Shown piece after piece: positions 1 through 64,000 of a stretch of DNA of 64,000 nt. The stretch lies in NCBI GenBank assembly GCA_010093815.1, contig ML996576.1; one strand, given 5' to 3'. The first letter of the stretch is position 1. Each line of letters begins with the position of its first letter. Origin of the DNA: Pseudovirgaria hyperparasitica. Lineage: Eukaryota. Made by a program: the position numbers and the translations under genes. The notes beneath the pieces were generated by a model. It searched no databases and was not told the DNA's origin. It saw only the letters and a program-made list of their open reading frames with translations.

Positions 1-769
1 TTGTATCAGCTTTGTGTGAATAGTCGTCGATAGCCTAATCAGTAGAATTAGAGCAGAACCTGAGACTGCGAAGTTTGATTACGTACCTGGCGAAACTCCT
101 TTACTAACTCGACGTAGTTGGCCGCATCCACCGGGCCTTATAAATATTAGCAAATTATTAGAGCTGCATTGGATAGTATAGACAACCATCCGGAAATACC
201 CATGCTAGGTCGATTCCTAACGCATTGTCAAAGCTAGTTATCAGATACCTCTCTTGCTGTACATACCATCCCATCCAAAGTTGTACATACAATGCATACA
301 AGTTTGGACAAACTTAGTGCGTCTCCCTGGATTGGCCACTGCTTCTGACCAGTTACCAGAGAGTCGCCAGCCTCCAATTGATATGATCGCTTTAAGGTGA
401 CGATACTTGCTCTTCAGGTCGACAATCTGCTTAACGTTACCAAACACGTTGTTGCCGTCCTGCTCAGAATCATCGCCCGGGAAGATTCGGTCGACATCCG
501 CATACTTGTCATAGTGGTCACTTGAATTGGGTGAATAGGTTTGCACGCAGAAATGATCTTGGTGCACATACCACTGTCCATCATTCTGAATAAGAGCAAA
601 GCCGTACACAAGATGTGTCAGGTTTTGAACATTCGTATCCGAAGGGACAAAAGCTTTGTCTGAGTAGCTAGCCTAGGATTTGTTAGAAACGTTGGTAGGT
701 ACACTCGATCAGTATTAGCTTTACCCAACTCGGATAATACCCGATGACTCTAGACTTCTCGGCGTCCAT
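1..769 (-). CDS. GH18 chitinase-like protein, catalytic motif degenerate; multi-exon, 3' end runs off the window
   Basis: Spliced reading from ATG 769: MDAEKSRVIGYYPSW|ASYSDKAFVPSDTNVQNLTHLVYGFAL...FGNVKQIVDLKSKYRHLKAIISIGGW...FGWDG|IDLAWVFPD|GPVDAANYVELVKEFRQ|AIDDYS. GYYxxW, THxxYxF and SIGGW are GH18 hallmarks. Introns are GT-AG with branch sites. Confidence 0.85.
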
Positions 770-1300
770 ACTTGACGAAGGAACTATTAAAGCAGCTACT
801 GAAAAGCCTGACGTAATCTGTATGTTGCTTTACCTATGTGATGATTGATGAAGGGGAGGTATAGTATATCTATTTACAAATGGTACACTCTCAGTGTGAC
901 TTGCACTTCATGAACTATGGAAGTCATGAGCTAGCTGCCTCATAAATTGGATCGATCTGACAATGTCTGTGCTTTACGTCATGTAATTGATGCAGTGCAC
1001 TCACATCCTATATATTTACTAAGTGTTGTCATGTATGCGATGTACTCGATACCTTCATTAGGCAGGTAGCAATACTCTCCGCATATATGTGCTGCCGGAT
1101 CTATAGATCGACAATACAGCGGTCCGCGGCATATGCACGAGTCGCAACATATGGGAGCGGTGCAACGTATGAATCGACAAGTTCGGAGTCCGGTGCCTGT
1201 TCTGCATATCGGGCCAGACCAGTCTATAGATCAGCACCGGGCACTCTATGTGGGAATACTCACATAGGTCTAACTTAGTCTGTCCATAGCTAGATACGAA

Positions 1301-1560
1301 ATACTGTAGATATCTATAAGATACTGTGGGTACCGACATACTGTGGATACCTATCTTACACTGTGGATGCCTACGAAACCTTGCGAATACTTACCAGACA
1401 TTGTGGATACTTACCAGACATTGTGGATACTTACAAGACATTGTGGATCCTTACTAGACATCATTGAGACCTACTAGACATAATGGATACCAACTAGACA
1501 TAGTGGATACTTCCTAGATATAGTGGATACTCAAATCATAAGGTGGATACTTAAGAGACA
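1301..1560. repeat. 20-bp minisatellite, consensus TTGTGGATACTTACCAGACA
   Basis: 11 in-register 20-bp units at 1341-1560 plus two degenerate units from 1301. No unique spacers. Confidence 0.9.
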
Positions 1561-2471
1561 TTGCATGAGAGCTGAAGCTATACAACCTATAGATGGTCGC
1601 AGTTGACATACATGCGGATATACGTATGATACAATCACATAACATGAGGACCCATACGAGATGCTATACATGATCTTGGTGTTACGTTCAGTTTGGATTC
1701 CTTGCATGCTAATCTAGGATTGTAGACTTCCATGTGCATAAGCTACATAAGATGACTTTTGTAGCGGTGAAAGAGACGGGGAGAATTTGCTTCAGTAGAC
1801 CAGGGTCGTGGAAGATGCCGACGTAGCCATCGCTGTCTTCAATTGGCGCCGAATCAATCGGTCCCTCAGGACTCAAGCATTAGCCTCTCCACCTCCCGAT
1901 ATCTAGCTCCTGCAGTTACGCCTATACCTACTATGTCAGATGATGCTTCTAGATGGTGGATACCAGTTCTCGGCTTTTTTGCAGCAGCCTGACGCACCAG
2001 ATACCAGCAGTATATCCTAATACAGACTCTATAGCTCGAACTTAGGGAGGAGCTGGGTCTCAATCATGCCCAACCAGCGACCTTGTGCCAACCTACTCCG
2101 ATGTGTACAAAGCTATAGGGACAAGTATTGTTGGATCAGGCTCAGCCGCTAGGTGCATCCATAGTGTACACTTTCCTTGTTCGTTGGCTTCTAGCTGTCG
2201 CTAGCTTTGGGTCCCGCACTTGCAATGTCACAATAAATGTTCATCTTTGTCACACATTATAGGCACATGAACAGGACAAAATACGTGTAACTTTAGAAAA
2301 ATACCATTGATTCGATGGTGAGTGATAGAATTGTAACTTGACTGATTGAACGTTCACTAGATCTAGTATATAGCTGCATTTCTGGAAGAAGAGATTGTAA
2401 AATGTATAATGTAGTTTTTTAACATACTCCAGACTGACAGATAAGACTGATATACCACTAAATATCAGTCC

Positions 2472-3349
2472 TCATGCAAGCTTATCGAAAAACACACGTA
2501 TTAACTGAGCATCCAAAGCTCCAGGCAACAGTGATCGCACATCTGCCATGACCTCCTCGTCTGCCCGGTAGGCTTTGATCACGTTCTCGATCGGTGAGAA
2601 ATATGTTGGCTTGGCTCCGTGAGTGGCCGAAACTGCCTTCTGGCAAAACACAGGGTGGTAGAGGATTGAATGCTGAGTACCATGGAGCTCAAGCCCGACT
2701 AGCTGCACAGGAAGCTCTTCAAGTGTATAGCGGGTGAAATTCTCGAGCCGGCGATCAGTCAATGTGGCTTGGCGAAGACGGGACTGTATGTAATATGTTG
2801 AGCTTTTTTCCAGCTCATCCTCGAATCGACTACGGAATCGAACAACAGCATCTAACAATTTGTGGTACGAGTCGGTCGTGATGTCTCCCCAGCGACAAAT
2901 GTGAATAGTGCAGGACGTTGAGTTGTTGGATAGTTGCCAGTTTTTAATGAAGGTCTGTAGATGGAGAACCATTTCGTTTCCAGCTGCCATAGCCAACTTT
3001 GCAGCCCGGGAGTCACTCATACCATGAGAGATGGTTTGCTCGTACTTGTGTATCTCATCGCACACTAAGATAACGACTTTCCTGTGCCTGACCGTGAGAA
3101 CATCCAATAGTTTGGCCACATTGCTTTCATCTAGAAGAGGATTATTCCCCATCGACATTGTGACAACGCAGCTGTCCTCTGGATTGGAGGTGTTGATGGG
3201 ATAAGGTTCATCGATGGGATACATGATTCCTGTAGCAAATTGCGTGCAAGTGAAAGAATGTTTGAACAATCAAAGATACCTGACGGAGTGGAGCTGAAGT
3301 CGAACAGTGGTATCCAAGAATATTGGCTGGTGCGGCCTCCATGATGCAT
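2472..3349 (-). CDS. Putative tRNA-dependent cyclodipeptide synthase (CDPS, NYH-type)
   Basis: In ORF 2472..3269 numbering: S39-x-G-N42, RW126-127, Y135, Y181-x3-E185-x-P187 and Y204-H205 match AlbC S37/N40/Y128/Y178/E182/P184/Y202/H203 in order and spacing. Start is either ATG 3349 with an in-frame 50-nt GT-AG intron (3279-3230) or ATG 3224. Confidence 0.75.
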
Positions 3350-4004
3350 GGTGAGCGGACTTATCTATACAAACCATAAGCTTTCTCACGACGCAATTAT
3401 ATGACATCTCTGCTAGAGCTGATCTGTATACTTGCGTCTGAATCCAGCATTGTGATCGGAAGACGATATTCCCTTGACGGTAAAATGATATCAGCGGTAT
3501 GCAGTTTTGCATGCATGGAGGTTGTTTACGTGCGTTACAGTGCTTCGTTGGGACTCAGGTGATCACTTAGGCCACTCCAATGCATGAAAGTGATGCATGA
3601 GTGACATAAGTACCTTCAGACGAAAGAGACCACGCACACGGTGGCGATACATGTATATGGACAAGTGCATGAAATAATGCTGCAGCGATGCGCTGGACTG
3701 AGAAGCGCTTTCATGACTGCTGCATCATGATTATCTTGATCTGCATATCGATCGACAATATCAAAACTGCCAGTGACACAAACGCATCAAAAACGTCACT
3801 CAGCTGCAAAGCTGCAGCAAAGTGTCACTAAAGTACGCATAATACAACGTATCACTGAACAGAAAGCCTACATGATTGCGTATAAAACGACAGTCGAATC
3901 GTCGGTATTTCACTCACAAAACTTATCCACATCTTTGACTTCAATCCGAGATACCAGTAAGAAAGCCACCCTACGAATTTATTCCTATCAACGCCCACTT
4001 GAAA

Positions 4005-4573
4005 ATGCAGCTCTTTCGCGCCCTACTCCTTTCAGCTTCGGTATCAGCTCTTTCAACACGGCTTGAAAATCGAATCGGCGCATCTGAATTCATTACAGAC
4101 CTCGAAACCTACTATATCCGCGCGTTTACCCTCGATTTGTCCCTAGATCTACTCAATGGGACTGATGGAGGAGCTGCTAGAGTCACCGATGCCATGCTGG
4201 GTCTCAAGGAGGCCCGCCAAAAGCTTGAGGTAGATGCAAACTTGATGACTCCACTATCAGGGGCCGACAGCCGTGCAGTGACCAAGGAACTTGTGTCTCA
4301 CGATTCAATTGACACTAGCTATATTGGCAAAGTCAAAGATGGGGCAAGTTTACACTTTCATAACAGGCTAGATTCTAACCTATCGGGTAGAAAGATGATT
4401 TGAACAGGGCCATCTCGGAGGATAAGACTACCGAATTCTTATACTCTATCCGAACAACTGTGAAGAACCTTCTCCCTGTTATACAAAGCAAAGTCGACCC
4501 TGCAGACGGTATTGCTGTCTCGTTGATGGAACAGGATCTGATCGCCAAGATCCAAAGCGCAATCGACGTTTGA
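4005..4573 (+). CDS. Secreted HsbA-like (hydrophobic surface-binding/cell-wall) helical protein, about 173 aa
   Basis: Signal peptide MQLFRALLLSASVSA and a PLSxxDSxxV motif. A GC-AG intron at 4344-4390 (GCAAGT...CTAAC...TAG) joins in frame to KDDLNRAI...IQSKVDP...LIAKIQSAIDV-stop. Confidence 0.6.
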
Positions 4574-5629
4574 GTAGGGCGGAGACATTTCGAGCTGAGG
4601 AGCGTCTGCTCTACTCAACCAGTTGTTAAGCTCATGGTAAACTGAATTTATTACCAAAAGAATCTCAATATCACGTTCTTTCGAGATAGGTATATTATCC
4701 CATCTTATGACTTTCTGTTCTCATGTCTACGTTGAAGAACGTGCGAAGGGGTGTGAACCTGTGTGGCTATGAGGGCAAATTTCAGAGCGCAGGAAAAGAT
4801 GATATGTTGTTCGGAGGAATTTTTTCTTATACAAGTACTGATCCAATGGCAAAATCATGTGGCTGGGAGCCTCCAAGTGGTCTTCGTCAGTAAGATGATC
4901 GGGCTATATTTTCAACAAATTTTCTTGCTGCTCTTTTAGCGCTAGGCCCTGTCATTGCGATTGGTATCGTTTTCGGAATTCAAACTTCAATCATTTGGCA
5001 AACCCAATGCATATTGTTGCATGATGCAGCGTTCCTAAAAATCGGGCCATGCAGCGAACAACAGATGTGTGCCCTTGCCCCGTTATGTTTCGCGACTTAC
5101 TGTCGTGATTTAAACATTCCATTAAACATTCCATAGAGAGACACCGCGGGACAGTGGGTTTTAAAAGGAGGAATTTTGAGAATGTTGAGATAGCATTTTG
5201 TCTCATAATCTTACAAAGGAAAGAAAGAACGTGGCAGAGCTCGAAAGTTCAGTCATGACTTGGTCGCATAAGTGTTTGAAAAAGTAGAAATGATAGTGAT
5301 GCTGAGGAGCACCATGCGGGATTAAATTACACGAGTGGTGAAATGATGAGATAGTGGACAAGTATCTAGTGGAAAGTTCATTGGTCGAGTTTTCGCGAAT
5401 GAGGTCAACTTTTTGGAGGGCGGGTTGGACGAGAAGGGCTTATGAACGCCCTAAGATGGGATGACGTGAATGCTGCTGATGAACCTGAGTTGAGACGCTC
5501 ATTGGGCATACTGGTGCTACTAAGGGACCAAGCTTGTAAGTGCGGTCCTTGTAAGACTTCAAAGTGCAGGATGTCACTGTTGAAATGTGATGATTTCATT
5601 GTCATGAGCAGCATAGGATGATTTTAGGC

Positions 5630-6870
5630 TTATACCTCCATGTCCATCACGATCTGTTTCACCAGCGCCTACACATGTTAGTATCAAGTGCTCTACCATA
5701 CTGCTCATTGTATGGAGCACTCACCTGCATATCCTTGCTTGCCTCCCTCCCTGCCTCCAGCACCTCTGCATGATTCGCCTTGCCCTTTTCCAACAGTTCC
5801 TCCAACTCCTGTACAGTCAGCCCCTGAATCTCAGGACTGTCGCCATGGAATCCTCCTTCCAGTACTGCCTTATTGGTTACGAGACTAAACGCCAGAACCC
5901 TCATCCCGCAGTGCCGCGCAACAACTATCTCCGGAACTGTGCTCATGCCAACCAAATCCGCGCCCAAAGTCCTCAAGGCACGACACTCTGCACGGGTCTC
6001 GTATGTTGGACCCGACAGGAACGCATACACGCCCTCGTGCAGTTTTCTCGCCTGATTTCCTCCAAACAGTTTCACGAAGCTCTGATGCGCCAATCGCCTC
6101 AGGACAAGACTGTACGCATCACTCAACCCAGGGAAACGATCGCCAAATTCAGCGATATTGGGGCCCATAAGGGGGTTTGCACCGACGAAGCCAGGGATGT
6201 TAAGATGGTCATTCAAACAAACGATGTCGCCCACAGCGTAGGATGGATTGAGGCCACCGGCGGCATTGGTGACGATCATGGTTGTTATGCCGAGGATGGA
6301 ACAGACACGAGTAGAGTAGGTTACGAGAGACATGGGGTGGCCTTCATAAAAACTTGTTTGGAGTTAGACCGGGAGGTCATATTGGAGATGCAGAAATGTA
6401 TGAGGAAGCATGGAAGATGGAGGGAGGAACCACGTGGGGCATTGTAGTTCCTCTGATGGGTGAGGAAAGGTGAACTTACTGCACGCGGCCAACGAACAGC
6501 ACAACAGGTGTATTCTTGGGCCCTAACTGGCCGAAAACGAGTTTACCGGCATGACCTTGAACTGAAAGAAGGCTGTATCAGTTCAATCCCATGTTAATCT
6601 CGGCGAAGTGTCTCATCCTTGCCATGTTCCTCTCATTGCCTTCGAAATCTATTTAAGACACGTACCTGTACTTTTAGCGAAACCGGGGACATCCCCGTAT
6701 GAAATTTCGACTTTGGGCTCTGGATTGATGGTATCCGCAAGACCCCCTAGACCTGAGCCACAAACAATCGCAATCTTGGGCTTTGCAAGTCCCTCCGGCA
6801 ATATCTTTCGAAGGTGCTGTGCAGTCTCGGTTGCTCTCTGGAAGACGCTCGCTTCAAAAGATGTGTCCAT
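5630..6870 (-). CDS. PNP1: Purine nucleoside phosphorylase (trimeric PNP)
   Basis: IVCGSGLGGL, GHAG, VGRVH, TNAAGG, GPTYET, DLVGMSTVPE and SLVTN motifs. Last exon ALVKQIVMDMEV, TAA at 5632-5630. Confidence 0.95.
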
Positions 6871-7128
6871 GATGTCTGTTTTGAAGAAGAATGTGATCTA
6901 ATAATGAAACCGGGGCAAAAGAAAGCGTAAGATGATGTTTAGAATATACTCGTGCCTTAGTGCCTTCTTTTCGCAGTAACAACTAAGCCTTGGCGAAAGC
7001 GACCGATTCTCGGGCGGTGAGCGCTGCAGAATCGAAGCAGGACTAGCGCCGAAATGTTCACGACCCGGGATAGAATCTCTTGATGCACGACGCGAAGAGC
7101 TTCATCATTGGCTGTACACATCGCAGCA

Positions 7129-9074
7129 ATGGCGGTGCCAACATGCGTGAGAGCGATGCTCCGCGTGGGCAGACGTCCAAAGGTATGTTAATGAAGATTA
7201 TGATAGAGATTCGGCTGATTTTAATTGAAACATCTTAGTTACCTACCCTTACTGCAGTGTCCCAGGTTCGCCATTCGACGGAACTACTCGAGACACATAT
7301 CACAAGTGAAGGTCTTGACATTGTTCATCTGGCAGAGTAAGTGGTGTAAGTGACAAGGAACGATGCACGTTATCTGACAATCGCCTAAGGCAGCGTGGAA
7401 TCACGATTGGCCGTAGGATGAAGTAAGTTTTCTTCAAATTACCATCCCGATTAACACATGGCTAATAATTCCAGGCTCACCGAAGAGGATATTGCTCATG
7501 TGCAGGGCATGCTCGAGAGCGGTACGATGGAAACCCCTAATGGAACGAAGACGTCAGTTTTCTGAAGAAGGACTACACCATGACCGCTGACAATACCAGG
7601 ATCACGGAGGATGAGAGGAAGCGGCTTGAGAAGATGTTGAAGGAGGGCAGAACGGAGGCCCGTACTATGAAGAAAGAGTTAGTCTTAAGAATGTAGAGCC
7701 GATGGAAAGACTGCTAACATCTCCAGGGTTACGGAACAGCAGATGGAGGGGCTTATGAAGATGGCGGAGAAGGGCGAGCCTTACAATCTGAGGGCAATGC
7801 GCCTCCAACCTTTCCGGCGCGTCCCAACTCACGGTATCCCATGCTGCGACCTTCAGCTTCGTACATACAGCATTCGGAACATGGACATGTTTGCCGACTT
7901 CGCCTTACGGGCGGCATACTATCTCAAACTCCCAGCTAAAGGGCCAATTGCGCTCCCACGGATCACGGAACGATGGACAGTGCCACGAAGCAATTTCATC
8001 CACAAGAAATCACAGGAGAATTTCGAGCGAATCACACATAGGAGACTCATACAGATACAAGATGGCCACCCTGAAACAGTGCGCATATGGCTGGGTGTTC
8101 TGAAGAAACACCAATACCATGGTGTGGGCATGAAGGCCAATATCTGGGAGCACGAAAGCCTACATGTCGCTGAAGCTGTTGAGAAGTCTCTGGACGAACA
8201 GAAAGAAGATATACAGGCTGTCTGGCAAAACTTTGGTACAAGAGCAGATATGGTAAACTCGAGAAAGGTCCGCGAGCAGCTACGGCACCCGTCACACACG
8301 GGCATCTTGGCTGAGATCGAAAAAGAGCAAGCCCTGGACAGAGGGAAGTTCCAACACAAGATTCAGGATCGCAAGCAACGTGAAGGCAATGAACAAATCA
8401 AGAGAAAGCGGATAGAAGAATCGCGCAAGAAAAAAGCGCAGGATCGCGCTCGTCTGGAGAAAGCACAAGAAAAAGCACTTCTGGAATCTATACAAGCGAA
8501 GGCTACAGCGGGTGCCAGCAAGGGCACATACAGCCAAGAGGACAAGCCTCAGCTTGCCGAGCAAGAACTGGAATTTTTGATCAATGAGTCAAAAGAAGCA
8601 GAACCAGGCGAACACGAGGTCAAACCCGGAGTAGAAACGCCTGTAGAGACTCCCGTGGTGACTGATGTATCACCGGAAGAATCTGCGACTGTGGAGGCCG
8701 CTTCAAAGCAGGCCAATGCCGGGATAACAAGCACTACAACGCCTATTGAAAACGTGCCAGAATCAGCTACTACTTCCAAACCCGTGGAAGACGTCCCAGA
8801 ACCAGCTGTACCATCCACACCCATGGAAAACGTCCTAGAACCAGCTGTAGCATCCACACCCGTGGAGGTACCAGTATCTGAACCAGTCACTGCTTCTATA
8901 TCCGTCGAAGATATTTCTGAACCAGCTCCCACTCCCACTCCTACTCCTACTCCCACTCCCACTTCCACAGCCGAAGCCCCAGCTCCCACTCCAATTCCCA
9001 CAACCCCAGAGGACTCTAATACGACCGATTCCGTCGTGCCCCCGAAGGAGTCCGGTGAGCAGCAGAAGAAGTAA
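7129..9074 (+). CDS. RSM10: Mitochondrial small-subunit ribosomal protein uS10m with extended acidic Pro/Thr-rich C-terminus; multi-exon
   Basis: S10 domain LQLRTYSIRNMDMFADFALRAAYYLKLPAKGPIALPRITERWTVPRSNFIHKKSQENFERITHRRLIQI. Arg-rich presequence MAVPTCVRAMLRVGRRPK. Confidence 0.9.
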
Positions 9075-9683
9075 CAGATAGTAGGCAAGCTTCAGATTCT
9101 TGCTCTGTATAAATAGTACATAAGACAGACGACATATTGTGTACATGAACCATATTTTGTTCCTTGGACCGCCCAATGTAAAAGTTTTGACCAGGATGTT
9201 TTCAGTGTGGATGTATTTGTTTGTCTGCGCTTACAAGTTCATGATGTCCGATTGACTGCACTGTGATGGGTTTGTAGAGATGTATCGACGTAGGATGATA
9301 GAGATAGTTTTGGTGAAATCGGTGATGGATGTAGGCAAGAATGCTATATACATGTCGAAAGGATCTCCAACATTGCAGATGATCGGATTTTAACTAGGTC
9401 GTGTGTGGTAGCACCGAGAAAGAGTACCCTATTCAAAGCATTCATAGAACGCAGTAAATTACGTAAAGAGTGACACGCGTGTTCGGACAAAGCACCCGAC
9501 AGCATAAGTATTATTGACAATCCTATTCATTCGGTCCCATTCCAAGTAGTAGTATGAGGGTATCTGTAACCGTGACCCGACACAATACCCAACTAGTACG
9601 AAACTCCCAGACGCCATATATAGGTTTGATGCTGATGCTGTACTTTTGTCCCATTGCAAGCAACCTCCTTTTAGCAGTACAGT

Positions 9684-12580
9684 TCACATGACAGCACACT
9701 CTCTATCAGGTCGATCCTCCTTGTCCTTAGAATCCAGGAATCCACCCGGTCCCATGCTCCTCGACCTCTTCTTCTTTGAGACACGCTTACCCTTTGACCT
9801 TCCCATCGACCCGTGCTTCGAGTGCTCCTCACCATTACCAAGACCAGAATCACTGATCTCGACGGCAAAATCGTCTCTATCTGCAAGTCGATCTCGGCTC
9901 TTGCGTCCAGTCAACAGACCAACAGTAGCCGCGAGACGACTCTCACCACTTTGGCTATGGGGTCGGCTTTTGGACTTGCTTTTCTCGGCTTTGCTGCTTC
10001 GCGTTGAAGCAGGCTGTAGGTGGAATCGACCGTCTTCAGTAGGACTTGAAGGGGCGGTATTGCCCCGTGTACTGATGGAGCCAGCAGTACTAACGTCTTC
10101 GAAGACCACGCTGGTACGATTGCTAGACATGCTTGATCTTCCCACGGGAACTGATTTGTGATGTGGCGCGGTGGCGATGGGAAGGTCTAGACTAGGTGCT
10201 CGTGGTGTAGGATCAGATGCAACGTGGTTGAGATGTCCTGTTTCAGTAACAGGTCTTGCTTCTGGTGTGTTTTCGACTCGGGGCGACGTGGGTTCGATCG
10301 TAGCGATTATCGGTATCGTGTCTGTATCCCCAGGGGCAGGAGCAGGGGAATATGGTAGTCCTTGAATCATGTATTCAGCTTCTTTCTCTGATAGAATATT
10401 GAAGTCCTCTCTTGATACGTCAGCAGAGAACTTGTTCATGCTTGCTTCGTAGTAGCCAGGTGGGCTGCCGCGAGCGAGTTCGTCATTGATAGGTTCGACT
10501 CGGAAAAATAGCAAATACGGCGACTCTGCCCTGAGCGCCTCATGTATGTCAATACTCTTTACACGCTGGGAGGCAAGATCGTCGAACAAGAACCACTGAG
10601 TGGACTGATATGGTGGTAGTGATGTATCGGTGACATTACGTTCGTGTGGTAGTCGTGCATCGCCTCGTACCAGGGATATGTAGTGGCCAGAGTTGACGGA
10701 CCTACCACGATGACATACTACTGATTGCAACGAAAGTTTGAAATTTCCGAATAGAGGCCCTTCGTCGTCCATTCTGTCATCAGAAACAAAGTGAGGCAGT
10801 GCTATCTCGAGTGGTATGTCTACAAACGTATCTATTCGTTTTGGTGTCCCATTTGATAGCATTGTATATCGTTTTAGGCAGATGCCGAGAATGGGCCTCT
10901 TGGCTGAGAAGTGAGCAGCAACCTGTGCATCGCTTTTGGGGGCGTTGTCAGTATACCAGGCTATAGTTAGGTCTTAGCCGAAACTTCAACATCAATACAG
11001 ACCAGCTATGCAGTGCTTACGTATCAAGCTGAAAAACTGCCACGCTGGCATCATCACCTCTTTCCGCATTGACCCACCCCTTGCTCGCCGTTTGGTAACC
11101 AGGGCGAGGTCATCTACGGGCTTTCTATCAGCCTTCTGGTCTGATTCAAGGCTTGTCTTTCTTGCTTGCACGAATCTCTCGCTGAATATGCTGTCTGTTC
11201 GAAGATAGCCTTTCGAGGGCCGCTTGGAGAATGTTGGGGTGCTAATGCTTGTTGGGGTTGTTGTTACTGGTGAATCAATGCCACTGTCTATCTCAAGTGT
11301 TTCGATATGGACAGCCTGGTCTTTGTTAATGTCGCTTGATCTGGACAACTGCAAAGTACTGCGGCGTTGGAGCAGATGTCGTTTTACTTCAATCTTATTA
11401 TTGAAGTAAGCCTCGAGACAGTCTTCGAGAGTGACGCTATTGCCCGAATCAGGTCCTGCATCAGGCAGTGCTACTTCAAGAAGCCTCTCGTTGACGAATT
11501 TGTGATCGTCCTGGGCGTCTTCCTTGCCAGTGTGGTATATGTCCATCTTCAAAGTCAATAGAGGCAGCTCCAATTTCTCGGTAATAAACGTGAAGGCCTC
11601 AGACGTGTCCTGTTGAGATATGTTCTTTGCTTCTTCCCACCCACAGCTTGCCAATGACTCCTGAATGTGACGGGTCTGAATTTCTCGTTAGGCCAGGAAT
11701 AGATATGATAATATGCTTAATTGCCTTACTATGTCTGTGGTTATCAATTTGCCAGAGCGAAGGAGGTTGACCCACAACCGTAGAAGCGCAGTCAGACGCC
11801 TTCGGGGCACGTCTTCAAAATTATTGAACAGCATTCCTTCAAAGCTGTCAAGGCGTGCGAACATCGCAAAGAGTAATGCATCAAGATAGCAAGTAACCAT
11901 TTCACGGTTTTGTGCTCCCAACATAGGCACCTCTGGGTCAGGTTCTTTCAATATACCCACAATAGAATCCTCGAATAGAACCAGTAGATCATATGCTTGC
12001 TCTGTATCACCATTACTGAGGCTCGATCGGAGCGCATATTCGATCTGGGCATCTTTCAAATTCGTGATCCCAACTTTGTGTAACCTCTGGGATAGACTTT
12101 TGACCTGCAGGAATTATTAATATATTGCAAATCTCGATAAGCTACTTTCTTGTTGGACGTACTTTCTTCTCTTCCTCTTTGTCGCCTTTCACGGCCTCAG
12201 CCGTAGTGAACACTCCGTACAAGTCGGAGGATGCGGTTGGTGCATTCTGGTCGTTCACGGTATTCGGTCAGCTATGTTCTCATTCATGGTATAGGATATA
12301 AGCCAAATGCTAGGGATATATGCTTCAGCCTTACGCAACCAAAAGTGCTCGTAAGGCGTCTCAATTGGGAGAGGAAACAGCGGTTGCAAAGAGCTCGTCG
12401 ATTCAATCGAGCTCGATAGCTAGACACTGTGACCGGCGGAAGTGTAGGCGAAAGTGATGATACTCTTGAATACGCCTGGTGACGACATGGAAACATGCAG
12501 CATACATTACGCTCCTTGCTCCGGCCAGGGCGGTTCGAACGTTTCTCGCGCCGGCTCAGAAACCTGGTCATGCCATTCAT
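9684..12580 (-). CDS. Ubiquitin-specific protease (CYLD-like USP); multi-exon
   Basis: Cys box NREMVTCYLDALLFAMF, QQDTSEAF, His box VVCHRGRSVNSGHYIS, and WFLFDD. Start taken at MNGMTRFLSRREK (approximate). Confidence 0.85.
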
Positions 12581-13107
12581 GATAGTTTTGCCTTGAATAT
12601 GTGTTGAAGACATCCATGAGGTTTACCTTGTTGAAGGTTGATATCGGCTTGTCAAAACTCTTTTTATTCCATTTGTAGAGGCGGGATGCTGTGCTCAAGC
12701 CGGTGGGGTAGGCAGTAAAGGTAAAGATAGGTATCAAGTTCGTGGACGCTTGTAACGATGACGCGGTGTATCTAGCTGGGGACTATGGAGAAGAATCCAT
12801 GGATCAAGTATAATCGATTAAGATATGTGATGTGAGGGATATGCGAATGGGTTAAGCAGCAAAGTAGTTAAATTAATCAGGTAACTGTGCGGACAAGGAC
12901 TGTTTGGGTCGGCAGCAACAGCATCCCCGCCCCGTCTCAGCCACATATCCCCATTTCAGCCACATATCTAAGTAGAGGTAGGTATTTAAGCTAAGGTAGC
13001 TAGCGTACCCGCATTCCGCTGAAGAGGCCTGCTCCCTAAGATTGAGCTTCCTACAGGATACAGAACGTGGAGTAAACTTTCTTCTCATCACAACCACATT
13101 GGCAACG

Positions 13108-14261
13108 ATGGCCCTCCGTGAAGCAGTGTCATCATTTCGCACTGCCTCACGAGCGGCTTTGCGACCACTGCCCCAGTATCACACTAATGCTCTTGCTGTG
13201 CGATACAACTCTACAGCAGCTCTCGATTCAGCATCAGAAGATCTCGAACCGTCATCCTCCTTTGGCGCGAGTGCACCTCAAGAGGACTTGGTGGCACAAT
13301 TTGACCCACTATCATGGAGTAGGGGAAGGAAAAAACAGCTTCCTCCGAGCAGGTTTGGCATCCACATTCGCGGCCGTTGGCTCGTGCTAATTCGGATCGT
13401 AGATACCGCTACCGACCCCCGAAGTACTATCGTGGACCTCTTCATCCCAATCAGCCGCCTCCTGAATCAGATCCAGCTTCTAGGGCATTTCGACCTGGTC
13501 CTTTCATGAAGACGCGTCTAGAACAGACTCACGAAGCGACTATAGCCGCAGACTACATGACTTTGGTATACCAGCATTATCCTCCAGGCACACGACCATC
13601 AAAATCGGGACAACGGCTACGAGAGTGGGTTGGCGACTCTCCGTATTTTGAAAACCGACCTCTCAGAGCGCCTCGGGGAGGGACTACGCTTTCGCCGGTC
13701 CGAAAACCAATCACTTTCCGCAATGTCCCGCGCATTACGGGGGTCACTGTGCATTCATTTTGCAAAGACGGCATTAGCGAAAGCGCTTACATCCACGTTG
13801 CCAGTATGATCGTGCAGTCTGTTACAAATGTACGCTGTCAGACACACGAAAGCAGAACGACCGTCCAGCAATGGGCCTACAAGGCGCGCAGGACTGTAGC
13901 TGTAAAGGCGAAGCTAGATGTAGATGATGCACACGACTTCCTTGGCAAGACCATAGACATGGTGATGCCTAAGATCAAAGATTACAGTGGCGTTTCTGGG
14001 ACGTCCGGTGATAGCTGTGGCAATATCAGCTTTGGGTTCACCCCGGAACAAGTTGCGTACTATCCCGAGGTAGAGGCGATTTTCGACCAGTAAGCATACG
14101 TACCCCAATTGCCAGTGCCAATTACTGATAACCTTAGATATCCACCTCAGATGATTCCTGGCTTCCATGTTACAGTACACACATCGGCCGTCAACGACCG
14201 AGATGCGCGCCTACTCTTAGAGGCATATGGCATTCCATTTTATGGTAAACATGTAAACTAA
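13108..14261 (+). CDS. MRPL7: Mitochondrial large-subunit ribosomal protein uL5m
   Basis: RYRPPKYYRGPLHP, NVPRITGVTVH, VMPKIKDYSGVSGTSGDSCGNISFGF, YPEVE. Last exon YPPQMIPGFHVTVHTSAVNDRDARLLLEAYGIPFYGK. Two introns. Confidence 0.92.
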
Positions 14262-15022
14262 GAGAGCATCACATCACTCTCATGTATATATTGTAACGAG
14301 AAACTGGGGCGAGTGACGGCACTCGCTCTTGGTCTGGTATGTAATAAAACTCTGAAAGCTTGTATGCCAACTATGAAATTGTCCTATGGTATCATGTTGC
14401 TTCTGTGTATACACAATGCTCAGCATTCTGAATGCTGATCTTGTGTCCGTCGTATCCAGCACCAAAAACCTACAGCATGTCTACAAGTCTCAATTTGGCG
14501 AGGGAGGCTTGCGTGCGGGCTTGGAGGCCTGGCGATGGAACTTTCCACCTTGTACATGTTTGCGCTATGCCAGACTCGGACGGAAAATGAATCACGTGCT
14601 GACGTGATGCGTCGCGTCAGTGGCGGATTAGGCAGCCCTCCATACAAAGAAATCTGGAAGGTCTTCACGAAAGTCTGGCGCCTTGGTAGTTTCTAGTATT
14701 TATTAATGTTCAAATTATTTTGCTTCTATTTTGAATTTTATCATCTCATCGTCTCATCATAACCTCACATTTCTGGGTGCATCGTGTCCAATTCGTGGTC
14801 GCCACTCGCTCGTTTCCTCTAGTAGCGCGTCTCCGTATCGCCAATCGCTGCGGGACGATCGATTAGCCACGCCTAGGGGGGCGGCAAACGCATTATCTAT
14901 CATCTCATGTACGTTATAACCTTTGCGAGTTTTTGTCACAGCATCCGTCTCTCCTTCTCACATCTCTGGTCCTCAATCACAATCATTTGCTTCCCTCAGT
15001 CAGTCCTTCATAAATTCACACA

Positions 15023-18000
15023 ATGGCTCCCAGAGGCAGGCCACCAATGAATCGGAAAGATCCAAGTACGGCAACCCGCAACCCCACAACACAACACCAT
15101 GTTCTTGCCACTAATGCATTTGCAGCTTCCGCACACAAGTCTGAGCAGAACGCTGATACACTCATAACACGCTCTTCAAGATCCTTGCGCTCGTCATTGG
15201 CCCACACACCTCCAGATCCAGTCCATGACATCACCACCGGGCAGCGTCAAACAGGAACACCACGACTTAAGAGACACAATCGTAGATTCCTTAAAGAGGT
15301 TGCAATAGTCAATATGCGCAAGCCACAAGCTCAGTGCGTGGCAAATAGCACGTCAACAGCATCCGTAGACTCGAAAGCGTCATCCAGAGACACTTCAGCA
15401 GAGTATGAAACACCTGGCACAAGCATGTCGGTCACTCCTGCAATTCGCTCGAAACCTGGGCACCCGGTGGCTTTGGCCCAAGATTCAATGGGCGAAGAGA
15501 CGGAAGCTGACCGCAGACTCGCCTTGGCACTCCAAGCGGAAGAATACGAAGTCGATATGTCAAAAGGCAAGAATCGGGCTGCTTCGAGCGCTGGCAAAGG
15601 CTTCATTGATGATTCCGAGGACGATGCACTCTCCGAAGCATTGTCCCTGGACAGCTCAGACTTTGAAACCATTACACCTCCTCGCAAAAGACAGAAGACT
15701 AAGGCTCCCACCAAGAGTAAAGTTGTCCGGCGCGCCAGCAACAAAGCTCGTCAACTGTTAAGTTCCTACACCGATCTCGTCGATGAAGATGTGTCTGAAG
15801 AAGGCTCCGAGGACGAATTCATCCTCGATACGTCAGAAATTCTGGGCATTGCATCCGATGGAGATTCAGATGTACCCATCAGAGACTTGCTCCCTGACCC
15901 TGCGATATTTGAAGACCTGAATGCCGGTCCCTCTCGTCCCAAGACTGCTGCTCGGATAGCTGCGAATAGCAAGAAGCGGGCGAAGAAAGCAGAGTCTAAC
16001 AGGCGCCTGCGAAAGTTTGCGCACATCCGTGATCGATGGGACCGAAAAAGGGCTATGAATCGGGATAGACTTGAAGAAGCGCATCCTAAACTTTTAACCA
16101 TGTGGCAAGATCTGGCAGACATTCCGGTCCTTAAACCTGTTGAAGCTACCCAACCTCCGTCTATCAACAGGAAGTTAAAATCTTTCCAGCTTGAAGGTCT
16201 CAATTGGATGATGAGACAAGAGAAGACACAATATAGAGGGGGACTTCTCGGTGACGAGATGGGAATGGGCAAGACCATTCAGGCCGTGTCGCTCATCATG
16301 TCCGACTATCCGGCAAGGGCTCCTTCGTTGGTCGTGGTCCCACCTGTGGCTCTCATGCAGTGGTCCAATGAGATCGCTGAATACACGGACGGCACTCTGA
16401 AAGTTCTTGTGTTTCATGGTACAAACTCAAAAACCAAGAACATGTCCGTTAGAGAATTGAAAAAGTACGATGTCATCATTGTGTCCTACAACAGCCTCGA
16501 GTCAATGCACAGAAAGGAAACCAAGGGATGGACTCGTGGTGACGATATCATCAAAGAAGCATCTGCGCTGATGGCAATCAAGTTTCACAGACTGATTTTA
16601 GACGAGGCCCACAGCATCAAATCTCGTAATACTGGAGTCGCCAAAGCATGCTTCGCTCTTCAAGGTGACTACAAGTGGTGTTTATCTGGCACACCTGTAC
16701 AGAACCGCATCGGTGAATTCTTCTCTCTGCTCAGGTTCCTTGAAATTCGACCATTTGCCGATTACTTCTGCCGAAGTTGCGATTGCGAGCAACTTCACTG
16801 GGCTCTTAACGATGAACACATGTGTCCTGCTTGCGACCATAGTGGTGCCGAACACGTGTCTATATTTAATCAAGAGCTCCTCAACCCCATAACTGGAGAT
16901 GTTGCGGCGCTCCGTTCAGACGCCATGGACAAACTTCACATGATAACTGCGCGCATGATGTTGCGGCGGATGAAACGCGATCATACTTCGTCCATGGAAC
17001 TACCACCAAAAGAGATAGTCATTCACAACGAATTCTTCGGCGAGATCGAGCGAGACTTTTCATCATCCATTATGACCAACACGACACGCAAGTTCGATAC
17101 TTACGTTGCGCAGGGTGTCATGCTGAACAACTACGCCAACATCTTCGGTCTCATCATGCAGATGCGCCAGGTCGCAAACCATCCAGACCTTCTCCTGAAG
17201 AAACACAGTGAAGGTGGTCAGAATGTCCTGGTCTGCAACATTTGCGATGAACCGGCCGAGGAAGCTATTCGATCTCGGTGCCATCACGAGTTTTGCCGCT
17301 CCTGCATCAAGTCATACATTCAGTCCGCTGGCGATGATAGTCCTGACTGCCCACGTTGCCACATTGCACTTTCCATTGACCTTGAACAACCGGACATCGA
17401 GCAGGATGAAGACATGGTCAAAAAGTCGTCGATCATCAATCGCATCAAGATGGAAAACTGGACGTCGTCCAGCAAGATCGAGATGCTTGTATACGATCTG
17501 TACAAGTTGCGTAGCAAGAAGCAAACCCTGAAGTCCATTGTTTTCTCGCAGTTCACGTCCATGCTGCAGCTTATCGAGTGGCGACTTCGTCGTGCTGGTT
17601 TCAATACTGTGATGCTCGACGGATCTATGACACCTGCGCAGCGTCAGAAAAGCATCGAATATTTTATGAAAAACGCAGATGTGGAAGTCTTTCTAGTATC
17701 GCTCAAAGCAGGTGGCGTGGCTCTCAACCTCACAGAAGCTTCTCGTGTGTTCATCGTGGATCCGTAAGTTATTCTAGTTGCTATCAGAACGGCGTGAGTG
17801 CTAATTTCAATTCAGTTGGTGGAACCCTGCTGCGGAATGGCAATCTGCTGATCGTTGCCACCGAATTGGACAAAAACGTCCATGTGTGATCACACGACTA
17901 GTCATTGAAGATTCTGTCGAATCAAGGATGGTATTATTACAAGAGAAGAAAGCCGCTATGATTAGTGGTACCATCAATAATGACAAAGTCGCTATGGACA

Positions 18001-18044
18001 AGCTGTCGCCAGAGGATTTGCAGTTCTTGTTTCGTGGCACTTGA
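15023..18044 (+). CDS. RAD16: Rad16 SNF2 helicase/RING nucleotide-excision-repair protein
   Basis: [36 protein letters not shown]...CHHEFCRSC...[21 protein letters not shown]. Final exon [19 protein letters not shown]...[12 protein letters not shown]. Confidence 0.96.
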
Positions 18045-19548
18045 AGAGCAATCCAACAGCGAAAACATGAATTTGAATTCTCGAATAACACTCGATGATA
18101 CGGACCGTGGGCAGCTAAAGCGCTTGGTACCAAACGCTTTGCTGACACAATTGTCGTGGCGCGCCTTGTAGCAACCTTAGCAACTACGCTAGTTGGTCAA
18201 CCCACAGATACATCGAATTATGGCCTGGTCAACTTTGGGTCCTGTGTGGTATAACACACCCTTCAATCCCAGGTCACAGACAGGCAGCTGCAAGCCGATA
18301 CATCAGCATAAGGGAATCTGTTGATATTTGGACAAATCATGCATACAACCAATGCATGTTTTGAAGCTATCATATCGGTCTTTATGTCGTATGAAGGTGC
18401 GAAGTCTCCGATAGCACATTCTGTGTAGTGTTATCACGCTTATCAATATATACCGTGGCTCTGACTGGCTGTCTCTCCTCATGTCTTCCGGGTCGGTACT
18501 TGCATGTATGATGTGCATCTTTTTCGCATAGCGAGTGAGTGTAGATTGTGGCGGTACATGATTTGTGTTGCGTTGGCTATTGATTCTTGACTTGTGTCTT
18601 TTGGTCCAATATAGCTGCGGTCCTTGTACGTCTGCACAGCCCTGCGATTTATGAGGAAAGTGGTAGCGGATGCGTAATTATGGAGCTGTCAATAGCCCAG
18701 GACTTTCTCTGGCGCGATTTCTCTCCCTACATATCGTAGATATATCTTAGACCTCGAAGGCTGTATACCCTCTGAGATCTATTCATGATGAATGCTACGG
18801 ACTGGCAGTCTGAGATTAATACGTTACATAAGCCCACAGAGCGCTCATTTGGGGTACAGGGGTCGTTTAGAAACACCCACATGTAAAGCCTACAGGTCAT
18901 CGAAGCTTTCCCCCTGATTGCCCTCTTGTGTTCTTTCGAATGTTAGATCCAGGTATCAGAGCTCGACTATGTTTCCCCCATCCTGCTGCTTCTATCAAGA
19001 GTTCCTGTGTAGCCGCCCCATTGAGGCTCGCAGTCCCTAGCCTATTTCTAGATTGAATGACTAGTACCTTTATACTCTTCGCTCCCTTATTTTCATCGTG
19101 ATAGGCCAAGTTATCTCTGGTGACTGCCAACTGGGCGGTCTTCGCCGCCGAATCGGGACTAGCAACTGGCCTGCTCAAAACCTCACTTCCATAGTCTCTG
19201 TCTCCTATCAATGATATATCCTATAATTCTATTGAAATGATCTTGTTACTCTATAGAATTACTCTTCGGGCCGTACTCTGGGGTATCAGAGGTGGAAGAG
19301 TGAAGCCTGCAGCAGTCTATGCCTATTTAGGCCAGATAGCGACTTTGACCAGCTAGTAAGTTACTCACTCCGAAGAAATGGGTGAAACGCCCCATCCGAT
19401 CACTGCTGCCTGTTACTCCAATCGACTGCAATTTCCGCTAACTCTACTCCGATCAGGCGCTGAATCCTGCCATCATCAACATGCATCACCATTAGTATTT
19501 CCATCTTATTTCACACGTTATGCCACCGGGCTGTGCGTGATCGATATT

Positions 19549-21608
19549 ATGATGGGTGTAATCAAAGTCGCAACTCCGAAAACGGCTCTTACAGAAGAAG
19601 AGGCACTGGATACTGATGCTGACATAACCCCTAAGCTCTATAGTTTACAAAACACCATCAAATTCAAAGATGCACTCAATTTGCGCCGCTCAGAAATCGA
19701 GAATCTCATTCATCGCCATCTAGGTATATCACAGTCCGATTTTGTGCTGAGCGAACGTGCGGAATGGATATGTGGCAGCTTCAATATCTGTCTGCCAATC
19801 CATATCAGCAGCACTCACCATCTGAAGCTTCCCCAAAGGGCTCTCATTCGCTTTCCGCTTCCCTTCGGTGTTGGAGAGACCTTTGATCCCGGGAATGCTG
19901 ATGAAAAGCTACGTTGCGAAGCAGCGACATATATTTGGCTGCAGAGCAACTGCCCTACTATACCTATCCCTCGCTTGTTAGGGATGGGGTTTCCAGGAAT
20001 GCAGTCGGTACTTATCTATCCAACCTAGTGAATGCTAATAGCCATGTGTTGACGAATGGACTTTCAGTTTACAGCGATCGAAAATGAATCCCTATGGAAC
20101 CGCATTGTTTGGTATGTGCGACGCAGCTTAACATGGATGCACGGGAGCACGCTTCCACCTTACTTCGCCCACCAACGCAACTGCCTCTTCGATCATGGCT
20201 ATCTGCTCATGGAATACGTGGAAGAAGGTAGAATGCTCTCTTCTAGCTGGGCTAAACATCGTGGGGACGAAAACCGGCAAGGCAATCTCTATCGCAGCCT
20301 CGCCAAAATCATGCTCAGTCTGGCGAGCGTACCACTCCCTCGCATTGGCTCTTGGACAATGGACGACCGAGGTGTTATCTCGCTAACGAATCGCCCGCTT
20401 CTGGACCTCACACTTCTATGGAGTAGACACCGCATTCCGACAGACATACCAAGAGTAGGTAAAACCCTTCTTAAATCTCAAGGAATGTGGGACGTCTGAT
20501 ATCATTGCTCTCCTACTAATACTGAGTCATTTAGAACATGACTTATTCTTCCACGCAGCCGTTTGTTCACGACCTGCTTACTCTGCAGGACACTCGCATG
20601 CGCTACCAGCTAAACTCCATCCTCAGTATTACTGACGGCTTATACCAACTTTCAGCGCTTACGGCCTTGCGAAGCCTGATTTCTCGGTTCTGGGACCACC
20701 ACACACGCAATGGTCCCTTCGTTCTTACCCTGGCTGACTTACATCAAAGCAATATTCTTGTCGACGACGAATGGAACATTACGCGATTGATTGACTTTGA
20801 GTTTGCGCCTGTTCGTCCTGTGCAGATGAATCATGTGCCGTATTGGCTTAGTGACAAAGGCGTCGATCAACTCGCCGGGCCGGACCTTGATGAATACAAA
20901 GCCCTCTACGATGAGTTCCTTACCGTTCTTGAAAGAGAGGAAATTGAGGGACAGCATTCCAGCATGTACAGTCAAAAGCTGCGCGAGGATTGGGATACAG
21001 GGAGGCTTTGGTTCTCCATGGCGTTAGGTAGCATCAATGCGTTTCCGGCGATTTTTGAACAGCATCTCCAGCCGAAGTTTTACACGGAGTTTGAAATGGA
21101 CCCTGAGGGAAAAGCATTAGCGAACCTTTGGGATACAAACGTTTTCGACTTTATAGACAAGAAGCTTGAAGACCAGAAAAGGTACAAGGAAGAAGTCCAC
21201 AAAATCTTCGCTGAGATTGGATTTGTTTGTGAGGGTGAGGAGACGGAGGGCGCTGCGAATGCGGAAGGTCAAGAAAAGACCGAGACCGGGGCTTGTAAGA
21301 GCGAGGAGGAGAAGGAGGTCACTGTGAATGTAGAATATCAAGAGAAGACTGTGACGGGCACTTGTAAGAGTGGGGAAGAGGTTGCTGTGATTACAGAAGA
21401 GCAAGGGAGGACCGCGACTGAGGTTGGTGAGATCAAGTCAGAGATCACTGTGAGTGTAGTAGATCAAGGTGAGACTGCGATGAAGGCTTGTGAGAGTGCG
21501 GAAGACGTTGCTGCAAATGGTGAAGACCGGGGCGAGACTGGACCGAGTGCTTGTGAAAGTGACTCGGAGATCGCAGTGAGCGTAGCAAGAGATCAAGGAG
21601 AGTCCTAA
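19549..21608 (+). CDS. Aminoglycoside phosphotransferase/kinase-like fold protein with acidic repeat tail; 3 exons
   Basis: WICGSFNIC, IRFPLP, EKLRCEAATY, IPIPRL, YLLMEYV, LADLHQSNILVD and IDFEFA motifs. Confidence 0.8.
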
Positions 21609-24031
21609 TCTTGGAATCAACCATCGTATGGAGAACTATATACATATACCTAGAGACCATTTACTTCGTTATCATCAGACATTCCACGACAGCTTGGAGA
21701 CGAAGTTATAAAAGCATAATAAAGACATGCCTTCATAATCCAATGCTCGTCAAAATGAGTTTCTGAGTCCCATTCTGGGAGCTGTTTGTTAAATGTTATA
21801 TACAGATGTGTTATAGATGATACTGACCACATATTTAGGCTCTATGTCTGGGCGTGGGACTTTGTGAAACTGGAAATCGGTGATCTGATGCATGGATGCA
21901 TTCCTTCGTTCTCAGAGCTTCAGATCAATATTTCTCAAGCCATCGTCCCTCCGGCTCTCCAAATAGTGCACCGGAACAATGTTGCTTTCATAAAACTGTC
22001 TCTATTTCATTCTCTTAGTGTACATGTGCCTGAAGAATAATGCAAGTGTCTCACTACGAACATGATTGAACTAAATTGAGATTGCCGCGGCTCTACCTTT
22101 CATCCGAAGAGCCTGGAAGACCGTTGCTCTGAAATCTCGACAAACTTTCTCCACCCCTCTAAGTGGTCCGGTTCTCCTTTAGGAACCCCGTCCGGTCGAG
22201 GGGGCGCGTCTGCAGACTGTCGCACCCCTGAAACTCTCTGCTTACACTTGACCCACTCTACAGTTGAGTTAAGACTGTTTGGCTCTGGTGGTGGCTCTTC
22301 GCTGCAAACAGCAAGACCGACGAAGATCCCAACAGCCTGAAGCCGTTAGAAATGTTAATAAAAGCTAGTAGCGACTTTCAAATAGACTCACGAACGAGAT
22401 CAAGCCGGTACATAATACAAGTGGGGCTCCTCCTTGCTGGTAAAGACGTATCCAGGCGCTGGTTGGGTCGCTCATTTTGTGGACAGATGGGAATATGTGT
22501 GACTTGGAGATCATGTATCATATTGAGGTAGAACTCGAATCTTTGTAGTTTAAATAAGTGAGTCGAATAACAAGTCACATAATCGAAGAATACCTTGTGA
22601 AAGGTCTGGTGCCGTAAGAAGTTCCTTCACAGCCGCGATATGAGTGCGTGTTATTGAATGTAGTGATGCTACTCGTAGTATGCACAATGCATATATTAGA
22701 TTCACGACAGCTTTCCAGTCTTCCCGGGTGGGATCGTCGAAGTATTCGGACAATGTTGTAGAAGAAGTATATTGATGCATCACTGCCACACAAGCTATAT
22801 ATGTCTACATCACAACAAAATGGGTTCGATATACTACTTGTGGGAAATAAGAATGGTTGCGCATGCCCCAAAAATAGAGTCAGATCATGAGGTTGAAACA
22901 TAGAACGAGCGTGTTAACAGAATTTAACCAAGGGTTCACAGGTATTCACCAAGGTCTTTAAGCACGATTACGCAAGAAGCTTCATAGTATCCGGTGTATC
23001 GGTACTACAAGACACAGAAACTTGACTTGCATTTTATAAGATGAAGATATATAAGCTCGCAAGTGAACTTTAAACACAATGGTGAATCGGCTACTAGACA
23101 AGATATCATTAGTCATGTTCCACATCGAGCTCATGTGTACGATGTTCAACTACTGGCAAGAAAGGTTCATTTCACATGCCGCCTAATGAATATCGCACCT
23201 TCCTCTACACAGGGTCAGCTCTAAATAATAGGATCATTCTATAGTTGCCTCTGTGTATGACTGACGATTATGTCGTAGCCTGCTATATATCTTTCCTCAG
23301 CGTGCTATATATGCCATATATCCGAGCATGTTATGGATTTAGGAATATATGATCTTTGAGCATATTCTCTTAGCTACAATCTTAAAATAGTGAGCAGGCC
23401 CTAATGACAGAACATGGAATGGCCCAATATTAATGGTAACCTTGTCAGAGATGGCAGATACTTCTGAGCTCGTGCCCAGGTCAATCACAGTGTGCAATGA
23501 CGTCATCTCTGTGTTCAACATAAAAAAGGGGAAACGCAACAGAGACCGCGCAAAACTTGAAGACGATGTACATCGAAGTAGTCAAACATTTTCTATGCAA
23601 CAAATTAGACTTAAGCCTTTCTCTATGCAGGTTTATAAAAAGGAGATTGCTCGTACTCTTAATCGTCTTGCTTGATGACAGCAAATTTCGCTCTGTCAAC
23701 ATGAATGACCTGAGTGAGAATGGCCTTCAGAATCATAGTACATTCAGAACACAATGCTGCAGTAATGGTTCAGGATCATTTTCAAAGGGGAACCCCAGCT
23801 TCATAGCTCCAGATCAGGTAGTATGTTATGCGTATGCGGGGAAACGGAAACTATACGCAGTTAGGCAAGCTCGCGTCTGCCCGAGGTCATCCAAACTTTG
23901 ATTCCGATGCTTATATAGACATCCTATCTCATCACACTGACTCCACTCTTTTGTCTCTGCGCTACTCTTCGTCCCAGTCTGTATCTGATCACACAACGAA
24001 ACACCCCGATTCTACCAATCCTCCCGCAGCC

Positions 24032-24527
24032 ATGGCCTCTAATAACAATAACAGCATATCCCCCCTCATCAAGGTCCATCCCCTCCCTTTTCCCATCACA
24101 CACCCTACTAACCCCACCCCCGTAGCCTCTCGCCACGCTCGCAGGCTGGACCTTCGTGCAGCAAATCTGGATGCACACCACCCGCATCCAGGCAATCGGC
24201 AGATACAACATCAGCATGGACCCCTCTATCAATGACGCCGAGCTCGCCACCAAAGTGCCCATCGAGTACCGGCGCGTCGCAAACAACTACAACCACCTGC
24301 ACGAGCAGCCGACGGTGTTCTATGCCGTCACGCTGGCACTGGCGCTCGTGCGTGATGACAGTGTGTATACGCTTGCGGGTGTCTGGGGTTATGTTGCGGT
24401 GCGAGTTGTGCATTCGTTGTATCAGAGCTTGGCGAATCGCATCATGACTAGGTTTAGGATCTTTGCGGCTGGGTCTGTCGTGTTGGGCGCGTTGACAGGG
24501 AGGTTGGCAGTTTTGGCGTTTGCGTAG
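24032..24527 (+). CDS. MAPEG-family membrane protein
   Basis: MASNNNNSISPLIK|PLATLAGWTFVQQIWMHTTRI...RRVANNYNHLHEQPTVFYA...WGYVAVRVVHSLYQ. The NxxEQP and YVxxRxxHS motifs are typical of the family. One intron. Confidence 0.85.
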
Positions 24528-26500
24528 ATTGTGGTTGTTTTGAGGTGGTGGAGAGGGTGTTGGAGATGCGCTCCCGGTAACTGTTTTCTCAACCATTAGA
24601 ATTAAGATCGTAAAGTCTGTAGATATATAGCTACCTTGAGATGGCGACGGCAAAGCGCATAGTTCGCACCAATCCGACTATTCTGATATCCCGCTGAATT
24701 CATTCAGTTCGTCTTGGTCAACCAATTCTGATTCGGATTCTAGGAGTCGCGTGCCTTGACTTGTCGCACAATATGATGGCTCATTCTTGATTGCTGTGAT
24801 AGGAGCGCTAATTAGATCTGCTCCCAAAATGCTGCTTGCGAATAGGAGCAGCCAGGATTGGAAGTACATTCATCTTTCAAGGCCATGTATGCCGTGTGTG
24901 ATCTTAAGTCGAGCCATGTCGCGTTGTGTAGCCAACTTGTATCGATGAGAAGTGTTTTAACCATAGGGTGCTTTGATGAGGAAGGCTAATAAGGTACGTC
25001 TGTCGAAACAGGAAGTACTGCCGAAAACGCGAGGAGTAAGGTGAGATGTCTGGTACCGAGTGGTGCGTTTGGGTAGGTGCGCGAGAATCCTAGGAGCATT
25101 GTAAAAGGGTTGTACAATGACAAACAGCAGCACTCATCTCAATCGTATTCCAGCATGTTACAAATGCGGACCTGAAGTCATTTCGGGAGGATAGTATCGA
25201 ACTCATGAGAGCATGAAGCTGGAATCGAAGCACAACCACTCTTTTTGTGCTCTGACAAGCGCTGAACCCGCAAGGTTTCTGTCATCTTCTCCAAGGTAAT
25301 CGCAGAACGGAGCTATACGATGTGATTTGTTAAACCAATTCCTGTTTGTCAATGACGCAAACTGCGCCCGTCGTCTCTTCCAGCTTGGTCGGTTCGTATT
25401 GCGTAGAAATACACAAACAGTACTGTCGGAACCGTCCAGCACTACCTCTCTTGCACTCATTCACAGCTACATATAGCCCGTATCATTCCTAACCGCATAG
25501 CAGGGCCGCCGCCCACGGGCGAGGTCCATATCTTCAATGACAGCTTCTTCTGCAGCCTACAAAACCATGTCGTCCTCTTCCTCTATACCCATTATGTTCT
25601 TATATTTCTAGCCAGAGTGTATCAGGAGAAGCATTAATCCAGCCACCTGGCTACGACCAATCTCCACCCTTTGCTGAACACATTGTAAATACTCCACCAC
25701 GAGCAGGTAGCCGGCACCAAATTGCTACGGCCGGCTTGCTTCGACGACGTGCACTCCGCCAGCCTGTCGACATTTTTCAGTTTCTTATATGCTGGACTTT
25801 AAACGGTTCATTGAGCACCAGTGTGATTTTATCGAAGCTGCTATGTCTGTAGTCATCATTGCGTTCTTCACGACAGTGCGTGGCCTTGGTGTCTGAGAGG
25901 TTTGAAGATATGTATATGAGCGACCTTGTTCATCTCTTGATTGCCCGAGTCGCTAATAAGGAGTAGCAGCACGCAATAGAGCGTGGGAGAAAAAAGGGAG
26001 GGATGGGGCTGCTTACTAGTAGCTGGTGAAGAAGGCTACAGAGGTGTGTCGTGCATGTCCTGATGCAGGGCAGATGGTCAGCGAGGAGTACAAATCTTGT
26101 ATGCGCTGGATGTGTGATGGGTGATTCAGCAACGAAGGTTCGATTTTACCGTGGGCCATTGGAAAGGAGGATTGAGACAGCAGATGGAGGTGTTCCGATG
26201 TTGTGTGTGGAGGGACACGAGACTGTTCTGGGGCGTCCAGGGCGGAAGTTCAAGGAGAAAGACCATCATCATGATTGTGTCAAAGTAGAGCATCAAGCGG
26301 CAGAATCTCAAATGGGCGTGAAGAAAGTCAGTTCGCAATCTCCCTTCTCTCATCAGATCTGAGGCAAAAAGTTGATCTGGCTGCGTCCCTGTGAACAGTC
26401 TACCGTCTGCGCGGCAGCTGATAGTAGCCCATACCATGCCCCCCTTTCCCCGCCTACAGTGTCTGAAAATAAAATCATTGCAAAAGAGGAGCATAGCCCA

Positions 26501-26510
26501 GAGTCGAACC
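26501..26510 (-). promoter_or_regulatory. Pol III B-box downstream of U6
   Basis: GGTTCGACTC matches the B-box consensus GGTTCGANTC and lies about 17 nt beyond the U6 terminator. Confidence 0.75.
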
Positions 26511-26526
26511 GGTGCCAAAAAATGGC

Positions 26527-26642
26527 AAAAAAAATGTGTAATCTCTTTGATTAAGAACGTCATCCTTAGTGCAGGGGCCGTGCTAATCTTCTCTGTATCG
26601 TTTCAAATTGTCCAAGACCCCGAAGGGCCTGCCCCGAAGGGC
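26527..26642 (-). ncRNA. U6: U6 spliceosomal snRNA
   Basis: Minus strand reads GCCCTTCGGGGCAGGCCCTTCGGGGTCTTGGACAATTTGAAACGATACAGAGAAGATTAGCACGGCCCCTGCACTAAGGATGACGTTCTTAATCAAAGAGATTACACATTTTTTTT. It contains the ACAGAGA box, AGC triad, internal stem-loop and a T8 Pol III terminator. Confidence 0.96.
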
Positions 26643-26664
26643 GAAGAATGCACTTGCAAAGGGA

Positions 26665-26672
26665 CTTATATT
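26665..26672 (-). promoter_or_regulatory. TATA-like element of the U6 gene
   Basis: AATATAAG lies about 23-30 nt upstream of the inferred U6 +1. Confidence 0.6.
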
Positions 26673-28296
26673 CCACGACAAAGTGAGTGTGGGTGGTTGT
26701 TCGAGATGACCGAGCGCCCTGCCAAGCCCACAGGTCAGGATTGAGATTGTCAGCAAAACAAACAATTTCACCTGACCACACACCCGCCCATCTCTCCCAC
26801 ACACCTACGACCTGTGGCACGACTTTCTCTCACGCTGATGATTCCTTCCTCACCTTACAGTCAAGTGAGCTGAGCTTACATGGCTTGCGATACTTGTGCC
26901 ATTGGCACACACCCCCTATCACAGCAAGGACTTACTTTCGAGAGCTCACTGGCGAATCTACGTATTGTAGAAGCCGTCAGAGCGTGCATCAACGCCATAG
27001 CTCCTACAAAGGTAACGTCTGAAGCTCCAACGGTTTGTTCGTCACTATCTCATTGAATACTTCCACAGTGTTCGATCGACTGAGCCTTTGAGTCACCATC
27101 GTGTCGTCATGGACACCAGCGATTCTTGAGGTACACTTTACCTTACTATGACTCTACCTCGAAGGTAATTGGCCAAGTCCTTATAGTTGCCATAGGAGCT
27201 GACGTGATAGCAGGACCCGCGACTTGTATCGCTACCATGCGAAACCCGCATGGGCAACAGTCCACAAGAACTCTCGTGTCTCTGGGAGAAATGGTGAGAG
27301 TAAGCAAGAAAATCTCTTCTCGCGGCCGGTATGTACCTTTCGCTTCACCTTACTATCGCCCTGATCACAAGCTTATGGAACACCGTCGAAGTCATGAAAG
27401 TTTGGCATCATGTGACGCAATCACATCTCTTTCAAGTATTCGTCTGTACCTGCTTCATTGCAAGCTCAGCAGTAACAAGCTTAGTCGAGAAAAAACCTCG
27501 TCAACAGAATCGAGCTTTCACGCGAGACGAACGCTAGGAAGTATACATCGAAGAGCTTGGGAAGTGTAGTAGCAGCTACGACAAGAAAAGTTCCAAGGTG
27601 GGTCATCAATCAGCTTGATGGACCTCATTGTGGTAAGAGTCTCCAGTCAACTCTACTCCCTTACAACATCCGTTATGATGAACTCTTCCCTTAGTATTTG
27701 ATGTGTGGCACCTGTTGGAATATGTCTTCGGACCACTCCGAGTTATGGAAAGCGTAGCAGGTGTGACGGGTCTACGCTCATACTAGGGGGGAAAAGACCA
27801 TTTGAAGCGGCGACAATAGGGCACGGAGGGTTCCTGACTACTGTCGTCTGCACTGTGAATAAAAACTTCTACACTGCTTACCACTTCTGAAATATCAATA
27901 TTTTTGGCAACAGACATCACACTCAAATTGAAGAAGATGCTAACGAGTTGCGCAGGCACCGTCGAGGATACTCCTTGCCGTGGGATGCGGTCGGTAACCG
28001 TCGAGTACATTCTCTTGCAATGCACCCAGAGCATTTGGTCCGAGGGTAGTTTGTCTGAGGTGGAGGACTTGCGACCTGATATGTCCAGTGAGGGCGGTCA
28101 GAAGGCGGGATATACCATGGTATATCTGGACATTGGTAAGACTGTTCAAATGCTCCTTTGCCTTGCATTATACCCTCCATGATGAGCACTGTACCGGTAC
28201 AGGAAGGCGTGGCTCTGTTGACCCTTATTGCACCACAGAAGGCGACATAATCCACGAACCGTCCGGTATAAAAAGAACAGGTTTAGCGTCGATAAT

Positions 28297-28384
28297 GCAC
28301 GGAGTTCAGGCCCTTCAGCATGGTTCTAGGTGGCACACTGTCATCATAAAGCCTCTGAGGGGTGGATTCTGGTCATCATCGTGC
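28297..28384 (-). ncRNA. Candidate box C/D snoRNA
   Basis: GCACG-ATGATGA (C)...CAGA (D')...ATGATGA (C')...CTGA..CTGA (D)...CGTGC, with a 5-bp terminal inverted repeat. No target recognised. Confidence 0.35.
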
Positions 28385-30505
28385 GCAATGAAAACTAAAA
28401 AACTACAACCATTTCTGATGCTGGAATCTTTTTGGATACGATCTCGAAGATGTGGTGAGAGACATGCTAACACCATGAACAGATATCAAGGCCTCTAGGG
28501 GTCAATACGCAGTGCTAGTCAAGACTACCTGGACCGTTTGGCAGTCCAGGGACGAAAGATTTGCATGTCCATTGTCAGCCCTGGTATTGATCATATGGGT
28601 GGTTCAAGTTTTCAGATGATAGCAGTCTCAGATTGGCAGTACACTCGGGTTTGCATGCTCTTTCTCGTGGTTTCACGATGGAGGCTCTAGCAGTTAAAAG
28701 TGTAGCTGTGTTGTGACGCAAAGAGAAGAAGATAGGAAGAATAAATTGAGACTGCCACAGCTGAGCAAGAAGAAAATAGAGAGCGAGAGCTAGAATGAGA
28801 ATGAGATAAAATGTATACTGCCAATTCCAATCACGGCATTGACATGCTCAGGCTGTCTGCTAGGCCTACTTTGACGTGCAAAGTGAAGACTTAAGAGTTG
28901 AGACTATAAATCGAAGGTCAGTTCTGCTAGGACCATGATATACTCAAAGGATCCGTAGACTGTCGTTAACGAGAGAGGATGAAGAAATGAATGATGGAGT
29001 AGCGTTAACTAAAGTTGAGGATGTAGATGAGGACGAAGAAGACGAAGATAATGGGAAAAGATGAAGTGTGTGGGCTCAAATGAACGAATTCTTGGCAGTA
29101 GGTTTTCACGGTTAGCGTGCTATCAACGAGAACGAGACTTGGATACTAAAGCTTCAACAACATCACACTATCGCACTGATCCTCTACTCTACTGTGCACA
29201 TCCAAAACCGCAAATATTCTGATCTTACAGTCTTCAAACCTCCTGCGACAGAACTTCCCTGCCTACGGTTGGAATCGGGCTTTAGCTGCGATGCGCTTCA
29301 GCCGCTCCCCCGCGTACTCTGGCACTACCCTTTGACTGGGATGGAAGCCAATCAACTACTCAGGACTGTTCACATGCTGTAGTTTCTACCACCCTTACGA
29401 GCATCGCGTGCACATCCAGCTGTATATGATCGCATCCTACATCTGGCTTTTCGAAACCGCTCGAGTCTCTAAGCACACTTCAGGCATTCGATCAAGTCAA
29501 TCTCATCCTGCCAACGCGACTCAGCGATTACAGGCGCACGATTGGGATCAAGGCAGGATCTGAATTCAGAACAGAGCATTGACAAAGCACGAAGATATGA
29601 TGTTACGAAACGCATATACGTATCCGTGGCCAAGAGGCATCACGAAATATGGCATCATATAGACGAAGACAGAAACATCCATTGCAGACTCCCAAAAAGG
29701 TCGCTGTGCATAGCATGCCTTACAGAGACTTGGTTCTCCTTTCTAGACTAAATCATAGTAACCAGTCACAGAAGCTATACTGCAAGAACTCGCCATGGGG
29801 ATCCATGCCACAATGTAAAGTGTATACATGGAAAACTAAAAGTCTCTGCGTACCATTACACTTTCACAGTGCGGTCTAAGTCGCAATGACTTTCTCTACG
29901 GCCGGAAGAATCCATGCCGAAGCGGATCGGATCGGCTCGTGCATGCTGGTCCCTCCACTAGATTGGCGGAAATGCAAACTAAGAATACTTAATACTAATC
30001 CATACTACATATTTTGGACAACCGAGCATGGCCACCTGACTTCTTTCATCAAAGTTGATGATAAATTCATCTTCGGACAGTGTCAAGAAGGCAAACAGCC
30101 ACGCTACAAGGGGTACGGATGTGATATTTGTTTGGACTATGAATGGAAACGTCACTTCTGCTTCAAAGCTAGGTACGTACTATTATTCAATTTCATAACC
30201 CTGAATACACCGTCGCCATCACTTCCCTCGCTCCCGGATATACACCCCGGATGGATATTAACATGCATAGTCCCTAGCCTTCATCTCTACCGGCACAACC
30301 AGGATTAACGGCCTCGCCTTCCGAACTCTCATGTGGTAAAACCCATCCACCATAGGCCATTCACTATAGCTATATACCACCCACATCATCCATGACTACT
30401 AAACACCCGCACCGCCATAACAATGGCATACATAAACCCTCTTCCCAATCGAGCTCCGCAACCCAAACCGACCCCTCGCGTGATACTCACACACTCCTCC
30501 ACGCC

Positions 30506-31522
30506 ATGCTCGCCTTCCTCCTCACCCCCCTCAGCACCCTCCTCCTCGCCGCCCTCAGCACCGCCCTCACATCCCCCAAATCACCAACCTCACCACACCA
30601 CCTCTTCACCTTCGGCGACTCCTATTCCCAAACAGGCTTCAACATCTCCCTCGCCTTGCCCTCCCGCTCAAACCCCATAGGCAACCCCTCCTTCCCTGGC
30701 TGGACCACCTCCGGCGGCCCAAACTGGCTCGGCTACCTCACCACCAGATACAACACCTCCCTCGTCCTAACATACAACTTCGCCTCCGGCGGCGCGACCG
30801 TCGACGCCGCCCTCGTCGCCCCGTATACCCCTTCTGTGCTTAGCCTTGGCGACCAGGTTCGCATCTTCACGGACAACGCACACCTTGTTGACTGGCGCGC
30901 CGCGGGCGCGAGCACGTTCGCTGTGTGGATTGGCGTCAATGACGTGGGGAACAGTTGGTGGATGGACGACGAGACGGCGCGGGTGCAGCGTATAATCGCA
31001 CGCTATTTCGAGCTCGTAGCGGACTTGTACGATGCTGGTGCGCGTCGCTTTGTGTTTCTGGGCGTGCCGCGTGAGTATTCGCGCTCCTTTCTCCGTCTAT
31101 TTTTTTTCAATCTCTCTATTCGATTAATCCATCTGCCCGTGTATACACAACCACACCAACGTAAGTACTGACACTCCCGACCTGTAGCAATTACCCGCTC
31201 GCCCCTCGTCCTGCGGACCTCCGACGCCCCAAGCCGCGCGCTCGAAGACAGCGTCATTGCAACTTTCAATAGCACGCTCAGCACCGCAGCACGCCAATTT
31301 GCCACCACACATGCAGACGCGCACGTGTATGTTGTAAACACGACGCCTGCATTCGCGACGGCGCTCGATCATCCGGAGGTATATGGCGCGCCGGACGCGA
31401 CGTGTTTCAATGAAGATGGACGGAGTTGTTTATGGTTTAATGATTATCATCCCGCGATGGCCATTCAGGGGTTGGTTGCGCGGGAGGTGGCGAGGGTGGT
31501 TGGGGGCGTTTGGGGTGCTTAG
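30506..31522 (+). CDS. Secreted GDSL/SGNH acetylesterase (CE16-like)
   Basis: Signal peptide MLAFLLTPLSTLLLAALSTA; FGDSY, GGPNW, YNFASGGAT, WIGVND and WFNDYHP motifs. One intron at about 31071-31187. Confidence 0.9.
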
Positions 31523-32165
31523 GAAGTTGCTGCGTTGGGCGATGGATGATGGATTAGGGAGCAGAGGGGCAATGTGGGTGTTGATGGGTATGGCGGAATG
31601 ACAGTATTGGGGCATATACACGTTGAAAATTTGTCTATTGGCATATGGAAGCTATAGGCTCTTCGTAGGATCGTAGGACGAGAAACTGCGTTCCATACAG
31701 GTAGCAGTTACCATAACCTCCGCAAGTACGTTATTGTCCAATCCGCTATACACAAGTCCAAGATATTGAATTCTGAACGTCCGGACAGAGCGTCGAGATC
31801 GTGTTGGGTTGCAGAGTAGTCGGTATGCGAAAGGTCAATTCACGAAACATTGCGTCGAACAAACTTTGAAGCTGCCCAGTGAATCAGAAGATGCTTTGGA
31901 CAAGGTCTATGCGAGATGGCATTGGTATCGGCAGGGACCGAAGCAGCCATATGGCAGGCCTAAGGTCGACCTACACACAGGAAGTGCGTTGCGGAAGCGG
32001 ATGTAACTCTAGCTTTGATGCCGTGGCGGAAAGAGAGTTCAATTGATAAAGTGGCGTCACGAGTGCCAAGTTCGCTGTGACAACGGCACAACGCCGTGGG
32101 CGGGTTTGAACTGTGGCACATTTGAACTTTATGTATCAAGACAAGTATCAAGAAGTAGGAGGTAT

Positions 32166-33563
32166 TCAATCGCCTGTGCCGACGTAATGGATCCTCCATT
32201 TGCTGTCGTCCCTGTCCTGGTACTCGGCCCATCCGCGAGGCAGGACTTCTGACACCGAAAAGTCGTCGTTAAGACCTTCTACACGACGAGCTTGCATCAT
32301 AAAAGCGCCGACTTGCCTTTCGCGGTTCCATAGTGCGCACTTCACGTCGTGTCGAGCGACTGCGGTGTCACGGTTCATAAGACCACTGGTATCCATCCCG
32401 AGACTTTCGAAACCTGAGTCCAATGCAAGGAGTGGCTCCGAAAGTTGACGGCAACCAAGCGTGTTTTGCTTCCAGGGGCACGGCTCGATTGCTTTATCAA
32501 TACTCTCCTCACTCCCAAAGTAGTCGACATTGTTCAAGGCTCGTATCATGACTAGCTCACTAGACCCGCCACGCGCTCGGTTTGGTAACGTTTGCGTCCT
32601 GTTGGACACGAAATCCCAGATCTTGTAGGCATCGTAGGTAGTGCCGGCCGTGAACAACAACGGCGTGGCGGGTGGCAATGAATTGGCATCGTTGTTTGTA
32701 GGTTGATGACCGATGACATAGCCGGCACGAAGATGAGGGAATGCACCGTCTTGCCATAGATGATGCGCTTCTCGAGCCAAGTTTTGAGGTATCGGCAATT
32801 CAGCGCCCGGAGTATTGACCTGGCCGTCGGTTTGTGAATACGTGGTATTTCTTGCGCAAACCCGAGGATAATATGGTCGTCTGTGCCCCGTCAATCGGGA
32901 GTCCGTCCGCAGTGTAAGAGTCTGGAGTGGTGAAATTGGCCGAGTAGAGCAGCCATCGAAAGCAGCAAAGAGACCAGGGCAGCAGCGAGCAGGTCTCAAT
33001 CTCAAGTGCCGTAAACGCAGTAGTAACGGGCTAACAGCGGTGCAAATATGCTCTTCGCTAGGTCCATTGTCCATATGTGGGTCCATGTATCGGTCTAATA
33101 TGTCTATCTCCAGAGAGGTGACAGAAAGAGGAAGTAACTTCAAGACTCCAAAAAGCTCGGCACCAGGAAAGGCGTATGTCTTGCTTCCAGCATGTACCAC
33201 ATGAATGATAGACAGACTGGTCAGGTTTGGCATACGAAGCGGAAGACTGATCATTTGGGTCAGTCTATGGGAAGCCTTGGGAAGTTTGATTGCAAATCCC
33301 ATTAGGTGTGATTGGGTAACGTGATAGGTCATGGATTTTACGAGATCAAGGTCGTTATTCTTCTTGTAGAAAGTCGGTAGTTGTGATGTATCGCCCAGCC
33401 TCGACACCAATGCGATATGCTGGTACAGATTTGGTAGGCCAGCATGGTACCACTGGCGGCAGACCAGTAAGGCAGCTATGTATTCGTATCGAAATGTTGA
33501 CAATGCAAGATAGTCGAAGATATCAAGCAGAGTCTCAGTTGGGAGGTCATATATTCGAGCCAT
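32166..33563 (-). CDS. F-box domain protein
   Basis: Intronless 465-aa ORF. N-terminus IYDLPTETLLDIFDYL...ALLVCRQWY...LYQHI, followed by LRR-like segments. Confidence 0.8.
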   Translation of the reverse strand: MARIYDLPTETLLDIFDYLALSTFRYEYIAALLVCRQWYHAGLPNLYQHIALVSRLGDTSQLPTFYKKNNDLDLVKSMTYHVTQSHLMGFAIKLPKASHRLTQMISLPLRMPNLTSLSIIHVVHAGSKTYAFPGAELFGVLKLLPLSVTSLEIDILDRYMDPHMDNGPSEEHICTAVSPLLLRLRHLRLRPARCCPGLFAAFDGCSTRPISPLQTLTLRTDSRLTGHRRPYYPRVCARNTTYSQTDGQVNTPGAELPIPQNLAREAHHLWQDGAFPHLRAGYVIGHQPTNNDANSLPPATPLLFTAGTTYDAYKIWDFVSNRTQTLPNRARGGSSELVMIRALNNVDYFGSEESIDKAIEPCPWKQNTLGCRQLSEPLLALDSGFESLGMDTSGLMNRDTAVARHDVKCALWNRERQVGAFMMQARRVEGLNDDFSVSEVLPRGWAEYQDRDDSKWRIHYVGTGD

Positions 33564-36500
33564 GCTGTCAGAGCTTCTAGTATCGGTAGTATCGGACGCG
33601 GTCTGAAGCGTTGCAAGTAGTGCCCTGAATCGACAATGGCAATTATCGCGTACCGCACGAGGCTGGCTGATGAGGCTGAACAGCGCTTACAACTGGATTT
33701 GAAGAAGCCTCGTAGATGAAGAGTGTAGGAGTGTGGACCATAAGCGACAGAAGGATGAGGATGAAGTCGAGGACAAGAATGAATGTAGCAACCAAATGCC
33801 GAGATGGTGATGGATACATACCGATCAACCTAGGAGCCCCGTCTTATTTACTTATCTTAGCGTCTCTGCCTCAGGCACTAAGTCAACCTCTGTTTCGACG
33901 ACGAATCAACACCAAGCGGCATCAGTCACCACATCTTGATGTTGTTCATTCATCTCACTATGAGAGCTTTAGATGTTATGACACCTCTTAGAAAGTACGC
34001 ATGACTCTGTCCTTGTCCAAGTAATGCGACATCGTTTGCTGCTTTTCAAGCCAGGGCGCGGCATGGCAAGTACCTACGAAGAATATCCGAATCCCCTCAA
34101 TCGGCTCTACAGCTCTCCAGATCACGACGAGACTTGACAGACATAAATAAGAACGAGAACAGACTCAAAGATGTACGACCATGATATATCGTGGCATAAA
34201 TTTAGCCAGCCCGAGATCAACGTCTGCGGAGGCGTGGGTCATTCATTTGGAACATATTGGCATTCATCTTAAATATATGCAGCCTCGGCGATAAACTGCG
34301 AAATGCTATCATCAGTACATACGGATGTCCAGACGAACGGCGGTCTCGGCTGATGCACTATTCGACAGACCAGCACACAATATCCGAGCTTCCCAACACG
34401 AGGCACAGAGGCGGCTGAAGACCTGCCGGGATGTTCTGCATCCTTGTCCGTCCTCTTCGTCTATGTGCTATATCCGAGAAATCATGGACATGGGCAAAGG
34501 CAAAGGCATGGACACGGCAAGCATTGCTATACTTCTGCAACATGCCATAAGCATTGTACGCCACTTGTTGGTTGCTTATGCCGGCAGTCCACCAACAGCC
34601 AAGAGCCCCACTACTATTGCTATTGCTCGCAAATACTTTGCATCACCTTGCTGTTCTACCGCAGCAGAGTAGCATTCGGCCATCTCTGCCCTCAGGTACC
34701 TATCCCTCGATTCTAGATCCCGTGACGTTCCTGGACCGTCTTCGAACCCTCGCTTCCGTTCCCTATACTTCGGCCTCTTAATCCAATGCTGACATGGTAC
34801 CGCGCGACCCAGCTGCCTGCCATTCCATCTCGAATTATCTCGTCATAGACCGCTGCCTTGGAGTCCGATACGAGATATTTCGCGTTTCACACCACGCGGA
34901 AAGCCCATAGGAGCCATTCTCCATCTCTGATACCATGAAGAGGCGTGCTACCCTGTTATTCACTTTCCGAGGCGTCGTATTGCCAAGCTCTATCTACGGA
35001 ACTGGCGAAGGGCTACCGTATAACGAAACACCCGCATGACCGGTTTGTGCCCAATGTCGACCTCACATGAATGAAGTCGATAGTTGATCCCTGATCTGGT
35101 GTATACCTTTCCATCAAGGATACCCCCGCACGGTGTCCGCAAATACATATCGAAGGAATATGGACTCAGATCCGTCCTTGTAGAATCACCTGTCCTATCT
35201 GCCTGAGATGGAGCACACGCGATCCTTCCCGTGTGCATCTCAATACTGGCTCTTATTCCTGCTTCTTGCCATTTAGGAATCACAAGCATTGAGGACTAAT
35301 GCATGTCCTATAGTACTACATACGTTTTCCAGAGCGATCCTGGATCGAACATCTACGGGCGTCCATCCCGTTGGGCTGTGTTACATCCGACCATGCCTTC
35401 GGGTCTGCACCTCAAGGCCTTGTGGTGGCATCTGATCTTGTTTCTCGAGACGTGTCTATCTTGCAGCTTCGCTCAGCCTCCCACGACCGTGCCTGCCATG
35501 AAAACTTTCGTGGACGATCCAACAAGGTGTCTCGCAGCCAAGGCATATTTCGTATTTACTGGCATGACCTTCGAGCGCGTTCCAGGGCATCTTTTTTACC
35601 AAAATGCGGCGTGACTACTATATTTCACCGTTCGTCTTTCTGTGCAAAACTACTATTACTACCCAGTTGCATGGCAGATAGCTTCTATGTTCTGACAGTG
35701 GCATGTGTGTGTGTCTTCCAGCCGGCAGTGACTCAATACTAGAATCTTACTGGTTGATTGTAGTCTCGTCGTCTTGCAAATGCGTAGTTGAGACAAGGCT
35801 GTGCTACGCTGCTAGTTGAAAGCTTGCTCATCGAGTGACCAGGGCTTGCGACCGAGGCAAGACCAGAGTGAAGCTCTATCGATGTGGTGTAGTGTACAAG
35901 ATGTCTCTGCCAAGACTTCAGTGACTACCAAGTCTTCTACGGTCTCGTATTTTTTCCTATTATTAGTCCTTCCTCCGCTATGCAGGCCTCACTCTTGGAA
36001 CACGGCGGGACTCGCTCCGAGCCTAATTAATACCACCCCCCTGTCGTATACTCGTTCTGTCTTACAGCCACGTTTAGGCATTCGACAACTTATGTATCCT
36101 TGTTCCTGGATCTGTCCAGATATTCGCTAATCGCTGTACTCCTACGAAATCTATGTGGGCGTAAAACATAGTCCCCAACCTGTTAAGTACATATTTATAT
36201 TTTGCTGCAATGGCATTTCGATACACTAACTCGTGTTATCGTCAGGATTAACACTCACAAACAAACGGATAGAGTTCTCAATCCACAGGCTGATCTGGAG
36301 TGGCACGTTTCAACTACGATCGTGCCGCAGGCAACCAATGTCTTAAGGACTTCCGACTGAACTTGAGCACATAGCTTTTCTTTCACCGTATGACCGCTTC
36401 CTGAACCGTCTCACGAGAGCCAAGATGACTGTGGCTTGTTCCTGCATAAGCCTTCATACGGTCGGCCGTGGTCCAGCTGTCAGTGAACGGGATCATGATC

Positions 36501-37425
36501 GGATTGCTGGAATGCTACCTACTCTGATCTGTTCATTGGGCTTTGTAGCAATTCATTGACAGTCAGTCACCCTGTTTCTCACCCTAGGCGCTATCCGTGT
36601 TTTCAATCAGTCTTTCAACTTCGACTTCTTTGCACGTGGCAAATGTTTCTCTCATATCTGCTACAAGCTTGTCAAGTCTGGTCATGCTCTATCCGTTCCT
36701 CCATGGCTCGAGCCATATGAGGAGAAAACCCGTGTTTAAACGCATAAACTTATTTGTCAAGCACTCCTTCAGTCTCCATGTCAGTAAGGGTTACCTCCAG
36801 TGTTGTTCCCATCCGGTATGTTCGGATCAATAATCATCTGTCGGCATATCTTCTTATTGCTTGTATGCTGTTCGATCCTATCGGCCGTTACTGGCCTGCT
36901 GCCTGTGCCAGCTCTTCCGAAAGATCACACTCCATCTCACTGGTGCCTGCGGTCAATGTTGATGCTCTGTCTTGCATATACGAATTCCAGCTAGTGTTGA
37001 GTCATGCAACCTCCATGTAACACTTCGAGACAGATTTACGCCACCGCCGACTCTAGACGCGGGCTTGATATTGCCAAGTCCTCTTTACATATCTTTTTCA
37101 GCTACGGACATGTTACAATCCCATCCCCTTCAGCGACGCCAAGATACGAGAGGAAGGGATATTCCCCCGTACAGGGATGAGCCACTGTTTACTTACAGGC
37201 AACGGTAGGTATGCCTTGGACCTGAAATGCCTATATTATCCGCACAGCTGAGCATATGCGATGCCCCTATGTGGCTTTCCTATCTTATAAATATGCTCAA
37301 TACCTCTCACCGTCGTCTCTTCTTTCTCAAGCCTACAGACAAGCATACCAGGAAGCTTAGCCTGCATCGTTAATTGTCATTCGTTTCCATATTCAGGTAC
37401 TGATTCGCTGAAACACATCTCAGTC

Positions 37426-39445
37426 ATGGTTGCCTCTAGCAAACCATGGGTCACACTGATGGCTTCACTTTTAACACTGTCAACTACAGTCGTGGCCAAA
37501 GATTGGGAAGGCCCTGCATATCCTACGCAAAGCTTTTTCAGTCAGCCTTTGCCAATCCCAGGGGTAAAAGCCCCAAAGTAGTAAGCTGTCATACAAGTCA
37601 TCAATGAAGCATGAGTAAGTCCACTGAAACTTCAAACAGTACTTTCACGAATCCTCAGACCGGTGGTCCCATCGACTACTATGAACTGGAGATCAAGCCT
37701 TTCCAACGAAAGCAGTATCCAAATCTGGCCAAGTCTGCTCGTATGGTCGGGTACGATGGTCAGTTCCCTGGACCTACCATCGACATTGAACAGGGTAGGG
37801 AGTCTGTTGTGCGGTATATCAACAATGGGGACCGTCCCGCGTCGACTCATCTTCACGGGAGCTATAGTCGTGCCCCTTTCGACGGGTATGCCGATGACCA
37901 CATTGATGTTGGTCAATACAAAGACTAGTACTTGAGCCCACTCTGGTCATCTCAAGCCCTTCTAACATCATCCAGCTACTACCCCAACCAGCAGAACGCT
38001 AGAACCTTGTGGTACCATGACCATGTCGTCGACCACACCGCTGAGAACGTTTACTTTGGCATGGCCGGCCTCTACCTTCTGCACGATCAGCACGAGCGTG
38101 ACCTCGCCCTCCCAACCGGCAAATACGACATTCCCTTGCTTATCATGGCCCGCCAGTATAACAGCGACGGTACGCTCTGGGATCCCGAAAAGAACGACGA
38201 GGATACGTCCATCTATGGCGACGTCGTCGAAGTCAACGGCCAACCCTGGCCAAACCTCAAGGTCGAACCCCGCAAATACCGCTTCCGTCTGCTCGACGGC
38301 GGCATCAGCCGTACATTCAAGCTGTTCCTAAACGCAGACCAGAAAAACAACCAGCGCGTGCCCTTCTACGTCATCGGCTCCGACTGCGGCCTGCTCGCCC
38401 AGTCCGTCGTCACAGACCTCGTCACAATCTCCATCGCAGAGCGCTGGGACGTAGTCATCGACTTCTCGCAATTCGCAGGCCAGAACGTCACCCTTCGCAA
38501 CGACCACGAGGAAGTCAATCCGGACACGGAGTATCTCGGCACAGACCGAGTGATGCGCTTCATCGTAGGAACAACCGTGTCCGACTCCTCTAACAATGGT
38601 GCTGTGCCCGTTCAGCTACGCGACGTGCCCTTCCCGCCCCAGGATCAGTCTGTCAACACGCGCCACTTCGAGTTCGGCCGCGGCGGCAGTAACTGGGTCA
38701 TCAACGGCATCGGCTGGCACGACACCGCAGACCGTCTCCTCGCCGCGCCCCAGCGCGGCTCCATCGAAATCTGGGAACTCGAGAACGGCGGCGGCGGCTG
38801 GAGGTATGTCGCCATCCCTATCCCCCTTATTCATACATGCTAACACCTCTACCCCCTAGCCACCCAATCCACGTCCACCTCGTCGACTTCCAAGTGATAA
38901 GCCGCACGGGCAGCGACCGCAGCGTACTCCCCTACGAATCCGCCGCCCAGCAAGACGTCGTGTGGCTCGGCCCCGGCGAAACCGTGCGTGTAATCGCGCG
39001 CTTCTCGCCCTGGCCCGGGCTCTACATGTTCCACTGCCACAACCTGATCCACGAGGACCACGAGATGCTCGCCGAGTTCAACGTCACGCAGGTCGCCGAT
39101 CTGGACCTGAACGAGCAGAACCTGTTTATCGATCCGCTGGCGCCCGAGTATGCGCCTGTGGGGTTTGCGCAGGGGGATCTGGCGGCGGGGACGAATGCGT
39201 TTGCGCGGGATGCGGTGGCGGAGAAGGTGGCGTGGTTTGCGAGCCTGAATGCGTATGCGGATGCGGCGGTTGTGGAGGAGAAGTTGGTCGAGTATTGGGA
39301 GGGGAAGGCGGCGGCGGAGAAGAGGGATGGGGGGTTGGTGGATGGGGTGCCGAGTGAGGAGCGACGGGCGGCGTTGTCTGGGTATGGGGTTGTGAGGAAA
39401 GGGGAGGGAAGGATTAGGGGGCGGAATGCGGTGGGCGGGCTTTGA
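37426..39445 (+). CDS. Secreted multicopper oxidase, bilirubin oxidase/CotA-like; 4 exons
   Basis: Signal peptide; copper ligands STHLHG, WYHDH, HPIHVHLV and HCHNLIHEDHEM; VEPRKYRFRLL and ISIAERWDVVIDF. Confidence 0.92.
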
Positions 39446-39699
39446 GGAGTGGTGTTGTTCTCTTTCTTTGTGTGTGTGCTTGATGGGATGAAGGTTTGGT
39501 TTCTTGTTGCGTTCGTATTGTCGGTTGTAGTTGTTTGTGCTGCGAAGGTGTTGCATCTTGCACGACGTGTAAGATGCTCTTCTTGTATATATATTCTGCC
39601 ATCGGATTTCCATGATGCAATCCTATACTTTATATCTGTAAGAAGTAGCATCAGCACGAACGCGAGTTATATACACATCTATATATAATCAAGTGACTA

Positions 39700-40110
39700 A
39701 CCGATAACGTCGCGTACGACTATCGAATCAAGGATACAGACATTGACTATCATATTTCCTTTCTTTAGAAGACATCTAAACAATAGGCTCAGAGAGGTAG
39801 AAGACTAGAAGATGGATAAGACAGTAATAGAAGCTTAGGTTTCATTGACCAACAACGATAATACATCATTACTGATATATCTAACAAAAACCCTACAATT
39901 GGATATCGTAATATAACCAAAGACTATTAATTATGAGAGACGGATTAAAACTTTCATAGAGTCATAATTATACTAACAAGATATATATACTTAAGGTTTT
40001 TAATAAGTTGATTACATATAGCTTTAAGTAACATAATAGTATAGAGGACGATAAGAGAATCAAGACATGGTATCGTCGTGAGGTTAGTCTAGCATAATAA
40101 AGACGAGACT
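39700..40110. repeat. Short AT/TpA-rich tract, probable RIP-mutated repeat relic
   Basis: Abrupt drop in GC with dense TA, TAG and TAA; no ORF. Confidence 0.4.
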
Positions 40111-40433
40111 ATACAAGAGCAGGATCAAGTCTAAGAGTATTCACTATGGGTATGCATGGCGGACCCTCGAAACACAATATGGATTCTTGCCTTACTAATC
40201 TATCAGTAGTCAAAAACATGTTTGGACAGGTAAAAGGTGGAGCTGTATAGGTTCGGAACGCCATGCTTGCCAACGCCGATGTAAATGCAGGTGATGAAAG
40301 GATCGCGAGCAACTCAGCAGACGTACGGGCAGACTACCGAAGCGGTTGCAAGGAAACTGAGACCATGTCCAAGAACAAGCCTGCGCTCCAAGAGAGGAAA
40401 TCTAGGTGATGCACAAAGGGAAGACAGCTCTCA

Positions 40434-41172
40434 TCACGCTATATCATCGTTCTCCTCTCCTTCTGAGCCTGAGTCGTCTTCTCGGTCCTCATCGTCATCG
40501 CCCATGTCGAAGTCCTCGTCCGAGTCACTCCCGCCGAAGCTTTCCGCATCGCTATCTTCCCAGCTCATGGTGTAGTCGTCATCAAACGTATCGCGCTTGG
40601 CAAAGGCAGTCTCAGACGTAGGCATAACGAAGCCCGACGGAATGTCTTCCTTACTCTTCTCGACGTCTCTTGCTACCTGCTTCTTATACGCAGCCGGATC
40701 TTTTCGGAGCATGACACCAGCATCGACATTCGCAGGAGAAGAGACTTCGGCATCGTCGAGGAGCGATAGGATGGAGATAAGGACGCTCTCGACACGCTGG
40801 GCCGGCGACCATCGCTCTGCAGCGCTCTCCCCAGACATCTCATCCTCGCCCGGAGCATGTAATATCGATATGCAAAGGCGGCCGTCAGCGTAGATATTGG
40901 GGTGGTAGAGCGGCCGGATAAACTTGAAGTCTATAGAGTCAGCAATGGTGTCGCATATGTAGAGAGAGGCCCGTGATACCTGGTGGACTGTATGGGTAGT
41001 TTGAGGGAAAGGTCATCTTCGCTTTGTAGTATCCGCCATAGTATGGGGAGTCGGAGTTCAGCGGAATGAGGGCCACGCTCCATTCGAGGATGTTCTCGTG
41101 AATGAGCTCGATGTTTGTCCACGGCTCTTTGCTCAGAGTCTTGAACTCGTTCATCAGTATGCGTTGTGCCAT
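40434..41172 (-). CDS. CDC34: Ubiquitin-conjugating enzyme E2, Cdc34/Ubc3-like
   Basis: YPYSPP|DFKFIRPLYHPNIYADGRLCISILHAPGEDEMSGESAAERWSP: catalytic Cys, acidic loop insertion and acidic C-terminal tail. Confidence 0.85.
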
Positions 41173-42170
41173 GATGTGTATGTAGAGTGAGTGCTGTAAG
41201 GAGCGCGGTAGAGGCGACGACGGCTGGTGGCTGGAAGAAATTGGGCGGCTCGAGGACTCTTAGGAAGATCGTGAGCGAAGTGAAGGTGATGCAATGTTGA
41301 GCAACGTGAACAGGTGTGACGAAGGTGATTGTCTAGTGAGCACTTGTGACTTGCGTGACTTGTGAGAGTCGAATCAAGTCTAGTTAGAGTTGATGATGCA
41401 CGACGTACGGCGGGTGGCGGGGCGGAGCTCGGATCGAGGCGTCGGCGTGATTGTCCTAGGCGTTTTAGCGTGCTAGAGGATGAGAGTAGTTTGGAGAGTT
41501 GAGAGCGGGAGTGTATTTATGTGTTGTCGTTCTGCGGTTCGATGCGGGAGAGGTGTGAGAATGCTGATGTGTCTTTATTTCTTTGTTTCCTTCGTCCAGG
41601 GCGGACTCCCAGGCAAGAGGCATCAATAACACCAGAGCCAGGCGAGGACATTGTTGGCAGGTGTGACAAATCGTGTGAGGTTAGTGGCAGGGACTAGGCA
41701 GTTTCAGAGTGAATGGATGGGTGGGGATGGTCATGATGGTGGTATCTTTGTGGAATATATCGTTTTGATCTGATAGGAGAGTGAGTGTATTGTGTGTTTT
41801 GGTTTGTTTACTGGTTCGTGTCGCTGGGGAAAGACGGTGATGATAGGAACAATGTCGCTAGTACACTTTTGGACTAGCGTCTGTTTTTCACATACCTCCT
41901 GTTCTTCCGAGGGTTCCCATTTGCGTCTCGTACCATCTTACATTTCACATATAATACTTGTTACGCAACATAACACTATTTAGGGCTCCGCGTATGTCAT
42001 CGTTAAAGGCTAGGTCCCAATCTCACTATCGACATTCTCCGTCCCCTATCTCGACGACGAGTATGCTAGCCTCGTGTACCTTGGCTTGTCTGCCAGTCAA
42101 TTCATCTCATCACCTCACGGCATGTTGTGCCGGTAATCGGAACAACAACACCTCATGCCATCAAGTCGTC

Positions 42171-43983
42171 TCACTTAAGCAGCATGTCCATGTCGCTCGC
42201 GAAAGTGGTTCTCTTCCGGATCAGCAGTCGTGCTCTGGGATCAGGGTATAGGTCCCCGTCCACAGTCAAGTTCTCAGGCCGCATTTGACCTTCAGGGAAC
42301 TTCAAATCGTACATCAGCAACAAATGTGCTAGAACCATTTTCATCTCATTGGAAACATAGAAGCGGCCGGGACACGCGAAGCGTCCGAATCCGAACGCCA
42401 TGTTACTGCCATCCGCCATTGCGAACAGATACTTGTTGCTATTCTCAGGCTGCTGTCGCACCTTGAAATAGCGGAAAGCATCAAATAGCTCTGGTCCGAC
42501 GTCTCCAGGGACATGCTCTGGATCGTTGAGTATTTCATTTGATGGCACTGCGACCCGTGTGCCTGGGGGTATCACTGTGCCATCAGACAACTTCATTCGC
42601 TTATGATAGATGCGATTGAAAGTTACTATACGCATATTAGCTGGTAGACCGGCCTTGAGTATTTTATTGTACTAACGCAGAAACACTGGATTGAACCGCT
42701 GGCTCTCCTTTAACAAGCTGTCTAGTCTTCGGAGCCGACCTAATGTACCTTTCTTCTCCCAGCCTCCGTCCTCCTGCAACACTTGGACCACCTCAGCCCG
42801 AATAGGTTCCAAGAACTCTGGATGAGCGCAGAGATCATAGAGCGCTTGGCTCATAGTCAAGGCAGTTGTGTGAATAGACGAAAGACTCAACACAAGCACT
42901 CGTTGACATAAGTTTCCAACCTCAGCTTCGCGCGTGTTTGCTGCGTCCATCATCCACTGAAGTACGTCATTTGGTCTTTGGTACCCAGGCCCGCTTTGTG
43001 CCTCGAGGTCTCTGCGCGTCTGGATAATGTGACCCACGATACGGCGGCATGCAGATACGTTTCGCTTTAGGCCCCAGAAGGATGGCAGCAAAGGAGCCAC
43101 TAGTGGACGCAATATCTTCGGCACCAGGCGGAGAATGAAGCCTGTGACAAACAGGTTCTCTGTGTACTGCGTGGTGGTCTCGACCCATTCCTCGTTGCGG
43201 CAGTCAGCAGGGCCGAGGAAGATGCGCGCTGATATGTGCGACACTATGCGTGCAAGCTTGGGCACGATGTCGAGCTCGACCCAATTTCCTGCTTTATGTG
43301 AGTGTAATGAGCGAATGTTTCATCCAAATCGGGATAAACCTTGACAATTCGGCATCTCCCTTACCAACGCCCAATCTAACTCCTCCTTCATTACTGGCAC
43401 CAGACGTCCCAGATTCGGTGTCAGCTTCTGATGCAGCACGCGATTTTGCAGGTCGCTTTCCAGGAACAGCTTCCCACACACATATTCGCCCACAAAGTCG
43501 TGGATAAATGGTTCCACACTGTTGACCTTGTCGCGCGAAATACTCCGAATCTCCTCCAAAATCTTGGGCGAGATGACGAGCACGTCGGTGCCTATTCTGC
43601 GGATCTGGAACATCGATTCTTTAAACTGTTTGCCCAGATCAGAATGATGCTAGATGTTTGGGTCCTGGAAACTGTACCTTCGAGTAACCCTCATGCAGTA
43701 TTGAGCGGCTACCTCGTACGAAGCGTAGACGGACGAGCCATTGTGGCTCGAGAGGGTGTCTATGGCCCACGACCGGGGCATTGACCTTTTCCTCGAAGGA
43801 GTACTTCAGGAGGTTGAACACGTAGAGTAAACTGAACAAGAACAAGACTGTCCACGCTTTTGAAGTCCCGACATTTCCAAGTTCAAGCAATGCCGAAGCA
43901 TCAGCTACGATTGGTATAAGGCCTGCTTCACTGATGTTCACATCGAACGTTGAAATTAATGAGTCGTGGTGATATTCAAACAT
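42171..43983 (-). CDS. P450-4: Cytochrome P450, ent-kaurene oxidase (GA P450-4, CYP503-like); 4 exons
   Basis: SVEPFIHDF, SDLQNRV, ISARIFLGP, SIHTTA, KESQRFNPVFL|TFNRIYH, MAFGFGRFACPGRFY and DPRARL match recalled Fusarium fujikuroi P450-4 segments closely. Confidence 0.88.
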
Positions 43984-44248
43984 ATCTAATAGTTAAGATG
44001 TGACAGACACGACCAAAAGACGAGGAGCGACTCGAGGAACAAAGACAAGTGCCGACACGAACGCTGCTTGACTGGCTTGACAGTTTGTTATACACACCAA
44101 CACGGAACCATATCAGGTCAAGAGCTCTATAAGCCGACATACATGACCACGGCCAATTTCACACATCGTACACCATGCGCTGTCGAGAGCAAGCAATCAA
44201 CCATGACGAGTACGTCCCTTCTCGTACGCATCTCTCATAAGTCAACGA

Positions 44249-44435
44249 CGATCAGCTAGACAATGTTGTCCTCGAGCCGCTCACAGTTAAGATAGCAAAT
44301 AAAGTTCCATCGATCCGCCAGACCCAATTGTCCTCGAGCCGCTCACAACTACGACAGCAAATGAAGCTTCGTCGATTCGCTAGATAGTATCATCCTCGAG
44401 TCACTCGCAGCCACAATAGCAGATGAAGTTCGATC
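44249..44435. repeat. 62-bp tandem repeat, 3 copies, in the P450-4/CPS-KS divergent intergenic region
   Basis: CTCGAG cores at 44271, 44333 and 44395. Unit approximates TGTCCTCGAGCCGCTCACAGTTAAGATAGCAAATAAAGTTCCATCGATCCGCCAGAC. Confidence 0.85.
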
Positions 44436-45709
44436 CAAGAGCATTCTCAAGATGTCTCGGGCTTTGCCTTCCATTTTAGCACTTCTTGTCGATCCTATAT
44501 CCCATGAACGTAGCAAGGTTCTAGGGTTGTTACTACCTTGGTTGTATGTCTTTAGCACGATAGTAGTGGCTTATTCGATGCCTCGACTCCTCCAGGCTCA
44601 TGACGTACGAGTCTGTATTATGGATCGATGCGTCAGGAACCTAACCTTGTAAAACTATAGTCGAATACCTAGCCAGGTTTCAGTAACCGATTCCCGGTAG
44701 TTGGAGTCATTCAGAGCTTGTCTACGTCCTCAAGTACGAGCCGCACGCATACCAATGTTATTAGCGTCAGACCGTATCGAGAAGACCATACGTTATCAAT
44801 GATCCATTAGGATTAGGATATTGCGGTGCCGCGTATGACGCATTTCGCCTCGAATTCTAGAATTCGCGGGCTGAATACATCGTTTTTAGATTATTCTTCA
44901 AATGATCTAAGTTAGGTTCATGATCGACAGTTGCGTGAAAGTATGGTTGAATCCAAGTATGTGATTAGGTGGAGCTATGCCCACTCACAGAACAAGTGGG
45001 CTTTTGGGCATAGACGATGTGCCGAAGAACCTCGTCTCGGTATGTGTTGGCTAGTGTCTACAGGTGTTGAAGTATGTCGCATACTAGTTTTTTCCTTTCC
45101 TTTCATACGAGAGGTTTGTATAGCGTGGAGATAGAGTCCCATAACTCTCTGTTTGTAACACTCTTTTGCATCCTAAGAGAGGCGATCGAACCTGGCATTC
45201 TCTACAAACCAAGTCTTACGATAGACTACTAGTCTGTGCGCCGCCTCGGGGTAAAATTCAAAAATACTAGACTATGTTATTTCCTATTGCTCGACAGGCC
45301 ATGCTTACCTTTCTGGAATCTCATGCACTTGATAACTGTAGTTTGATCGGAAGCCACATTTAAGTGGAAAGTCATCGGAGTTTTCCGCCATATCATCACA
45401 CCGAATTCCGCATGCTTCAGCCAAGCCGACTACAGGGTAACAGGGTAGTGAAGATCGCTTAGTCGATCGGATAATCAGACAGTCAAGAGACTCTCTATCA
45501 AATAACAACACATTGTCAAAACACGGGACGTTATCTTGCTAGTGAGTATAGACAAGCGGGAGAGTATGCTAAGAAAGTTCGAAGTAGTCAAGCCATGATT
45601 TTCCTATTGTAGGCTAGGATATATAGTCGTGTCGACCGCACAATATGGTGTTCTCGATCAAAAATAAAGATCCCAAGCTCTATAGCCATTATTGTAACTG
45701 ACCAGAAAT

Positions 45710-48700
45710 ATGAATGGAGATACGATGAGCACCGCTCCGGCGAACAGCACCAGCGAACTTAGTAGACTGGCTGCAACTGCACGATCGTTGGTTCAGAGAA
45801 TGCTCACCAGCTACCACCCTGACTATGGCTTCAGTACTACCAGTGTCCAGGTCTACGATACGGCTTGGGTGTCCATGATCTCGAAGACGACCCAAGGCAG
45901 GCAGGAATGGTTGTTTCCGGCATCATTCCATTACCTACTCAAGACCCAGTCTGAAGATGGCAGCTGGGGAGCTCACCCAGACACTCAAACAGTCGGGATC
46001 TTGGACACAGCGTCTGCTTTGCTTGCGTTGATTCGTCATTACCATCAGCCTCTACAGATCTGCGACGTTTCCCCGTCAGAGCTCAAAAGACGTATTAAAA
46101 AAGCAACTGAATCGCTCCGTCATCAGCTTGACAACTGGGATGACGTGCAGGAAAGCAACCACATCGGTGTCGAGATTATTGTACCTGCCCTTCTCGAGTA
46201 TCTGTCACTGGAGGACCCAGAATTATACTTCGTGTTCGAGGCCAGAACGACCCTTCTACACATACGCGACACTAAGTTAGCAAGCTTCAAGCCTGAGTAT
46301 CTGTATGGACAGAAACCACTATCTCTTCTACATTCCCTGGAGGCGTTTATTGGGAAAATTGATTTCGACAAGGTCTCTCACCATGTATTTCAAGGATCTA
46401 TGATGGCTTCGCCATCTTCCACAGCTGCTTACCTGATGAACGTCTCCTGCTGGGACGACGTAGCAGAGGCATATTTGCGACATGTTTCCAGTGTCGGATC
46501 CGGACACGGTGATGGTGGCATACCAGGTACATTCCCAACGGCAAACTTTGAGTTTAACTGGGTCAGTTGCAACGATCAACAACCAACAAGTATGAAACTG
46601 ATCATATGTGCAGACCATAACAACCCTACTCCGAGCTGGAGTCACAAATCAAGACCTGGACTGTCCGGAGCTTCACACAGTCACAGAGATCCTCATCAAG
46701 GCTTTCCAAGACGAGAAAGGAGTCATTGGTTTCGGTGGGTGTATAGAGCACTTCGAGTCTGAGATTGTTCACTCAATGTCTGTAGCACCTCGGGCCGTGG
46801 ACGCCGATGACACTGCGAAGGGTCTTCTCACCCTAAGTCTGCTTGGTCGAAGTGAGACTGTCAGCCCAAAGCCAATGATACGTAGATTCGAGGTCGACAA
46901 TCACTTCTCTACCTTTGGTTCCGAGCGCGATGCAAGCTTCACCACAAATTGTCACGTTCTCATGGCATTACTCCATCAGGACGAAGCTGGAAAATATACT
47001 TCTCAGATCTGTAAGACAGTCAAGTTCCTCTGCGACTGGTGGTGGACACATGATGGCAAACTGAAGGATAAGTGGGTAAGTCACCTTTCAGGCTTCATCC
47101 AGTACTTGAACAACGTTGACCAGATGCTAGAATCTTAGTCATATGTATCCAACAATGCTCATGGTCGAAGCGTTCACGGACCTTCTGTCCCTGCTTGATA
47201 CCGGCTCTTTCCCACATCTCCTGACCATGGAACAGCAGCTGCGCATGGCGATAGCGCTCTTCCAAGCCTGTAATCGTACGCTCAAGACTCAGGACCAGGA
47301 CGGATCCTGGGATGGCAAGCCTGAACATACGGCTTATGCCATCCTGGTGCTGGCAGAGGCGCGCCGTATCTGTCTGTTCTCCGAGCTACAGGACCCCATA
47401 TTCTCGGCCATCCAACGTGGTGTGCTTTTTCTCAAGTCCGTTGGTCACCAGTCATTCGACTATAACTGGACTTCGAAGACGGCATACAGAACCAGCTTTG
47501 TAGCTGAAGCATATCTGATTGCTGCACAATGGGTAGGTTGCAGTAACAGAGACACGACACAGCCTCAGATTGGGAAGTCCTTGTCGCTTGATGATCTGAG
47601 AAGAGGTATAAAAAAACATGCGACTCTACTCTACCAGACGCCTATGTTTTCTAGTGTCCCTGAATGGAAGATACAGGCATCTATGGCTGAATCTATGTTG
47701 TTTATACCTCTGCTCCAGCAGGAGAGACTGAGTATATTTTCCCGCGACAAATTCCAGTTGGAGAACGATTCCTACATCAACATGATCCCCTTTACCTGGG
47801 TTGGACCAAACAACCGCTCCGGCGCCTTCGTCTCTACCTCTTTCATATACGACATGATGCTCCTATCAATGTACGGCTACCAAGTCGACGAATTCATCGA
47901 GACCGTCGCCGCTCCTGCATTCGGCACCGACACACAGCGTCTCCACAGCCTCATCGACGACACGATCGGGCAAATCGCCTACAAGCCCAACAACCCCGAC
48001 AACCGCCGCGACAGCCTCGACCCAACCGTCCTTCACACCCAACACAACACCAACAACACCGACCCCAACATCACCCTCCAACTCACCCGCTTCATCACCT
48101 ACGTCCTCCACCACCCAACCATCCTCCGCGCCAGCCCCTCCGACCGCACCCACCTCCGCCACGAACTATCCTCCTTCCTCCACGCCCACACAACCCAACT
48201 CACTCTTAACCACTCCCATACCAACACATCCCCACCCTTCTTCACCTGGCTCCGCACCACCGCCGCCGACCACGTTGCATGCGCCTACTCCCACGCCTTC
48301 GCCGCATGCCTGCAATCCGCCACCCTCACCCACGGCACCCCTCTCTACCCCAGCATCACCCAGTCCTACCTCGTCCAGCACGCCGTGCGCCACCTCGCAA
48401 CCGCATGCCGCATATACAACGACTATGGCAGCGCAGCACGCGACGCTGCAGAGCATAACCTCAACGCCATGGATTTCCCTGAGTTTGACGCTTGTGCTGG
48501 TGCTGCGGAGCGTAGGGCTGCGCTGGAGTTTCTGGGGCGGCATGAGTGGGGGTGCTTGGAGTATGTGCTGGGTGAGTTGCGGAGTGAGATTGGGAGGGCG
48601 GCGAGGGGGGATGTTGGGGAAGTGAGGAGGGCGGAGAGGAAGATGGGGTATTTGGGGTTGTTTTGTGATGTTACGGCGTTGTATAATCAGATTTATGCGA

Positions 48701-48732
48701 GGTGTGATGTTTCGGCGCGGGTTAGGGGGTAG
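45710..48732 (+). CDS. cps/ks: Bifunctional ent-copalyl diphosphate/ent-kaurene synthase; 4 exons
   Basis: VYDTAWV, QSEDGSWG, LHSLEAF, MMASPSSTAAYL, class II DADD (AVDADDTAK), KDKW, class I DEFIE and NSE-type RIYNDYGSAARDAAE motifs. Confidence 0.92.
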
Positions 48733-50660
48733 GTTGGGGGAATGGAGTGGTGTTGTGATGATGTTGGTTGTTCCGAGTATGGTGGGATGCAAGAGTAGTG
48801 AATACGTTGTGTTTGTATGTCTGTTTGTTTCTTTCTTCTTTTTCCTAGTAACCACGTTCACAATACAATCTCGAGCATCTATTCCCATATAAGAAACACA
48901 CATCTATAGTAGATACCCTTCCCAGCCTATCCGACCCTCTCCCCTATCCACAGTACCAACCATCAACGCCCCTTTTCTTCCCACCAACTAAACTACTAAC
49001 TCTCCGAATTCTCCCCTCTCCTACACTCTAACCACCACAACCCATCAGTACATCCAACAAAAAAGCCCCAAGTTCACCCCCTCAAACCTAAAATCCCAGC
49101 CCCCACGTCGTCATGGCAGTCAAGACTAGGATCCCATGCCATGCACAGCAGCCCGGCCCCGATTCCCCTCACTCTGCAGTGCTCATCCTAGTATCTTGAC
49201 ACGTTATTCATCATCGTCCAAAGTTGATGACCCGGCAGACGTTTGTGGATACGGATCGATAATACGTACAGGGCTATGGTGTGGGGGATGGAGTGTGGGG
49301 TACATACATAGTACATGCTGCGGTGTCGGGCCTTTAGGTGGTACAGAGCCATGGCCCTGGGTCTGTTGTGCTCAGGTGATGCATTCTAGCTAGTGATGTT
49401 TAATTATCAGGACGGGTAGTGATGTATGTAAGTGCGGACGCAAGGACAGCATGGATGGATGAATGCATGAATGACTGGACGCCGTGGACGGGATATATAG
49501 AAGCATAGAAAGACGGCACATCAAGAGCACCAAACGAGACCCGACACGTGAAACTTAAGGGGTCTCAGTATACAGAATCACGCACAACGTCCATCCCTGC
49601 CTTCCAATGGCGATTGTACAGGGAAGTGCGTCTGTGCACGAGACCACGGAACAGTGATGCCGAAGCTGGGATATATGGCATGCATCGACAAGATATATTC
49701 ATAAAATGTGCAAGTGTGCGTATGTGATGTCATGCAGCTCGAAAGGGGTAAAGGCTCGGAGTAAAGATTATTGGCATTCATGTGCATATATTGGAAATGA
49801 TAGGGGTGTCAAGGCTATATTTCAGGACGGCTAGAATGCCGCTGACCGGCGAGGAAGGCGCTGTGTGGTTGTATGTGATATAGGGCTTTTAGAGCTGTTT
49901 GGCGCAAGATTTCATAAGATAGCCCCAGACTATCAAGACTGTGGAATCAGTCAAGGAGATATCTACATACAGGGAATGAGAAGTCTTGTAATGTAAGAAG
50001 AGACACGGAATATTGACTTGGCGGAGAAAATTACTACAATCTTTTAGCGGAAAGCTTCCGTAGTTAGTAGTGTGTAATGTGTCCATGTCCCCGGAGTATG
50101 GAGAGAAACACGGATGGATGAATATGGTCGCCGTCTCGAGGGATAACGGCTGGGCGATGCAAAGTATCATGGATGTATGTATATAGAGAAAACATCAGGC
50201 GATCCGGAGGAACAGTTGTCCATTTCTGCATGTTTGAATGAGAATATACGGCATTTGCAGGACTTTTCAATGATCGTGAATGGTTCTGGGAGATTTGATA
50301 TGGCCAGGGAATGGTGGCTATCCAGAGGGACAATTAGTCAGCATCGATCAGTTGCTTAATGTACGACCTGATACGTATCACGAAGGATACTCGATGGTTC
50401 GTTGATCCAAAGACTCGATCGAATTCACAAGCCAGGAGATGGCCTGACGGTTGGCCGAATCGCCGATGATACCAGCTGTAGGAGCAGAATATGTCACATT
50501 CTTTCAGTAGCACCACTGCTTCCCACCGCTGCCGCTGGAAACAGACAGAAGACACTGAAAAGATATCTATAGTAATATCACATCACTGTCGACACTTCAT
50601 AGATCACACTTCACTACTAACGTCTCTAACTCCAAATCAAAACTCCACACACTCTGTACA

Positions 50661-52496
50661 ATGCTACCTCCACTAACCGAAGCCGTAGCCGGCCAAGTGC
50701 TGGTCAACAAACTCCTCCATGTCTCGCACAAACTCTCCATACCATCCCTTCTGATCGTGACAGTTCTCATTAGCACCGTCCTCATTCTCGCCATCAAGAA
50801 TGTCCAGTCATCTCCGTACCCCCTACTCAATGGCAAGAAAGGCTTCGAGCTCCTGAACACACGACCTAAGAAGGAATTCATGGCCCATGCGTGGGACATG
50901 ATCTCCAGACAAATCAAGGCCGCCCCAGACGAGATCTTCCGCGTCATCGGCGAGGTGGGCGAGATCATCGTGCTTCCGCCCAAGTATGCACATGAGCTGC
51001 GTAATCATCGCGATCTTAGCTTCTCTCAGGCTGCATATCGTGTGAGTATAGCTCGGACGTTGGGCGATCTCTAGGGAAATGAGAGACGTTGATGACACTG
51101 ATGATGAGCAGTGGTACTATGGTCATCTCCCCGGCTTCGAAGGCTTCAGAGAGGGCACCACGGAGAGCCAGGTCATGAAGCTCGTCGCTCGACACCAGCT
51201 CACGCACCAGCTTACACTAGTTACCAAGCCTGTCTCCGAGGAGGCGGCTGCCGCACTGCGAGATATCTACACAGACGACAAAAGTAATGGCAAATTACCC
51301 TAGCCCCTTAACTCCTTACACATTCAAGAGCTGAAACCATATACTAACCATTCATCAGACTGGCATGAAGTCGAGATCAAGCCAGCTAATCTACAGCTCA
51401 TGGCGCGCATCACATCACGCATCTTCCTGGGCGAGGAGATGTGTCGCAACCCAGACTGGCTCCGCATCACCGCCACATACACCGTGCAAGTCTTCCGCGC
51501 CGTCGAAGAACTACGCTACTTCCCCACCTGGCTACGTGATGTTGTGCACTGGTTCCTTCCCCAGTGTACCGCAGCGCGCAGAATGGTGCAGGAGGCGCGC
51601 AGTCTCATCGAGCCGTTGCTGGAGACGAGGCGTTCGAAGAAGACAGCCGCGGCGCTCAAAGGCGAGAAGTGTGAGTATAATGATGCGATTGATTGGTTTG
51701 AGGGTCTGGCGCGGGAAAAGCAGCTGCAGTATGATCCTGCTACTGCGCAACTTTCGCTGTCGGTGGCGTCACTGTATAGTATGTCCAGGACTCTGACATG
51801 CCTAAGCGTCGGTGCTGATGGTGGCATTCAGGTACGACGGACTGCTTTACACAGGCGCTCCTCGATATCGCCGCTCATTCAGAGTTGATCGAGCCACTAC
51901 GCGAGGAAATCGTGCAGGTGGTAGGGAAAGGCGGCTGGGTGAAACACTCGCTATACAACCTCAAACTGATGGACAGCGTCCTGAAAGAAAGCCAGCGTCT
52001 CAAGCCCATCGCCATGGGTAAGCCAGCTTGCAGCACACACTGCTCACACCACTGACAACGCACAACAGCAAGCATGCGACGATACACGACCAACGAAATC
52101 ACGCTCTCCGACGGCAACGTGCTGCCCAAGAACCGCTTCACCGTCGTCTCTGCAAACCAGCACTGGGACGCCGCATTCTACGAGAATCCCGAAGTCTTCG
52201 ACGGCTACCGCTTCCTTCGCCGACGGCAGGAAGGGGACAAGACAAAGGAGAACCTGTCTCAGCTGGTCAGCACAACGCCTGATCACATGGGCTTTGGCTA
52301 TGGCCTACATGCGTGTCCCGGCCGCGCGTTTGCCTCCGAGGAGATAAAGATTGTGCTTTGCCATGTGCTGATGAAATATGATATCAAGACTGTGCCTGGC
52401 TCGGACCTGACGCCGCGTCGGTTTGGGCTTAATATGACGGTTAATCCGACGGCCAAGGTTGCCATTCGGAGGAGAGATGATATTGCTATCATCTGA
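50661..52496 (+). CDS. P450-1: Cytochrome P450, GA14 synthase (GA P450-1, CYP68A-like); 5 exons
   Basis: HLPGFEGFREGT, MKLVARHQLTHQLTLVT, MARITSRIFLG, FRAVEELR, KESQRLKPIA and DHMGFGYGLHACPGR are near-identical to recalled F. fujikuroi P450-1. Confidence 0.9.
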
Positions 52497-53007
52497 GAGA
52501 TGGGCGTCGCAGGCGCCAGAATGGTAAAGTGATGTTTGATATGTGGACGCCTGAACCTTTTATGATTGAACGATAATATGGCTTTGATAGCCTCTCGATG
52601 TGGTCTTTGGGATCTCTACTTAATATATCTTCCATATCACACTCTCTGCGTTATTAGTCCTTGGATGAAGCTTGTATGACAGACAGCTCAAGTCAAGCAC
52701 CGAATTATCCGTAAAGACTATTACAATCCTTGTCGCAATATGATTGCTTTCTCAGATATATTTTCCTCCGTGACATCCTCTGCCTGTTTCCCACGCTTTT
52801 GCACTTTCCCAGCTCATGAGCTTCCTTGGAATGACTGATAGTATGGTCAAGTACAAATAAGAAAAAATGATCATTTCTTGCTTTAGTATTGTCATTTCCT
52901 CCACCCAAATAAAACAAAAAAAAAGACTACAGTAGCATCGCCTAGACCTTCACAGATTCGCATGATTTTATTGAACTCACAAAACCCGCAAGCCGGGCCT
53001 GACTACC

Positions 53008-54796
53008 TTAAAGCAGCCCATCAAGCTCAATGTCCACACCAGCCCTCTTCCGAACCATAATCTGCGTCCATGGACTAGCCTTATTCGTCATCCCCTTCGT
53101 ATCCGGAACAATCGTAGTATCCTCAGCAAGCTTCCACTCATACTTGGCAATGATATGACATAGCACTATCTTGATCGCATTAGCAGCGAATACCTTACCA
53201 GGACATTCGTGCCGTCCCAGGCCGAAACTCAGATGATCGGCGCTCGTGCTGACGAGTTGCGCGGTGGCTTCGCACCCGGGCTGTTGGCGCAGATTGTAGA
53301 ACCGCATGGCGTCATACTTTTCGGGCTCTGGGTATAGCTCCTCGTCCATCATGCGGATTGAATCAACGTTGAGACGACTGCCCTTTTTAATCAGGAGGCC
53401 GTTGGAGAGGGTGACGTCGTCGGTGGCGTAGCGGCGCAGGGTTACTATGAGGTCGTTGGTCAAATGAAGGTGCAGAAGGAGATCTTAGTCAGACTTACGA
53501 ATGCTGCTGGGCTTCCGACGCTGCGACTCTTTGATAGCGCTGTCAAGTCGTTTCATGTGGAACAACGAAGCCTTGTTCCACCCATGTGTGCGTAAGACGG
53601 TAATTAGCTCGTCTCGGATCGAGGGGATAAATTCAGGATGCTGTGCCAGATCAAGCATGGTCTGTTGAACCAGATCAAACGAATTGTGGATCGCCAGAAG
53701 GGATAGTGTGAGCTGGAAAACACCATCATCGCACTCTGAGCCCGTTGCTGCGCGTTGTTCACTTGCCCATTCCAGTGCGTCTTCGAATTTTGGGTCAGGC
53801 TGACCCTTAGCACGAGCTTCCTCCTTTGCTTTCTGACGAGCTTCAACGAGTGGGCGGATCACATGACGCGCTTTCCTCTGTTGTTCGCGGAGTCTACGAC
53901 AGCTGGGAAGAAACCAGTGGACGATGGGCCGAAGTACCCTGGGAAACAGACGTAGCTGTGATGATCCAGTGTAGAAGATCGCTGTATAGCTCTTGGTTAT
54001 CTCGAGCCATTCTTCGTTCCGACAAAGTTGGGATCCCAGGAAGATACGTGAGGACATACGAGCAATGATGTCAAACACCGCTGCCTTGAGGTTCGTCTCA
54101 TGCCATTCTGCACGGTCAGTACGATGTTGCCTCTGTTTATAAGGAGTCTCACCAGTTGAGGGTCCGAAGTTGATGTCCAGAGCATAAGCTGTCTCTTCAG
54201 AGACCGGCACAATTACGACACACAGATGTTGGGTTAACCACTTGCGTACCACCGATTGGACAAATTCGTCGTCCCTCCCAATGCAGTTAACAACCTCGAA
54301 GCCTGGGAGACTGGCATGATGGTCCTGCATGGTGTTAAGTCGTAGAAAATCTGCGCGAAATCTGAAAAGGAGACATACCTGCTTTAGAGCCTTCGTCAAG
54401 CTCAGGCGAGGATCATTCCGAATTTCGTCAGCAAAAGTCGACGGCAGTACGAGAATCTCCCCCCAATCAGTATACATGCGGAAGGGCTTGTATGGATACA
54501 GATTCCGTGCTTCTGCAACAATTTCTAGACTGGATCTCATGAACCTCCTCTATCGATTAAGGTAATAATAAGTCATCGATCGCTGGCATTGACTGGACAA
54601 AGCTACTCACCCTCGCCTTCTCAGTGGACACAAAGAACGGCTTTGCTGGGTTGACCAGTGAGACATCCTTAAGATGACTGTACTTTGACTTTGATATAAT
54701 GAAAGGGTAGCAGAACAAAGCAAGAGATAGTATTAGAAAGGTAGGGTCCACGAGGAGGAACATCATATTGTAGTATGCCTCCATTGCAAGACTCAT
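53008..54796 (-). CDS. P450-2: Cytochrome P450, GA C-20 oxidase (GA P450-2, CYP68B-like); 5 exons
   Basis: TDWGEILVLP, FADEIRNDPRLS, FQLTLSLLAIH, LDSAIKESQR, KKGSRLNVD, FGLGRHECPG and PDTKGM match recalled F. fujikuroi P450-2. Confidence 0.88.
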
Positions 54797-55725
54797 CTCA
54801 TTTGCTTTTCAGACGATGAGACACTCGATGGAACAGACACTTCGGAATCCCAGTGGCGTTAGCCAGCTTAGATCTGTAATTCTAAAGACCATTGTCCTCT
54901 CCTCAAAGCCCTAAAGGGGGAATCGTCTATGCCGAGAATTTCGTACCAAACTACAGACCTGTCTTCCTCGTGAACCGTTTTGATCAGCTCATCATTATTC
55001 CCACGTCATAGATAGCTATGAATCGGTGAGATCGTGATGCTTTCGATATACATCGATGGAGCGCGGCAGACCTCTTCGATCTGATCGTGTTCTTGCCACT
55101 TGGTTGGAGCCGTGTGAAGGAAGACGTCTCGTCTCGAGACCAGGAAGCGGCTAGTTGTCCTCCGGGAAAAGTCACCCTTGCCCTTGCAGAAACATCTTCT
55201 GTAGCAGCTCGTGCGAACATTGGAGCAAACACATCATACCACTCGGCCCAGAAGTCCACGCCATCAAGTTCCGAAGTCTAAAACTGACTAGAAACGGAAG
55301 GCAGCCCGGGGGAGCACCATCAATGCCGGCGCTAAGCCGTATCAGGACTAGCACCACATCGCAGCGATGATCGTGGTCTGCTTGGCATTTTGCTAGCCTG
55401 ATATAGTCTAGACCTGCTTTGGCTTACTACTTAGTCAGCCGCGCTTGTTTCATTACATGCATTCACGGAGCCCTCCGAATCCGTTTACAAAGAATAAAAA
55501 GTAGCTTTTAGCTACTAGATATAGGAGATTCAATAGATTAGAGTTAATAAAGTTAATCAGTTATTCTATCTAGTCTAGCTATACTCTAATTATATAAGTC
55601 TAATATTCAATAAGATCTGAGTAACAAGGATGACATAATAGAAATCCCATACGCTCTTCAGCGACACCATTTCGTGACTTCGTCGCATGTATGACATCTC
55701 CAGATCATGACGGAGAAATACCACG

Positions 55726-57288
55726 ATGGTTACAGTCATGCCAGATATCCGCGGCCTTGTACACAAGCTCTGCGAGCAACGCGGATTACCTTTGCTAGTC
55801 ACGGACCTCATAGCTGGATGCCTCGACTACCGCGATCTGCTCAAGATCAACATCCTTTCGCGAGCTTTGAATGTTCATGCAAATGAGATCATCTACAGAG
55901 ATATCGCCATTGATCTCTATGGCGCCGAACGGTCTGATGAAAGAGCCGCTTTGCTACTCCGCTCTCTACTCACGCGCGGAACAGCCGCCAATGCCGTCCG
56001 CACTCTGTCTCTGGCTGGCGACCCTTTGCTGCACTGGAGAAATACGCTTTCGCCGGTAGGAGGACATGAAAGCGTCGAAGCTCCGCTTCGCGGCAAGACG
56101 CCTCCTGATATACTTGCTAATCTGAGCGACTTCACGCAAGAAGAGATTGGGCTATACGACAACGTCGCCACATTCTCCTCCGCGAGTCGGACTCTACCTC
56201 AGGCGCAGGTGTCTATATGGACACTTTGCCTTCACATCCTTCGTCTCACGCCTTCTATCCAGGACTCGAACATCAGCTCTGACTATTTCAGGGTGCCGGA
56301 GGTCCGTGACACCCTGCAAAAGATGGCTAGAGAGGGCTTTTTCCAAAAGCTTCAGAGGTGCAATCTGTGCTTGGACCTGCTATACGGAGAGCGTCGCCAC
56401 GCCAGCGTCGTAGAAGATTGGGATAATGCGTTGCTATTTCCATTCATGGCGCCGGCCATCAAGAGTGTTGCAGCAGTGATGAGTCTGAGGCCGGACGCCG
56501 TCCGCCACCTACGACCAGGCGGATCCTCAGTCACACGACTGGTTTTGTATCACTACCAGATTGGCGACTCCGATATGATTGCCTTGCTCGCGGCCACGCC
56601 TGGTTTACAGTACCTTGAGTACCACGCCGTGACCGACTACGCATGGCTTACTTCGTCCCGGAGGCAGGCGATATCGGAACATGCTGTGGGCCTCGATCCT
56701 CTATACGACGGACTGTGCCACGTGGCTCATAGCTTGAAAGAGCTGCACACATCGCACGACATCCAAGAGGACAGCATCCATTTTCAGAGGGGCTATGCTG
56801 CCGGCCATGAACCCCCTTTCCGCCTACGAAAGGAGTTGTCGAGTCTTGCACAATTGCACACCTTGACTATACCCTATGCGACGCTACTCGGCTGGACCCG
56901 CAAAGACTATGATTGGGATTGGAATGAGATCCTACCTTCATCTCTCCGCCACATCATCTTGAATGACAACCTAAGTGACAATTGTCTCGTCGATGGTTGG
57001 AAGGATGAGAGCTTGATGCCGGTCATTACAAAGCTTCTAGAGTGGCTGTCGGCTTTGCACGGGGAGGACGAGACTGCAGAATTTGGGCTACATTTGTTCC
57101 AGCTTGATTCCGACTTCAACGAGCCAGTGCAGCAGGAGTTGTCTCGAACTTGTCAAGGGCTTGGTGTGCCGTGCTCGATTCAGAAGATCCATCCGGATCG
57201 CAACAGACCAGCACCCAGACCTCAGCTGGCAGGGGGTCGCGGGACAGGCAACGTAGGGAGAGGCCGCGGACGAGGACGCGGAGTGTAG
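55726..57288 (+). CDS. F-box/LRR-like protein with C-terminal RG/RGG tail
   Basis: Intronless 520-aa ORF with LPLLVTDLIAGCLDYRDLLKINILSRALNVHANEIIYRDI and LPSSLRHIIL; ends GGRGTGNVGRGRGRGRGV. Confidence 0.7.
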   Translation: MVTVMPDIRGLVHKLCEQRGLPLLVTDLIAGCLDYRDLLKINILSRALNVHANEIIYRDIAIDLYGAERSDERAALLLRSLLTRGTAANAVRTLSLAGDPLLHWRNTLSPVGGHESVEAPLRGKTPPDILANLSDFTQEEIGLYDNVATFSSASRTLPQAQVSIWTLCLHILRLTPSIQDSNISSDYFRVPEVRDTLQKMAREGFFQKLQRCNLCLDLLYGERRHASVVEDWDNALLFPFMAPAIKSVAAVMSLRPDAVRHLRPGGSSVTRLVLYHYQIGDSDMIALLAATPGLQYLEYHAVTDYAWLTSSRRQAISEHAVGLDPLYDGLCHVAHSLKELHTSHDIQEDSIHFQRGYAAGHEPPFRLRKELSSLAQLHTLTIPYATLLGWTRKDYDWDWNEILPSSLRHIILNDNLSDNCLVDGWKDESLMPVITKLLEWLSALHGEDETAEFGLHLFQLDSDFNEPVQQELSRTCQGLGVPCSIQKIHPDRNRPAPRPQLAGGRGTGNVGRGRGRGRGV

Positions 57289-58524
57289 GCCTACCAGTTA
57301 CAAGGCCGTTACTTCAAGAACACGACATTGGGAGAAAGAGGCTTTTCAGCACCTCGCACATACGGACGAGGGACTGCCAGTATACTGGCTTTGCGACTAT
57401 CTACTCGAGCACGATACGCTGGGCTTTGCGGCGCGGTCGTACGATTATCCACCATGTCAACTCTGACAACAGAATCGCTCCCAATATTGCGCTTGCCATA
57501 TGACCCACAAAGAGTCAAGCAATCTCTGAGTGCTCTATCTGCGCTGACGAAGACGACATAGAAACCAGTGTTGGCACACAAATATAGATTGCGGCAGAAG
57601 GACTCACGCATTAGCTCACTTGTTACTGTCGAGTTATCATCGTCTCTAACTATGTCGATAGAGAACTTGGCTGTATCGTTGAACGGCCGATCGAACGGGT
57701 GGCCGGAAAGCGGTCCGGCTGTAGGATCACCTTTGAAGTAGATCCGTGAGGTCTCTACGGTGCTTCTAGGCTCGTACGTCTCGAGTTCAATGACGCCTGG
57801 CACCGTGAATGGTTTGCAATGCCCGGATCAGAGCTGCTACAAAGTCACATGACAATCCTAGCACATTCTGGTTTGCCTGTTTGCCCGATTGTCTGAACCC
57901 AACACGAACTTGCGAGCTGATTGTGTCGTGTTTAGGCAGAGTACACAGTACAGAATCGGCCCCTTTGGCTACACTGGAGCCTATATTTAAGTCCACGGCC
58001 GGGTCGGCCGGGCTGATCTATGTATAGTCTTGGTAAGGGTGATCTGTAGTTTTGACTATGATTCTCAGTGTGCCTTAGCCTTGTGACACGAGGGCTTGTC
58101 CCGGCACGACTCAGTCCTACTTTGTAAGCAATTTACGAAGTAAAGAAGACCTGAGTGAACTCAAAGATACCGTCTCTTTACTCCTTCCAGATTCAAAACG
58201 ATGAGAAGACCTTTATTATTCCTAACCTGCTGCCAATAGCTCAGCTATACTATAGCCTTAGCAGCCAATTTGCTTACAAAGATTCCATTTCGTGTGAGTA
58301 AACACAAAAGTATCTGAAACACTTGGCACAAGTAGCATTAATCTGTCCAAATCATATTGCTATTTAACAGTCTCTGAATAGCATCAGGTAATCAACAGAT
58401 GCATTTCGACAACTCTATAAATTCTCCAACTCGATTTACCAACACGTTGCGTCGCAATGGCGTGAGTCATATAGCAATGACGTTTCGCGCCTGATCAGTA
58501 CACCTTTTGGAGAAGTGTTCGGTT

Positions 58525-59492
58525 CTATGTCCAGAAGCAATGCTCAAGGCCTTGTGATGGCTGGATCGAAGGCAATCCAGGCTTGTCACCTTGATTCCCG
58601 ACTCTTGTAATCTGCAGCTTGTCAATAAAGACCTGGCAGCCCCACCGACCGTATCTAGATTCACAAGGATTCAGGATGCCTGTGTTGGTCACATCGTTCT
58701 TGTTGAGGATGCCATAAGTCGAGATCTTCCCTTGGCCGACGATAGACCTGTCCGGGTTGTTGACGAGGTATTGCTGTGTCGCGATAGGCTCAGCACAACG
58801 CATATCATAGCGGTGTTCGCTCTGGTACGTCTGCTGACAACGGAAAATGGCCAGCTCGACTTCCTTGGCTACCTGCCAAAGATCAGCAACAGTACACCAA
58901 AAGCAGGTAAGCCTGAGGGCCATCTCGCACAGCATCTCGAGCGATGTCGAAGACGTGTGCACCTAATGACCCATCGAAGGGATATTCGATAAATTCTTAG
59001 CGCTGAGACACCATCAAACGATATCTCCGCAATTGTCGTTTCGATGCTGTTTAAGCTATTGCTAACAGGTGCCTTCCAAGGTTACGTACCCCTTCCTGGA
59101 TGTAGTTCTGCACCTCTCCTGGATGCACAAGGTATGGTCTTCCTATTAAGCCGGATGAGAAGTAGACATCGCTACCGACAGCTAAGGCAGCCATGGCAGA
59201 AGGTGTTTGTCCCTCGGGTAAGCCCTTGTTCCGAGCATCGTCTCGCATCTCTTCGTACGCTTGCCTAGCTAGCGAAGGCAGCGCATTGCGGACGGTGTTT
59301 GCATCTTCGGCGAAGCGCTTGGCCGAGGACCAATGGAAATATCCTGCGTCGGTCTCATCTACCACATATTCAGGGAAGTTTCACGGCATTTGAGGACATG
59401 TTGGACTCACCCTGCTTGATATCGAGTGTTGCAGATGCAAATCCCTGGATCAGGCAGAGGCAAAAGAGGAGGAAAATGCTTTTGAACTCCAT
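58525..59492 (-). CDS. Small secreted protein with deaminase-like Zn-binding motifs; at least 3 exons
   Basis: Signal peptide MEFKSIFLLFCLCLIQGFASA. Introns 59410-59359 and 59089-58873 join in frame. Contains PSAMAALAVGSDVYFSS, HRYDMRCAEP and NPCESRYGRWGC. The 3' end is uncertain. Confidence 0.6.
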
Positions 59493-60081
59493 TGAAGATT
59501 TGGATAGATTGAGAATCTTGCGAGATTTGAATATGATAATCTATACATTTTCAACGTTGTTTCAAATGGTTATAAAAGGATTAAGGATCTTAAAGACCGA
59601 AAATAGGTCAGTCGTACATCACACCAGCCTTGACTGTCAAATATGTTGTAAGTCTACTGCTATATGCTCGACGTGGTTACCTGAAGGAACTGACCGGGTT
59701 CTCCTACCAGGGCCTCGACTGTTGTAGATGTTGGAACAACTCCGCCCCTTTCTTGGCAGGGGCTGCAATGTCAACTCGACCGGTGCAGATACCTCATCGA
59801 CTGCTATGGCCCTCATCAGCTCAGGCCACCTCTGTTGCGCCGTACTATGATATAACGAGAAGCGAAAAGGCTGATGTGTGGGGGATACTTTTCTTAGGAC
59901 CAACCGAATCCTCAGGATTTCTGGCAAGGCGACCGGACGAGCCAATCGCGCGTAACACAATGTGCTTCTTCATCGACTGCTGCTCAGAGATGTTATATGA
60001 TGTGTAGAGGTATGCCATGACAGTTTTCCGCTTGCTCAATTTAGTTTCATCTGATTCTTCCTGTTACCATCAGGCTAGAAG

Positions 60082-62043
60082 ATGTCTCTTTCATTCTTTG
60101 CCCTCTGGGCATCTTTAGTAATTACATCCTACTGCTTGCCCTCAGATATCACTCCAGCAACTTCTCTTCTACGTCGAAACAACCCCGATCCAGCAGACCT
60201 CTCGTGGATCAAGAGTTGGGCATCTGCCGGCGACTCCTATTCGGCAGGCATCGGGTACGTGTTGACCTTCCGTCAATCAAGTATCGATACTCAACGATCA
60301 TGTATTGATGCTAAGTGATGGTGTCTAGAGCAGGGAAAAAGTACGGCGGATGGGGCGACTACTTCTGTTCGCGCTATGATCAGTCGTTCCCCGTGCTCAT
60401 CAACACCGACCCTCGCCTTGGCAGCTCCAAAGGTCGGAAATTCACGTATCGGCCATGCTCAGGAGCCACAATAGATGGCATCACAAGTCAAGTCAAAGGT
60501 CTGCCGGACGCATCGCAGGACCTCATCACGCTCAGCGGCGGCGGCAATGATGCGAACTTTAAGAACATGCTTAACGAATGCGTCTTCCAATGGCTTTCTA
60601 ACGCCGACCCACTCACCTCGTTTTGCCAACGTGAGCTCGATAAAGCGCAGGCGACCATCGACTCGGCGGACTTCCATTCGAAACTGGTAAGTGACTCATC
60701 TAACGACATTTATTGTTTTAGCAAACGATTTCTAAGGTGTATAAATACAGGACACCCTCATTGATAATGCTAAGAAAAAGCTCAGGTATGGCGGCCAGAT
60801 CATATACGTTGGATATGCACAGTTCTTTGGGCAAGACAGCAAGCAGTGCGATGACATTACTTGGGTAAGAAGACCATACAAACGACACAGGTATAGCCGA
60901 CTCATGCAACGTAGGCATTCTGGTACGAGATCGGCAAGCGCGAATACCTTACCCAGGACAAGAGAAGACGGATGAACAAATTAGTCACAAACATGAACAA
61001 GGTGTTGAGCGATGCCGTTGGTCGCGCTTCAGGAGATCTGGTAACATTTGTCGACTACAACAAGTACTTCGCGGAGGGTCGCGGCCGTTTCTGCGAAGAC
61101 GCGTACAAAGAGACCAATCCGAACCGCTACGGCTTGCTCTACTACGAGTGGAACACCGACGACAACGCAGACGAGACCGACGGATTTACAACGTCGGATG
61201 CTAGATCTCCAAGCACGTTCACGCCGAGCCTCGTCATGAACGGCACGTTCGAAGGCAGCATCAACGACTTCGTGCGGCAAAACATGGCAAAGCACCCTGA
61301 TTGGCATATAAACATGCCAGTCGCGCAAGGCGCCCCGCCCAGAATTGATACGATCCAGGCGACGGAGGAACAGCTCGCGATCGGCTACTCCGCCGGCGTC
61401 CTCCCAGACAGCTACGGTCGAGTCTTCCATCCGCGGCCAAACGGCCATCAACTCATCGCGAATCTCGTCTTATATCAGATCGAGGCAAACTCCGCGAAAA
61501 AGATCGCCAAGCATTGGCCGGCAGAAGAGATCACAAGGGATACGTGTCCGGCCGACAAGGGCAGCTTGAGCCCGACAACACTTCCTCCAGTCAACGTCGA
61601 CCTCGGTATTCTGACCTGTAACGTCCAACACGACGATGGCGACGAGATGTACTACTTCCCCCGTGAAGCGGGTCTTCAGGCGATTGCCAACTTCTGCTCG
61701 GCAACTCATAGTGCTGGCATGGTCCTTGGCTCTAACATGGCCGTAGAGGGTGTTGGGATCATTGTCGAAGCTACAGCCAACGATAAACTCGACGGCTGCC
61801 CCTCCACGGATGCATCAACGGATAGGTTCGAGCACATCTGTAATGAGCGGCTCATAAACGCACTCGATAACTGTAAGTTTGGTTGGACATTGGCGAATTA
61901 TGCTCTCGTAATTATGGAATGATCTGAACTGACAATGGAAACTAGGCGATACTAAGAAGCGCGGAAGCGATTCATGGAAGCAAGGTGGAACTTTCTATCG
62001 CGATTGCATTACCTGGTATTTCGGCCGTCGACCGCGGCAGTGA
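60082..62043 (+). CDS. Secreted SGNH/GDSL hydrolase (SEST-like) with C-terminal Cys-rich module; 5 exons
   Basis: Signal peptide; GDSYSAG, CSR, CSGA, TLSGGGND and VFHP motifs. Last exon CDTKKRGSDSWKQGGTFYRDCITWYFGRRPRQ-stop. Confidence 0.85.
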
Positions 62044-62427
62044 AGGTCGACCGGATTGGCGGCAGTTCACCTGTGAGGCCAGCAGGACCAGCAGCGCTCG
62101 TGTAATCAATCGTCAACGCACAACTTTGTTTCGAACAGCTCTGGCATTTGGTCCACGTCTTTGTGAATCCTTACAGCAGCTGACATACAGATGACGATGG
62201 AGTTTGATGTACGTGAGGCTACGAGACGGGCCATGATGTTTGAGAGGTGTGGCGCTCCAGACCAGTGAGACCCTTGATCATGGGTCCTATGTTGCTGCCC
62301 TTTGCTGATTGAAGAAGTTGTATTGAGTAGAAGTTGAGTCTGTAAAAGATAACTTAAGTATAGAACACTAAGTTCTAGTATTACTACAGCGAGAGTAGAT
62401 CTTTCTATACTTATCGTGGACGGTATG

Positions 62428-64000
62428 TGTCAGCGGGCCACACTTTTTTTTTGCCGAGGGCACACACCTTGAAAGCATACTCATATACATCAAACCTACT
62501 CCCCCCCTCTCTAAATATCCCTCTCTTCGTACGTAATACGTGCCTATCTATATATATTTTCTCTCTTTATATAATGGCGTAATAGATAGCCTATCTCTAG
62601 ATGGAGATTATCTTAAAATATACCTCTAGTTATACCTAGAATGATCTCCTAGCCTAGATTAAGCGTGTACATAGTATTATAGTATCCTATCGTACGCTTA
62701 AGCGCTATTTCTCTATATAGAAGATTTAAAAGGACTCTTCTTTACTTCCCTCTTCCGTACGAGAGAGCCTATAGAATAGAATCCGTACTCTTACCCTTAA
62801 ACTAGCTCTTCTAGATACTAAGATTATTCGGATCCTTTAAGAAGAAGGGTTTAAGATCTTACGGAGTTCTCTATATTACTATTATATAGATATAGGTATC
62901 GTATAAAAGGTACGGGGTATTAATATATAATAGGCTAAAAGTAAGAAGGTAATACAGCTCGTATAGGAAGGCTTAGAGTTAGGAGTAATTAATAGGTTTA
63001 GTCGAGGCCTACTCCATACATATTTCCTAGGAGCTAGAGTCTAGATTACACGGTATCTATACCCTTCTATCTATATATAAAGACTTATTCTAAGAATCTA
63101 TCTAGAGATTGGCTATTTTAGGCTATAAAGATCTTAAATCCAGAGGGCGTACGACGCCGCTATTATGATTTTCAGCGCTATAGAGGCTAGTATATTATAA
63201 AAGGTCCTAATTATATCTAGAGTATAGATAGGTACCATAAGCTTAGCTTATACGGTATTAAGATCTATGCCTATATAGATATATACTTAAGATATATTAT
63301 CTAGGCCTATATTAGTATCTTATCTACTATAGCAGTTAGTTATCTCTTTTAGTTTCTAGAAACTTTAAGAATTAGAGGTATCTAGCCACGCTTCGTACGA
63401 AGTGATAGAGGTAGTAAGATAACTTATATAGTAAATATTTAGTGGAATCTCCGCCAGGTTAATAACCTAGAGATTCTACTAAATTAATACTAGATATTTA
63501 GGATAAGTATATCTAATTAAAGGATTAAGGCTTAGTAGGCATAGCTTTCTAAGGCACTCTTATTCCGATAGAGGGTATGTATCGTACGGTAGTATATTAT
63601 ACTTAGCTAATAGATATTTAGAACTTCTTCTTAGAGCTTAAGTAGAGAGGTATCTTTAATATATAGAGTTATATAGATCGGATTACTATTTAGGTAATCT
63701 ATATCCCAATTCTCTATACGGAAGTTTCAAGCTTCGTATAGATATAGAATTAGTATCCTATTTAAAAATAGAGAGATCGACTATCTACTATCTCTAGACC
63801 ACCCGTACGAAATTACTTTATACTAGCTAAAGGTATTAAACGTGGAGTAGTACCTATTAATTAAGAGGCTCTTACTACTATCCGAGGCTAGGTAGGAGCT
63901 TAGGATATAGATATATATCTACTACCTAATATACTACTATAGTATACGAACTAGCTTAAAGATCTTAGCTTTAATAGAGGTATACCGCTTCGTACGGCTA
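62428..64000 (+). mobile_element. RIP-inactivated DNA transposon with DDE integrase-core (IS481/IS3-like) transposase; truncated by window end
   Basis: Very TpA-rich. Reversing C>T and G>A changes recovers RTLKRxFxxW, DPEGVRRR, GPNYIWSIDGYHKL..YGIEIYACIDAYSRYIIW (about 63200-63305), PRFVRSDRG (about 63390-63411) and NQRIEAWW (about 63515-63540). Candidate left end TGTCAGCGGGCCACAC at 62428. Confidence 0.8.

Follow-up and report, generated by a model that had tools for sequence, protein, structure and literature searches.

A fungal cyclodipeptide synthase homologue related to the XYP enzymes in the Dothideomycete Pseudovirgaria hyperparasitica

A homologue of the fungal tRNA-dependent cyclodipeptide synthases (CDPSs) is encoded on the minus strand of the window, i.e. 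the whole stretch of 64,000 nucleotides of Pseudovirgaria hyperparasitica DNA that was analysed. Positions 2472-3224 very probably represent an intact single-exon gene for a CDPS of 250 amino acids, which belongs to an XYP-related fungal clade and resides in the chromosome of a Dothideomycete. Diketopiperazines in fungi were believed to be made through NRPSs, although genomes have revealed canonical fungal CDPS genes for some ten years.

Fungal CDPSs were catalogued between 2015 and 2018 (Jacques 2015; Gondry 2018, PMC5816076). The entries given in the 2018 catalogue are F. graminearum, F. fujikuroi (two entries), F. verticillioides, F. oxysporum (two formae) and F. proliferatum for Fusarium, and Penicillium griseofulvum for Penicillium (PMC5816076). 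Twelve eukaryotic CDPSs from four phyla including the Ascomycota are counted in a 2022 review, and CDPS genes have been called in Fusarium by antiSMASH-based studies (PMC10786395; PMC13006487). According to a statement from 2024, no CDPS-derived product is known in Fusarium (PMC10786395), and in the literature searched here no product is assigned to any fungal CDPS. The original prediction of an undescribed pathway was overstated, since fungal CDPSs have been catalogued, two of them have been tested, further calls come from antiSMASH and the structure of one of them, FoCDPS, is in the PDB. A paper on FoCDPS was not found in a literature search of journals outside subscription. New here are the Dothideomycete host, which extends beyond the Fusarium and Penicillium entries of the 2018 catalogue, the predicted Ser nucleophile in a mostly-Cys clade and a predicted substrate pocket signature that is changed compared to the Fusarium enzymes.

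Results

The gene and its reading frame

All five motifs on which the original prediction was based (VVTMSMGN, ICRWGDI, DSY, YTLEELP and ILYH) are indeed present in a single minus-strand open frame at 2472..3269, which comprises 265 amino acids when counted from a TTG codon. The first ATG of this frame is located at 3224, 15 codons inside the longer ORF, and defines the following coding sequence:

2472..3224, minus strand: cyclodipeptide synthase coding sequence, 250 amino acids plus stop, single exon, ATG at 3224, stop codon at 2472-2474

The resulting protein of 250 amino acids is letter-for-letter identical to an entry of a public protein collection. Four of the other sequences in the clade alignment (15 rows including the window protein, 14 without it) also start with M-Y-P, and the alignment of the clade profile begins at residue 2 of FoCDPS; because of these shared starts, the coding sequence was assigned to the single exon 2472-3224. 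Positions 3225-3349 are upstream non-coding DNA outside the CDPS gene, and the ATG-initiated ORF at 3131..3349 runs in a different frame from the CDPS. A 5' intron with an exon at 3270-3554 was considered and rejected: the ORF at this place is without a significant family match, and the homologues start at the same methionine, so that the intron which had been suggested as possible is not needed. The frame is intact and has the usual length of the family (238-273 amino acids in full-length relatives). Residue numbers in the original prediction equal the gene numbers used here plus 15, and their near match to the AlbC numbers results from counting from a non-fungal TTG start.

Similarity to deposited cyclodipeptide synthases

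In a phmmer search against all PDB sequences the best match was FoCDPS (31ee_A, E=6.1e-52, residues 31-263 of the ORF), followed by seven chains of ParcuCDPS with E values from 5e-9 to 7e-8. With the clade profile as query, FoCDPS was again detected over its full length (E=6.4e-89), together with ParcuCDPS (2e-16), the P. gingivalis (4e-9) and Fdum (1e-8) enzymes and, on the NYH side, those from S. haemolyticus (2e-3) and AlbC (0.24). The curated family models score just below their cut-offs, PF16715 with 25.0 bits (cut-off 27 bits) and TIGR04539 with 43 bits (cut-off 45 bits), which is why the gene can look like an orphan. It had been described as orphan-looking, a term that does not hold, as a PF16715 label (PF16715.12) had been precomputed for its entry in the protein collection.

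Predicted fold

An AlphaFold2 model was built on the clade alignment with a mean pLDDT of 89.0 and a pTM of 0.87, and it displays the class Ic aminoacyl-tRNA synthetase-like Rossmann-type fold of the family. When this model was compared to the PDB by VIA-align, the best 26 entries were all CDPSs (Z 14.2-17.9, 198-211 aligned residues), and tyrosyl-tRNA synthetases came next with Z scores of 12.2 or less. Only CDPS structures were found by Foldseek among the matches listed (35 rows, to rank 49), and for a model from the ESM Atlas the match is a cluster consisting to 99% of PF16715 proteins (TM score 0.73). A Rossmann-fold CDPS or class I aminoacyl-tRNA synthetase-like domain, as originally expected, is thus what the model predicts. 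The structure was not used for the choice of the subfamily, because the VIA Z scores of XYP and NYH templates overlap (Fdum 17.5, YvmC 16.6, Rgry 14.2). Taken together with the match to FoCDPS and with the Ser, Tyr, Glu and Pro residues being in place, the assignment to the fungal tRNA-dependent CDPSs is supported.

Catalytic residues

The positions that correspond to the active site of characterized CDPSs are the following:

3153..3155, minus strand: codon TCG of Ser24 (S39 in the earlier numbering), predicted acyl-enzyme nucleophile, aligned to Ser26 of ParcuCDPS

3057..3059, minus strand: codon GAT of Asp56, counterpart of ParcuCDPS Asp58 (Ser/Asp dyad) in the phmmer alignment

2709..2729, minus strand: Y166-T-L-E-E170-L-P172, Tyr/Glu helix motif, corresponding to Y178/E182/P184 of AlbC and Y167/E171 of ParcuCDPS

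2652..2657, minus strand: His190-Pro191, aligned to Tyr202-Pro203 of the XYP enzymes, with Tyr189 immediately preceding His190 and Phe193 three positions behind it

For ParcuCDPS, S26, Y167, E171 and Y191 are described as the conserved active-site residues, and D58 as being needed and probably polarising the serine (PMC7613923). Members of the family are recognized by the serine (S37 in AlbC), Tyr178 and Glu182, and these sites are occupied by Ser24, Tyr166 and Glu170 in the window protein; Pro172 is aligned by phmmer to the Pro that follows in ParcuCDPS. None of the 25 bacterial relatives deviates at the Ser, Asp, Tyr or Glu positions; the Asp56 column (D60 in the bacterial alignment) is conserved to at least 90% in the clade alignment. 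The catalytic Tyr202, however, has no counterpart in the gap-free register, where His190 occupies its site.

Assignment to the NYH or the XYP subfamily

In AlbC numbering the NYH subfamily is defined by N40/Y202/H203 and the XYP subfamily by X40/Y202/P203 (PMC7613923). A complete NYH catalytic set had been ascribed to the window protein, i.e. Asn27, Tyr189 and His190 would correspond to N40, Y202 and H203 as in enzymes of the AlbC/YvmC/Rv2275 type. This reading draws on the Asn three residues after the Ser, on the presence of a Tyr-His pair and on the Tyr189 column, where nine of 13 lettered rows in the clade alignment have Tyr. It requires, however, a deletion of one residue, as the spacing between Glu and Tyr is 19 in the window protein (Glu185 to Tyr204 in the earlier numbering) compared to 20 in AlbC (Glu182 to Tyr202); in ParcuCDPS the spacing is likewise 20 (E171 to Y191). 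In a gap-free register AlbC Y202/H203 thus fall on His190/Pro191 and not on Tyr189/His190.

The same register was obtained with three aligners. By phmmer, His190-Pro191 is placed on Y191-P192 of ParcuCDPS, and the MAFFT alignment of 66 HMMER hits gives the identical result, and at the two columns of His190-Pro191 none of the 66 rows shows Tyr-His. In an hhalign comparison of the clade profile with 25 bacterial relatives (probability 99.8%) no gap is found from the Glu to His190-Pro191, and the Tyr and Pro at these positions are invariant in all 25 bacterial rows. When the fixed spacing of Glu+20/+21 was scored in the 63 of the 66 hits in which the Glu motif was found by script, YP was present in 28 and HP in 14 rows; the remaining rows are mixed, with several of them mis-anchored or truncated. 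Within the clade alignment His is found in the His190 column in 10 of 13 lettered rows. The predicted His at the Tyr202 position is common to the clade and to some bacterial relatives.

The Asn27 residue does not discriminate between NYH and XYP enzymes, since XYP-like hits often carry Asn three residues after the Ser as well (GISLGN in the MAFFT alignment), and position 40 varies between E, N, K, R and T in the clade. Of the NYH residues only Asn27 is at its site, positions 202 and 203 being His190 and Pro191, whereas the XYP features comprise Pro191 at position 203 and a variable position 40, with Tyr202 replaced by His. Sequence matches in the PDB, both by phmmer and with the clade profile, rank XYP enzymes above NYH enzymes, as seen in the E values of 2e-16 for the XYP enzyme ParcuCDPS and 0.24 for AlbC, and all relatives detected by sequence are XYP-like. 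According to Gondry et al. 2018, the fungal CDPSs belong to XYP, and fungi are the source of the eukaryotic members of this subfamily (PMC5816076). In view of this evidence, membership in the NYH subfamily appears very improbable, and the complete NYH set can be explained by a register error of one residue.

A further register is implied by the pocket strings given for the Fusarium enzymes in the supplement of Gondry 2018 (P1 AALCWVQP, P2 SFYRRN(A/P); PMC5816076). For these strings to fit, position 200 must correspond to the Pro of 'HP', and Y202-P203 to the YP in HPVYP; applied to the window protein, this register would make Phe193-Cys194 the residues at positions 202 and 203. We prefer the gap-free register, because the aromatic residue at +23, with F or Y in 29 of the 63 scored rows, is a separate conserved position in bacterial relatives too (YPTY) and because some members of the clade lack the second Pro; depending on the register, the cyclisation residue would be His190 or Phe193. 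As judged from these alignments, the window protein is not an NYH enzyme in either register and is clearly related to the XYP enzymes.

Substrate pockets

The pocket positions of Gondry 2018 were transferred via the gap-free alignment of the window protein and the Fusarium enzymes. P1 of the window protein reads V20-T22-L53-C55-W112-V173-Q174 plus, depending on the register, L188 or P191 (VTLCWVQ(P)), compared to A-A-L-C-W-V-Q-P in Fusarium, so that five of the first seven residues (LCWVQ) are shared. At the P2 helix positions the window protein has S141-Y144-Y145-S148 and the Fusarium enzymes S-F-Y-R. Thr22 is the residue which had been noticed as a Thr at the pocket Gly position; relatives carry Ala, Val, Leu or Gly there. 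The lining of P1 by hydrophobic or small polar residues argues for a first substrate that is likely non-charged, and the differences between the pockets suggest that the product may differ from that of the Fusarium enzymes.

Relatives and the nucleophile column

A HMMER search of 1.84 billion representative proteins yielded 66 proteins at E<=1e-3, of which 15 reach E<=1e-10 and six E<=1e-30. The closest representative is only about 40% identical to the window protein, and the close relatives with a species name belong to Fusarium xylarioides and Ophiocordyceps australis. One relative, a short fragment, is labelled as derived from a Sphingobacteriaceae MAG, and one bacterial match stems from a Bacteriovoracaceae MAG. 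For a quick maximum-likelihood tree 55 rows were used, after 11 of the 66 had been dropped (ten truncated and one spurious). In this tree the window protein is part of a starred 5-row clade (SH-aLRT 97), which is nested within a starred 12-row clade (98), and the Fusarium and Ophiocordyceps proteins are located inside these clades.

In the clade alignment the nucleophile column contains Cys in 12 rows and a gap in two, the window protein being the one row with Ser; within the 12-row clade of the tree Cys is found in 11 of the 11 other rows. FoCDPS also has Cys at this position. Across all 66 rows the column consists of 46 Ser (one of them spurious), 15 Cys, one Asn and four gaps. A Ser unique to the window protein within a Cys clade is ruled out: the synthetic gene for F. 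fujikuroi CDPS 93 in supplementary file 1 of Gondry 2018, translated by eye, also encodes Ser at this site. As aligned, Ser and Cys both occur in the fungal CDPS clade. Sequences without the serine were discarded in the Gondry 2018 study according to its text (PMC5816076), and a search of literature outside subscription journals yielded nothing relevant on a Cys nucleophile in CDPSs.

Genomic setting and origin

The gene is surrounded by the following features:

241..672, minus strand: exon of a GH18 (chitinase-type) gene, left neighbour, running on towards the edge of the window (PF00704, E=1.2e-16)

1305-1561: tandem repeat of about 20 nucleotides, left of the CDPS gene

3999..4573, plus strand: right neighbour, small ORFs with a hydrophobic N-terminus, possible secreted protein, with a weak HsbA-like match (PF12296, E=0.014, 16.3 bits compared to a cut-off of 33.5)

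5659..6897, minus strand: purine nucleoside phosphorylase (PNP) of housekeeping type with at least two exons (PF01048, E=2e-39)

The PNP is 64-76% identical to purine nucleoside phosphorylases across the Dothideomycetes, the class to which Pseudovirgaria hyperparasitica belongs. Further to the right, mitochondrial-type ribosomal proteins S10 and L5, a ubiquitin hydrolase (UCH), a SNF2-RING helicase and an APH-like kinase are encoded. Among 38 ORFs scanned in window positions 1-22,000, a scan mostly of ORFs of 90 amino acids or more and including 2.4 kb on the left side, no P450, methyltransferase, prenyltransferase or oxidase was detected; within this scope, the predicted lack of adjacent tailoring genes is borne out.

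A bacterial contamination or an assembly artefact in place of a fungal gene might be suspected, as most CDPSs are found in bacteria and the remoter hits look bacterial. The gene is, however, located on a contig of 1,454,559 bases between the GH18 gene and the PNP, a fragment of which is 99% identical to a Pseudovirgaria hyperparasitica protein, and eukaryotic housekeeping genes lie on its flanks. Moreover, its GC content (0.47) equals that of its flanks (range 0.43-0.52), and the nearest relatives are fungal. An origin from contamination can thus be practically dismissed, and the gene is regarded as part of the fungal chromosome.

A recent horizontal transfer was also considered and rejected, given that there is no GC anomaly and that neither tRNA genes in the window nor long repeats flanking the CDPS gene were found. 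The original suggestion of a horizontal origin nevertheless is plausible for the clade as a whole. With a GC content like the flanks, no tRNA genes and relatives that are only about 40% identical, any transfer from bacteria would be old and would concern the clade rather than this copy.

Discussion

Proposed mechanism

Beyond the sequence similarity, the fold, the matching residues and the genomic context observed here, the catalytic steps and the substrate can be proposed by homology. An aminoacyl-tRNA would be bound and its aminoacyl group transferred to Ser24, with Asp56 probably polarising the serine as in ParcuCDPS, while Tyr166 and Glu170 would hold the aminoacyl moiety. Reaction with a second aminoacyl-tRNA would lead to a dipeptidyl-enzyme, which would then cyclise to a 2,5-diketopiperazine, with His190 at the place where other CDPSs have the cyclisation residue Tyr202. 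The product is probably untailored, or tailored by the products of genes elsewhere.

Activity and biological role

Two Fusarium relatives, F. graminearum CDPS 45 and F. fujikuroi CDPS 93, are reported to have yielded no cyclodipeptide in E. coli (PMC5816076). This inactivity, together with the replaced Tyr202, the switching between Ser and Cys at the nucleophile column within the clade, the lack of nearby tailoring genes and the apparent isolation of the gene in its class, where the closest representative reaches only about 40% identity, could be taken to mean that the protein retains the CDPS fold but no longer makes cyclodipeptides. It would then represent a relic in decay, or an enzyme that hands the aminoacyl moiety of the tRNA to a different acceptor. 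A frame that is intact at the usual family length, with Ser, Asp, Tyr, Glu and Pro all kept, argues against such a loss, and the depositors of 31ee name the Fusarium relative a cyclodipeptide synthase. Furthermore, Gondry et al. attribute the inactivity in E. coli to unsuitable E. coli tRNAs or to wrong start codons (PMC5816076), and the S26C variant of ParcuCDPS keeps some activity with product still being formed (PMC7613923), so that a Ser/Cys exchange is compatible with activity. We therefore consider a loss of cyclodipeptide synthesis improbable and continue to regard the window protein as a CDPS.

Pseudovirgaria hyperparasitica is described as a mycoparasite of rust sori (PMC3317363). As a tentative idea, to which we assign a low probability, the X-His-Pro clade with its fungal members might constitute a mechanistic variant of the CDPSs, with His in place of the cyclisation Tyr and a nucleophile switching freely between Ser and Cys, that may need eukaryotic tRNAs; an untailored diketopiperazine could then act as a signal or weapon against the fungal host of this rust parasite. 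A need for eukaryotic tRNAs, if true, would explain the failures in E. coli. No new kind of pathway is opened by the CDPS of the window.

Comparison with known systems

The NYH enzyme AlbC from Streptomyces noursei (PDB 3OQV) is predicted to have the same fold as the window protein (Z 14.5, rmsd 3.8 over 200 residues with the model) and would, by analogy, share its ping-pong acyl-enzyme chemistry. By sequence it is barely detectable with the clade profile, and its H203 site is Pro and its Y202 site His in the window protein.

The best characterized sequence relative (E ~1e-8) is the XYP enzyme ParcuCDPS from Parcubacteria bacterium RAAC4_OD1_1 (PDB 7QB8 and mutants), which makes cyclo(His-Pro), cyclo(His-Glu) also being listed by Gondry 2018 (PMC5816076). 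For its residues Ser26, Asp58, Tyr167 and Glu171 the window protein has a counterpart in each case, and Pro192 corresponds to Pro191, whereas the catalytic Tyr191 is replaced by His190. In addition, Y55, E174 and Y189, which bind His in P1 of ParcuCDPS, are replaced by L53, V173 and L188, making histidine an unlikely substrate. The window protein also has about 40 additional C-terminal residues compared to ParcuCDPS.

FoCDPS (PDB 31ee/31eg) can be aligned with the window protein over the whole length, including the C-terminal 40 residues that are unmatched by bacterial CDPSs. Both proteins share CDEIHKYE, RLENFT.YTL.ELPVQL and the xHPV strand, but FoCDPS has Cys instead of Ser24, Glu instead of Asn27 and Tyr-Pro instead of Phe-Cys after HPV. 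The XYP enzymes F. graminearum CDPS 45 (XP_384791.1) and F. fujikuroi CDPS 93 (CCT76237.1) belong to the same fungal clade as the window protein; the Fusarium CDPSs come from Sordariomycetes, however, and the window protein from a Dothideomycete. With its Dothideomycete host, the predicted Ser nucleophile and a pocket unlike that of the Fusarium enzymes, the window protein could serve as a comparison point for assays of the fungal CDPS clade.

Genes and repeats around the CDPS gene

Three features were recorded in the vicinity of the cyclodipeptide synthase (CDPS) gene.

Window 1305-1561: tandem array, roughly 12 copies of a 20-nt or so unit resembling TGTGGATACTTACCAGACAT
Window 3999-4573, + strand: small ORFs, weakly HsbA-like, with a start resembling a signal peptide, MKMQLFRALLLSASVSALS
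Window 7689-9074, + strand: ribosomal S10-type ORF, PF00338 over residues 55-150 only

The small ORFs adjoin the CDPS gene and may represent a gene for a secreted protein; their match to hydrophobic surface binding protein A (HsbA) is weak (E=0.014). The tandem array is located between the CDPS and GH18 genes, some 0.9 kb past the point where the CDPS gene ends (3' side). In the translation of the S10-type ORF, a long C-terminal tail is seen that is rich in Lys and Glu and then continues into Pro/Thr/Val/Glu repeats.

Variation at conserved CDPS positions

The Tyr-Pro motif is also present as His-Pro in six HMMER matches outside the fungal-containing clade (P0018, P0021, P0023, P0031, P0032 and P0060), some of which are 270-750 aa long and carry N-terminal extensions. 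P0018, the only one of the six whose source was traced, derives from a Bacteriovoracaceae MAG.

Locus L001, 3001-3960: His-Pro variant

At the nucleophile position, the catalytic Ser is replaced by Cys in most CDPS representatives of the fungal-containing clade (alignment A1; P0002-P0016, P0028, P0048). In the 2018 family survey (PMC5816076), sequences lacking this Ser were discarded, and Cys-form CDPSs may therefore be under-reported. Among Fusarium CDPSs both residues are found: the CDPS 93 construct (F. fujikuroi CCT76237.1) has Ser, and the solved structure of FoCDPS has Cys at the catalytic position.
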